Shown here: one piece after another, positions 1-64,000 of the stretch | How positions within the stretch are numbered: the first letter of the stretch is position 1 | Layout: each line of letters opens with the position of its first letter | DNA from: Selaginella moellendorffii | Taxonomy: Eukaryota > Plantae > Lycopodiophyta | Direction of reading: 5' to 3' | NCBI RefSeq assembly: GCF_000143415.4 | Contig: NW_003314317.1 | Coordinates: forward strand, 937,183-1,001,182 | Length of the DNA stretch: 64,000 nt | Notes under the pieces: generated by a model | What the model saw: the letters and a program-made list of their open reading frames with translations, nothing else | The model's database searches: none | What the model was told of the DNA's origin: nothing | Made by a program: the position numbers and the translations under genes

Positions 1-310
1 CCTCCTCACTGCGGTAGAGATTGAGGCTTGGATCACCGAAGCTCGTGAACTGGACGCAGTAGAAGGGCGGGCGAGAATCCGGCCAGTCGGTGTCCTTGCC
101 GATGCGCAGGCCAAAGATCTCTTGCGCCCTGAGCTTCTTCCAGGGATTACACCTGTGCAGCGCTGCCGCTGCCCGGAACACCGATTTGAGGAATGCGGTG
201 CCCAGCCCCTCGATCCTGACCAGGCTGCCGCCATAGCCGCGGCCCAGCCCTGGCCCGACGCCGAAATGCTGCTGGAAGGCGTCGAAGAGCTCCCGGAGGT
301 GCGCGTCCAT
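1..310 (-). CDS. 5' part of a plant MYND zinc-finger family protein (ZMYND15-like); continues off the window edge
   Basis: Manual translation from ATG 310: MDAHLRELFDAFQQHFGVGPGLGRGYGGSLVRIEGLGTAFLKSVFRAAAALHRCNPWKKLRAQEIFGLRIGKDTDW..., open to base 1. It resembles the recalled N-terminus of this plant family; the MYND finger itself is outside the window. Confidence 0.7.
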   Translation of the reverse strand, partial: MDAHLRELFDAFQQHFGVGPGLGRGYGGSLVRIEGLGTAFLKSVFRAAAALHRCNPWKKLRAQEIFGLRIGKDTDWPDSRPPFYCVQFTSFGDPSLNLYRSEE

Positions 311-850
311 GGCCAGATCTCGCCGAGCTCCCTCCAGGAGCCGCGAAATCCCAGATCGCGCCTAGATCGCGCAGAGAACGCACCTGATTTCGCGAAATTT
401 GGGCCGATCCGTGGAAATGCTCGCCGGAGGATCAAATGTGGGCTGTGCCCTCGCCCGGATCCAGCGCGACTCACCTGGAAGGATATTCCAGAGATCCCAA
501 AAAATGGAAAAGATTTTTCTAGTGAAGTAAAAATCGTTCATGTTAATGTTAGGGGGGTGAAACGTTCGTACTGTCGGTTGTGAGGGGAGCCTGGGAATCC
601 TGCAATATAGACGACCAAACTTAATGAAGAATATGCGAATCGTTTAAGAGATATGAAAGATTATAAGTTTTTGTCTTTAACCTTGTCTAGAAGATTATTA
701 GTTGTCACCTGTCTTTAATAAATATTTTGGAGCTATGGAAACTCCAAAGATTATAAGCTATCGATCGTTCGAGTCCGTTGAATTTGTCGCATCCCAACTC
801 ACTGAGATTCATATGAGAATATCCCAAAAGAATCACCATCTTCTCGAAAG

Positions 851-922
851 TGAACCCAGCGTGATTCGAACACGCAACCTTCTGATCTGGAGTCAGACGC
901 GCTACCGTTGCGCCATGGATCC
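851..922 (-). tRNA. trnW: tRNA-Trp (CCA)
   Basis: Reverse complement GGATCCATGGCGCAACGGTAGCGCGTCTGACTCCAGATCAGAAGGTTGCGTGTTCGAATCACGCTGGGTTCA: 72 nt cloverleaf, CCA anticodon, GTTCGAATC T-loop. Confidence 0.96.
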
Positions 923-1136
923 CTCTCACGTGGAAGAACAGAATATTCTCATGGCAAACAGATTTTAGGTCTACCTTAAACTCGATCACCGCCCACAACT
1001 GACTTCGAAAGCGATGCTCCCCAATCCTCTACGTATACACTATCCAAGTCTCATCAGAATAATTTCTGATCACAAAGCCTTGCAGGCTCGTCAGATCTTA
1101 TCCCGAGGATGGATAAGAAAACTATCCATACATAAT

Positions 1137-1270
1137 ATTATCTTTCGTGCAAGGTGGAAACTTTGGTTCATGCACACAATCACGAAATTGAAACTTCCAC
1201 GTATATTATCTTTCGTGGACAAAATGAAAACTCTGGTCCATGCACACAATCACGAAGCTGAAACTTCTAG
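1137..1270. repeat. Imperfect tandem duplication of about 68 bp
   Basis: attatctttcgtg...catgcacacaatcacgaa..tgaaacttc occurs twice (about 1137-1198 and 1206-1268). Confidence 0.8.
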
Positions 1271-1415
1271 TGCCATGAACTGGCCTGAAATTCCTCAATC
1301 CCAATGTAATGTTTCTATCTATCTAAACAATCAAATGGCCTGGTCGTGCCAGACAAAGAAAAAGAGAAGCCTTTGGTATCGGTATATTCACAAAAATATT
1401 CTCACACATTCTTTC

Positions 1416-2618
1416 TCAAAGCTCTATTGAGCAAGCCGCTTGCACGACCCCGCGAAACTCGTCGCCGCCATCGCCCAGCACGTCCACCCAGGTGGTGGCG
1501 GAATCTTTGGAATCACTCACGGAATCTCGACGATCCCGACGATCTGGCGGGGCGAATCCGGCGAGCACACCCCTCTCGTCCTGCCCGAGAACCACGACAC
1601 CGCCGCCACTAATGCCCGCGCACGCCGCCACCGCCTTGCCACAATTAGCCGGCAATTGCCCCACCCTCCTGGAGCAGCGATTCGTCGCGTTGCGCGGATG
1701 ATCGCAGCAATCCAGCCTCCAGATCTCGCCGCTGGAGCGCGAGCAGCAGTAGACGATCGAATCGCCGGCGCCCACGAAGAGATTCGTGCCGTCCCTGTGC
1801 GAAACCAAGGAGTCGTCGATGAGGTCCTCGGCGCGCGACCACTTCCCCGTGGCGGGATCCAAGAACTCGGCGCTGCGGCTGAATTCGCCCTGGGAATCGC
1901 TGCCATAGCCGCTGACGACGCCGAATTTGGGACCCAATCGCTGCGACGACCGATCGATCGCGATGCCCCTGCTCTCGTCGCGCTCCTGTGTCATGTCCGG
2001 CATGGGCTCCCAGCGATCCTCGCGGACGAGGTAGCGATCGCAGCTGCGCAGCGCGTTCTTGCTCTCGTCGTGCCCGCCCGCGACGAAGATGGAGTCGTCG
2101 CCCACCGCGCAGCACGCGAAGAAGGATCTGGCGGCGCCGGGCATGTCGGATCCCCTGCTCCAGGCGCCGCGCGAGAAATCAAACACGAAGACGCTCCTCA
2201 TCGCCTGGAAGGAGCTGGGATTCCAGCCCCCGACGATGAAGAGCTTCGATTCCACCGCCGCGATGCCGGAGAAGAGGGGGATCCCGCCATGATCGCCGAG
2301 CTCCGGGATGGGCGGAATTCTCTCCCAGGATCGCGAGCTGGGGTAGTAGAGACTGAGCCCAAATGGCGGCAGGGCACCCTTTGGTGGCTGCTGTTCTTCC
2401 GGAGATTTGGGAGATTTATGGGCTTGCGCGACGACGATCGCGGAACGGGTAGTGGCACATTTCTTGCGCAGCGCGTAGAAATCCGGGCTGGCGATGAGGC
2501 TCTCCCACTCGCGGCACACGCGCTGCATTTGGGGATGGCTGGTGTGAGGAACACGAACCAGGCAGTGGAGCGCGACGTCGAAAGGGAGGCCCGGGATGAG
2601 TTCTTGCAAAGGCGCCAT
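1416..2618 (-). CDS. F-box/kelch-repeat protein (KFB/KMD-like), intronless
   Basis: N-terminal F-box LIPGLPFDVALHCLVRVP; kelch repeats (LFIVGGW, RSFFAC, IFVAGGHDESKNALRS, W..MPDM..ERDE). Confidence 0.93.
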   Translation of the reverse strand: MAPLQELIPGLPFDVALHCLVRVPHTSHPQMQRVCREWESLIASPDFYALRKKCATTRSAIVVAQAHKSPKSPEEQQPPKGALPPFGLSLYYPSSRSWERIPPIPELGDHGGIPLFSGIAAVESKLFIVGGWNPSSFQAMRSVFVFDFSRGAWSRGSDMPGAARSFFACCAVGDDSIFVAGGHDESKNALRSCDRYLVREDRWEPMPDMTQERDESRGIAIDRSSQRLGPKFGVVSGYGSDSQGEFSRSAEFLDPATGKWSRAEDLIDDSLVSHRDGTNLFVGAGDSIVYCCSRSSGEIWRLDCCDHPRNATNRCSRRVGQLPANCGKAVAACAGISGGGVVVLGQDERGVLAGFAPPDRRDRRDSVSDSKDSATTWVDVLGDGGDEFRGVVQAACSIEL

Positions 2619-2964
2619 TTGGAACTTGGCGATCAGATTGCGAGAAATTGATCGAGACCCAGATGAGAAGCGATCGAATGCTTCGTGCCCAGTGGATTTC
2701 TTATACCTGGCACTGCTCGAATCGGGAGATCACACGAAGCTAGAATGGAAACAAAGCTCTATCCTCTTCCCTGCTGAAGCAACTAGGGAGAAATCGCGGT
2801 GGGTCGATCGATCCAAGTCAATTGCATCGAATCTCTCACCCAGGAAAGACTGTTCTTCGGCGAGAATGCGACGCTTATAAGCAAAGCGCGAACTCGAGTC
2901 AAGCACGGCAATGAAAACCCTATTTATGCCCCCCTTTCGCCACCTCACCGCACGGCCGCCGCGC

Positions 2965-3180
2965 TGGCAGACACGTCGATCAGCCCGCTTGCGTCACACG
3001 CATCTGGCGGTCGGAATCTATGCACTCACCCACGTGGCAAGTGGATTTACGGTTACATTTTCTCGCCGGCTCCACGTGGTCGGCTCCGCGTGACGTGGCG
3101 CAGGCCTCGCCAATAACCGCCAAAGCTGCCGCAATACGTGGCATGGGAACATGGCCGGCGCATGTGCATGCATGTCCATG
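2965..3180. promoter_or_regulatory. G-box/ABRE cluster with an RY-like element upstream of the F-box/kelch gene
   Basis: CACGTG at 3031 and 3073, TGACGTGGC at 3091, TACGTGGC at 3135, CATGCATG at 3167. Confidence 0.55.
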
Positions 3181-3769
3181 GAAGCTTCCATATTGTTTTG
3201 TACCATGGAAAATTCGCAAAAGAACTCCGACTTGATCTTGTCTATGGTTTGTGGTCCAATGGCCTTTTGCTTTCAGTTGGCTTGACCACTGGAAAATCGC
3301 TCTCTCTTCCATTTCTTCCCAAAACTTGTCTAACAAATTGATATTTTCCTTCCAAGGGAAGAATCTCTCGAGAATAAAAGGTGGCGGGATCAAGCAACAA
3401 CCAGTACAAAACGTCCTTCCTCGCCTGCATCATCACGCTGCATGATTCCAGAGATATCTGACACACTGCCTGATGAAACACGTCAGTGTCGCGGAAAGCT
3501 CTATCCATACAGCTGAAAACAAATAACAAAGAACAGGTGAAAAAGAGCTCTTCTAGAAACGCTATTTCCTCAATCAATCCAATCCAACGAGGACTTCTAG
3601 AAACCATGGGTCAAGCAAAAGCAAGGATAATTGAGGCAAAGGAAGGCAATCAAGTATTGGCACAAAGGAGAAAAAATAAAGACACAATGGTCCTACCAAG
3701 AGCAAAGATCGAGAAATCACTATCAAGGGAGAAAAGAGCACACAATGATACTTCGATACAATACCCCCA

Positions 3770-3945
3770 ACTTGGCAGCTTTACCTCTGGCTAGTGGACA
3801 TGTTTCTTCCGGCCAACTTGTTTTTGTCCCTGGATGATCACTCATCCACGCGCAATTCTTTTTTTCACTAGCGAGCGATGCTTCAGCCTATACAAAAGCC
3901 AAGCGTGTCACGAGAAAGGAATTTTACCAGGCCACGCAAGGCACG
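3770..3945 (-). pseudogene. Degenerate duplicate of the RRS1 last exon and part of its preceding intron
   Basis: ttggca(g/t)ctttacctctggc, tttcttccggcca.cttgttttt.tccctggatg and cagccta.acaaaagccaagc...ccaggccacg.aaggc all match 4275-4515. Confidence 0.75.
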
Positions 3946-4270
3946 GCAGTGGGAGAAATCGAATCCACTCTAGCTTGCAACGTCATGGGAGATAACTTTG
4001 TCCGGGACCTTATCTATCGGAGAGAAGCTGATCTGTTAATCTGCAAGTTTCCAAAGGTGATTCCAGGCAGTGGAGGATCAAAAACCATCCTGTCTATTTC
4101 CACCACTCACTAGACGTTTTCGGAGGAGCTGGATACATGGTGGCCGCGACTGTTGCCAGGCTCTTTCACGGTGATCTGGAAAAAAAGCTGTTAATTTTCG
4201 ACAACTTTTCATCTCGTCACATACCCTGTCGATACTTTGGCGATAGAGTCCAGCGCATCCGTCCTCAGTC

Positions 4271-5770
4271 CTATTTGGCATCTTTACCTCTGGCGAACTT
4301 GGAGCCTTTAGAGGTTTTGTTTCTTCCGGCCAGCTTGTTTTTATCCCTGGATGGCCCCTTTGTACCGCCGCCACGCCCGAATTTCTTTTTACTGTGGCCA
4401 CCATTAGCGATGTTTTGACGCTCGCGTTGGCTCTGCTGCGATGTGTTGTAGCTGCTAACAGCCTACACAAAAGCCAAGCACGCCGTGAGAGAAGTTCGCC
4501 AGGCCACGAAAGGCGAAAATCAAATCGCTCACCTTGTTCACATCAACAATCTCCTGATTGTGACGGGAGAGCACTTTGTCCAGAATCTTATCGGACTGTT
4601 GTTTCTCCTCTTTGGAGGATCCAACGACTGGAAGGAACTGTATTACACATTTTTTATGCGTTAAGAACAAAGAATAACAGAAGGGAAAAGGGAGAACAGA
4701 AATCTCACCTTTCGATGCTTTCCTGCGTGTTTTGCCGGCTTTTCACCCTCCAGCTTACGATCAAACTTGCCTACGCTGGCCGTAGCAGTACTTGCGTGTC
4801 CAGCAATCTCGCCGAGTTCATCTTTCGTGAGTTTCTTTGGAACTTGCGCGGAGCCGGTTATAGGCAAAGCCATCGTCGACAATTGGACAGTACTAATGAT
4901 CAAAACAACAATCAGACGATGTGGTTTGAGACTAATAATATTTACCTCGGGAGCGCAGATTTTCCGGCAACTTTGAGCGTGTGTTTCAAGTTCTGGAGAC
5001 GATTCTTCTCTTGCTTTTCAATGCGTGCCTTCTTTTCTTTCTTCATGTTTGAGAATGGATCTTCTCCAGGTTCTGCATAACCCAGAGAGACAAATGCGCT
5101 AAGTGAAACCAAATATGGAAACAAAAGCCACTTACCATCAGTGCTCTTGGCCTCAATTACAGGTATGTCTCGCTCATCTGCAACTCTTTTATAACCATAC
5201 CGCCTTCTCCATTCCCCAGCGTCTTCATCAAAATCTAGCTTGCTGCGTTTCCTCTTCTTTATACCTGGGGAAATAAAATAAAAATCCTTGTATACACAAA
5301 TCCAAAGAGACCACACAAGATAGATACCTTTGCTCTGTGCGAATTGCTCCCATTTCGTGGGTGGCCGCGGCTTCGGGAGCTACAAGGACAAATCCAAAAT
5401 GAATGAGAAGGAGAAAAAAGAAAGAATTTCTACTCACAGGTTTTTCTCTAGGAAGCTTTGTTGTGGGAGGAGGCAAGATCACGAGACGCCCATACTTATC
5501 CGCCTCAGAAGGCATGTTAAACAGCTTCTCTGCCAGCGCTTGAATGGCTCGAGCGCCCTTTCGGAGGCATTGCTCGTCATAATCATCGCTAGAAATCATC
5601 CACAAGAAGAAAAATGTAGCTCCATCCGAGCGAGAAGAAAATCGTCCCTACCTGGAAGTCGACGCCTCCTCGATTCCTGGATCAGTAGCGTCGAAGACGA
5701 GCAGATTGCCGATGTCCATGCGCAATCCGGACAGGGAATCCATCCCCGCGCCTTCTTCCTCGGCCGCCAT
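4271..5770 (-). CDS. RRS1: Ribosome biogenesis regulatory protein RRS1 (multi-exon)
   Basis: Spliced model [28 protein letters not shown]...[13 protein letters not shown]...[27 protein letters not shown]...[19 protein letters not shown]...KFARGKDAK*, using GT-AG introns; telo-box-like AAACCCTA just upstream. Confidence 0.92.
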
Positions 5771-5812
5771 CGCGGAAGAACTAAAACCCTAGAAACAAAA
5801 TCTCCAAGAACC

Positions 5813-6323
5813 CTAAATCTCTTTATTGCTGGATGGGTTTCTTCGAAAAATCTCTACTCCCAAATAATCTACGCTCCCTTTGACAGCAACGTGAGGCTTT
5901 CCCACTCTCACGCGAATGCTCGTCGCGGATGGAAATCTCTCAAACACGCCCTTTGCAATGCTCGCTGCCACGGCCTCCAAGAGAGAAAATGGTGGACCTT
6001 CTACCACAGCCTTGACGATCCTGGCACCAAAAAAATCGATTTTTGGGAGGAATTCTTCCAAGTTTCTACCTGTAGATCGCTCCATAGCTGATTGAATCCT
6101 CGATGTTGTCGCTGTTGCAAGCCTTGGACAAATCGGTCCACACATCCGCGTCCACCAGGAACTTTTGGCCCAATTTCTTCTCTTCGTCGTACACGCCGTG
6201 GTAGCCGTGGAAGATCATGCCACGAAGAATGAGCTTATCGCCATTTGGGTCACTGCCGCAAGAACACGCAAAAAAATTCGTTTTTTTCTGAGGGGAAAGA
6301 GATTTCCAAGCGTCATACCTCAT
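5813..6323 (-). CDS. FOLB: Dihydroneopterin aldolase (3 exons)
   Basis: ATG AG|T GAC gives MSDPNGDKLILRGMIFHGYHGVYDEEKKLGQKFLVD...ISYGAIYR|IVKAVVEGPPFSLLEAVA...RVGKPHVAVKGSVDYLGVEIFR, with the typical DHNA motifs. Confidence 0.94.
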
Positions 6324-6366
6324 CTCGTAGCACCGGGAGAACACTGCTGCTCCTTCGCCTAGGGCT

Positions 6367-7424
6367 CTAGAGCGACTTTAAGTAGGAGTTAAATGCCAAG
6401 TAAGGTGTTTTTGGTGCGTCGATCGTCCCAGTAAATCCAGGCTCGAGAACTTTTCGTTGCTCCAGATCGTATTTCTCATTGATCTTGTCCTGTGCAAGAA
6501 GTTCTCGCAATGGTGGCGGGGGCACCACTTCCGGTTTTATGATCTGGATTGCAAAAAGAAAAAGAAGTTATTTTCTGGCAAGAAAGAGGAAAGTTTTCAT
6601 CACCTTGACAGGAGGCCATTCGAAGTTTTTGAGCTGGGGGCAGTAGAGTTCTAGCCTGATCTTCTCTTTGTAAGAAGGATTAAGCGTGGTTATCACATCG
6701 CTCCAAAGCATCAGATCGACGAGCTCGTTGCATTGCTGGAGATCGAGCTCTTTCAAACCTCGAACTACAATGTGTGCTGTTTTCAAGTGGACGCATCGCG
6801 CTAGAGAGATTCTCTCGAGAGAATTCGACTGCGAAAGGTCACGCGCTGTGAGCAAAGTCTGCCGGAAAAGAACAATGAGAGAAGTTACCTCTATCAAAAC
6901 ATAGTTTAGAGCTGCACAGCACGATAAATCCAGTTCCTTGAGCGCTGGAGCAACAGTGTAAGGCGACATGACATACCTGGTCAAGAACTTGGCTCCCCGG
7001 AGCTCTAGTTTCTCCTGGAGATAGAACTTTGAGATGATCCCAGAGGACTCAAGAGGAACTTACGAGATTTGGGCGAGGAACGCTGAAGAGCTCGGTGATG
7101 AAAGGCTCGTCCACTCTGGAACTCCAGATGATAGATATCTACAACAAGAGTTGAGCTGCTAAGAACGAGGAAAGAAAAGCATAGAACTTACCAAGTTACA
7201 TGTCGCCAGCAAATTGAGACGAGTCTCGTTAAAGGCAGGCGAAACCACGGGGTCAGGAAGAGCTTCCAGCGGTCTCTCCCATTTTCCATTTCCAAGCGCC
7301 TAAGTGAAAACAAATGTGAGAAATCCATGGATCGATCAAATCGCAGTACCTTGATCCAGCCAGAGTCTGGCTTTGGTGCGGCGCCCTTCTTCTTCCCTTT
7401 GCCCTTGCCCTTCTTGGGCGCCAT
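6367..7424 (-). CDS. Uncharacterised leucine-rich-repeat protein with a basic MAPKKGKGKGKKK N-terminus (6 exons), possibly flagellar
   Basis: Exons join in frame at GT-AG sites: MAPKKGKGKGKKKGAAPKPDSGWIK|ALGNGKWERPLEALPDP..|ISIIWSSRVD..|EKLELRGAKFL..LKELDLSCCAALNYVLIE|SNSLERISLARCVHLK..LKELDLQQCNEL..|IIKPE..YLKSL* (TAG 6369-6367). Cys-containing LRRs. Confidence 0.75.
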
Positions 7425-7593
7425 AGCTGCCGCACCAAAGCTCTCGCACCGAATGGCGGGACGCAACGTTCGGATGGCCACATCCTTACCGTCAAAATTA
7501 GGGCTTGAGTCGTTTAAAATAAGTTTAACGGTTATAGATTTCCCCCAAGGGGCTTGTTCGAGCTCTCTATAGCAGCGAGATAGTAGCGTAAGC

Positions 7594-10050
7594 ACCACGT
7601 CGATGCTTGGTCTTCTCGGTGAGCTTCTTGGAATCGACCCTCAAGCCTCTCAAGGGGTCGGGTAAGGAATCGGGTTCACCGAGATCAAGGCTTCACGAAT
7701 CCAGTTCCATGCTTACGTGACGGATTGTACCTTTGAAGTTTTCGAAGTCAACCAAAGTCTTGCTCTACTGCTCCAGTCTGCTGCCGACAAAGCTCTTCTT
7801 GGTTCCTGGGATCGCATCCTCAGTTTCTAAACCTCTCGTGGTGACCCCAGCATGAACTTGTCGACCATCTTCGAATCTACAAAGGTAGTGAGCTCCATCT
7901 TCCTGTAGAGATCGAGCACCTCGTCGTACACACTATGTTGGACACAGACTGAGAGCATGGCTTTCCAAGTAACAATATCCTTCCCCTGGATTTCTTAAAA
8001 GACCTCCCTTGTGTCTTTCAGGCTACTGCCCTTCCTATGTTCAGTAGTGCTGTCCTGACAATGAGATCGTTCTCAAAGCCGTTCCCAGTGAGCTGCAAGT
8101 GAATAAGTTCCTTGCAAAGCATTCCTTTTCAGCGGTTGAGAATGGTGACAAAGGTGACGTACACTCTTGGCTTGGGGTAATTTTCCTTAAGAAAAATTAG
8201 ACCTCATGTGAGAAATTGTTCATTATATTTACATGAAAAATTATATTCAGATGATAATTTACACCACACACCTCATTCTAATCTTGAAAATGGTAAATTC
8301 ATAGATGAAAAACATGTAAATATTTATTCTTGTGTAAGGATTATTATAAATGATGATGGACGGGAAGAAAGCCATTGTAGGCTTTGTTTGAAATATTACT
8401 TTTCAAGAGATTTTATTTTATTTTTAAAGAACTAGTATGATGTAGATTGTGTTTGGCGAAGCATGTAGGAATACAGTTTCCTCATAATTCATTTTAATAC
8501 TACTTATGTCATTGAATGCTTATAAAAATGGGTGAAGTGATATATTTTGCATGGTAAATATATGTATAAATTAATGACTTTGTTATGGCTTTGGTTAATT
8601 CATTTCATAAATTATTATTTGAAGGTTTTTCTTGCAAGGAGTATTACAAGCATACTAAGGAAGTTTGCACTTCAGGAACATATCTCATTCAAGGATATAA
8701 GCCTTCTTGACAAGTTACAGATATGCTTGTAATCTGAAGAAAATCTTTCTGCTTTTTTATGCTATAAAATGCAAGTGCAACAATTCTGAAAGTTGGTATG
8801 TAGCTGATATATCTTTTATGAAGTGCAATTATGGGGATTCAGACTTTTATACAATCACATCCATGCTATGCAAAACATTTAAAGGCTATTAGCACGTATT
8901 GAAGTTGGAGAATTAGTGAGACGACATTTGATCTTTGAGCATATATCAAATCAAGCAAGAAAAATAATAAGTTACACTTCTTTATGGAAAAGAGTTGACT
9001 GAAAATGTTTTTTATGCTAGATTTACCTAGAAGTGCTTGAAGTTGAGAAAACATCTTCTAGAAGTAAAAATTTGAAATGTTAATTAGTTGGTCTTGTTAT
9101 CTTTTTAATTTCTCTAAAGAAGGAAAGACATAAGAAGCCCAATCCTTGTCCTGAGCTTTTTGAAATATATGGACCAAGGTTTATAACCTAAAGAAACATA
9201 TAAGTGACAAATTATCTTAATGTAGCAATGGTCGATGTCAAATTATGCACACAAGACAAATTAACCATATAGCTGTTTTTACTGATAAATTCTTTTGTGA
9301 CATATGCAACTAGTGACAAGTTATATAAACATGAAAAATTGCAAAACTTTATCCACACACTTCTTTTAAACTTCTACTTCATATCCATAATAAACTCCAT
9401 GAACTCTCTAGAATATACAGATTTTATTTATATAATTATTTGGACAATACATTTTTATTAAGTACACTTCCTTTAAAAGATTTATAGAGACTTTGCAATA
9501 GGAGAAATCATTCAGCAAGAATGGTATTAATGGTCAATTGTGACATTCAATCTGATGATTGTTAAAATGTGTTTACAATTTGGATGCAAGTAAATATAAC
9601 TATACAGTTTTGAGCCATCATCCCATGTGACTCCCTTCAAGAGCAAATCCAAGCCTTTTCAAAAGAATTTATCACTTTCTATAATACATTCACTAAGAAA
9701 TGTACCTGGTTTGGATTCTCCTCATTTGTGGCTATGGTGATTACTGTTAAGCTTGTTGTTGGCCTATAGCTAGGCTTTCCTTCTCCTCCAGTGTTTTTCC
9801 AACTCTGGGATCAAAAGCACAATTAAAAACCGGGGCTAAACCGTATGGTTCGGTTTAAACATATTTTGTCATGTGGTATATTTGATATATAAATATAATT
9901 TACATGCCAAGATCATAGGAAGCGTCCTGCAAAACCATCTCGTCAAACATTTTCTGCGCATTCCTATGAGATGGTTGCCCAGTAATCTGTCCTGCTCCTG
10001 CCCGCTATCATATCTTCCTGGAGAGCCTTAATAACTACTATCCGTTTCGT
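7594..10050 (-). pseudogene. Heavily deleted tandem copy of the PPR plus kinase unit, interrupted by an AT-rich insertion
   Basis: 7594-7805 matches about 11537-11876 (kinase N-terminal region, spacer and PPR end). 7810-8174 matches 12728-13158. 9906-10030 matches 13211-13395. Confidence 0.88.
8175..9905. mobile_element. AT-rich 1.7 kb insertion, probably a decayed transposon
   Basis: Homology to the PPR gene stops at 8174 and resumes at 9906. The insert is AT-rich with no long ORF; a weak EKSFSK (hAT-like ERSFS) relic lies near 9502. No clear TIR or TSD. Confidence 0.5.
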
Positions 10051-10075
10051 GTAGACAATATATTTCCCCCTTGAG

Positions 10076-11752
10076 TCACGCAAGGAGGAGATTACCTCTT
10101 TGCGTAGCTGTCGGTTTACTCGAGCTCTCTATAGCAGTGGACCCCGAGAGATAGCAGCGTATGCACTCCAGCTCCCAGCAAATCTCCTGAAAGCACTGCC
10201 TCATCTCGGGATTACTAGACCAGCACTGCTGCACCACTCCTCCCAAGAGTGTGTTTACGTATCCCGGCAGCGAAGGCCTCACTCCTGGTTTCATCCAACT
10301 CCCCTTGATCTTTTTAATATCCACTCCTCTGGTCTCGCAAAACGGTACCTCTCCAGTGAGAATGCTGTAGCACGTCATCCCAAAGCTGTAAACGTCCGCC
10401 TTGAGCGTGTACCTCGCACAAAACTCGTCACCACCACCGCGGTCTGGAACCATGACTTCCGGAGCCCTGTAGAATCCTGTGCCTCGCTTCGAAGTGTGAG
10501 CTTGGTCGGAGCACTCCACCGTCTTGGCCGTGCCAAAGTCCGCGAGCTTGAGCAAGAGGCCGCTCGGAGAAGAGCCGGGAGCCCGGGTCAAGAGGATGTT
10601 GCTCGGCTTCACGTCCCTGTGGATGATCTGGAGCGAGTGCAAGTACTTCAGGCCTCGAGCGATCTGGAGCATCATGTCGACGCAGACCAAGGCGGAGAAA
10701 GGTGGCGCAAAGCCGCTTCTTTGCTTGGACTTGTTGATGTAGGACTCAAGATTGCCAGCTTCCATGAGCTCCAGCAGCAATCCATACTTGAGGTCGCTGT
10801 CTCTCTTGAGCTCGACATGGCCGAGAACCTGGACGATGTGAGGATGCTGGAGCTGCAAGTGTAGAGCAGCCTCCCTCACAAACGATGCGTCGTCTTTGAA
10901 GAGCTTAAGAGCGTATCTCTGTCCGAAGGCTTGGACTTCTTGGACGGCGGCGTAGCTCCCACATCCCAGAACGCTTCCCATGACGAGCACTTCGTCTTCC
11001 AGCTGAGTGGAAGCCACAACAACGTCTTGCACGCAGCTAGCCGAGATTCTTGATGGGTGTAACCTCTCCAGCAACAGGTTTGTTGCCTGAAGTTGGTCTT
11101 GCGAGAGATCCGTCCTGTTACTGGCCTCGCCAAGAATTTTCACAGCTTTGAGGAAGAGGGAGGCCCGTTGCAAGAGCTTGCGGAGTGACGTCTCGGTCTC
11201 GGCTATGATTCCCGCAAAGAGCTCGGCGGAAGGAACGGCCTTCTTCTCCACCTGGATGGCATAACTGAGCATCCCCAGCTGCGTCCAAAGCCTGTAGATC
11301 TCATCCCACTTCTTACACAAAGTCTGGTTCGAGATGGCAGCAGCGATCCCAATCGCTGTGGAAGAGTCCTTGCACTCCCTTAGAAGCATCATCTCTTCGC
11401 GAAGAAGCTCCGCAGATCGATCGTGGAGAGTGTCCAGATGGCAGATGAGCTGCGATAAGTTTCTCCCCATACGCCAGTTGACCAACACTACTTTGTCCCT
11501 GTCCTTTCTACCTCCCAAGTACCTGAATAACTTGAAAGCACAACTTCGACGCTTGGTCTTCTCGGAGAGCTTCTTGGTATCGACCCTCAAGCTGCTCAGG
11601 AGGTCGGCTAAAGAATCAGGTTCACCGAGATCAAGACTCCCTGCTTCATCTTCTGCCTTCACTAATCCGGTTCCATCCTTGAGGGACGGAATGAGAGTGC
11701 CGCTCTTACCTGCTGATAACTTCGTAGATGCGGCGATAAGGCACGAGAACAT
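10076..11752 (-). CDS. Protein kinase (TKL-type) with an N-terminal helical domain resembling plant MLKL/HeLo (DUF1221-like) proteins
   Basis: Intact motifs GCGSY, YALK, FVRE, HRDVKPSNILL, LADFG, GTGFYRAPE, DVYSFG. FSALVCVDMMLQIARG and YTLKADVYSFG..ILTGEVPF resemble plant MLKL-type kinases (recalled, not searched). First ATG is at 11752. Confidence 0.85.
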   Translation of the reverse strand: MFSCLIAASTKLSAGKSGTLIPSLKDGTGLVKAEDEAGSLDLGEPDSLADLLSSLRVDTKKLSEKTKRRSCAFKLFRYLGGRKDRDKVVLVNWRMGRNLSQLICHLDTLHDRSAELLREEMMLLRECKDSSTAIGIAAAISNQTLCKKWDEIYRLWTQLGMLSYAIQVEKKAVPSAELFAGIIAETETSLRKLLQRASLFLKAVKILGEASNRTDLSQDQLQATNLLLERLHPSRISASCVQDVVVASTQLEDEVLVMGSVLGCGSYAAVQEVQAFGQRYALKLFKDDASFVREAALHLQLQHPHIVQVLGHVELKRDSDLKYGLLLELMEAGNLESYINKSKQRSGFAPPFSALVCVDMMLQIARGLKYLHSLQIIHRDVKPSNILLTRAPGSSPSGLLLKLADFGTAKTVECSDQAHTSKRGTGFYRAPEVMVPDRGGGDEFCARYTLKADVYSFGMTCYSILTGEVPFCETRGVDIKKIKGSWMKPGVRPSLPGYVNTLLGGVVQQCWSSNPEMRQCFQEICWELECIRCYLSGSTAIESSSKPTATQRGNLLLA

Positions 11753-11820
11753 TGTGCGCAATCCTTTGAAGTTCTCGCAATGCTTTGGTGTTTTCCAAAG
11801 TCAACCAGCTCGTCTAAGTC

Positions 11821-14149
11821 TTAGGCGACCAGCTCCACTGTTCCAGTCTGCTGCCGACAAAGCTCTTCTTGGTTCTCCGGTGTAGTTTCCAAAACCTGGG
11901 ACCCTTCTCGCAACGAGCTCACGCATGCGACTGTGATCTCGTTCGCTTCTACGTCGTTAGCCTGCATTTGTTCGAACAGCTCGGACGCTCTTTCCAGCTG
12001 ACCCTGCTTCACGTAAGCGTCGAGCAGAGCGTTCCAAAATGCGGTAGACTTGTCCGGAGTTCTGTCGAAGAGATTTTGTGCGTCTTCCAGAGCTCCGCAC
12101 TTGCAGTACATGCCCAGCAGCGCCTCTCTGATACCACCATCCTGATACAAATCCTTGCCTTTGATGCTCTCATGAACAGCCTTGCCCCGCTCCAACTCCT
12201 GGAGCTCCGCACAGGCCTTGAGAACGCTGATGATTGTCAGCTTGTAAGGAACCGACTGGACGTTCTGGTAGACGTCGAGAAGCTCTCGCCAGTGTCCGTG
12301 TCTCTCACAAGTTGCTATCATAGCGCTGGAGAGCAGCACATTCTTCGTTGGCACGGACTGGAAGAGCTCCCAAGCAGCATCGTAGAGACCACAGCGGCCA
12401 TACATATGGATCAGAGCGCTTCGTACGACCACGTCCGATTCAAAGCCACTCTCTTCTATGCCGGCATGAAGAAGTCTTCCCTCCGCCAGGCACTCGGCAC
12501 CATTGCATGCGCTCAAGGTGGTCGTGAAGGCAAACTTGTCAACCCGGACACCTTCTAGCCTCATGAGTCTGAAAAGCCCGAGTGCTTCTTTGCTGCGATG
12601 CCACTGTGTGTAGAAGGATATCATATGAGCCCAAGCAACGTCGTCGTATTCGCGTCTCTTCCAGAAAACCTTGGCAGCGTCTTCGAGGCTGCCACACTTT
12701 CCATACATGTTGAGCAATGCGCTGGAGACCGCATCCTCAGTTTCCAAACCTCTCGCAGTGACCACAGCATGAACCTGTCGACCATCTTCGAGAGCTGTAG
12801 CGCCGGCACACGCATTGATCACAGTGACAAAAGTGCTGACGCTTGGAGTGAGCTCCATCTTCCTGTAGAGCTCGAGCGCCTCCTCGTACGCACTATGTTG
12901 GACGTAGACCGAGAGCATTGCGTTCCAAGTGATGATATCTTTCCCCTGGATTTCTTCAAAGACCTTCCTTGCGTCTGTCAGGCTACCGCACTTCCCATAC
13001 ATGTTGAGTAGCGCAGTCTTGACGATGAGGTCGTTCTCAAACCCGTTTCCAGTGAGCTGCGAGTGAATAAGCTTGCCTTCTTGCAAAGCACTCATTTTCC
13101 CGCAGCAATTGAGGACGGTGACAAAGGTGACGTTGTCCGGCTTTACACTCTCGCCTTGCATTCTCTGGAACAGCTTCAATGCCGTCTTGTAGTGACCACG
13201 CTCTGAGTAGGCCGAGATCATAGAAGTCCAAAGAATAGCGTCCCGCGAAACCATCTCGTCAAACATTCTCTGCGCGTCCCTTAAGCTCCCACACTTGAGA
13301 TACATCTCTATGAGATGGTTCCCGAGTATCCTGTCCTGCTCCTGCCCGCTATCCCGAATGTAGCTGTGAATTTTCTTCCCTTGCTGGAGAGCCTTGTTCT
13401 TAGCGCAAACTCGTAAAACTCTAGCGTAAGTGGCACTGTCTGTCTTGTGTATCATCCCTTGCATGCGATCCACTAGAATCTTCAAGTTGTCCTCGTCGGG
13501 ACTCCTGGCAGCACTGTTCTTGTACCCGAAAGCGGCACACGATACTTTGCTACCGTGGTGTTGTCCTCGAAGCGTTTGTGTTTTGTCTCGCCAATCTGGA
13601 TAAGAAACCAAGAACTTGTAACGCTCTGAAAGTCCAGGATGAAAAGAAGTTTAAAAAACTCTCTAGCGCACTCACACAAAAATGCCATCCTTGACGATAC
13701 AAAACATCCAAATCTCCAGACTAAAGATCAAGCATTGGCAGGGAAATTTTTTTCTAGAACGTAAACGCTAAAAGATCTAGGAAAAGGATCGAAACTAGAA
13801 AATATGCCTACACAATTGAATCGGATTCACGAGAAAACATCGAAGAACATACAAAACATCCAAATTTTCAGACGAAAGATCAAGCATTAAGGGGAAAAAA
13901 AATTCTAGAACGTAAAGATCTAGGAAAAGGATCGAGACTAGAAACAATGCCTACACGATTGAATCGGATTCACGAGAAAACATTGAACGATCGAACTACA
14001 AAACGATTGAAAGCAAAGAAAAGAATGCCGCGCAAGAAGAATCTCTCAAGACAGGACATGATCAAGGATAGCATAAGCAACATACCTAGATTTCTTCGCT
14101 TCCTCCTGTGCGCGATCGCCATCGCCATAGACGAGAGCGCGGCCGCCAT
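11821..14149 (-). CDS. PLS-class pentatricopeptide repeat protein with no E/DYW domain (2 exons: 14149-14086 and 13625-11821)
   Basis: Repeated P-L-S motifs (ALLNMYGKCGSLxDARKVFE, DIITWNAML, PDNVTFVTVLNCC). Exon 1 MAAALSSMAMAIAHRRKRRNL joins in frame (G|AG CGT TAC) at ttcag 13626 and looks like a targeting peptide. Confidence 0.9.
13697..13987. repeat. Tandem duplication of about 145 bp inside the PPR intron
   Basis: atacaaaacatccaaat...aaagatcaagcatt...aagatctaggaaaaggatcga...tgcctacac.attgaatcggattcacgagaaaacat occurs twice. Confidence 0.9.
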
Positions 14150-14440
14150 AGCCAAGCTCTCACAGATATTTTCGTGGGCTTTGCTTTGGAAAAATTTAAG
14201 CCTAGGCGGGAAAGGCTTGGTCTAAATGACAACTGTCCTTGGAACACGTGTCCTTAAACCTCCTCTCTTTTTAAAATACCCATTAGGGTTCTTCGCTCTG
14301 CTTGATCATCACGGTATTTCTAGCGACATTTCTCTCGGAGGCAAGATCCTAGCTATTCGAGGTAAGATTTACCGCCTGGCAGTGGCATTTTCTTAGCGAC
14401 CGATCGTTTTCTTGCTGCTAGCAGCTTGGCGCTCACTCTC

Positions 14441-15670
14441 ATGGCGCTGGTCTTGATCTTCTTGCTCGCGATCCGGATATTTCCTGCTACCAGGGCATCG
14501 ACGCTCTCGTCGGATCTCCAAGCCCTCAAGGATGTCAAGGCCGCGGTAGATCCCTCCAGCATTCACTCCACGACCTGTCTCGGCTCCTGGGACTTCGCCG
14601 CCGCCGATCCCTGCGACTCGCGATCCACATCGCATTTCGTGTGTGGCATTGGCTGTAGCAGCGACGATCCTCTCAGCCGCCGCGTCATCAGCTTGATCCT
14701 CGACGGCTCCGGCTACAATGGTACCCTCTCTCCATCGCTGGGCAGCTTGACCGCGTTACAGGTGCTCGATTTCTCTGGAAATTCCTTTCACGGCACCATT
14801 CCAGCGTCCCTGGGCCAGCTGACTAGCCTCATCAAGCTCGACCTGTCAAGGAACTCTTTCACCGGCGCGATTCCAGACACCATCTCACAGCTCTCGAATC
14901 TATCCTACCTCTCCGTCGCCAACAATCACCTCGAGGGGCCGATTCCCAGCTCCATCGCCAATCTATCAACCATCGAGAGGCTCTTCCTCCACAACAACCA
15001 GCTCGCCGGAAAGATTCCCTCGCTAGATGGTTTGCAGAGGCTGAGCTACTTCGACGCTAGCAACAACCGGCTGTCCGAGCTGCCGCTCAAGCTCCCGGTT
15101 TCGCTGCTCCAACTTTCGCTGCGAAGCAACCAACTGGGTGGGAGCTTTCCACAGAATCTAGTCCAGCTCCAGGGGCTGGAAGTTCTGGACCTGAGCTACA
15201 ACCAGTTCGTCGGGCACCTGGATTCGTCGCTGTTCGAATTGCCATCTCTCCAGCAGCTCACGGTCTCGCACAACCAGATCTCTTCGCTGGGTGTTCCACG
15301 ACTTTCCAACGTGGAGAGCGAGCTTGTGGCGGTGGACATAAGTTACAACCAGCTCGAAGGTGCTCTGCCCGTGTTCTTGGCAAACATCAGCAGGCTCTCG
15401 GCACTCTCGCTTCGCTACAACAACTTCAGTGGCACCATCCCTTACGAGTTCGCTTCCAAGGCGAGCTCGGCTTCCAACGAGGTCCAGCCGCTCATGCGCT
15501 TGTTCCTGGACGGCAACTATCTCATCGGCGAGGTTCCTCAGCCATTTCTCGAGGTTCCGGGAAGGTTTAGCGCGAGTTTTATCTACAACTGCCTGGCCAA
15601 GTGCCCGGAGAGCTTTGCGTTTTGCCAAGGAGGTGGACAGAGGCCAAAGTCGGAGTGCCCGACTCTGTGA
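14441..15670 (+). CDS. Secreted extracellular LRR protein with no transmembrane or kinase domain
   Basis: Signal peptide MALVLIFLLAIRIFPATRA, LRRNT (DLQALK..SWDF..DPC), about 10 plant LxxLxLxxNxLxGxIP repeats, Cys-rich C-terminal cap. Confidence 0.93.
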   Translation: MALVLIFLLAIRIFPATRASTLSSDLQALKDVKAAVDPSSIHSTTCLGSWDFAAADPCDSRSTSHFVCGIGCSSDDPLSRRVISLILDGSGYNGTLSPSLGSLTALQVLDFSGNSFHGTIPASLGQLTSLIKLDLSRNSFTGAIPDTISQLSNLSYLSVANNHLEGPIPSSIANLSTIERLFLHNNQLAGKIPSLDGLQRLSYFDASNNRLSELPLKLPVSLLQLSLRSNQLGGSFPQNLVQLQGLEVLDLSYNQFVGHLDSSLFELPSLQQLTVSHNQISSLGVPRLSNVESELVAVDISYNQLEGALPVFLANISRLSALSLRYNNFSGTIPYEFASKASSASNEVQPLMRLFLDGNYLIGEVPQPFLEVPGRFSASFIYNCLAKCPESFAFCQGGGQRPKSECPTL

Positions 15671-17305
15671 GGACTGAATCCAACAGCCAGGAAGGAGGAC
15701 GAGGAAGCGAAAACAGGACAAGAACTATACGTATGCAGCAGTCAGCTCAGCTCTGGGTTTGGATGTCATATACTAACCGCGTGTGGAGGAATTTGCAGTC
15801 ACGTAATACGTCTTACTGTAGGTGAGAGGGAGACGAGCTACCTAGCTTTTGATCAGATCGTCTCTCCAAACTGTTGCTATCCTACATAGAGGTATGGCTT
15901 TGCGCTCCTGGTGTCTTTACTTCTCAGTGTGTGGAAGTTTTTCTCATCGCGTGTCATTTGGCCAGGTGCACAGATGATGAACATGAGGAGAAAGAGGATC
16001 AAGCTTTTCTTTCTTTTTAAGTAGTGCGAAGATCTTTACTGGAGTATCGCGGCAAATCCCAGAAACTTCCAGCTTTTCAAAGGTGCAGCAACAATATCAT
16101 TGTCCTTGAGAGGACCGTATGTCTTTTTACTCAAGTGCTTCTAATAATGTTCTTGGGTTGCTGTTATGTTACAGAATGGAGCCAGTGAGACAGACCAAGC
16201 ACAGATCAGACTGGGAGGATGAGGTAGTAACACCAACAACAACATCCATTACAACAAGGTGTGTGAATCGAGCCCGGGCTTTAGTGGCTTAGAGGAGGTA
16301 CTAGAAAGCAAAGCTGGACTGGGAAATTTTTGGAAGAACACAGGGAATAGGAAGTGGACAGGGCACGTACGAGCGGGAGGAATACAGCTGGTCTGTAGCA
16401 GCATGAATGGTTTTTATTTGGAGTGATTTGGATTCGCCAGACAGCTAGCAAAAGGGAAAGGCTCGATCTTCAATGCTCGGAAAAGGAACTACTTGGGGGA
16501 CCCTGGCACAGTGGTGCTGGTGCTGCTGATGGTGGTGGTGGTGGTGGTGGTCACTCGTGGTGGCCACAAAACTAAGTAGTTTCACTGGTGTACGATGGGA
16601 CTCGACTCGACTCGACACTCTCAATCTCCTTCTCCAGAGGCTGCCAGAGATTCTCACATAAGCTCAGACAATATCACCGTCTTCTACCCAAGATCGGACT
16701 CTGATCGTCCTCATCTGGGAGGGAGATCAAACTTTAAGCGGCGGTGGCACGGATCTATCTACCAGAGGTACGTTTTCTTAATGAAGCTTCGAGCACCGCT
16801 TTTGTCAACAGCCGTGATCTGATGTGGAACGTACTCCAGGCTCACAAGTGGCGCCGCGCGAAAAGGGACACACCTCACAGCCTTTTGATTCATGGCCGAG
16901 TGCATGCGTTTTGGTCTAAAGTTTGTGGCCTGGTAAAACGTATTCATTGAGAGAAATCTGCGAAGATTCACGGGGCAGTATTTTTAATCGTTTCTTTTGT
17001 TTATGCTGATCTTTGGGTTCCTCGTAGGGTTTTTTAGGTCTTAAGCTCTTGCTTGTGCTCCAGTTCTAAACATTCTATTCAGTGAAGAACATGAAGAACA
17101 TTGCCTTGAGTGAAGCAGTGGTGTTGTTGTTGCTCAATTCAATCAATGGAGGTTTTTTTTGTTTGTAAGCGGTGGGTGTCTTTGTCCCCAAACTCCAACC
17201 TTCTTGTTCTCTTTCTTTATTTCTTTTCCCTTTTCTTCACAAAATGTGTATTATTTCGTTTAATAAAGAATTATTAGCAAATTATTGATGAGTTTTAAAA
17301 GAGAG

Positions 17306-17387
17306 CGTCATCAGCAGGAATCGAGCCTGCGCGGGCAAAGCCCAACAGGTTTCGAGTCTGTCTCCTTAACCACTCGGACACACTGAC
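17306..17387 (-). tRNA. trnS: tRNA-Ser (CGA), possibly degenerate
   Basis: GTCAGTGTGTCCGAGTGGTTAAGGAGACAGACTCGAAACCTGTTGGGCTTTGCCCGCGCAGGCTCGATTCCTGCTGATGACG: long variable arm; mismatches in the acceptor and anticodon stems; T-loop reads GGCTCGA. Confidence 0.85.
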
Positions 17388-18458
17388 ATTTACATGTAAA
17401 CTGTGATTAGTCGATGAGACACAAGATATTTTTGACTTCGGCTTCACGCGGCAAAAATAATCATCAATGCTTGTTTAAAAGATCACCCTGATTACATGTC
17501 ATCCGTGTGCGTGCTTTGGCCTAGAAATTTAAGCGTCAATTGTACGCAAACTCACACAAGATACAAGCTCCACGCAAAGGCACGCGTGCATGTAGCATTT
17601 CTTTAATATCCTAAGCTTAGCTTAAGTTAAACTTGGAAGATTCCCCAAGATCACGTCCGGCCTTATAATATTCTTCAAAGGGCAAAACCAACGTCGTCCC
17701 GATTCGTTCGCCTTGGACGTCCAAATCCTGGAATCCGAAACGTTTAGAGTAAACTACGTAGGAGAAATCCCCGCATCGCATTTAATAAAACCAAAGGATT
17801 AACAAGGAAGGCTGTCGGAGAATAATGGGCTTTGCCCTAAACTACATTTTACAAAAGGTGGCGGACATGTTATTAGTGAAAGATGCGCTTTATTTGTAGC
17901 TAAAAGGTATACAAACTATAGCCCTAACCCTAATGCTTCGATCCGACGGCCTGTGACGGCCTGTCAACCTGTCAGCTGTCTTGTCACGGTTAAAACAACA
18001 ACGTAATCGCATTAAATCCAAAGCCCAGTAAAAACGTTTTTCCCGTGAGACGAATTCACGGAATCACCTACCTGAAGTTTGGAAAGCTGGGAACACTTCA
18101 ATGTTCACTAAAAACTATACTCGCTTCTGCTTTGCCTCTAACGTAACGCCCTCTTAACCAAAGCTGGAGTTAGCAGACCACACGTGGAGCAATCCCAACT
18201 GTCGATACCCGACATCGGACGGACGCCGCGGAACCCGTGTCTTATCGTCTGACAGTCAAAAGTACGTCCACGTGTACGCGTATAGCTCAGTTACGGCCAT
18301 GTGGCAGAATATGAGGCGTTGGATGGGGGCGCCCATCGACGGCTGGCAGCGGTCCGGCCCCCGGCGCCGTCAGATGGAACCCAATCAACGGTCCGCGCGT
18401 TTGAAAATGCTTTTCCAGACAGCGATGGTATGCGTTCTCTCTTTTGTTTGTATGATAG

Positions 18459-18512
18459 AAGAGAGGAGAGAGAGAGAGAGAGAGAGAGGGACAAGAAGAA
18501 GAAGAAGAGAGA
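18459..18512 (+). repeat. (GA)n/(GAA)n microsatellite upstream of the ZF-HD gene
   Basis: gagaggagagagagagagagagagagagggacaagaagaagaagaagagaga. Confidence 0.85.
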
Positions 18513-20038
18513 GTTTTAGTGAACTCCCCAGCCTCCGCAACCGGTGCTCCGAGGCTTCGGGGGAGCAATTCCATTCCCCCCAAAATCACTTTTTTTTTCC
18601 CCAGCCTTTGCAAAATTTTCCTTTTTTTTTTGTCCCCGCTGCTTTGCTTTGCTTTGTTTGCTCAAATCCTCGAGAAGTTCCGCAAAGAAACCCATTACCG
18701 TGGGGGCCATTTCCCATTTCTACGCCCTTCTCCTCCTCTTCCTCCGCCTCACTCTACTGCGATCTTCTCTCTGGTGATTCTCCGCTGCTTTCGAGTGATC
18801 ATCCGGCTATTACCGTAATTCACACCGTCCAAGCCGGGGCTAGATCAGAGGTCGAGATTAGCATCCAAGCTCCTGGTTTTTTTTCTTTCATCACTGCATC
18901 ATCATCTCGACATCAGCAAGACCAGCACCAAAGTTTCCAGCTTACTACTATTAAGCAGCAGCAGCAGTTTCTTCATCTCCTCCTTCTTCGTCTTCTTCGT
19001 CCCTGGAAAGTTAAGACTGATCTTGAGATATCCTGGAAAGATAAAAGAGAGTTACCTGGAAGCTAGGGGTCACTGTTTTGAGCTGCTTGATCTTGTTGCG
19101 TTTTTCCTGGCTGTGCTCTGAGCTCTGATTGATTCCTGCTCCTCCTCTTTCTTTCTTTTCCTTCTTTTTTCCTTCCTTGCTGGGCACACTGCTGCTAATG
19201 ATGCAGTAGTAGCAGCAGCCGGAGCAGCATCAGATCAGTGCTTTGCTGATTCACTTGCTTAGTCTTGGCTTGAGCACTAAGTCAGTCCGGTTGAGCAGCA
19301 CCTTGAGTTGAGTGATTGCAAGAGCTTGATGATTATCTTCTTCGTAATAATGCGTTTCTTTGCTTTGCTCTGACCTGGATTCCAATCCAAGCTCTCGTCT
19401 CGCATAGCTCTTGCTCCTTCCTCCCGTGGCCTGTGTGATTTCTTGAGCTCTAAGCCATTCGATCTCCCTTCTTTTTGTGCAGTGTTTGAGTTAAGTTGAG
19501 CCCAGCAGTACGACTCTTCAGTGATGTGCCAGCGGATTAGCGTTTAAAGTCCAAGCCTTTCTCATCCCTTCGTTTTTGAGTGACCCCGGAGAGATAAGAC
19601 TCCTTTTCTTGCTTCCTTAGAGCGTTGTTTTGTGTCACACGCACTGTTCCACAAAACCGCGGCATGGGATGGATACCTGGAGCAAAGTGAAGTCTAAGTT
19701 TCCAAGGAGACCAGGATTGGAATTCCATTACCAGTAGATAAGAGCCGGGTAACACCAACAACATTCTTTTCTCAGCGCTTGTGCCAAATCCTCTCTCTTC
19801 AATCTGCAGTTTATCCACTTTGGTACTACTACTGCAAGCACGCAAGCAAGCGAGGTCCATTAGCACAAGCCAGCGACTTACACAAGTGGTGGTTTAGCCG
19901 AAGGATTTTCCACTCGAGTTGCTGTAAATCCCCCCCGGGTCAAGCTCGCTCCACACTCTCGGGGGCTTTGTCTCAGCAACAGCAGCAACTGCAACCAAGT
20001 AAGCAGTGCTTGAGTCCCTGTTTTGCTCGCAAAGTAGG

Positions 20039-20913
20039 ATGGATTTAGAGGCAGAGATCCCGGTGTCAATGCCTCAGCCGAGCTACCTTCATGACTCGTC
20101 CAACAAGTTGAAGCTCATGGCCAGTGGTGCCAACGGAGTCACGCCCGTCACAGCCGTGGAAGAAGCCGCGGCAGCAGTGGTTGCAGCGTCGCGAGCTACT
20201 TTCGCTGAGCCCATCCTAGCACAACCTCTTGCAGCCGGAACTCCAAACACCGCCACCACCACTAATGGCTCCAAAGTTGAGCCGAGCAAGAAACCGGTGC
20301 GGTACAGGGAGTGCCTCAAGAACCACGCCGCTGGCATCGGTGGTCATGCTCTCGACGGCTGCGGAGAATTCATGCCCAGCGGAGAAGAAGGCACCATCGA
20401 GTCGCTCAAGTGCTCGGCCTGCGACTGCCACCGGAATTTTCACAGACGAGAAGTCGAAGGTGAGCCTCCGTCTTGTGTATCTGCCTGCTTAAAGCTCCTC
20501 CTCATTCGTCCCCAGGTGCCAAGGACGTGATGTCCAAGAAGAAGCCATCGTCAGTCCTCCCGCTGCAGCAACACGGCTCTCCACTGGGTTCCATGGCCCG
20601 CTCCCCGGGAGCTCTCGTCGCTCTGAGTAATTCCGACCAGTCGGATGATCACGACCTTGGAGCTCAGCACCAGACCACGTACAGCTTGGCTCACCACCTG
20701 ATTCCGTCTGCCATCAAAAAGAGGTTCAGGACCAAGTTTACAAACGAGCAAAAGGAAAAGATGTTCCACTTTGCTCACCGGCTGGGTTGGAAAATCCAGA
20801 AGCACGACGAGGGCGAAGTGCAGCAGTTCTGTGCTGATGTCGGGGTCAAGCGGCACGTCCTCAAGGTGTGGATGCACAATAACAAGAACACCTTCGGGAA
20901 GAAGATGAGCTGA
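20039..20913 (+). CDS. ZHD: Zinc-finger homeodomain (ZF-HD) transcription factor with one intron (about 20460-20515)
   Basis: [43 protein letters not shown] and [26 protein letters not shown]; the two frames are joined by gtgag...cccag. Confidence 0.95.
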
Positions 20914-22399
20914 ACAAGCAGCAGCCGCAGCAGCAGCAGCAGCAACAGCAACACTTGGTGTTCGTTCGTTTCGGTTTTTACGTCTCTCGTTCACGGTTGG
21001 TTTCTGGAGCAGATTGGAAACAGGTTCTCTTTGCTCCTCCGAAAGTTTGTCAGGCTCTAAGAGAAGAGTTTCTTCATCCTGTGCACAAACCAGAGAAGAA
21101 GATCGTGAGGCTCAATCAAACAAAGGCTGACAACTAAACCTCTATGTAAGTAAAAGCTTATTAGCTCTTGAGTTCCCGCTTCTTTCTTTCCGTGATCTAC
21201 ATTCTTTAACTTCTCCTTTCATCTAGCGACTTGCATATTCCTTGCCTCTCTACACACATATCATACGACTGCTGTAAACTACCAGTTCCGCCCCACTACT
21301 ATTCATTTATTTACCATCGCTAGAATTCCAGCAGTGCTGGGTTTCTATCTCAATAAAGTCATTCTTTTTTTCTCTTCTCTCTCGTGCATTTTTCCTCTCG
21401 CGCAGATAGGCTTTTAAGTTTTCATACGAACACGGAAGCATATATAAAAAAAGAGAGAGCTAAGAGCTAAAGAACATGGATGCAGCAGTGTTACCTCTTG
21501 AATTGGCTGGTATAAAGTCGAAATAGCAGTTCATGCAGAACAGCAAGCACTGGAAAGAAATTATCTCCCGTGTCATAGTACCTCCTGCAATACTACAGAG
21601 AAATCCCATCACCGCTACTAACAGCGAAAAACAAAACTGTAATATCGTTGATTAATGCTGCTGCCACTACAATGCAGTTTGGTCCACACCGGGGATTACA
21701 AGGAAGGACGTGCTCCGAATTATCTATTCCATCCAGGCATGCACGAAACTTAATCTATTGCCTATTATACTACTACATGCTTTGCACCTGAAACAAGGGA
21801 ATAGTGTAGTGTACCTTATAACGCATTAGAATGGTGTCCATTTATTGCATCCACTGCTTAACACCCCTGTGCCTGCAATACGTACCCCCCAAAGAAGTGA
21901 GAAACTTAAGCGAGAAACCGAAAGCAAGGAGAGAAAACAAACAACAAAAATAAAAACTTTGTACAAACTCTACGTACCATTTGTCAATTCTTCTAGTGTT
22001 TGCTTCTTAAAGCTAGCCTGCCACAAATCAAACGCCGATTCGTCGTGAGATCATACCAATATAATTGAGCAGCACGGTGATGTCATATATGTAACTATCG
22101 TGCCAAAATAACTTGGCACCGTGATTTGCTCGGATTTCACGGTTGACTCAAGCAAGCCTCTCCAAAACGGGGAAGAAGAAGCATAAACCTGTATTCAGGA
22201 GAATACTACATTACATTTGAGTACCAACAGTAGAAGAGGCCCGGTCCGGGAGAGACGACCGGCATACCACTGAAGGAAAAAAAAAAGAAGCCTTCGAGAA
22301 GAACTGGCGACAAGAAAATAAAACAAAGCTTTAGAAAACTGGGAGAAAGACAATCCTACTATACGAGGCTGCCAATCATTACCGGGGAAAGAGACGACG

Positions 22400-23274
22400 T
22401 CAATGATGGAAGAAAGTATTCTCGGGCGGCTGCTGCAGCTTCTTGTTGTGAGAAGCTCCCATCTCACGCTTGAGCTGCTTCAGTATGTCCTCCATGGTGT
22501 TATCGCGTCGCCAGTTCGAGAGCAAAGAAAAATTCTTGGGTTCCACCTGAAAAAGCACAGCGAAAAGTTGATGAGCAAACCGAAAAAGCTTGTCTACAAG
22601 TAAGATCACTAATGGAAACACCAGCAAGTATCAAGAAAGAAAAAAAAAAAGTGCTTGTTGCACAGGTAAGATCACCAGAAGCTAGACCATGTATCAGGAA
22701 AATCAAAAAAAGAACAGCGAGTGCTTACTGCACAAGTAAGATCACTAGTGAAAACACCGGAGGCCGAGTGCTTACTGCACAAGTAAGATCACTAGTGGAA
22801 ACACCAGAAACTAGACCACAAAGCCAAGAAACAAAATGCGAGTGCTTACAGCTCCAGTCTCGCGATTAACGCAAGTCATGTTGATTCGCGAATGGAATCG
22901 CACACTTGGTGGCTTATCCGGATAGTCTTTGTCGCAGTACAACTTAAGCTGATAAATGCGTCCTTCGTGAACAGACTGCACAGAATAAATGAGAAAAAAA
23001 AAAAGCGAAAGAGTCAGTGCATTGTAAGAGCAAAGAAAGAAAAAAAAGAAAGAGGACATTGCTAGGCCCCAGAATTGTGCCAGTCCACGAACACATGTAC
23101 ACATCGTCACTGTCATCCATGCCCAAGCTCACAGACGCATCGCCAAGGCCCTTCTCCCCTCTCTCCAGCTCCTCGAGCAGCCGGAAATTCCTGGGAACTA
23201 GGGAAAGAGAAGAAATCATCCACGTACCCTTGGCGCCGCGAGCAATTTGAGACGATCAACTCACCTAGAGCCAT
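22400..23274 (-). CDS. UEV1: Ubiquitin-conjugating enzyme E2 variant (MMS2/UEV1)
   Basis: MAL|[37 protein letters not shown]|[37 protein letters not shown]|[26 protein letters not shown]. Confidence 0.95.
22590..22850. repeat. Intronic repeat, about 4 degenerate units
   Basis: aca(a/g)gtaagatcac-type units at about 22596, 22662, 22732 and 22779; gagtgcttac occurs 3 times. Confidence 0.85.
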
Positions 23275-23431
23275 CCCAGCGTCTGCGCGATCCAGCAGCG
23301 AGCTGGAGGGAGCGAAAGGATCGACCGCCCCAACGGAAGAACCCTAAAAGTATAATCGAGAGATTTATTTTCACGGGCCCTTTATACTACTGTCCCATCA
23401 CTTTTTTTTCTGTGACGAATGCGATTCTTTC

Positions 23432-24771
23432 TCATTGTTTCTTCTTCTTCTTCTTCTTGGATTTCTTCTCGTTCTTGAGACGCTCTTGGTCGAGGAGCTC
23501 GGCTTCGATGCGAGCTTTCTCCTGTAAGAAGATCAAAGAAGAAGATTAAAAAACTTGCGTGAGAATTGGCGAGAGAACCTCTCGTTCGCGTTCCAAAGCT
23601 TCCGCACGGAGCTTTGCAGCTTCTTCCTCCTCAGCTCTTCTCTAAAATCCAAATTCACAGACACGATTACAAGTGTTGCATGTGAGCGTGGAAAGATCAA
23701 AACCTCTTCTGCAAGGATCTCCTCTCTTCTTCTCCAGTCGTAAGCATCTTGATCTCTCTTCTTTGCTTCAGCCTCCTGAAAAACGAAAGGAGTGAGAAAA
23801 ATGGAACGTAGACATGAAAGACTTTACCAGTTGCTTCAAGCGTTGCTGCTCTTTGTGTGCTCTCTCTTGCGCTAATCTGTTTCGCTCCGCGGCTTTCACT
23901 TGCTCACGTCCAGCCTCTCCCTTGTCAGTAACAAGTTTGATCTGGAGAAAAACGAAAAAGCAAAGATAGAACTTGGAAAACGGTCCAGGTTACCATTTGC
24001 CGGATAGTGTTGTTCGTTGTCAGTTGTACAGGAGTGTTGCCGTAGTCATTTCTATGAGTCACAGAGGCACCCTCCTGGCCTTGAACACACAGTAACAAGT
24101 TGAAAGAGAGAAACAAAAAAAGAAAAACAAAAGGATCCATCACAGCGATCGCAAGAGAAACTTAAAGACTTCTCGTACCAAAATCAAGATCTTGGCGATT
24201 TGTACATAGTTCCGGCTGCAAGCAAGATGCAAAGGAGTGTTCCCACACTCGCCTACAGCGTTTATTTCCGCCATCTTGTTGATTATCATCTTGACGAGTT
24301 CTTCGTCTCCTCTCAAGGCCTGAAAGAATCGCGAAAGAGTGATCTAGAGTTCATTAGCACACTTACCGCCCAGTGAAGAGCAGTATCACCAACGGCATTT
24401 TGCATCTTAACATCGGAGTTCCTGATGATAAGATACTTTGCCATTTCCACGTTTCGATTTTTGATCGCAATGAGCCTAGCATGCCAATCTTCAATAAAAA
24501 AAATCGCGAAACGAAAGATCCAAGAGATCCAAAATCTCTCGCGAAATTCTTACAGAGGTGTGTTCTGAGTGATGGGATTGGGGATATTGACATCCATCTT
24601 GCCCTCCACAGACTCGCGAACTTCATCGAAATTCTCCTCTTCCGCGGGTTCCCAGACCTCTCTCGGCTGCGGCTTCTCGGCGAATGGATCTACTTCCTGC
24701 AAAAACGAAACAAATCCCCTTCCTTACCATCCGCGAGATGGATCGGAGAAAGCTCTCACCGCCTCCGCCAT
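23432..24771 (-). CDS. Ankyrin-repeat protein with a C-terminal coiled coil and Lys-rich tail (start at 24771 or 24730)
   Basis: Exons ..MDVNIPNPITQNTPL|..ADVKMQNAVGDTALHW..|..GECGNTPLHLACSRNY..|..ASVTHRNDYGNTP..|..KARIEAELLDQERLKNEKKSKKKKKKKQ*. Confidence 0.8.
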
Positions 24772-24878
24772 CGCGAGCGAGAGAACTAGGGCTTAACCTA
24801 GGCCTAGGCGCGAAAGGGATATGCTCCATTTCAAAATTGATGCCTTTGAATATCCGCGACGAGAGACCAATTTACACT

Positions 24879-26373
24879 CTAGAAGAAGCCTTCCGTGAGA
24901 GCATACGTCCGAGACTTGAGAGTTTCTGGGAGTTTCTCAATAGCTTCGATGATCTCCTGGAAGAAAAAATTTATGACGAGAAAGGATCTCTGTGAAGTGA
25001 AGTACCTGTTTGCTGTACCGCGCAGAGAAGTGGATGAGGAGAATCGCTTTGTTTTGGAACTTGTCAGACAATGCGACGATCTGGAACAGGACATTCGAAA
25101 GTTCTTGCTAGAATTTTTCATGAACTTGCCTCTGAAAGATGAGAGTGGCCGTATTCTCGAGCGTGTTCTACAGTTCCGCTATCATTGATGAATGTAGCCT
25201 GGGAAGGAAAAAAGAGATTTGAGTCTAGAAACTTTGAGATCTAGAGACCAAGTTTAACCTCCATGATCAGCAGCTTTGCACGTAAAACGTCGGCATTGTT
25301 CTCGTCCCCTATGAAATCCACTGTGGTGTCTCCCGTGAAAGCCACCTCTGGACTCCGAGTGACGTTCGTTACCTGTGCAAACAGCACAACTTTCGTGACA
25401 ACAATACACAATTCTGAGCTTACTTCCACGCCGGAGAATCGTAAAGACTTGATTTTGTCACCGGGAAGGCCCACGTATTCGGGTTTTAGTTTGTTCTTCA
25501 CAGCATAGATTATGTAGCCCTGCAAATGTGGAGTGCAGAAATGAAAAGGATTAGAAAGTGTTCCGAGCTCATGCAATCTACCTGACTGGGAATTACGTGG
25601 TACGTCTTGAAAGGCTTGACGATATATCCTTTTCCAAGATCATACTCTTCACCAATCTAGCAAAAGAACGTAAGCAAATAGCTTGAAAGAACTTTGGAAA
25701 GAACTAAAGGAGATAACTCAGACTAAGCTAGATTTTTGGAAGAACCACGAGAAAAACTTTCACCAACACTTTGGCAAGAGCTGAAAGAGCTACCTCAGAC
25801 TAAGCTATAGTTGTGGAAGAACCAGGAGAAAAACTTACATCAAGTCCGACCAGCTTCATCGAGAGTTCTGCTTGATCGAGCTCCCTGTAAACGTCGAAGA
25901 GCTTTTCCACGGTGGCTTTGATCGATGAAGGAACGAAAATCGTGGGAGGCTTCATGGAGTAGAGGCCGCGAGTAGCAACGTACATGGCAATCCCTCCCTG
26001 GAAAATTCACAAACAATGAGCCATGATCCTTCAAAAATCCATAGAAAACGCTTACAATGTGATCCATGTGAGAGTGAGAAATGAAGAGAAAATCCTGAGA
26101 GATCGCCCGCTGAGGACAGCGTCCAATATCAAACGCGATTTTCATGGATGGAACGATCACACAGGTCTCATGGCCGCCGATGGAAATACCTTCTACGGCG
26201 AACCCGCCCGCGTTCACGCTCGCCAGATCACGCCGCCCTCCGCGCACGCTCGATTTGAGCTTCGCGTCTTCCAGCGCCACTTCCTCCATTGCGAATCCCG
26301 CCGTCGCCCTTCCTAATCGATGCCTCAACCCTACAATTCTCAAAGAAAATGGGCTTCCCGCCATAGCCAGCAT
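24879..26373 (-). CDS. TRZ: Short-form (TM-type) tRNase Z with an N-terminal extension
   Basis: EGISIGGHETC, FDIGRCP, FISHSHMDHI (metallo-beta-lactamase HxHxDH), AFTGDT, LIME|ATF, GHSHL, IHFSARY. Confidence 0.92.
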
Positions 26374-26394
26374 ATTGTGTTGTTCTTGCGGATT

Positions 26395-29300
26395 ATGGAA
26401 TTAGGGTTTTGGCGATGGCGTTGGCGCTGGCGCGCGATCTTGGCTCTGGCGGCGCTGCTGCTGCCGATCCACATTGGCGCTGCGATCTGCGAGCTGCCAG
26501 TGAGTAGAAAAGTGAATTTTGCTGCTCAAATCTCTGTCCCCAGGAATTCTCGCACAGGAAGCACTCGAGATGGATCACAAGGATGTCAAAGCGTGGCATG
26601 AATTCCGTGGATTGGTCACGTATCCGGAGTATCATGTTAGATGTTCCAAGCAACGAGACGAATTCCAGGTGAGCACTTGCTAGTCATCTAGTCATCTAGC
26701 AAGTTAACTTTGATTGTAGAATCCTACATTATATGGAGACGCTTACTTCGAGAGAAAAAGCTGTGGCTTGTACTCTGGACTTCAGCGTTCTTCCTCAAAC
26801 AAAGGACGACTTGATCTGCTTTGCTGACTCCGAGCTGATCTCTGGAAAAACGATTCTAAGTTTCCCAGTAAGTGGCCAGAAAACTGGAAAACCAGACTGA
26901 CATTGTCTTTCAGGTTGAGCAATGTATCACTGACAAGCTTGACGGTGGCTTGTTGGATGGAGCTCCTTGGGAAGTTAAGCTAGCGTCAAGATTATTGCGA
27001 GAAAGGTTAAACAGATTTTTCTTCTTCTTGTTCCATTGTTGCTAATTCTCGAGCACCAGGTCGCGTGGTGACACATCTAAATGGGCACTGTATATAAGTT
27101 CTTTGCCTAAATACGTGCCTCTTCCGCTCTTCTTTACAGATATGGTAGATTTGTAAGCTTTGCTGGGGCGCTGATCATCTTGTTCTATTTGCAGGAAATG
27201 AACAACATGGAGGACAGTTTTGTAGCAAATGAGGTCTTTGAAATGAGACGTTTTGCAATCTTGTCATTTTATGCTTTGCGTGGAGCAGACATTGCTCACG
27301 CCAAGTTTTCTGACTATGGTAAGCCAACTCAAATGTTGATCGACTTTTACAAATAGCTTTTTTAACAGTGTGGGCACTCTCTATTGCATTCAGTTTGGGC
27401 TGCAGTTTAGGAAACGGTGGAGGACACTATCTCTTTCCATTTCTGGGAATTACTGGGACTGGCAGCGAAAAAAATGGTTGTGTTTAAGTTCCAAGAACTT
27501 AGAAATTCTTATTTCATTTGTATGTTTTTTTTGACAGCAAAACTTACGCTTGAGAGAGGCACGCTCAAGGTCGTTGCGAGTCGTAATGAAAGCAGGGGTG
27601 CAGCCATTTCATTTTATCGCGATGGCACTCGAAGAACTGATGCATTCCTCTTTCAAGGTTCGTTGTGCGTATATCTTTCTCTAATGTTTGAACTTGAGAG
27701 CAGGGTTAATACTCAAATATGACGTTGTCGAGGGAGCAAGACTATTTTCCGGTTTAAATGTAACACACTTCCTTTCATCTTACACCCAATTTATTTTTCT
27801 ATTCATGCAGGACGTAGCTGAATGGTTTTTCTCGCGCTATGGTGGCGTCAACAGCAACAGAGTTCTGACGGTAAAAATCAGCAGGGATGCAGCAGAAACA
27901 GTAGAAAGTATGGCAAGTAGTGGGATTAAAACAGGCCTTTCAGTCAACTCGAGTGGAGTCGTTGCTCCGTCTTTGCTTTGCGTCGTCGCTTCACTTTTCT
28001 ATGCAAAGAAGGCGATTGATGCTCACAACAATAATTTGGGAGGCAAGGCACCGGCGGATTTTGCTGTAGTAGAGGATACAACGTGGGAGAAGGTGATGCA
28101 CGTGATAGCAGCGAAGAGTTTACACCCCGCGCTAGATGTGTCAAGCAAAAGCACAGAGGTGAATGAGATTAGTTCGGCATTTTCGTCTGCAGTTAAAGCT
28201 GTACAGGAACATATAGGTGGTCTAGCGGCTAGGCAGACAACAGATTTTGTAGAGGATCAGTTTCTATTACAAGCGGCAAGATGGGAAGGTATCGGTGCGT
28301 CCGCAGAAGAACCATGTTCAGCTTGTCGGTGGCAGATCGATAAGCAAGGATGGAATGACGTGGTTGCTATAGGCTTCAGGTCGTCTTTCAAAGACGTGCT
28401 TCGAACGGCTTTGTCAGAGCGTAAGCTTCCATCAAAAGCGGCTGTGAAAGATGACTCTGGTGGAGAGTCCGTTTCGAAGCTGAAAAGTGTAAGCATTTAT
28501 TGGTTACGCTTTGTTTTTCCGATTCTGACGTGCTTTTTCTGGCTAGTTCTCAACTTGGATGGACAAACACGGATTCTCCATTTCTGAAAAGCTAGCTATT
28601 ACGTCAATGAACGATACTTCCTACCAGAAAAACGCTGTCCGTGGTGTGCTCGTCTCGAGAGACATCGAGGAAGGAGAAACTCTTTGTATTCTTCCGGTAA
28701 GAAACTTGTGACGAGCGTGCTTTTACCCGCTTTTTTCTTCTCTAGCTTGAGGCAGGTCTCTATGATGGAAGTCCGGAGAGCGAAGCACAAAAGGATAGCT
28801 GGGATTTAGCTGCAAAACGACTCCTACAGGAAAAGTAAGCTTGTAACTGTGATGCTATTTTGATGACATGATAAATTGTTTACAGAGCATTGGGAAGGAG
28901 CTCCAAATGGGCTGATTATATCGCCATATTACCACGAGATATGGCATCACCACTATATCTGGACTCCACTGTATGTTGATTTTCTTTTTCGATCACAGAC
29001 AAAGCTTTTACTTTTCACCAGGACCTTCAAGAAGTGCAATGGATGCCAGTTTTACGGGAGGTGATTCAAGTGAGAAGATCCATCAAGAAAAGCTTTCAAC
29101 AATTCAAGTCTCCTCCATTTTCGTTCGATGACTACAGTAAGGTTATCGTCATGCTCTCAACCACGCTAATAGTGTGGTGCCTTTTCAGAGTGGGCCGTGA
29201 TCATGGTACACAGTCGTGCCTTCACTTTGCCAGTTCTTCCCGGTGACAGGTACTCCCACTACGTGCTGATGCCATTCATGGATATGATAAACCATCACTA

Positions 29301-30395
29301 CACGTACCAGGTAAGGAATCAACTCAAGCATTCAACGTGGGATCACACGCGTTTTTCAGGCAGACTGGATGTCTCAGCCCGTAATCGATCGTAAGCTAGA
29401 GATTATCGCCAAACGAGCATTAAAGAAAGGGGACCAGCTCTACGCTTCGTTTGGTCCTCGTTCAAACGACAATCTGTTTATGTACTACGGTAAGTTCTAT
29501 AAAAAAAACAATTTTTTCTCGCTAATAACATGATGTATCTTCTTCGTGGCAGGATTTGTGCTTGAAGACAACCCATTCGACTCTGTACAGATATTTTCCT
29601 CTTTTGAGGTGGGTCATCTATATGTGCTGAGCTAGCCGAGTTGAAAAGATTTTTGTTTCCAACCAGGATGCGACCTCTTGGTTCATTCAGGCATGGACAA
29701 CACATTGTCGCAATCATTTACACGACGCTGGCGCTTACCGGAACTGCAAACGAAGCTCATGGAGCGAGACCTGGCCCGTGGTGAAACACGCTATAGATGA
29801 TTTCGAGAGCGGGAGCTCTGGCCAGAGCAAGGAATGGTGGGAGCTCGTCTCACACTGGGCTGACATTGGATACCAGTACTTACCATATCAACCCGGTCCA
29901 AACGTCTACGCATTTGGCATCAGCGATCCAAGTCTCATCGCAGCTTTCACAGCAGCGTCAACTTTCGTCGAGTTTCCTGCCAAGAAAGCAAAGCCAGAGA
30001 CCAACACCAGCACCGGTTTTCTCGACGAGTTCTTCGCCTGCATCGAGAAGTTGCAAGAGAAGCTGATGGACAGACCTTTGCTGGGGAAGCACCCGTGCCA
30101 AGATCATCTCGTCTCGGCTCTAGCGCTGGAGAAAGATGGAGAAGCCATGAAGGACTTGGTCGCCAGAGTTTCAGTAGCTATACGCTGTGCTGAGATCCTG
30201 GCTACGCTGCCAACGAGCATCTCCCAGGATCTCAAACTCCTCCGAGAGAGAAGCCCACCGAGCATCCACATTCAGCTGGCGCGAGAGTTTCGGTACCGCA
30301 AGAAGTTGCAGCTCAAGGCAGTGATCTACAGGGTGGTGACTGGAACCAAGACGACGAACAACGCAGCGAAAGAGAAGAACTACTTTGGTACATAG
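26395..30395 (+). CDS. Signal-peptide-bearing protein with two tandem Rubisco-LSMT-type SET modules (many exons)
   Basis: N-terminus MELGFWRWRWRWRAILALAALLLPIHIGA. Module 1: PWEVKLASRLLRE..SKWALYISSLP..WALSIAFS. Module 2: RGVLVSRDIEEGE..WADYIAILP..WAVIMVHSRAF..LMPFMDMINHH..KKGDQLYASFGPRSNDNLFMYYGFV..NPFD. C-terminus LPTSISQDLKLL..LAREFRYRKK. Confidence 0.8.
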
Positions 30396-30557
30396 CAACG
30401 AGGACCTTCGTCCGGAATGACAGAAGTTTTACAAGTAACAACAAGGAAGAGCAAAGATTGTCAGACAAAGCGAGAGCGAGAGCTTACTTCGACCGGAGGA
30501 GCGCATTCTTTTCATTCATTTGGAACCAAAAGAACGACGATGAAAGGTGGCTACTCC

Positions 30558-31382
30558 TCACGAGTAATCGCCGATGAAGTTACTGTTGTCCGCGCCAAGG
30601 CCGAAGAGAACTCCAGCATACTTCTCGGTGGATCCCTTCAAGGCCCCCTTTTTCAGCTTCTGGAACGCGCACGACGTAAGCAGGCTATCGGACCCGGCCT
30701 GGTGACACGGCCCAACGCGTTCCACCTCGAGCACCTCGGCCAGCCGGTTGAGACCCCCGTGGAGATTGTCGCAGAACTTCATGAGGTACTTGACGTCGTA
30801 GATCGTCGGGAAGTAGATCCGGAGGAGCACGAAGAAATCGGCCTCGCTGGGTGGCAAGTTCTGGCAAGTGAGCAGCTTGAGCAAGTAGCCAAAGTCGTAG
30901 CCGCTGTGGAAGGTGATCCAGTGGACGCTCTCGTTGAGGATCACCCCCGAGGACATGAGCAGCTCGCCGAATCGCTCCGCGTCGATGCCGTGCTCCTGGT
31001 TCTTCTGGAAGTCTATGCCGCTCTGCTTGAGCAGCTCGATCGAGTCGTGGGCGTAGACGTCCTCCTTGATGTTAAACTCGCGGAAGTTAAACTGCCAGAG
31101 GTAGGACTCCCGGGTAGAGCCAAAGGTGGGGAGATTGCCGTCCTCGTCAGAGAATGTGAGCCCGAGCTGGATGAGCTTGAGCAAATCGACGTTGGCACGC
31201 AGCATCTGGTACGTGCCCGCCTTGAAGCCAATGGGGCGGACCACCACACCCGGGAACTCGGTGTCCATGGCCAGGTATGGGAAATCGTCCACAATCTCGC
31301 GGATGAGCTTGAATTCCTCCTCCAGATTCTCGGCCCACACCTCCCGGATCCGGAGGGTGGTGCCCTTTGACACTGCGGACAT
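30558..31382 (-). CDS. CAF1: CCR4-associated factor 1 deadenylase, intronless
   Basis: [52 protein letters not shown] (DEDD nuclease). Confidence 0.97.
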
Positions 31383-31904
31383 CTACACTCCAGTTCTTTG
31401 GCGTCGCCGGATTCTCTCACCTAGAAACAATGCCAGCGCCTGCTGCCGTGCTGCTGCCGCCGCCGCCGCCGCTGCTGGAGATCAAGGAGATCGTCGCGGA
31501 TTATCGCTCCATCGCGCTCTTGGCGCTGAGAAAGAAAGAAGAGAATGTGGCAAACCCTAGCTCGAGCCAGGGGTCGAACCGGACCCACATTAAAGAGGAA
31601 GAACAGGGATTCGAAACTGGATCGGTTAGTTTGGATATTCGATAGGTATCGGATGGCTTTTGAAAAACGAGCGGGACAGGGATTCTAGGGTTGGGGATTT
31701 GAGATGTGAGGGCGCTCGCCCGCGCTGGCGCAACACTGGCGGCTGTCGGCATGCATAGGTCGTATTGATTCGCGCGTGAGCGTTTTGGCTGCCAGTTATC
31801 GAAGATCTGCGAGAATTTGGGGAGGTTTGATTCTCTGGCTGGATTTGTATCAAGGATTTATCGCTGTGTGTGTGGCAGGGTTATCGAACTAGAGTGTCAT
31901 CAAG

Positions 31905-33778
31905 ATGGTAGCAGTGAAAGAACCCCCGCCGGTATGATCAAGCCTTTTGCGTTTTCTTGGGTGTCCTGCTGATTAAAACTAACGAATGCAGGGGAAAGCT
32001 AACGAGAAGAAGAAGAAAAAAGTGATTCTAAACGAGTTCTCGTAGTTACCAGCTAAGGCTAAGGTTTTCTTTCTTTTTTCTTTTTCTTCAGGTTCCACCC
32101 AGACCAAGCGTTTTTAAAAACATGAAAGAGGATACGGATACAGTGGTTATCTCCACCAACGATGTCAATCGCATCAAGGTATTAAGCTTTGTGTTTTTTG
32201 TCTGTCAGAGTCCGCATTTCTCCTGTTCCAGGTGAATTCTGTGATCCTGACTCCGGCAATGAGAGCGCGAATGGAGAAGGAGAAGTACGAAGAAAGGATG
32301 CGCAACTCTGCCATTGCTAACGAACGCAAGGCCATGATGTTGAAGGTAGTAATCAGTTTCATATCATTCCGATATCAGTTTATATACGTGCAGATGGAGG
32401 AAGAAAGGAAGAAGAAGTCTGGTGCTATTCCTGAAAGCGAGAAGATAAAGAAGGAACTAGACGCCATGTATGGCTCTTGATCGTTGAAGTATGGCAGGAG
32501 ATTAATCAATTTTGTTGCATATATTTGGGTTATTTCTCATGCTGTGTTTATTTCAGGACGCTTCAAAACGCCGCGAGTCTTACAGAAGAGCAGCTGGACG
32601 ATGTGAAGCGCATGAATCAGATGATGCTTTATGCCAGATGCGTAACTATCAGAGATGAGCAGAAGAAAGAGAAAGTACGTATAAGCATGCTTTTTTGTGA
32701 AGGTAAACTTTTGTATCCCGAACTTGCAGATACAAAAGTTCAAGGAGCTTAAGGATTACAATCAAGAGGTGCACGAGGCCATGATGGCAAAGATTGTGAG
32801 AGAGCAGAAAGCACATGATGATCACGAGGCTCGAAGGCATCACCAACGAATGGAAGGTGCAGCGGTCATAAGGCATCAAATAAAGGTACTGGGAGTGATG
32901 AAGGTTCTAAGCGGAAGTGTGACATGCATTTCTAGGAAAGAGAGGGTCACAGAAAAATCGAGGACGAGCTCAAGCAACTCGAAGGAATCCGTATCCGGAG
33001 GCAAGCGGAGAAGGACAAACTTGAAGAGGAGGAAAAAGCCAAAGTGAAGCATGAGGAGGGACAGAAACTTTACAAGGCGCTGTTGGAAGCAAATGCTGCC
33101 AATACGGAACAGAGAAAACTGATGAAGATGCTGGAGAAGGAGGAGGAGCAAAAGATTCAGCTTTACAACTACAAGAAGGCTGTTGCGGAGCAAGAGCGAG
33201 CTGACGAGGCCGAACGGATCCGTAAGCAGAAGGAGCTAGAAACTGCTCGCCTGCGAAGCATGCAAGAGAAGGCGCAGGGTCAACAGGCAGCGCTGGACGA
33301 GTTGAGAGCGCAGAGAATCCAGGAAGCCGTGGAGAGGGAGTGGAGGGAGAAAGAGAAGGCAGCTGCGGAGCGCTTGAGAAAGATGAACGAGGATCTGGCC
33401 GAGGCAAGGGAGCAGCAGAAGATGTTTAAGATCACGCAACTGGCGGAGCAGGCTAAACAGGAGAGAATCGAGTTCTTCAAGATCATAAAGGATCAGCAAG
33501 AGGCACTGCTCAAGGCTAAGATACTAGCGGAGGAGCAGCACAAACGAAACCTTCACCACAGGGACGATATAATGGGACAGATTGCAAAGAACAGGGAGGT
33601 CAGGCTCAAGGCCATCAAGGAGAAGTTTGAAGAGGGTGCAAGAGCTCGGTTGAAGCTGCTCGCCGAGTTTGAGAGGCTACGACTTATCAAAGAAAGGAAG
33701 CTCAAGGAGTTGGAGGCTGAAGGAGTGCCTGACAAGTATAGAGCGGAATTGGCACGTAAAAAGGTTGTCATCAATTGA
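31905..33778 (+). CDS. CFAP45: Cilia- and flagella-associated protein 45 (CCDC19), multi-exon
   Basis: LDDVKRMNQMMLYARCVTIRDEQKKEK, KELETARLRSMQEKA..AALDELRA.R.QEA.EREWR.KEK, KLKELEAEGVPDKYRAEL; coiled coil throughout. Confidence 0.9.
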
Positions 33779-33846
33779 GGCCGGGAAGGAAAGTTACTTA
33801 CAGGTTATTTAAAACTGATTTTGGGATTGGGGATAAAAAATCAGCT

Positions 33847-34870
33847 ATGGCGTCTCAAAGGTATGCGTTGAGTTTAGTTTCTTCTTCTTCTTTGGTTTTC
33901 TTACTCTCGTTGGTTTCTTCGGGCAAGGTGGTGGTCCAAAGATACTGTAGCGGTTGTGACGGGAGGGAACAAAGGTATTGGGTTTGAAATCGTAAGGCAA
34001 CTAGCAAAGAAAGGCATCAGTGTCGTGCTCACGGCGCGGGATGAGAAGCGAGGCCTGGCAGCGCAGGCAAAGCTTAAGTCCGAGAACTTGCATGTCGAGT
34101 TTCGGGAGCTTGATGTGAGCAGCAGCGATTCCGTGGCCGGCTTGGCCAGTTGGCTCGAGAAGGAGTACAAAGGTTTTGACATTCTGGTGAGCGTTTGCTG
34201 GATTCGGCATGATTTCTCGATCGTCACTCGTTTCGATTCAGGTGAACAATGCTGCCGTCGTTGGAAACGAGTTTAGTTTCCAAGCTGTGAAAAACCTCGT
34301 AGATACAAACTACGATGGCGTGAAGAGAACCACGCGAGTTTTATCGCCGCTACTTAGGCCCAGCCAAGCAGGAGCTCGGATCGTCAACATCAGCTCTCAA
34401 CTCGGCCAACTCCATGTAAGCTTTTCATTCCTAGACAGTTTTTTGAGTGATCAAGTTTCTTTTCTTCCATACAGAGGCTTGGCATTGAATCTTACAAAAA
34501 GAAACTCACAGACATAGAAAACCTGTCCAGCGAAGTGATCGATTCATTCGTGGACGACTACCTCTCCGCCGTGAGAGACGGCAAAGTGGAGGCCAGCGGT
34601 TGGCCGCGGGGCATTTTCGGAGCCTACACGGTCTCAAAGATTGCTCTCAACGCCTACACTCGCCTAGTCGCTCGAGACGTCCAGCGAGAAGGACGCCAGC
34701 TCTACGTTAACTGCGTCCATCCGGGCTACGTCAAGACGGACCTAAACAACAACCGAGGCTTTCTCTCCACCGAGCAAGGCGCGGACACCGCAGTGTGGCT
34801 TGCGCTCGTGCCTGCTAACGAGCAGAGCTCCGGGGATTTCTTCTACGAAAGGAAAAAGTACGAGTTCTAA
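33847..34870 (+). CDS. Short-chain dehydrogenase/reductase (carbonyl reductase / neomenthol-dehydrogenase-like)
   Basis: MASQR|WWSKDTVAVVTGGNKGIG..DIL|VNNA..RIVNISS..AYTVSK..VNCVHPGYVKTDL. Confidence 0.93.
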
Positions 34871-37697
34871 AGCTCATCAAGCTTTTATCAAGCTGCGTGG
34901 AAATGATCTAGATATGTTCATAGCTGAGTAAATTATTGTACAAGATATTTAAATGAATGTTTATTTTGTTGTCAGTGTTTATTCAGCATTACATTTTTCA
35001 GCTTAAAAGATAAAAATATGACAGGTATTTATATTTAACAGTTTTCAGATAAAATTATTTAATATCTCTTTAATTTATATTATTATAATAATAAAATAAT
35101 TTAGTAAGAAAATAAAAATAGATAACTTATTTATGATTTTTATTAAAATATATTTCATATATATATTCTATTTGAACTCTAAGTGTATGGATACAATGCC
35201 ATATACTATTAATGTAGTGGGATTTTGGTAGCCATCAAATTAGTTTCAATTTGGACTTCTCGCTTTTGTATATAAATTAAAGTTTTTGGGCTAATTGATA
35301 TGCACATTTTTTGTATTCCTTTTCTATATTCCATACACTTACATTAGTGGAAGTGAAGTGTACATTTAAGTGTCTCTAGATTTAGGATTTTAGTTTAGAT
35401 TTAACTTTTGCATTGTCTAGATTTAGCTTTTTCCATTTCCTTTTCTTTATTTTTTTTTTTTAGGATTTTGATTTAGATCTATCTTTTGTATTGTCTAAAT
35501 CACCCTTTCCTTCTAGTTTTTTTTTTCATTTCTTTTTTTTTACTCTTTCTTTTTCATTCATCTTCATGCCAAATTAGCAATCTCCTCCTCATTTAACTCT
35601 AGAGCAATAGTTAGTGCAATTCTTGATGCTATGCAATTGCAATTGAACAACTAAACTCAATTGATGGCAGCATTCATGGCACATGGTACAATTCCTTTTG
35701 CTCTTAGTGCCAATCCTCACATTTCGCTAGAGTTCTTTTGCAGGAATCCTAGGGATGATGTGTACCATTGGTTAAATCATTTCACGGTGATTGCTATATA
35801 TCATTCTTGGGATGATATTCGACATTTGTGTGAGTTTTTAATGTGTTTCTAAGGGACGGCATTACAATGGTATAATGGTTTGAGTGCAACCACTTGTAGG
35901 GATTGAAGTGTTCTCTCATACATCTTTAAACATGCATTTGAACATGCCGACGATTGTGATGATGCCTTTCAACAATTGTATCGTTTTCATCAAAGGCCAT
36001 TTGAGACGGTGATGCAATTTGGCATTTATTTTCAAAGCCTCTTGCTTCGTGCAGAGCAAATATGTTGGAGCAGATCAAGTTAGGAATGTTGTAGCTAGCA
36101 CTTCGTCAAGATCTTATCAAACTTGTGCATGCATTTGCTTTAACCACCCTTGACAATGCTCTTCGCTTAGCACAATATTATGAGATGTTGCCTCTTTCGC
36201 TTCTCATTGCACGTCCTTTAACTCCACTTCATGTGGGTGATAGTCTTGTTCCCATAGAGGTTGATGCTACTGCTACTCGAGTCCAAGGACAAGAGCAAGG
36301 ACATGGTCATGGCTGTGATGTTTGTTGCTGGGCGTGTGATGAAGTTAGTCACACTTATCGGCGTTGTCGGCATTTTCCAAATTGGCAACTTCCATTTCCT
36401 GGATCTATTGGTGCTGCTGTAGTGGAAGTTTTGAACACCGAGATGCATCTAGGAAATGAGGAGTCGCACAAGTAATGGAAGGACCTTGCACGAATAAGTT
36501 AGTGATCCTTCCATCTTTCTTTCAGTAGTATCATCAAGGGGTTCACTCGGCACTAGTTCATCTAGTGTTTACTTTCTAAGTTCATTTTTATAACTAAAAG
36601 TCTTCTATTATTTTCTCCGTGTTGATTGATACAAGTTTGAATTTATCTTCTATTGCTCAACCTATTGCTACACATTGCCATCTACATTTGCATCGTGCGG
36701 TAGAGGCAGTTTTCATTCTTTATGGCAACGGCCATACACATACATGTGTATGGGATGAGGCGAACCTAGTTGTGTGTAGGCGATCTCGAGTTTGGGTTGT
36801 AGTCATTGCAAGTGGTGCCAAGTCAAACTTTTAATTTCATCCTTGGTATGGATTGATTACAGCACAATCATGCCAAATATAATTTTGAAGCTTCTCCCCC
36901 TTGTCTCATTCTTTTTTATATTTCATCCATTCCTCTCACTTTTGTACTTTTTCATTCCTTTGCTTTTACCTTTGTTTCCATTACTTTTGTTTTTCCACTA
37001 CTTCCTCCTATGTTTCTATTTTGTTTCACTCTTCCCTTTTCCGATCCCTCCGATAGTCTTTGTGTTGCAATAATTAACTGGCTCATGAAGGAGTATACCA
37101 ATCTCTTTGAATTTGACCTATCATCTGGGGTTAAGATTGCCATATGTCATCCGATTCCAACTGGGGATGCTTATCTAATCAAGGTTTCTGTTCATTGTTA
37201 GTCACTCAAAGAGATCAAGGTTTTATATACAAATGTCAAAAATATGTTGGAAAAAGGTGTTATTAAAAAGTCGTAGAGTCTTTAAGCATATGAACCTCAT
37301 TTTGTGATAAAGCCTGATGGGAGTATTCATTTTTGCATCGACTATTGTCTATTAAACAAAGTGACAATCACAGATATGTACCCTCTTCCTCATATTACTA
37401 ATATTTTAGGTCGTCTGGGAAGAAGTTGATATTTCACCAAACTAAATCTTGCTTTTGGGTACTAGCAAGTACCGATGGCTGAAGAAGATATTCCTAAGAT
37501 TGCTTTTTGTACACCATGTGGTTTGTATGAGTTCTTGGTGATGCCATTTGGTTTGAATAATATTCCAGCAACTTTTCAGCAGATGATGAATGAGGTTCTT
37601 TGTGATATGCTAGAAGTGACTATTGACTTCATTGATGATGTTTTGATCCACTCGGAGGGGATATGGGAGGAATACATCTGTGATATTCGTAAAGTGC

Positions 37698-38140
37698 TCA
37701 TGAGCCCTTTCCCTCTATATTTGAACCCTTATAGATTGTCTTTCGAGTTGTTCCCTTTGGTTACTTACAATTCACCACGCTTCCCTATAAGTTCACGCCC
37801 TCGTGAACGGAAGCTGAGAGCTATAGCTCTCTTAAGAGCGGCTCTCTTGACACCCTAAATTAGACCTGTCAAATGTCAATCAATATGTGGTGTGATTCCC
37901 TTAGTCAGCCAATAAAGTTGGACTTAAGACCCTTTTGATACCAAATGTAAACTTCTGAATTTAGACTTTTTGGGAGGTTATCTAGCCCAATATTATTCAA
38001 ACCCAAAGACGCATAACCCTAAGTATCCCAAGACCCTTAACCGATTGAAAAAGGGGGTGCACTTTTATTCATGGGCCCTTTCCCTCTATATTTAAACCCT
38101 TATGGATCATCTCTTGAGTCATTCCCTTTAGTTTTTTACA
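37698..38140 (-). mobile_element. TRIM-like miniature LTR element nested in the outer pol
   Basis: LTR 37946-38140 (TGTA...TACA); partial second LTR ending 37769; PBS-Met-like tttgatacca next to 37946; PPT-like tcaccacgcttccc after 37769. Confidence 0.72.
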
Positions 38141-38885
38141 ATGATTATATTGCCGTTACTTCATTATTGAAGATGAAGAACTTAGTTGGTTGTACTGCTC
38201 AGTGGGTTTTGAAGCTTCAGATATATGATTTTGATGTTATTTATCGCCTAGGGAGTTCTATGGCTGATGTTAATGCCCTTTCTTTAGCTCCTCTTCCTTC
38301 TTCACTCTCTTCTCATGTTTCTTATGAGCCTGTTGTTCTAGCATCTATGGATTTTCTTGACAAAGATTCTGTGCCATCGGCGGTTGCTATGCCTAATGTT
38401 CAGTGTCCACAAGGTGCAAAGCAAGATCTACCTTCTCTTGATAAGGTTCACGAGGCTCAAAAAATTGAACTGTAGATTCGAAGGCTTCGAGATGGGTTTG
38501 AGAATCCTGCATCACTTGCTGATGACTTGCCATTCTAACATTTACATTCTCAATATAGCCTTGAAGATAACCTTCTTTATTTTGTGGGGACAGCTCCTAA
38601 TGATCCTTTACGGCTAGTGGTGCCTTCCATCTTTATTCCACGGTTTCTCCATGTCTACCATGATTCTTTTATTTTATGTGGGCATATGGGACATCGTTAT
38701 GTGACCGAGAAGCTGTGTAGGTCTTTTATTAGCCAGAGATGCTACAAGATATTATTTAGTATGTGTGTAACTGCGTTTGGTGTCAAGCTCATAATACTCC
38801 CTCTCGTGCCGCGGAAGGACAGTTGGAGTTAATTACAGTTTCCCGTCCATTTGAGTTGGTGGCATTTGATCTTATGGGACCTTTT

Positions 38886-41800
38886 TGTAAGCCACAAATT
38901 TTTCCTTTTCAATTTGCCAGCTTACCTTGTCTATCGTCCAACACTGCCTTGGTTTTGNNNNNNNNNNNNNNNNNNNNNNNNNNNNNNNNNNNNNNNNNNN
39001 NNNNNNNNNNNNNNNNNNNNNNNNNNNNNNNNNNNNNNNNNNNNNNNNNNNNNNNNNCCCCCCCCCGGGCCAAAGCAGTTAAGCCCCCCAAGTTTCCAAG
39101 TTCCTAACACCCCTGGGTCCCCCAAGGTTTAATCAGGGGCCCCTTTAAATCCCAATTTTGGGGGGCAACCCTTTTTTGGGGACCCGGGGGGGAAACCCCG
39201 GGGCAAAACGCCCCGGTAAAGGTACTTTTACCCCCCCCTTTCCTTCCAAAAGGGAAGGCCCAACCCCCTGGGAGGGGGGGGGCCCAATGGCCCCCAAAGT
39301 CCCCAAGGGGGGCCCCCCCCCCATGACCCGGGGGCCCCCCAATCGGTTTCCCTTTGGGGGGGGGTTGCTCCTTTGGAGCCCTTCCTGGGGGGGCCCCTTT
39401 AGCCCCCCCGGGGTCCATGTTCATTCCCCCCCAAGGCCCCTGGGCCCCAGTTTCAACCCCAAGTCAGTTGGGAAGCCCCCCGGGGGGGTTCCTCCAAGAT
39501 TGGTTCCGGGGCCCCCCTATCCCTATTAAATTTTGGGAACCCCCGGGAGGGGCCCCCCCCCCCCCCCCCCCCCCCGCTAGGAGACGCATGCTTTGGGCTT
39601 TCACCCCTTGACCTGTATTAGTACTCAGACTCAGTCTCGGGCTCGATCTCGAACTCGATCTCAGACCCGACTTCGAATTCAGTCTCAGACTCGATCTCAA
39701 ACTTGATCTTGGACCCAATCTTGGACTTGACTTCGGACACGGTCTTGGACCCGATTCTCGAATCTTAGACTCCGTCTCGAACTCGGTCTCCGAGTCGGCC
39801 TCAGACTTGATTCTGGACTTTATCTCAAACTCGGTCTTCGAGTCGGTATTCGACTTGATCTTAGACTCGATCCCATCCGATGAACTCTTTGTCATTTTGG
39901 TCATGCTTTCGGGGATCCTTTAGCCTACGACACCTTGGGGAGTTGGTTCCTTACAACTCCACCACCCATAGAAGAAGTTCGATGCCCACATCAAACGTCT
40001 CTTTTTATCCTATGATTTATTGACCATGTCTCCGAGGGCATCCCCCCATTTAACGGTGTGCCTAAGTTAGCCTCCCTGACCAAGAGCCCATGACAACGGA
40101 ATATAAGTGTCCCTATACTCCTCACCCCACCACGCCCTAGTATGGGGTTGGGACTTGAACCCAACCTTGCTTTACTAGGGGGTTGGGACTCGAACCCAAC
40201 CTTTGTAGAATACATCTACGGATTTGACATCCCCGTGGGGAGTCGGGCGTAGTTCTTTACGCTTGGTCGACCTAGTTAACCCATGCTAATTAGCTTACCT
40301 TTGGCGCACCTTCGGGTCCTAACATATGCCATTGCTCAACTTCACAAATTGATACTTTAATTGAACTTTGCATAAGTACATAGAGTTCTGCCTTGCAGAA
40401 ATTCCTCCACTAAATCTTGCGCATTCGCTAGGTTCTCCTTTAGTTCCCATGTTGCTTCATAGTGTGGAAATCCTTTCCACTTTACATGGAACTCTCTCAC
40501 CTCACGTCCTTGTCGCTTGCTTTTGCGCGCATTGAGGATGGCTTCAACTTCGTATTCTTCTTCCCTTTGGATAACCTTAGGTAAATGCCTTACTTGGTCC
40601 TTGCAAAGCGGATCCTCAAAGTACGGCTTGAGTAAGTTCACGTGGAACACTGGGTGCATTTTCCCCATCTCTCGAGGAAGTCGAAGACGGTAAACCACTT
40701 TACCGATTCGTGCCTCGATCTCATAAAGCCCCACGAACCTGCTTAAGGAACTCAAGATCAGTTCATTTACGGGATACATACATTTTTACCTTTGGGTCAA
40801 CTTCCGGCTGATCCCACTTAATAGCCTAAGGTTCTTGGTGTTCAACCACACCTTCTCCCCAGCTTGGAACTCTATATCCCAACATTTTTGGTTCGCGTAC
40901 TTGGTTTGCCTTTGTTGAGCTCGTTCCAAGGAATCCCTCACTAGATTCTAAATGTTGAGTCTTTCCGCCGTGAATGCCTCCACTGCGGATAACTCTCCAT
41001 GATACTCGGCCATACCGAGCTCCACAAGACCTTCAATAACTTGCCCATTGATGACTTCCCATGGACTCACCCTGATACTCGAATGTAGTGAATTGTTATA
41101 ACACATTTCCATAAGTCCCAAATGACTTCCCAATCGGTCTAGTCTCCCGAGACATAGCATCACAAATAATCCTCTAGCTGCCTATTCACCCTTTCCGTTT
41201 GTCCGTCTATCAAGAAGTGTTAATGCCATCAAAATTGACTTAATACCCCATACCTGTCTGTGGGTGATAGGCTGTGCCGAATTTCAACTTGGTGCGATAC
41301 TGTTTTAAGAGAGTTCTCTAGAACCTACTGGTGAAGATCTTATCTCGATCTGAGATAATCTCTTCTGGCCTTCCCCACACTTGAACTACTTGTTTGAAGA
41401 ACAGTTTCGCCACACCTTCCGCATCCACTTCCGTTGTGGTGGGTATGAAATGTGACATCTTCAAAAATCGGTCCACCACCACGAATATCGCATCGAACCC
41501 CCTGCTTGGGGGGAGTCCCGTGATGAAGTCCATCGTAAGACATTTCCACGGACGATCTGGAATTGGGATGCTTTGCAACAAGCCCCCACTAGCCTTAGTT
41601 ACGGCTTTGACCTGCTGACATGTTGGACATGTCTTTACATAGTCTTAGACGTCCTTAGCCATATTTGGCCAGTGATACTTCCTCTTGAGTAAGCCCATCG
41701 TCTTGGGCACTCTACCATGTCCCGCAAAAGGTCCGTCATGACACTCCTCTAAGGCTACCTTTCTTAGTTCCCCTTTTGGGACATATACCCTCATTTGCTT

Positions 41801-44800
41801 GTAATAGATGAGTCCATTGAGTTTTGCATAGCCTGTTTTCTCTTCCGTTGGCAGCTCACCTCTCTAATGAGCTTCCCGTGCTTCCAGATTCTACAGCAAC
41901 ACTTCTTGTGCTAGACCATTGTTCTCATATGCTGTCCGCACATCATCCCAAAAGGTTGCTGTTGCGCTGGATATCACCAACTTCAAGCTCGCTTTTCGAC
42001 TTAGCACATCTGCCACAATGTTGCTATTCTCAGCTTGTACAGAATCTCGCAATCAAACTTGGCCAAAGCATTGGCCCACCGACCTTGTTTCCCCCTCAAG
42101 TCGGGCTGTGATAAGAAGTGTTTCGTTGCCACATTGTCTGTGTAAACCTTGAAGTGTCTCCCAAGGTAGTGTCGCCACTCCTTGAGTGCCTTGACCACCG
42201 CAAACAATTCTTTCTTGTGGGCAGGACACTTCTGTTGAGCCTTGTCTAACTTCTTCGAGAAAAATGCTACTGGGTGATTGTCTTGCTTCAAAACTGTGCC
42301 CAACACAAAGTCTGAAGCATCTGTTTCTACCTCAAAGTCCTTACCAAAGTCTAGTAATGCCAACACGGGAGCTTTCCTCAACTTCCCTTTGAGATGGACA
42401 AATGTCGCCTTGCATTCCGCTATCCATACCATCTTCCCTTTTCCTGTTTGGTCCGTTAAGGGCAAAGCTACTCTTGAATAGTGTTTGATAAACTTTCAAT
42501 ATTAGTTGCATAGCCCCAGAAATGCCCTTAACTCATGTACATTCGATGGTTGCTCCCAATCCTGGATTGCTTGGACCTTCTCAGGGTCCACTTTGAGCCC
42601 GTCCTTGCCCACCACATGCCCGAAAAACTTTACCACTTGTTGAGTAAAGTCACATTTGCTCTCTTTAGCATACAGCTGGTGTTCCCTTAGTTTCTCAAAC
42701 ATCTTTGTCAAGTGTTCGGCATGCTCTTCTAGCATTTCGCTATAGATCAGGATGTCGTCAATATAGATGACCATAAAATGATCTAGATAGGGTACAAAGA
42801 TGTGGTTCATCAACGTTGAAAACGTTGCCGGCACATTGCATAGCCCAAAGGGCATTACCAGAAACTCAAAGCTCCCATACCTTGTTTGACAGGTTGTCTT
42901 CTCGACATCTTCCTCTACTACCTTAATCTGGTAGTATTTTGACCTTAGGTCAATCTTCGAGAAGTATTTTGCCTTTCCCAACCTATCGAACAAATCCTCA
43001 ATCCTTGGCAAAGGGTACTTGTTCTTCTTTGTATACTTGTTGAGCAACCGGTAGTCTATGCACATGCGCATAGATCCATCTTTCTTTTTCACAAATAACA
43101 TTAGCGCCCCATACGGTGACTTGCTCAACCTAACATACCCTTTGTCCACCAACTCCTCTAGTTAGCACTTGAGCTCCTCGAGTTGTTTTTCGTTCAAACG
43201 ATAGAGGGGACGAACCACCACCTTAGCACCCTCGACTAGCTCAATCTTATGTTCTATCGGTCGTGCGGGGGGCAATTCTGCTGGTAGCTCCTCCAGCATG
43301 GTATCCTGGAATTGGTCCAACACCCACTAGATCACTAAAGGTACTTCTTCTGTTCCCGTCTTTTTGTCACTCTTCACCAAGAGTAAGCACAAAAAAGCTG
43401 TCTTGGTTCCTTTAGTGAGTTGTCCTCTCGTGGACACCAAATTTAGGCAGGAATCCTTGGCCTTGCATTGCCCTACCTTTAGATCCTGGGCCTCCACCTT
43501 GGATCTTCTTCCTTGGGCATTCGCTAGTACCACAAGGTTCCTACCTTGTCCATGTAGGGCTACCACGAACCAATTGAACCAATCCATTCCAAAGATCACG
43601 TTAAATCCCGCCATGTCCAATATAATGAAATCCATATCTACTTTCCATATCCCTACTTCGACTCTCGCTTGTCGAAGTACCTCATCGGTGTTTTGGCTAC
43701 CTTGAACAAACTCTATAGTCCTTGGTTCGCCTAGCCGCTACACCGTTAGTCCGGCTTGCCAAACTATGTCTGCAGCCACAAAATTATCCGAAGCACCCGT
43801 GTCAATAAGGATTTTAACAAAGCTACCTCCGAGCTTCCCTTGAAGGGCTAGTAGATGTCGCGAACGACTCTCTACCAAAGTTGCTCGTGTAATGAGTAAC
43901 TTTGAGCTAGGGACTGGGTCATATACCTCAGTTTGGATATCACCCGACTTAATGACCATATTGGCTTTGGCCTTCTTTGGATAGGGACATTCCCTCGAAA
44001 AGTGTTTCGCTTCACCGCAGTTGTAGCATATGTTGTTTCCCACGCTGCTAAATGACATGACTTTTTTATCCATGGGTTTGTCTCTTTTTGCTTGACTCTC
44101 CCACGTACTCACTCGCTGGCCACCAGATTTGCCTTTCTGAAACCCTAAGGACTCATTCTTAGAGAAACTCTTCTTGAATTTCCCTTTGCTATACGTTCCC
44201 CTTGGTTTGGCCCCTTTGCTAAATGTGGACCCTGACCCCGTCGTGTTCCCCTTTTGTAAGTTATCATTAAAATGCACCTTGATGGCCGCATCCAACGCTT
44301 CCTTGTAGTTCATCGGGTTCCAGCGCATCATCTCACCGCAAGCCCAGGTTTGCAAACCTGATATGAAGGCATGGAACGCATCTATATCCCCCATGTCTGT
44401 GACAAGTATCCTCTTTGCCATAAACCCATTCACATACTCCTGAATGGTTCCAGTCTGCTTCAGCCTACTCAGCTTGTCTCTTAGATGCAGAGTAGCATTC
44501 GGAGGAACGTAAGTTGCGCGGATCCTCGCCTTCATCATGTCCCAAGTGGCCACCGGTCCTTTGTTGGCCTTCGTCGTTCTCCACCAAGACTTGGCATTAT
44601 CTGCCAAATATGGTTTTGCACATGGGACCTTCTCTGAGCTCGGTAATCGCAACGCTCAGAAGTAGTCCTCCATATCGTAAAACCAATCTTCCACCACCTT
44701 ATAGTCATTTACTCCCTTGAAGACCGGTGGGGGCTTTGGTTTGTACTTGGGAATTACCTAAAGGACTGATTGCACTTCGGTCTGTTTGACCTTGTTCGGT

Positions 44801-46280
44801 TCTGCCTCAGTCCCTACCGAAGGGTCCGCATCTTCTGTGCTACCAGCATCCGCAGTCTTTCGCTTTTTTTTCCACTTCTCGTCACGCTTTAGCTTGCGTA
44901 CGAGAATCTCCAGCAGGGCATTAGTCTATGCCAATTGTCCTTCTAGAACATCCAATCGAGCCTTAGACGATCGAACCTCACCACCAAACTCCTGTTTGGA
45001 AGTTTCCTCACTGGAGTCCTCCTCATGCAGGGATTCCTCATCCATAGCCTCTTGTTCGACCGGAGGCTCCAGCTCTGGAGGAGGTTCCGTCTCCACTTTG
45101 GTTCGCTTCTGCCCTGCCTTTGCCATCTCCCAGCAATCCGCCTCTATCCTTTGCTAGAACTGAGGAAAAGGCTCCGATACCAAATTGTAAGCATAAATTT
45201 TTCTTTTCCAATTTGCCAGCTTACCTCGTCTACCCATCCAACACTGCCTTGGCTTTTGCTAAGTTCCCTCGCCAAGGTTCCCGCCTATAGTACCAGCCCC
45301 TACTTGGTCTTACTTGGTTTCAGCTACTCACTGCACGAGCAACAGAGTGTTAGCCATCCATCCATGGATTCCCAAATCTCTCTCAATCCCCCTCCCCGGG
45401 TTAGACTAGATTTAAGGTTTGGCTAGGCACAAGCAGCCAAGCACACCAAGCCTCCAAGTTCCTAACATCCCTTGGTACCACAAGACTTGATCATGGGACC
45501 CTCTAAATCCCAAGTCTTGGGTGCAACACTTGCTTCGGGACACTGTGGCCTAACAGCCCGGTATGGGTACCTCTACCCCCCTCACTTCCATCCCGAAGGG
45601 AAGGCCTAAGCCCCTAGGAAGGGCGAGGACCAATAAGCCATAAGGTACTTAAATGGGGCACCACTCCACATAAGCCGAGAGCACCGCAATCGGTTTCCCT
45701 TTCGGGAGTGGTTGCTACTCTTGAACACTTCCTTGGGTGGCCCCTCTAGCACCACCTGAGTCCATGCTCACTCCCACCCAAGGCCCCTCGGCCCCAGTCT
45801 CAACCTCAAGTCAGTTTGGAAGCACCACTGGAGAGTTCCTTCAAGACTGGTTTCTGGACCTCACTATCCCTATTATACTTTTGGAACCCCCTGCAGCCCC
45901 CCCCCCCCCCCCCCAAGGAAACGCACGCTTTGGGCTTTCACCCCTTGACCTGTATTAGTACTCGAACTCGGGCTTGGTCTCGATCTCGGACTCGATCTCG
46001 GACCCAACTTCGAATTCAGTCTTGGACCCGATCTCAGACTCGACTTTGGACTCGACTTCGGACTCGGTCTTGGACCCGATTCTCAGATCTCGGACTCCGC
46101 CTTGAACTCAGTCTCCGAGTCGTCCTTGGACTCGATTCCGGACTCTATCTCGAACTCAGTCTCAGAGTCGATCTTGGACTCGATCTCAGACTCGGTCCCA
46201 TCCGATGAACTCTTTGTCATTTTAGTCATGCTTTCGGGGATCCTTTAGCCTATGACACCTCGGGGAGTTGGTTCCTTACA
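38886..46280 (-). mobile_element. Full-length but disabled Ty3/gypsy chromovirus
   Basis: LTRs 38886-39955 and 45186-46280 (TGTAA...TTACA); 5-bp TSD CTTTT (38881-85 and 46281-85); PBS TGGTATCGGAGC; PPT. Gag with CYNCGEAKHFSREC knuckle, protease LIDTGA, RT YIDD, RNase H ETDASD, integrase MDFITGLP..SDRD, chromodomain YEVEAIL..VKWKGF..ATWE. Many stops and frameshifts. Confidence 0.96.
38958..39057. other. Assembly gap (100 N) followed by low-quality sequence to about 39580
   Basis: N run; 39058-39580 is a homopolymer-inflated version of the LTR segment 45420-45915. Confidence 0.95.
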
Positions 46281-47289
46281 CTTTTCCACGATCAACTGCT
46301 AACAATGAATATATTATTATTGCTTCTGATTATTTGACTTGTTGGGTGGAAGTTGGTGCTCTTGCTAGCGCCTCTGTAACTACTGTTGAATACTTCCTCC
46401 TCAATCAAGTGGTGTTCCAGCATTCTTGTCTGGAGCAAATTCTTTTGGATAATGGTCCCACATTTATGGCTGAGGCATTTCATGTTTTGACGTCTTGATT
46501 GGGGATATGCTACACTTTTACAAGTGCTTATCATTCACAGTCAAATAGTTTGGTGGAACGGCTTGTTTGGCCATTCAAAAGAATGATTGTGAAGTACGTA
46601 AACTTTGAGCATTCAGATTAGGATGGTTATTTGCTATTTCTTCGGTATGCATATGTCACAGAGGTGCAGAGTTATGTTGGTGCTTTACCATATAAACTCC
46701 TATATGGCCATGATCCAATATTACTAACAGATCTAGGTTTACCTTTGCAATTACCACGAGCTATCGATGCTAGGTCATGGGATCAATATTTGATGAGCAT
46801 TCTTCCACTTGGCCAAGCAAAGTTTGTTAAACACTTAAGCCGTATACAAGTGGGACAATAACTGTCCTACAACTCCCATCATTGTCCACCTACAGAGTAC
46901 AAAATGGATGATTTGGTGTTAGTTTGTTTTCCCCATCTTACAATACATGGTTTATTTAAACTCAGTAGAAAGGACTGTATTAGGTGTTGTGGCAAATTGG
47001 ACCACAAGTTTATGAGGTTCAACATAACGTTTAACAGGTCGAATTGTGCATGTGCAATGGTTGAAATGCTTTGTTCAAGGGGATCAAAAACAATTAATAC
47101 CACCTATAGATCTGCCGATACTTCCTTTTAACATTCCTCCAGATCCTAGCCCATCTATAAGAGAACTTTGATGGTTTTCCATTATTCCAAAAGGAGGGGA
47201 TGATGTGATGTTCAAGTGTATAATTACAATGCCATATACTAATATTAGCATAATAGGATTTTAGTAGTTGTTGAATTAGTTTCAATCGG

Positions 47290-47700
47290 AAAGAAATTGA
47301 AAAGATCAATTCCAGTTGCACTGTTTGTGCACCAGCACCATTGTGATCCATTTCAAGAAACATGCATTTCCCAGAGCTTTTCTTGCAAGAGATGGCAATG
47401 ATGGGACGAGCAAATGCGCTGGAAGGAAAGCTCAACCCCTAGCTGTCCCTGCCCAGGGAGAGCTGGGACTCGAGCTTTCTTTGCAAGAGATGAAGAAAAC
47501 TTTGGGATTTATAGTACTGCCTCTTCCAGCACGTTTGCTCGTCCCAGCATGCCCGGAAGTGTTCTATGCTTGGAGTGACACCAAACTTTGGGATCATTGC
47601 CTCAAACTGTTTCTTACCTTGGTGGATCAACTGCAAGCCGTGAGAATACACAGCAAAGTCACCTCGTTTGCTTGAATTCCTTCGTCTTGCATCCTCTCTT
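47290..47700. pseudogene. Gene fragments: 3' end of the Cys-rich peptide gene (+, 47290-47347) and a PPR C-terminal fragment (-, about 47560-47665)
   Basis: gaaagaaattgaa.agatcaattccagttgc.ctgt...tgtgcacc..caccattgtga duplicates 48460-48523. FAVYSHGLQLIHQGKKQFEAMIPKFGVTPSIEHFRAC resembles a terminal PLS motif. Confidence 0.7.
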
Positions 47701-48271
47701 CTCATTTTTCTCCTTTCTTTTTACTCTGCTTTCCTGTGAAACCAGAACAAAACCTTTTCAGTATCACCTTGAGGAGCATAGCCAGAAATAAGAGCAATCA
47801 AGCTTACCACATCCTCGCGAGAAGATCAAACACTCACTGTGCCTCGCTTGCACTGCCGTATTTTTCATATGTGTCCACCAGGCTATGCAAATCTCTCCAT
47901 GGAAAAACTTTCTCAAGTTGGCAACCTCGCACAAGCCTTTAAAACGGAGTTGAAGCTCGATGCCATTTTGAGCGAGATCGGTGTCATGGATAACAGTGTT
48001 GGATGGTTGCAGGAAGTGGAAGAACGTGGAAGTGGCTTCTCTAGACAAGATGGATAAGGCGCGAACATTCTCCGTGAAAGCCCTAAGTAAGAACCTCACG
48101 GAAATTTCTGGTTGCATTATTTTCTTTGACTTTGTAGTTGCAAGTTTGTCAATGCTTTGCATGTGAGCGCTGGCAGTAGATATATTTTGTGTTTGACTTT
48201 GCCTCTTCCACTTGATTTGTTGCAGTGTACTTAAGAGGAGCAGCTCGCGCTTGTACAGAATCCGACTAGGT

Positions 48272-48523
48272 ATGGCCAATTTCAGGAAAGCTCTCTTGTT
48301 TCTTCTTGCTCTTCTTGTGATGTTTTCTTTGGTGAGCTGTAGATCAAGTGTCAAGCAGCTTCCAATTGAGTGCAGGAAGGGTAGTGATGGAAGCTACAAC
48401 AACATTTGCAAATGTTGCTCTGTGATTGGAAGCAGCTCTCAGTACTGCAAGGAAGATCAGAAAGAAATTGAAGAGATCAATTCCAGTTGCGCTGTAATCC
48501 TTTGTGCACCGACACCATTGTGA
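48272..48523 (+). CDS. Small secreted cysteine-rich peptide (83 aa)
   Basis: Signal peptide MANFRKALLFLLALLVMFSLVSC followed by a mature region with 7 Cys; a paralogous fragment lies at 47290. Confidence 0.72.
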   Translation: MANFRKALLFLLALLVMFSLVSCRSSVKQLPIECRKGSDGSYNNICKCCSVIGSSSQYCKEDQKEIEEINSSCAVILCAPTPL

Positions 48524-49741
48524 GTGTTATGTACAACACCGAAGAATAATATACTTTTGTAGCAAAGAAATACAAGACCAGTTTTCTTTTGTCTTGTTTC
48601 TCGCTTTATGTGTGCTAGGCAGTGGAAAGTAATTTCGTAGGGAATACTATATTTTATGTAAAACTTATCTGGTCACAACGAATCCTCAAAACATGATTCC
48701 ATGAACTTGCTTGACTAGGTTTGGGCAGTAAGTACCCTGTTGATAAAGGGCAACAATATTCATCATCATTCGGTAGTATCCATAGCCGTATTGAGAGAAA
48801 ACTCGAAAAACCATGAAAACCAAGAGAATAATTTTATTCTTTTTCATATCAAACTAAAGAAATCAAAGTCGGAACGCCTGGAAATGTTTGGCATAGGTAG
48901 AATATATATATATGCAATGTCTCTACCAACATATATCACTTGTCGAATTAAATTTTCTCTCTGAAGTGTGTTATGAGAGTTCTAGTTGGTTTTCTGAGGA
49001 GATTTGCAAAGAAAAGAGGGATATATAACATATCACCATCAAAACAAATCAAATTTGTATGATCCTCTTTTGTGATTCTGCAAAAACTGGCAATTAAATT
49101 TGACCTCTTTCACTGCCATTTTAATTTCATTTCCTACTTCAGTAATAAGCAGATAATTTCAATATTAATAATAAAGAGCAGATCATACTTATTAGTTCTT
49201 TAGTTTTAACTGCCATTTATCCATCCAAACAAATCCCCCAATTCCACAATATCCATACTTGGCTGCAGCATACCCCTGAGTCACATGATTGATACCCACC
49301 CTGTGGTGCACAGCAAGAACTATAGTCACATACCAGAGTATGCTAGGAAGAAATGGCAATGAACGTGGATAGAGAATGAGTTATATGTATCCTTATATAT
49401 AGAAAGGACTTATCCAAGTTGCAGTTGAAATAAAATTCTGGTCATATGGAGTCACATTCACATTCTTTCTGCTTAGGACTATATGTTCACAATCTTACAT
49501 TCAAAGTAATGCATATGTTGAAAGTGGGCCCTTACGGCAGAACCTTAATCTGGGCCTTAGGCCAACTTTAAGTTCCACTTTAATTCATTTCTCAAATCTG
49601 ACACAAGTGAGTCAAAAACTAGAGTCAACTCAAGTCAAACACACATTTTAAAAGTCACAAGTTTCCACCCTTTACAACCCATTCTAACTTAGCCAAAATC
49701 TTTTAGTGCTGGCAATGCCACCTTCTCTTTGAGCAGAGTAG

Positions 49742-50071
49742 TTGGCAGGAGGGACATCCTACGAGCCAGGCAATGATAGCAACATTATTTACTACAACAC
49801 TGCCCAGACCACAGAGGACCAGAAAAACGCTGAGACGGTCCTCCATTTGTTCTACGAGCACAAACCTCTCAACGGATTTGCTACCTGTCTTGGCTATGGC
49901 GGCGACTTTCCCAACGCTATCTACGGCCACATAGGATGCTACAACATGTCCGACCAGCCAAGCTGCTCAGAATGCCTCAAGCGAGCTTACCAAGCAGGTC
50001 GCTCTGTATGCTTTGGGTGGTACTTAGAAACGGAAAGAAGATGCAGTTTGCGACATTGGATTCTGGATTGA
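49742..50071 (+). pseudogene. DUF26/Gnk2 (ginkbilobin-2-like) domain gene, apparently disrupted
   Basis: AIYGHIGCYNMSDQPSCSECLKRA..RSVC contains the C-x8-C-x2-C motif; no intact ATG or signal peptide found in frame. Confidence 0.65.
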
Positions 50072-50873
50072 GTAAGTTTCCTCTCCAGATAATCTATCAC
50101 GGCTGTTCTAACTTATATTCCCATTCTTCCACAGCTCTCTTTGGTGTCGTGGTCAAAGTATGGCAAGCAATATGTTGGTGTCAACGTCCTGGAGGTCCAT
50201 AGTCCACCTAAGCAGCTTGGGGACGAGGTGGCACTTGTGTGGCGCATAAAAAACTTTTTACAGACTTAGTGTGAAGGCCTGACGATTGTGGGTGTTAAAC
50301 AATGTGAAGACTTAAAACTCAACAGTGTTAACATGTGAGGACTCTAGCAATGAATTGAGCATCACGATGTCATGCAATTGTCAACAAGATATTAACACGT
50401 GGCCTCCCGGAACAGCGCCAAGAGGGTGTCTGTGGTGGTCCGCATTCTTCTTCTCGGTCGCCTCCTCACCGCCGTGCCCTGCAAGCGGCACTGCCACCAC
50501 CAGGATCGACGCTCCTCTGTCCGGTCCCGTGTCGATGACCGGAAGCCCTCTCTGTGGTCGCTGTGGAAAATCACAAGGAGGCGACGTCCACATGTGGATC
50601 TGCATTGGCGCTAGGAATAGCTTATGTGTTAGATCGACTCGGCAGGATATTTTCGGGAGCTCAGGATTGGCAGGGTCGGTTGACGAGCAGGGGATGACTG
50701 TGAGGCATTGCTTCACTACCCTAGGAGTGCAGGCGTGTGAATGCAGGCAGTAGCAAGTGTAGCCTTTGCTCTGCCCATATCATCTTCTTCAAGACCGAGT
50801 GCTAGGTATTGCAAGAAAAGCTTCTCTAGTTTGTGATTTTTGCAATGAGAATTTCAAGCAGAAGACTTTGGTA

Positions 50874-51557
50874 GATAAAATAGCCACTAAGGGCTCTCTC
50901 ATTAAGCAATTGCCCCTTTTTCAGTTAACTTAAGGAGAGAGAGATAAAGTGCGCTACAATTGGTATCGGAGCAAATGGCACGAGTTTGATTCCCATGTAT
51001 TAGTGGCTACTTAAAAATATAATATACCCTTGAGCAAGGTATATTCCTACCCCTAAATTTGAAAATCATACGTATTAGGCATCCATGCGTACGTCCTTCC
51101 TCTTATGTGGAGGTGTTGGTTCCCCTTGGCTCAATAAGGGTTGTTAGTCAATAATCAATGAGGACATTGACATCTCTGAAAAGGGGGTGAGTGTGGAGTA
51201 TCCACGGATGAAAGTATCCACTATGGGACTACAGTACGGGTGAATGACTAGTTGCCTCATATGAAATAGCTAGTCTACACAATGGAAGGATTGGTAGATT
51301 CAGTGCGGAAATGGAAGTGCTGATTCCCCTTGGCTCAGTAAGGGTTATTAGTCAATAATCAATGAGGACATTGACATCTTTAAAAGGGGGGTGAGTGTAG
51401 TGCATGTGATCATGAGATGAGATTTGGATATATTGTCACCGTGGATCCTTAGAACCTTAGGGGATAAATGGGGATAAAATAACCACTAAAAGCTCTCTCA
51501 TCAAGCAATTACCCCTTTTCCAGTTGGCTTAAGGTGAGAGAGATAAAGTGCGCTATA
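50874..51557 (+). mobile_element. TRIM-like element with LTRs of about 160 bp
   Basis: Partial 5' LTR ending gcgctaca at 50958; PBS TGGTATCGGAGC at 50961; duplicated PPT block (aaagggggtgag) at about 51180 and 51383; 3' LTR 51396-51557. Confidence 0.82.
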
Positions 51558-51559
51558 CC

Positions 51560-52315
51560 TATTATTTTAGAATCTATGGATTATCTAGACAAGGATTCTA
51601 TGCCGTCGGTGGTGCATTATTTATTGATGACTCACCATTCTGGCATTTACATTCTTAATATCGCTTTGAAGACGGTTTTCTTTATTTTGTAGGTATGGAT
51701 CCTAATGATCATTTACGGCTAGTGGTGCCTTCAATTTTTATTCCATGGTTTCTCCATATTTACCATGATTTTCCTGTTCTTGGCAGGTGTCCTATTATAA
51801 AACATGCATGCAAAGTATAAAGTGGATGATTTGATGTTAGTTCATTTTCCCCATCTTATGATATGTGGTTTATTTAAGAGGCTTTTTGCTCAGTGGAAAG
51901 GATTGTATCAGATGTTGTGGCAAGTTGGACCACAAGTTTATAAGGTTTGGCATGACATTGAGTAGACTGATCCTTCAAAAATTATATAGGTGTAGCAATT
52001 GAAACACTTCGTATATAAGGATAGAAAAGAACTAGTACTACCTACAGATCCACCAATGCCTCTTCTTAATGTTTCTTTAGATCCTAGCCCATCTACGAGA
52101 GAACTCTGATGGTCTTTCATTATTTCGAGAGGAGGGGATGATATGAGGTCCAAATATACAATTATAATGCTATAACTAATATTAGTATAATGGGATTTTA
52201 GTAGCTGTCAAATTAATTTCAATATAGATCACTTGCTCTTGTATATAAGTTGGGGTTTTTAGGCTAATTGATATGCATATTTTTTATATTCCCTTTCCAT
52301 ATTCCATGCACTCCT
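51560..52315 (+). mobile_element. Deleted 3' half and LTR of a second copy of the outer gypsy family
   Basis: Matches 38335-38670 and 46890-47200; PPT ggaggggatga followed by an LTR similar to 35170-35343. Confidence 0.82.
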
Positions 52316-53144
52316 TGTTAAAACTTTAAATTATTATTAAAACATACATTACTGTAACACTTTAAATTAGATATAAAATTTTAAAAAAAGTTCAACCACT
52401 AATTATATCCAAAATAAAAGTTTAAAAAATAGAATATATACATATTTTTTTAGGCGTACTTAATATGTTTATTTGATGTATGTTTTAGATATAATGATAT
52501 TATCTCATCATTTTGATATCTATTAATATTTACCCAAAATTAAAATGTTTTAAAATGTTAGGTTATTTTAAAAGTTATAGTACTTTGTAATTCAGTTAAT
52601 AAGTTAAATTTTACTTAAAGTAAAGTTATATTTAAGTAAATTATAAAGTTAAGCTAAATTAAGTTTGATAAAAATCTTAAAATTTAATATTTTCAAAAAT
52701 TAGTATTTATAAAAAAAACATTACTAAATTAAAATTAACAAATTGTAAAATATAACTATGGAAACTTAATTATTCAACTTAATAATTCATGTGATCATGC
52801 ATTCTAAAAAAACATTAATTAATGGAATGTATTATATCACTCTAAATGAATTAAAAATTTATTTCAATCCTGAAATTAAAATATTATAAAAATCCTATAA
52901 AATTTCAAAAGCAATTAAAAAATACTTGTTATTAATAAATTAACTATGTTAAAAGATATGGAAGTCCACTAAGAAGTTTTAATTTATTAATTAATTCCCA
53001 TTTATTTAAATTCAGAAGAAAAAATTTAAATAATAATTATTTAAAACTTATTAACATTTTCATAAGGTTAAAATTTAAATCTAGATTTTATACTTTGAAC
53101 ATTGCCTGCATTAAAATGAAACCATTGTTGAAAATATAAGTAAT

Positions 53145-53570
53145 TTAGTGTCGCTTCCTACAGACACATAAGTATCTATAGGCACTCTCCTTGGGATTGC
53201 GGCCATTGAGTGGGACTTGCTCGGCTCGGCACTCCGTTTTGCAATCCCGGCACTCGTTGTAAGTGCAGCTGGGCGCCGTCGACCCGACCATCGCTCTTCG
53301 ATCACTGGGATACTGCCATTCATTTATCATCTCCGGCGGGCCGCAAGAGAAAAAGCAAGAAATATCGATTTCTCACCTTGGGCGTTAGCGTTTGTTGCAG
53401 CAGCTTTCGAGAGACACCTATTGCAAAACAACAAAAGTGATACGCGAGATTTTTTTCCCGTGCAAAAGCGGACTCGCTATACCTTGGATTTGTCTCGACC
53501 CTTGCTCTTCCGGACAAGACGATGAGCACGAAGAGACGAGCAGCAGCAAGAGGAGTAAGGCCACCGGCAT
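53145..53570 (-). CDS. EPFL9: STOMAGEN / EPFL9 stomatal-promoting peptide (3 exons)
   Basis: MPVALLLLLLLVSSCSS..IQ|GVSRKLLQQTLTPK|MINEWQYPSDRRAMVGSTAPSCTYNECRDCKTECRAEQVPLNGRNPKESAYRYLCVCRKRH* matches the stomagen consensus. Confidence 0.94.
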
Positions 53571-54129
53571 TGTCCGATCGATCGATCCTCCCCGCCGCGT
53601 GAATGTCCGTTTGTCTTTGTTCTCTCGTCGTCTCGACTGCGATTGATTGATGGAGTGATTGAGCAGTGGCCCAACGAGAAGAACAGGCGAGAATCAATCC
53701 ATTGGACCCAGCAGTGGATTCACGAGATATTTTAGCGAGAAAAGGGGGCTTTTTCTCGAGAGAGAGCTCCCTCCATTGTGGTTCATACATTTTTGTTCTA
53801 TCCCTCTCCAGGGGGATTTTGACATTCCAGAAACTTCCTACACCACATACAAACAAATCCAGGAGGCATAGGGCTTATGGGCAAATTAGGGCTTACGGGC
53901 AAATTAGGGCTTGTGCTTGCGCCACGATGGGGACAGAGGGTACCCATGCCATCCAACCACAGCGCAGTGGTCCAAATATTCCATCGCTTATCCCGATCCA
54001 GGACCACGGAAATGAATTCTCTTTAAAATCGGGTGTGTGCTTCGCGTGGAAAATGGAAGAATGAGTCGATCTCTTCGCGCCCAATTGCGAGAAAGCCCAC
54101 AGTGGGTGCTCCATCGCGCGCTGAGCCGC

Positions 54130-54325
54130 GATTGATTGATCGGCCACGTGATACTGATCGATCGATCTCTTTCAAGCAATGTTTGCTACAATCGACGGGT
54201 TGATCGATTGAATCCACGGGTAGATCGATCGATCTCTTTCAAGCAATGTTTTCTACAATAGACGTGTTGATCGATTGAATCCACGGGTAGATCGATCGAA
54301 TCGACGGGTTGATCGATCGATTCAT
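54130..54325. repeat. GATC-rich tandem repeat of about 70 bp (2-3 units) upstream of STOMAGEN
   Basis: gatcgatcgatctctttcaagcaatgttt.ctacaat.gacg.gttgatcgattgaatccacgggtagatcgatcga is repeated. Confidence 0.88.
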
Positions 54326-54482
54326 GCTGCCCATCAAGTGATCTGCCCCAAATTGCCACTCGCGCGCCAAAATATGAATTTAAAAAAGGCGTATATTTTT
54401 CCTTCCAAAGTTTATATAGATAAAACACAAAAGGAGCAATGCATGATCCACACTGATCGATCCAGAGTGGAGTGAGAGATTT

Positions 54483-56258
54483 CTATCTCGCGTAGAAGCT
54501 CTCGTTCTCCACCGATGAGATCCCATGAAACCCACTGCCGCTCTTCCTCCTCCCCTTGACACTCTTCCTTGGCGGCTGGAAGTTTAGATCGCTGCCACTT
54601 GACGACCTCGGCTTGGAATGCGAAGAAACCAAAACATTTGCGCGCTGCGTCGGCCCCAGGATCGATGATCCACTGCTATGGCCGACGATCCTCGGCTGGA
54701 ATTGGTGCTGAGGATTGGAGCCCTTGGTGGAGATCGTCGATTTGTTCGCAGCGGACGAGTAGGAGATGTCTGGATCCTGGAGAAACGCGCTGTTCATGGG
54801 ATAGAGCAAGAAGTCCTTGCCCAAGTTGTCGATCTCGAAAAGATCGTTGCTGCTATCGCTGTCGTCGCCATCGAGATCACAACGATCATATGGCAATCTC
54901 TGGAAATTGCTGGAGTCACCCTCTTCGGATGAAGACAGGGAGGAGTCCCTCACGAGTTTCTTCGCGGCCGCGCGAGGAGGAGGAAATCCATACGAGTTGA
55001 GGTTGGAGCTCAGATCACGCGAGGAAGAGGAGTAATCGTGGCTGCTGCTCGTGGTGCTAGATCTAGAGGTCATAGAATCCTCGTATCTTTGATCTTTGGC
55101 TAAGGGAGGAGGAGGATTCACCGCCGCCGAGGATGGATTCATGTGTGAGAAGGAGAAATTCGCGTGCCACGACTCCGATCGGGGAGGAACAGCCATGAAC
55201 ACGGCAGCATTGGAGGAGTTGGTGAACGAGGGCTTGGAGATTGGCTCGACCAAGACGCTGCTAGTGCTCAATCGCGAGAGCTCCTCGTCGCCCTCCATCT
55301 CGTCGGATCCACCGGAATCGAGGACGAATCCCCAGCGCGCGCTGCGAACATGGACGTTGTGCTGCGGCTGCTCGCCCGATCCAGCGATCTCAGGGCCGAA
55401 ATCCACCGATGATCGCGCGGCGTGCTGCTGGGATGGGTGGAGATTGCGAGCGTGGAAGTAGTGATCAGCCCCAAACACCGAGACATCGCATTTCTTGGAG
55501 AAGGAATCCCTCTCGCCCGCGATGATTCGAATGGTGGGCATGGCTGGAGCCGCCATCCTGTTGATCCGCGGCGTGGGCTCCCCAAAGACCTCGCCAAAGA
55601 CGTGCAAGCTCCTCGCCTGGCTCTTCTTCTTGATCCCCAGCGACGAGCACGTCGACGAATATTCGCTCATACCATCGTCGTCTTCTTCTTGCTCTTGGTG
55701 GCGTTCTTCTTCTTCGTGTTCTTCCTCGTCCTCGTCGATCTCCAGGAGCCTGGGATTCAACCCAGCGCCAACGCCGTCGAGCTCGAATCTCTCCCTGGCC
55801 TTCGCGTAGCTCCTAGCGATGCTGTCCAGGCCAAAGGCGGCGTCCATGGCCTCGACCATGGGGCTGGAGAGGTACGAAAACCCCGACGATCGAGCGGCGG
55901 CGCTGTAGGAAGCGCCGCTGGCCAGATCGTCGGCGTCGGCGTCGCTGCTGCTGCTGAGGAGATTCCTGACGCTGCCGCTACCGGCGCTGCTGTTGCGGTG
56001 GAATCGCCACTCGCGGACGCTCCCACACTCGGCCATATTGGAGGCGCTGCTGGATCGCATCGCGCCGCCGCTGCTGCTGCGGTTCTTGAGGAGGTGGCGC
56101 TCGGCCGCGGCGAGGCTGGAGAGCTCAGTGGAGACGACCGAGATGGAGGGGCTGTCGGGGACGAGAATCGCGGCGTTGTGGATGCCGCTCAGGCTCAGCA
56201 GATGATCGCGCTGGGGTTTCTGGATCAACACATCCTTCTTGGACAGGCACAAGCCCAT
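54483..56258 (-). CDS. Ser-rich disordered protein with PKS/BIG GRAIN-like motifs and an N-terminal acylation motif, intronless
   Basis: 591 aa ORF; MGLCLSKK start; DVSVFGADHYF and DSDSSNDLFEID resemble the recalled PKS motifs EIxVFGAEKYF and SDASSDLFEIE. Confidence 0.75.
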   Translation of the reverse strand: MGLCLSKKDVLIQKPQRDHLLSLSGIHNAAILVPDSPSISVVSTELSSLAAAERHLLKNRSSSGGAMRSSSASNMAECGSVREWRFHRNSSAGSGSVRNLLSSSSDADADDLASGASYSAAARSSGFSYLSSPMVEAMDAAFGLDSIARSYAKARERFELDGVGAGLNPRLLEIDEDEEEHEEEERHQEQEEDDDGMSEYSSTCSSLGIKKKSQARSLHVFGEVFGEPTPRINRMAAPAMPTIRIIAGERDSFSKKCDVSVFGADHYFHARNLHPSQQHAARSSVDFGPEIAGSGEQPQHNVHVRSARWGFVLDSGGSDEMEGDEELSRLSTSSVLVEPISKPSFTNSSNAAVFMAVPPRSESWHANFSFSHMNPSSAAVNPPPPLAKDQRYEDSMTSRSSTTSSSHDYSSSSRDLSSNLNSYGFPPPRAAAKKLVRDSSLSSSEEGDSSNFQRLPYDRCDLDGDDSDSSNDLFEIDNLGKDFLLYPMNSAFLQDPDISYSSAANKSTISTKGSNPQHQFQPRIVGHSSGSSILGPTQRANVLVSSHSKPRSSSGSDLNFQPPRKSVKGRRKSGSGFHGISSVENESFYAR

Positions 56259-57964
56259 TTTCTTCTTCTTTCGCGATAAAGATTTGGTACTTGCAAGGAG
56301 GAATTCTATCGATCAAAAGCCCCAAAAGCTCTTCTCTTTCATTTTTTCTTTTCTTTTCTCCTTGGGAGTGAGAACTAGGGCTAGAGAGTTTCTTCCTTTT
56401 CTTGCTCTAGAGGGATGGGATGGACTACCTTTCACATAATATCTCAATGCCCACACTGGGCATTTTTGGTTGCCACCCAAATTCCAGTGAGCTACACACA
56501 AAACACTCCAAATGTGTAGAAGAGAGTTTTGCCCTCCACAAGAAAACAAAACCATCAATTCCTATTGAAAAAGCTAGAATTTTATTTTAGTGGTTCCATT
56601 GATCTTGAATCTCATCAAGTGCCCACAACGATACAGCTTCCAAAAGCAATTTATCATGATCCAATCAAATACAAAGTCAAGCTTGCCATTTCTTTTATCC
56701 AAAGGACCACCAATCTGCTCAAATTAGTTTCTTACAACACCCTGCTTGTTTCCATTGAGATCTTTTGGAAATCCAAAAAATTTTGGAGAATCACCAACAA
56801 AGCTGCAGACTGCCTATGGCTAGCTGCCACCAAAAAGAAAACACACAGATATGTATGTTTAGCTCTGTATGTTCCTGGGCTGCTCCAGTAAACAAGCATT
56901 GCTCATATTTGTCCTTGCTTGGCTGGTGCTGCAGCTACATCCAAGTGAACTTTCTCTGGCGCCAAAAAAAACACAACAAAGAAACGTTTAGTTACAGAAT
57001 TATTAATCAAATTTGTCTCCCACCTCCTCTTTTTCTGTGGAATGGAAATTGAAATCTTTACCCCCATTGCATGTTCTTCTGGCTGGCCAGATCTTTTCCG
57101 ATCCCAATCCAGGCCCTGCTCAACTTGCTTGTTCCTTTCAAACCTCCAACTCACAACTCACCAAACTTGAATGAATTGAAAGCGAGGATCGAGGCAACCT
57201 TCTTCAGTCGTTTCCATTGCTCTCGTGCCGACTGTGGGACGGACGGAATTTCTCTAGCGCGACAAAGTTTGCTACCGGAGCTACAAACAAAACGCAAAAG
57301 AAAAGGTAAAATTCCCTTGTCAGGCAGAAAAAGAAGAACACAGCACCTTGCTTGCGTGGTTGTTGTGGTTGCGAGCGTTTCCACTGGGAACCTGATGGAG
57401 ACAGAGAAAACAAAGAACAAGTCAGCAACCAACGAGCAAGAACAGATAAAAAGAAACACTTACTCGTGGGCGATGATTTTTCGCCCGGCTTTCACTCAAA
57501 AATATAATATGTTGGCCCTGGCGACTGTTTGGTTGGATGGACGGATTAGTCAAATGCAGCGAGGACGTTGCCGAATCTTTGAGCATCGTTGCACTTTGTC
57601 TCCATGTTCTCGTGACAATCCCAATTATTGGCACTGCTGGCTAGCAACGGTTTATCAAGTAGCGTAGACCACCTACGAGGAGAAACAAGTGCAAAAGAAA
57701 ATGAGTGGCGATGAAAAAATGATTGAATCTATGGTGTTCAGGCCTCGATTGAGTGAGTGACGATCGACGCACGTCCGAATCAGACATGAGTAATAAGTGA
57801 CCCACAGACTATTCACCGGGAGATCGGTCCAACAAACTTTGCCTGTAAAGTATTCCAATCCAACTACGTGGTGTACAGACTTCCACTTGTTACAAAAGTA
57901 TTTGCGCAGTGGAAGTGCTACAAAAAAACGAATGAATTTTCAAAATCTACCTGACTTGCCGCTT

Positions 57965-59638
57965 TCACTTCTCGAATTGCATCTTTTCGGCTTCATCCTT
58001 CAAAGACTGGAAGAGAACGGTAGAAAGATAGCGCTCGCCAAAGCTAGGAATCACTACCTGTAAGAGATTACGTTTGTGAGAAGTTTACACATTGTTAAGC
58101 TCGCCAAAATGCTAGAACTCACGCAGACGAGCTTGTTTGCATTCTCAGGCCGTCTTGCGACCCTGAGCGCAGCTACAGTTGCCGCTCCCGAAGAGATTCC
58201 AACCTGAGTAATCAAATAACATTAGCATTTAAAAGCGATCAAGTTTATATACCAATAGTCCCTCTTCTACGCCAAGTTGTCTAGACATGCGAGTAGCTTC
58301 TTCTGTTGTCACCTGAATAGAATGTGTTTTTCAAACATTTCGTGATGCTTATATAATGTAAGCTCACTTCAAGCACTTCATCCAGGAGATTAACTTCCAA
58401 GAGTCCAGGCGCGTAAATGCCTGCACCAAGGACTCACGAGTTTAGTGCCTGCCATGAGAACGGCAAGTCATCACTGGAAGGAATCCTTCTAAAGTTTATA
58501 CGCACCTGATTTGTCGGATAAAACTGCGCTCTCGGCTGGCTCGACACCACATATCTGGAATCGCAACACTCGCTTTAGTATACACATCAAACCAAAGGAT
58601 CACCTTTATATTGGAATTTTGGCTTTTTAAGAACTTTCCGATGCCAGTGATCGTGCCACCGGTTCCGATAGATGCTACAAGAACATCAACTTTCCCACAC
58701 GTGTCCTCCCAGATCTCGGGTCCAGTGGTTTCAAAGTGAACCTACAAGTAAAAATAAAAAGTAGAAAAGAAACTATCTTCTCGTACCTTTGTGTTCGCAG
58801 GATTCTCAAACTGCTTTAGCATGTATGCATTTGGAGTCTTGCTTGCAATCTCTTGCGCCTTTTGAACGGCTCCTCTCATTCCCTTCCCGGAATCCGTGAG
58901 AGTTACCTCCGCTCCAAAAGCACGCAGCAGAATGCTACGCTCAGTGTTACTCAAAGACGCTGGCATCGTGAGCTTTAGCTTGTAGCCTTTACTGGCACTG
59001 ATAAAAGCGAGTCCGATACCCGTGTTACCACTTGTGGCCTCTACAAGGACAGTCTGCGAAGAACATTACGTGAGCAAGCGTAAAATTTCACGGTCCTTAA
59101 ACTACCTTTCCTGGAGCTATATCCTGCTTTGCTTCGGCATCCGCTATCATACTATAGGCTATCCTATAAAACCACAAACAGAAGCAAAATGTAAGCATGA
59201 CTGACAAATTCTACGCTACTCACCTATCTTTGATGCTGCAGCAAGGCTCCATCATTTCAAGCTTGGCAGCAACGTTTGCAACACAGCCTTTCACAACCTT
59301 GTTTAGATAAACCATAGGAGTCTTCCCAACAAGCTGGAAAAATTATAGAAAAGACTAAGACACATTTTCGAAAAATTGATACATACCTGAGTGACATTGT
59401 CCGCAATATTCAAGTAGTCTTCTATCTTCACTTCCAATCCCTTCTTACCGGCATCCTTGAGCGGCGCCGTGGCGGTGTGTCCACATTTAACAGGAAATCT
59501 GCTGCTTCGGAGCCGCAATGAGGTGGATGGAGCTCCAATCGCGTCGAATCCGGCGCTGGAAATGCCGATTCCCGGCTTCTCCAGGCAAGATGGATGAGAA
59601 GAAACCGCCAGCTGCAACGCGCGGCTGCCTCCCAACAT
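57965..59638 (-). CDS. CS26: Organellar cysteine synthase family protein, CS26/S-sulfocysteine synthase-like (multi-exon)
   Basis: Transit peptide; NIADNVTQ|[67 protein letters not shown]. The GPHKIQGIGAG loop is absent (ESAVLSDKS|[18 protein letters not shown]), as in CS26. Confidence 0.85.
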
Positions 59639-60158
59639 CCCCACGCTCTGCTAAAGCCCTAAGCCCAGGAAAGAAGAACCCTAATGACTGAGCGGGAAAT
59701 TCCTATTTAGGGTTCTTGAAATCTGATTGCTGGCAGTAAATATATCAACATAATTCTTGTGACCTAATATCACCAGTTGAATTCATGTTTGAATCTATTG
59801 CAAGTTAAGTACAGTGTTAAGTTGGTAACCTTGGCATTTGCAAAGGAAGTGGGACCAAGAGTTCAATTTGTGTTTCTATTGGGCCTTCATATTATTGCAG
59901 AATTTGCTTATTTCTAAGAGATAACTCGAAGCTATGGTTTGATTTAGATTTTCTGAATGTTACTAAGTGCAGCTGCCGAGAAACTTGAGAAATCACATGA
60001 AGTCAAGACATCATGTTCTGACTGAATGACTTTTATGCAGAACGTTTCACTGAGCTGAATTTTCTGCAGCTTGTGTGTCACAAATCATGAGCCAAGTCCC
60101 ATTTGACTGCTGAATCTGAATGGGGTGCCGTACGGTTAACAGATTAAGGATAGTACGT

Positions 60159-60215
60159 GTCGTTCGCTCCAGACACGTACACACATAAGTGCCGTTTACG
60201 TCTGGAGCAAACGAC
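60159..60215. repeat. Inverted repeat with 16 bp arms
   Basis: gtcgttcgctccagac (60159-74) and gtctggagcaaacgac (60200-15), one mismatch. Confidence 0.8.
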
Positions 60216-60323
60216 TTTTGTGCAGCACGTTGTGGTTATCTCAGTATATAAGGTATGTGAGCTCGTCTATGTTAATTCTCATTTTGTAGTTTGGATAGCG
60301 AGTTCCGAGTGGATCTAGATCAT

Positions 60324-60651
60324 ATGGCATCGAAAGCAGTTGTTTGTGTGGCTTTGTTCATTTGTATGCTGCTTGTTACAAGCAGCACTGCTGGTGAGTT
60401 TTTACGTTGTTAGTCCTGTTTGGACGCTTATATTTTGATACTGTTATGATGCAGCAAAGACAGCATGGCCTGAACTTGTTGGTAAGGATGCAATCTACGC
60501 AAGGGAGCAGATTCTGGCTGACAATCCCAAGTTGGAGATTCATATTGTGTTTTATGAGTCGTGTTCAGTTACTGCAGACTTTGATACAAACCGTGTTCGA
60601 ATCTACACCGACTGCAGCAACAGGGTAGTCAGAACACCAAGCATTGGCTGA
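60324..60651 (+). CDS. Potato type I (PR-6) serine protease inhibitor, secreted, 2 exons
   Basis: MASKAVVCVALFICMLLVTSSTA|AKTAWPELVGKD..VTADFDTNRVRIYTD..VVRTPSIG*; not present in the ORF track. Confidence 0.93.
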
Positions 60652-61414
60652 AAATAACCAAGCACTTCTGCCATTGTTGAAATGAATTTATAAGTAAATA
60701 AATGTTTTGTTGAATCAGGAGGATGCAACCACAATATGTTAGAGACAAAAGGCCATGGCAATTCTCTAGGAATTTGCAGTGTAATAGAGCCTCGTTAGAT
60801 CAGAGCTCTGATGTCATCATAGCGGAGGAAGAAAAAAGCGGAGAGAGCCGCCCACTCGCGGGCCAGAGAGGAACACCGGCGGCGTGACCGATGATGTTCA
60901 TGGCACGGAGCCGGGGCATTCGGCGGGCGGCGGCACAGCCGCTATTACCCGAGCCTGTGCCCGTGGTGGGTGTGTATGCGGGGGGAGATTGAACACAAAG
61001 TATATTTATTTTTGTTTCAATTTATCTATATCAATTTTTACTGGGTCGTTATCAACTTGAAGATTTGTTGTTTAAATGTGTTCACTTTTTTAAAAACCTT
61101 TGTAGGGTTTGGCGCTCTCTCGTTTTAGGGCGAGATGAGATGAGCTCAACTTTGACAACACATTTAATTTAATTGCCCTTTTTTTTAATCAATGCTGAGA
61201 AATAGCAGCTATCAAAAAGACATTGCTAATCAAATGATAAGCAAAGTCCAGCATGACAATGATGCAGGAGCATCACCAAGCTCCAGGCGGCTCTTCTGAA
61301 TTAAAGATCTGAAAACAAGTTTTTCCAATTTTGATCAGCAAAAGTTCGTCTAGTAGTAATTTAAGAGCTCTTGATAAGCTCTACTCCTTCACATTAGAAC
61401 CTCGTCCATTTTGT

Positions 61415-61730
61415 CTAAATGCTAGAAACTTACATAGACCAGGCTGTCTTGTGACCCTCAGCACAGCCAGAAGAGATTTCCAGAAGAGATTCCCACCTGA
61501 ATAATGCCTTTTAGTGATGACTTAATAAACTCATGAGTCCTTTGTGCACATTCACACGCCTAGACCTTTGGAAGTTAATCTTCTGGATGAAATGCTTGAA
61601 GTGAGTATTGTATTTATGCATCATGAAATGTTTGAAACGCAGGTGAAATCAGAAGAAGCTACTTGCATGTCTAGACAATGTGCTGTAGAAGGATTGTTGG
61701 TATGTAAACAAAATCCTTCTAAAACCTGAT
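61415..61730. pseudogene. Rearranged fragments of the cysteine synthase 3' region
   Basis: 61418-61505 is a direct copy of about 58108-58212; 61505-61710 is an inverted copy of about 58243-58480 ([11 protein letters not shown], with introns). Confidence 0.82.
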
Positions 61731-62976
61731 TTGGTTGAAAAAAAATACAGCTTACTAAAGAATATTTTGTTAGAATAATTATTGATTTTTAAATAAATTG
61801 TTAGCAATGCTTGATTTTCTTAATAGTAGTATTATTGTTATTTATTAATCCAATTGAATAAATAAAGTTTATAATTATAAGCATGTTTATAATTTATAAA
61901 CATAAGATTAATCTAATTGCATATTATAGAATAAAAATAATATACTAAAAAGGGTTTAAGAAAGTTATAAATTATAAACATGTTTATAAATTATAAATAC
62001 AAAATTGATCTAAATGAATAACAATAGTTAGATGATAGAATATCCTAGAATATCCAAGCATATTCTAAGTATATCCACTACCATCCCAATCCCCCTACAG
62101 GTTTGCTTAAGCAAACCAAAAAATTGAATTTTATTGTTATAAATTATAGTAATTTTATCATATAATAACTAGTAGAGAAACCAGAAAAACACATTTCAAT
62201 TGGGTAAATTGAAATATAATTAAATACTTTGGGAATGAAATGTGCATGCAATAAAAAGTTTGATATCTCAATAGAACATAAGATCCATTTTGTATAGAGC
62301 ATGGATTAAAAATATGTATTTTTCTTTAGGCATGTTGCCTTCATTGTACTCTACTATAGTTGTTTTATTTTCACTTAAAAATCATCTTTAAACAACTTTG
62401 TAAATTTGTGAACTCAAAATAATCACAAATACTCTAAAAGTCTAATGACTGAATTTTGTAAATCTCTACAGTGCAATTTGGATTACATGAATTACATAAT
62501 ATAATGGTCAAATTAAGTCACCACCCATAAATATATATTATATTAACATATTTTTTACAATGTATTTTAGTGAGGTCTTTAATTTTGTAAAGTCATCCTA
62601 CCTTTGATTCCATAGGAACTATTCTATGCTAGAGTATATAATCTCTTGGAACATTATTTTATTGGTTTTGAAAGTTTTGATGATGTAGGATTTACTTTGA
62701 GACAATACCTAAAAAAGATATTGTTTCTTGGAATGCATTACTCTTAGTTTACAATGGCTTTTTTTAGCATTTAATGAGACTTTAAGTATAATTTTTTTCT
62801 TTCCTTTTGAGACAAATTATAATTGTTATGAGTTGTGTTTCTTTCTTCAAGTACCACTACTATCTTTAAGCCCATTATCCTAAAAGCTTTCTTTCTATTA
62901 ATTATTCTAATTTTGGATCTTTCTATTAAAAAATTTCTAAGGGCCATACTGAAGGCTTCTAAAATGCTCTCATAAA

Positions 62977-63082
62977 GCTGATTGAATTTTGCAATTTACT
63001 TTGATACTTTCCTAGAGTTGATTGAATTTTGTAATTTAATTTGATGCTTTCCTAGAGCTAATTGAATTTTGTAATTTACTTT
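62977..63082. repeat. Tandem repeat of about 41 bp (about 2.5 units)
   Basis: attgaattttg.aattta.tttgat.ctttcctagag units. Confidence 0.8.
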
Positions 63083-63098
63083 ATTTCCACACTAACTT

Positions 63099-63431
63099 TG
63101 CCAATCCTTCCATTGTACTTTGCTTAAAGGTATATTATACTTTTTAAGTAGCCACTAATTATTGTGAATTGAACCTGTACCAATCCTTCCATTGTACCTT
63201 GGTCAAAGGTATATTATACTTTTTAAGTAGCCACTAATCAATGAAAATTAAACCCGTGCCATTTGCTCTAATATCACATATAACACACTTTATCTTTCTT
63301 CTCTTAAGCCACTGAAAAAAGAGCAATTACTTAATAAAAGAATCTTAGTAACTATTTTATTCTTATTTATCTCCCAAAGTTTCAAGAATCTATGGTGACA
63401 ATATATTCATCCCATAATCACATGCGCTACA
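63099..63431 (-). mobile_element. Decayed copy of the 50874-51557 TRIM family (LTR, PBS region and duplicated internal block)
   Basis: Reverse complement of tgtagtgcatgtgat...ataaagtg, gagcaaatggcac and attagtggctacttaaaaa. Confidence 0.78.
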
Positions 63432-64000
63432 ATCCCTTAGCCATATTTTTTCCCTCTTACCCAACCAAAATAGAATATAGCGAGAAATATCCAAAAAGAA
63501 AAATTATACAATATGAGAAGGCATTAATTTCTTTTCCAACTTATGTGTAATTGTTTTCTAAGTGTTAGCATAGTTGGATGATGTAACAATAACATGAATT
63601 GATTTAATTAATCACTTGCTTATGGTGCCTTGCAAAATATCCACTAAATAAATTAAATTTCCTCATTTAGCAGTATTAATTTGTACAACCATAGCTTTCA
63701 ATCCTAATCCTTGACCTAGCACAATCCTTAACCACATAACCAAAAACTAAAATAGAAAATTAACACAAAATTTAAAAGATTTACTTTGAAATCCTTCCTA
63801 TTAAAGGAGTTTAATTCCAAAAATCAAGGAATGAATATTAAATTTTCTATCTAGTCAATTAAAATGTTTGAGAGAAGAAATAACTTATACCTTTACTCGA
63901 AGGTCAAACATAAATATGGAGTCATGAAATTTTAAACTTTTTATAAAGTTTGCTCATTCTTAATAGTAACTAACTTTCTCAACCAGATGTGGCCGCATAA

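Follow-up and report, generated by a model that had tools for sequence, protein, structure and literature searches.

Separate PPR and MLKL-related kinase genes lie 68 nt apart, probably on a shared RNA, in Selaginella moellendorffii

In the 64,000-nt stretch of Selaginella moellendorffii DNA analyzed here (the window), a PPR and a protein kinase open reading frame (ORF) both lie on the minus strand, with the PPR ORF upstream. The NCBI annotation has separate models for the PPR protein (612 amino acids) and the kinase (558 amino acids) on both haplotype scaffolds. The PPR ORF itself spans 13611..11821, and the actual coding sequence (CDS) consists of exon 1 (14149-14086) and exon 2 (13595-11821). 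An earlier note on this DNA had described a PLS-type PPR ORF that ends at TAA 11823-11821 without E or DYW domains, followed 68 bp later on the same strand by a kinase ORF starting at ATG 11752. Both positions proved exact to the base. The features are as follows.

14150..14196 (-), 5' UTR of the PPR transcript; the RNA contig starts at 14183-14196
14086..14149 (-), PPR exon 1 CDS, 21 codons plus 1 nt
13596..14085 (-), PPR intron, 490 nt, GT..AG; absent from the RNA contigs in each of the four runs
11821..13595 (-), PPR exon 2 CDS including TAA (11823-11821), with PLS-type triplets of 35/35/31 residues
11824..11892 (-), C-terminal non-PPR tail of the PPR protein, 23 residues; homology ends at residue ~589
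11753..11820 (-), spacer from the PPR stop to the kinase ATG, 68 nt
10076..11752 (-), kinase CDS, from ATG 11752 to TGA 10078-10076, 558 amino acids
10988..11752 (-), N-terminal region of the kinase, residues 1-255
11657..11709 (-), hypothetical 53-nt intron of the earlier note; retained in all RNA contigs covering the segment
10145..10987 (-), protein kinase domain, residues 256-536
9860..10075 (-), 3' UTR in haplotype 1; contig ends fall at 9853-9888, with zero depth below 9748
9921..10009 (-), decayed tandem copy, piece 1; an 88-89% copy of PPR 13353-13237 in which 28 nt are deleted
7806..8160 (-), decayed tandem copy, piece 2; a 75% copy of PPR 13133-12722
7558..7805 (-), decayed tandem copy, junction part; colinear with the live junction, with several deletions

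The PPR intron carries an internal direct repeat of 143-152 nt, and a piece of PPR motif 1 lies within the 3' UTR. The spacer contains no ATG; it contains a TGA at 11803-11801 that closes the kinase frame upstream. RNA contigs of a divergent LRR gene start at 14438. In a neighboring LRR-FolB-RRS1 run the coding sequences are separated by only 43 and 42 nt, and same-strand gaps of 42-68 nt recur within the same 13.7 kb. An Rfam search of positions 9000-15000 revealed no hidden RNA gene.

The PPR protein gave strong Pfam matches (PPR_2, E 1e-60; PPR, E 1e-54), and tandem P, L and S motifs with a 35/35/31 periodicity can be read from its translation. The array is broken off in the middle of a motif at ~11893, and homology to other PLS proteins ends at residue ~589 of 612. 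The protein therefore lacks an E or DYW editing domain, in agreement with the Pfam search, which gave no match to E1, E2 or DYW (PF20431, PF20430, PF14432), and it would be unable to deaminate on its own. In its P/L/S triplets, its Pfam matches and its presequence-like N-terminus it resembles the PLS-E-DYW editing factors, from which it differs by an array that ends inside a motif and by the lack of E1, E2 and DYW. Its nearest relatives, at 36-40% identity, do bear E and DYW domains (e.g., P0137 and P0132). No close orthologue was found among 120 PPR relatives, the best non-self match being 40% identical. Exon 1 encodes many Ala, Ser and Arg residues and no acidic one and is transit-peptide-like; this composition hints at an organelle presequence.

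The kinase is annotated as 'light-sensor Protein kinase-like' (allele XP_024526443.1). Pfam Pkinase matches residues 259-525, and the AF2 model of the domain has a pLDDT of ~90. All catalytic residues are present, namely, K283, E294, H378-R-D380, N385, D405-F-G (405-407) and A430-P-E (430-432), so that the kinase is catalytically intact and predicted to be active. No close orthologue was found for it either, and the best non-self matches are 33-36% identical. Its relatives are bryophyte (moss) MLKL_N-kinase proteins and plant MLKL pseudokinases. Residues 145-536 align at 30% identity with the DUF1221 MLKL P0014, which has HGE and GFG where the spikemoss kinase has HRD and DFG.

The plant MLKLs (AtMLKL1-3; 6LBA, 6KA4; Mahdi et al., bioRxiv 10.1101/681015) resemble the spikemoss kinase in the kinase domain and the stretch that precedes it, including a region of ~200 residues predicted to be helical. 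They are pseudokinases, whereas the spikemoss protein keeps HRD, DFG and the lysine K283. They also carry a serine-rich extension after the kinase domain, which is absent from the spikemoss protein, as it terminates 22 residues past that domain. The third difference is in the N-terminus, which in plant MLKLs is a HeLo region. Residues 1-255 of the spikemoss kinase are predicted to be all helical, with low confidence (AF2 pLDDT 30-60; ~200 helical residues before the kinase domain), and had no significant match in Pfam, including MLKL_N and DUF1221, or in a PDB sequence search. In profile comparisons with hhalign, the DUF1221 set reached an E value of 0.27, the moss MLKL_N set one of 0.65 and the N-termini of relatives one of 0.16. 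Searches with the ESM Atlas and with the AF2 model in Foldseek returned kinase-domain matches only, or nothing significant. Only collinear motif traces can be seen (C70-, C127- and L226-type positions). The N-termini of the nearest single-kinase relatives, for their part, align with the MLKL HeLo profile at an hhalign probability of 97%. Relatives carry MLKL_N or DUF1221, and the description of this kinase's own N-terminal region as HeLo-like was not confirmed.

Both ORFs are under purifying selection between the haplotypes, at a dN/dS of ~0.22: 0.23 for the PPR gene (p 2e-3) and 0.22 for the kinase gene (binomial p 1.3e-5).

The earlier note proposed that a single stop codon separates this locus from a PPR-kinase fusion, with the kinase at the position of the editing domain. 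That position is correct in the genomic sense only, the PPR array being cut within a motif. The geometry described for the fusion was also correct: the PPR frame is open for 51 codons past the TAA, a CAG/GTAAGA donor lies at 11712-11710/11709, and excision of 11709-11657 joins the PPR and kinase frames at AEDEAG. A fusion protein would then be made by read-through of the stop together with removal of the 53 nt, or by other recoding. The open frame speaks for it, as do the good donor context of the GT at 11709, the length of the segment, which is a usual intron size here, the joining of the frames, and the allelic indels of the spacer (6 nt and 24 nt), which are multiples of three. Nevertheless, the chance probability of the open frame is 0.086, which makes it unremarkable, and two indels would both be multiples of three by chance about 1 time in 9.

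Both assembled haplotypes have the stop codon itself, as do the RNA contigs from each of the four runs, including RNA of a third accession. The contigs form a bubble at 11738-11871 that represents two expressed alleles. One is exactly haplotype 1, and the other is haplotype 2, with 3 substitutions and a 6-nt deletion (11773-11768) that shortens its spacer to 62 nt. In run X16, a 24-nt duplication repeats the stop region, and the TAA is even duplicated. The presence of the TAA in both haplotype scaffolds and both expressed alleles rules out a sequencing or assembly error, and no allele seen has a sense codon in its place. The only GT..AG joint in the RNA contigs of the four runs is 14085-13596; none occurs at 11709-11657, where each run retains the 53 nt at full depth. 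Fusion by splicing is thus ruled out as far as contigs can tell, as these lose rare isoforms and a minor spliced form could escape detection. Fusion by a -1 or +1 frameshift is ruled out by TGA 11803-11801, which lies in the kinase frame beyond the PPR stop and which a -1 shift ahead of the stop would meet.

No protein combining PPR motifs and a kinase was found among about 270 kinase relatives (120+150) and 120 PPR relatives, with phmmer cross-checks. A literature search found no report of a PPR-kinase fusion or of nuclear polycistrons in Selaginella. We consider a fusion protein highly improbable and this reading close to refuted: two ORFs are maintained, all alleles seen carry the stop, and the genes are not expressed as a fusion.

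We analyzed RNA coverage in Logan assembled contigs from four runs of four studies (X1, X3, X6 and X16), which were taken as RNA by inference from the removal of the PPR intron. The depth of that intron was ~0-11, indicating that carry-over of DNA or pre-mRNA is low. The contigs are continuous from ~14195 to ~9860 across both genes, and those covering 9880-11767, 11738-11871 and 11842-13595+14086-14194 are joined by overlaps of k-1. Over the spacer, the contigs of the two alleles had summed local depths of 42.9, 74 and 120.6, compared with 36.2/36.9, 50.9/63.4 and 123.8/86 for their flanks. Spacer depth is therefore not below that of the flanking contigs, with no drop over the spacer. Both alleles were coexpressed at similar depth, and the ratio of kinase to PPR depth was 0.8-1.4 across the four studies. 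The continuity of the contigs and the undiminished depth of the spacer indicate that the main RNA is probably dicistronic or a read-through product, which agrees with the second half of the earlier proposal that the locus is either fused or bicistronic. Contigs cannot prove that one molecule spans both ORFs, nor can they locate the starts and ends of RNAs, and two overlapping transcripts would yield the same contig graph.

We searched the window for a second copy of the pair, including by tblastn with the joined two-exon 612-amino-acid PPR protein (database entry P0123). In the junction part of the decayed copy, a PPR tail (7805-7762, 95%) is followed by a remnant of the spacer and then by the N-terminus (7692-7590, 87%) and the C-terminal end (7595-7558) of the kinase. 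Judged from these alignments, the downstream copy retains the PPR-to-kinase junction, which would predate the duplication.

Taken together, our preferred reading, to which we give a probability of about 0.6, is that two separate genes were set head to tail by a past rearrangement and share one dicistronic or read-through RNA. The pair would be transcribed from the PPR promoter at ~14196 as a single spliced RNA of ~3.8 kb ending at ~9860, and the adjacency would reflect the very tight gene packing of the S. moellendorffii genome rather than a PPR-kinase signaling device. It is also possible, though we think it somewhat unlikely, that the genes are monocistronic with overlapping transcripts that were merged by short-read assembly. 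The start site of the kinase RNA would then lie in the spacer or within the final 100-200 nt of the PPR ORF, and the PPR mRNA would be polyadenylated inside the kinase ORF. Given the 36 AUGs upstream of its own, this is the sole route to normal cap-dependent translation of the kinase. Spacer depth slightly above the flanks in X1 and X3 is what an overlap would give, and kinase depth is ~1.4 times PPR depth in X6 and X16. On the other hand, no contig end, cluster of loose ends or depth step was found at the spacer in any of the four runs, the 400 nt past the PPR stop contain neither an AATAAA-like signal nor an AT-rich stretch, and the kinase-to-PPR depth ratio stays within the range given above in all four studies.

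A co-regulated functional unit, in which selection keeps two separate proteins on one RNA, the kinase for instance modifying or reporting on the PPR protein, appears quite improbable. The junction was duplicated as a unit and is older than the duplication, both genes are under purifying selection, and the two alleles are expressed together at similar depth, all of which would fit such a unit. Yet a tandem duplication copies anything that is adjacent, and the second copy has decayed. Neither an orthologous pair nor a fusion was found elsewhere in the relatives searched, and unrelated pairs next door are equally tight. Moreover, only the PPR protein has a presequence-like N-terminus, and from sequence the two would be expected in different compartments. 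The idea of an RNA reader coupled to a kinase or cell death executor thus found no support at this locus.

The shared RNA of our preferred reading bears on how the kinase is translated. ORF 1 (PPR) is 1,839 nt long and follows a 5' UTR of ~45 nt, and its AUG is flanked by G at -3 and +4. Because of this 1.8-kb ORF, its strong start context and the 35 further AUGs, the kinase would be unreachable by leaky scanning. In green-algal bicistronic mRNAs, the median distance between ORFs is 40-183 nt (Gallaher et al. 2021, PMC7896298; leaky-scanning study PMC11892635), and ORF 1 has a median length of 291-357 nt and starts in a weak context, with few AUGs ahead of ORF 2 (PMC7896298, PMC11892635). The spikemoss pair is similar in its short gap, its short 5' UTR and the selection on both ORFs. 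It differs in the length and strong start context of ORF 1 and in the number of AUGs before ORF 2, so that the algal mechanism cannot apply to it.

In Arabidopsis, read-through polycistronic transcripts have been described at 271 loci (Kurihara et al. 2022, PMC9768141). These forms are minor, degraded by NMD and often made by intergenic splicing, and poor translation of the second ORF is expected from the long RNA (PMC9768141). Similarly, continuous RNA cover extends over two same-strand nuclear genes at our locus, with a long stretch past the first stop. In contrast, the spikemoss spacer is as deep as both genes, there is no intergenic splice, and the gap is only 68 nt. The kinase would most likely be translated from a minor, shorter RNA starting inside or just after the PPR ORF, other routes being inefficient internal initiation or reinitiation. 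It is improbable that the locus makes a land-plant dicistronic mRNA whose second cistron, after a full-length first one of 612 codons, is translated efficiently by a route such as internal entry or long-range reinitiation. Production of an organelle RNA-binding protein would in that case be tied to that of an active MLKL-type kinase, and the locus would exemplify a nuclear polycistrony that is widespread in Selaginella.

In summary, neither a new protein architecture nor an RNA-sensing kinase is present at the locus, which consists of two annotated genes very close together. The kinase comes from a lycophyte, is related to the plant MLKL pseudokinases and is itself catalytically intact, and it may be of some use for tracing the origin of that family. 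The value of the locus lies in a well-documented same-strand pair that has continuous RNA cover and too little room between its genes for a terminator and a promoter. If a single molecule does carry both ORFs, translation past a first ORF of 1.8 kb would call for a mechanism unlike the algal one. Should long reads show that pairs of this kind are carried on single molecules, nuclear polycistrons would be frequent in Selaginella, a land plant.

The PPR gene and the kinase gene lie head to tail on the minus strand of the window, which is part of S. moellendorffii scaffold GL377621.1 (haplotype 1, assembly GCA_000143415.2). The observation of a PPR ORF without E/DYW, followed 68 nt on by a same-strand kinase ORF, was confirmed by coordinates and by Pfam.

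14149-14086 and 13595-11821, minus strand: PPR CDS (exons 1 and 2), 612 aa, same as the NCBI model
14085-13596, minus strand: PPR intron, 490 nt, GT..AG, spliced out in RNA contigs of 4/4 public runs
13611-11821, minus strand: PPR ORF, ending with TAA 11823-11821
11820-11753, minus strand: spacer from PPR stop to kinase ATG, 68 nt
11752 (ATG) to 10078-10076 (TGA), minus strand: kinase ORF, 558 aa, protein kinase domain at residues 259-525

Removal of the intron from the RNA contigs establishes the two-exon CDS. Pfam returned strong PPR matches for its product (PPR_2, E 1e-60) and found neither an E nor a DYW domain in it, and PLS-class spacing (35/35/31 residues) was visible in the translation. 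Similarity to other PLS proteins ended mid-motif at residue ~589 (window ~11893), and the final 23 residues were unrelated to them. E and DYW domains are present further on in relatives at 36-40% identity. The PPR gene is thus a PLS gene that was cut short and joined to foreign sequence. The intron contains a direct repeat of ~143-152 nt at 13686-13987 (74-nt and 51-nt cores, 84-93% identity). Upstream, the ~240 nt at 14197-14437, between the 5' ends of the RNA contigs of the PPR gene and of a divergent plus-strand LRR gene (409 aa), are a compact bidirectional promoter region.

Between haplotypes, non-synonymous changes numbered 15 in the kinase, against 20 synonymous ones (dN/dS 0.22, binomial p 1.3e-5), and 9.5 against 11.5 in the PPR gene (dN/dS 0.23, p 2e-3). 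Both genes are thus alive. The kinase carries the catalytic residues K283, E294, HRD 378-380, N385, DFG 405-407 and APE 430-432, and the AF2 model of its kinase domain was confident and resembled solved kinase structures. Its nearest relatives were moss MLKL_N plus tandem-kinase proteins (among them P0250; MLKL_N 33.6 bits versus a cut-off of 27) and angiosperm DUF1221 proteins, whose N-termini are the plant MLKLs of structures 6LBA and 6KA4. The earlier label of MLKL/HeLo-like kinase suits the relatives, the nearest single-kinase ones having N-termini that match the profile of MLKL HeLo (probability 97%, E 4e-11), but is not confirmed for the protein's own residues 1-255, which gave no Pfam hit, no PDB or Atlas lead and no significant hhalign match (E 0.27, 0.65 and 0.16). 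The AF2 model of this region was helical, with low confidence. Plant MLKLs carry a serine-rich tail and their kinase domains are pseudokinases (bioRxiv 10.1101/681015), whereas the Selaginella kinase has no such tail and is not a pseudokinase. It is best regarded as a divergent, catalytically intact kinase related to the MLKL family rather than as one of its members.

Transcription was followed in contigs from four public runs (X1, X3, X6 and X16, the last filed under another organism label). Their RNA nature, guessed beforehand, was confirmed by the near absence of the intron (depth 0-11 versus 31-124 in exons), so that DNA carry-over must be small. Contigs overlapped by k-1 all the way from 14183-14196 to 9853-9888, with breaks at allelic bubbles only, and depth was zero below 9748. 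Spacer depth, summed over two alleles from short bubble contigs, was 42.9 (X1), 74 (X3) and 120.6 (X6), not under the flanking contigs (36.2/36.9, 50.9/63.4 and 123.8/86, respectively), and the kinase/PPR depth ratio was 0.8-1.4 in the four studies. Downstream of the PPR stop, neither a poly(A)-like hexamer nor an AT-rich stretch was found, and Rfam had no match in 9000-15000. This cover is as expected of one ~3.8-kb spliced RNA with both ORFs; two overlapping transcripts would give an identical graph, contigs being unable to reveal RNA starts, ends or single molecules. Of the proposal that the locus is fused or bicistronic, the second part thus survives as a co-transcription that is probable but unproven.

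The fusion part was rejected. The earlier note had placed the locus one stop codon from a fusion, and its coordinates, open post-stop frame, GT at 11709 and 53-nt arithmetic were all correct; the PPR frame stays open for 51 codons past the stop (chance probability 0.086). Haplotype 2 (scaffold GL377571.1) shares both gene models and the TAA, with a spacer of 62 nt (6-nt deletion at 11773-11768). The RNA contigs form an allelic bubble at 11738-11871, one form being identical to haplotype 1 and the other differing from it by precisely the haplotype 2 changes, three substitutions and the 6-nt deletion; the stop is therefore kept in both expressed alleles. In X16 (~98% identical), a 24-nt duplication at 11803 repeats the PPR stop region. 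Removal of the proposed 53-nt intron found no counterpart in RNA: contig 9880-11767 was unbroken in 4/4 runs, and no splice joint at 11709-11657 was reported in any. The kinase frame is shut by TGA 11803-11801, 3' of the PPR stop, so a frameshift before the stop cannot reach the kinase. The combined architecture was absent from relatives, with no PPR repeats in ~270 nearest kinase relatives and no kinase in 120 nearest PPR relatives. Literature searches found no description of a PPR-kinase fusion or of nuclear polycistrons in Selaginella.

Upstream of the kinase start codon the spliced RNA contains 36 AUGs, and G occupies both -3 and +4 around the PPR start codon. Ribosomes are unlikely to reinitiate once they have translated 612 codons. 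Production of the kinase probably relies on a shorter, minor RNA or on internal initiation of low efficiency. Arabidopsis read-through transcripts (PMC9768141) and green-algal polycistrons (PMC7896298; PMC11892635) serve as known comparators. Algal bicistronic mRNAs use leaky scanning, in which ribosomes bypass an ORF 1 that is short, has few AUGs and initiates weakly (PMC11892635), a mechanism inapplicable to the kinase because of those many upstream AUGs and the strong PPR AUG context.

Pieces of a second, decayed tandem copy follow downstream, in colinear order with the live unit.

10009-9921: PPR piece
8160-7806: PPR piece
7805-7762: PPR tail (95%)
7692-7590: kinase N-terminus (87%)
7595-7558: kinase end

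In alignment, the junction of PPR tail, spacer and kinase start is common to both copies, with deletions, and therefore predates the duplication. Haplotype 2 lacks ~860 nt directly after the kinase stop (window ~10030-9172, including the haplotype-1 3' UTR and the PPR motif-1 fragment) and a 350-nt PPR fragment (window 8160-7811; compared with 7678-8840 of L003, the haplotype 2 place), so the two alleles must have different 3' UTRs. An AT-rich block at 8001-10000 (GC 0.32 versus ~0.5 around), between pieces of the decayed copy and without RNA cover below 9748, may be an insertion. X16 also yielded an expressed contig (depth 24.9) with joints 10072->13420, 12791->13370 and 11904->12733, in which the kinase end and the next 33 nt lead into PPR pieces with extensive deletions; such a contig would represent a further rearranged copy, missing from the assembly.

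Three further same-strand genes, LRR-like (256 aa), FolB and RRS1, occupy window 4271-7424 (10329-13482 of L001, the haplotype 1 place) with 43 and 42 nt between consecutive CDSs; they sit within the same 13.7 kb as the PPR-kinase pair and are packed equally tightly. The suggested functional coupling of an RNA reader to a kinase/executor is unsupported. What the locus holds is two ordinary annotated genes, and their arrangement, unusually tight, is found repeatedly in this genome.
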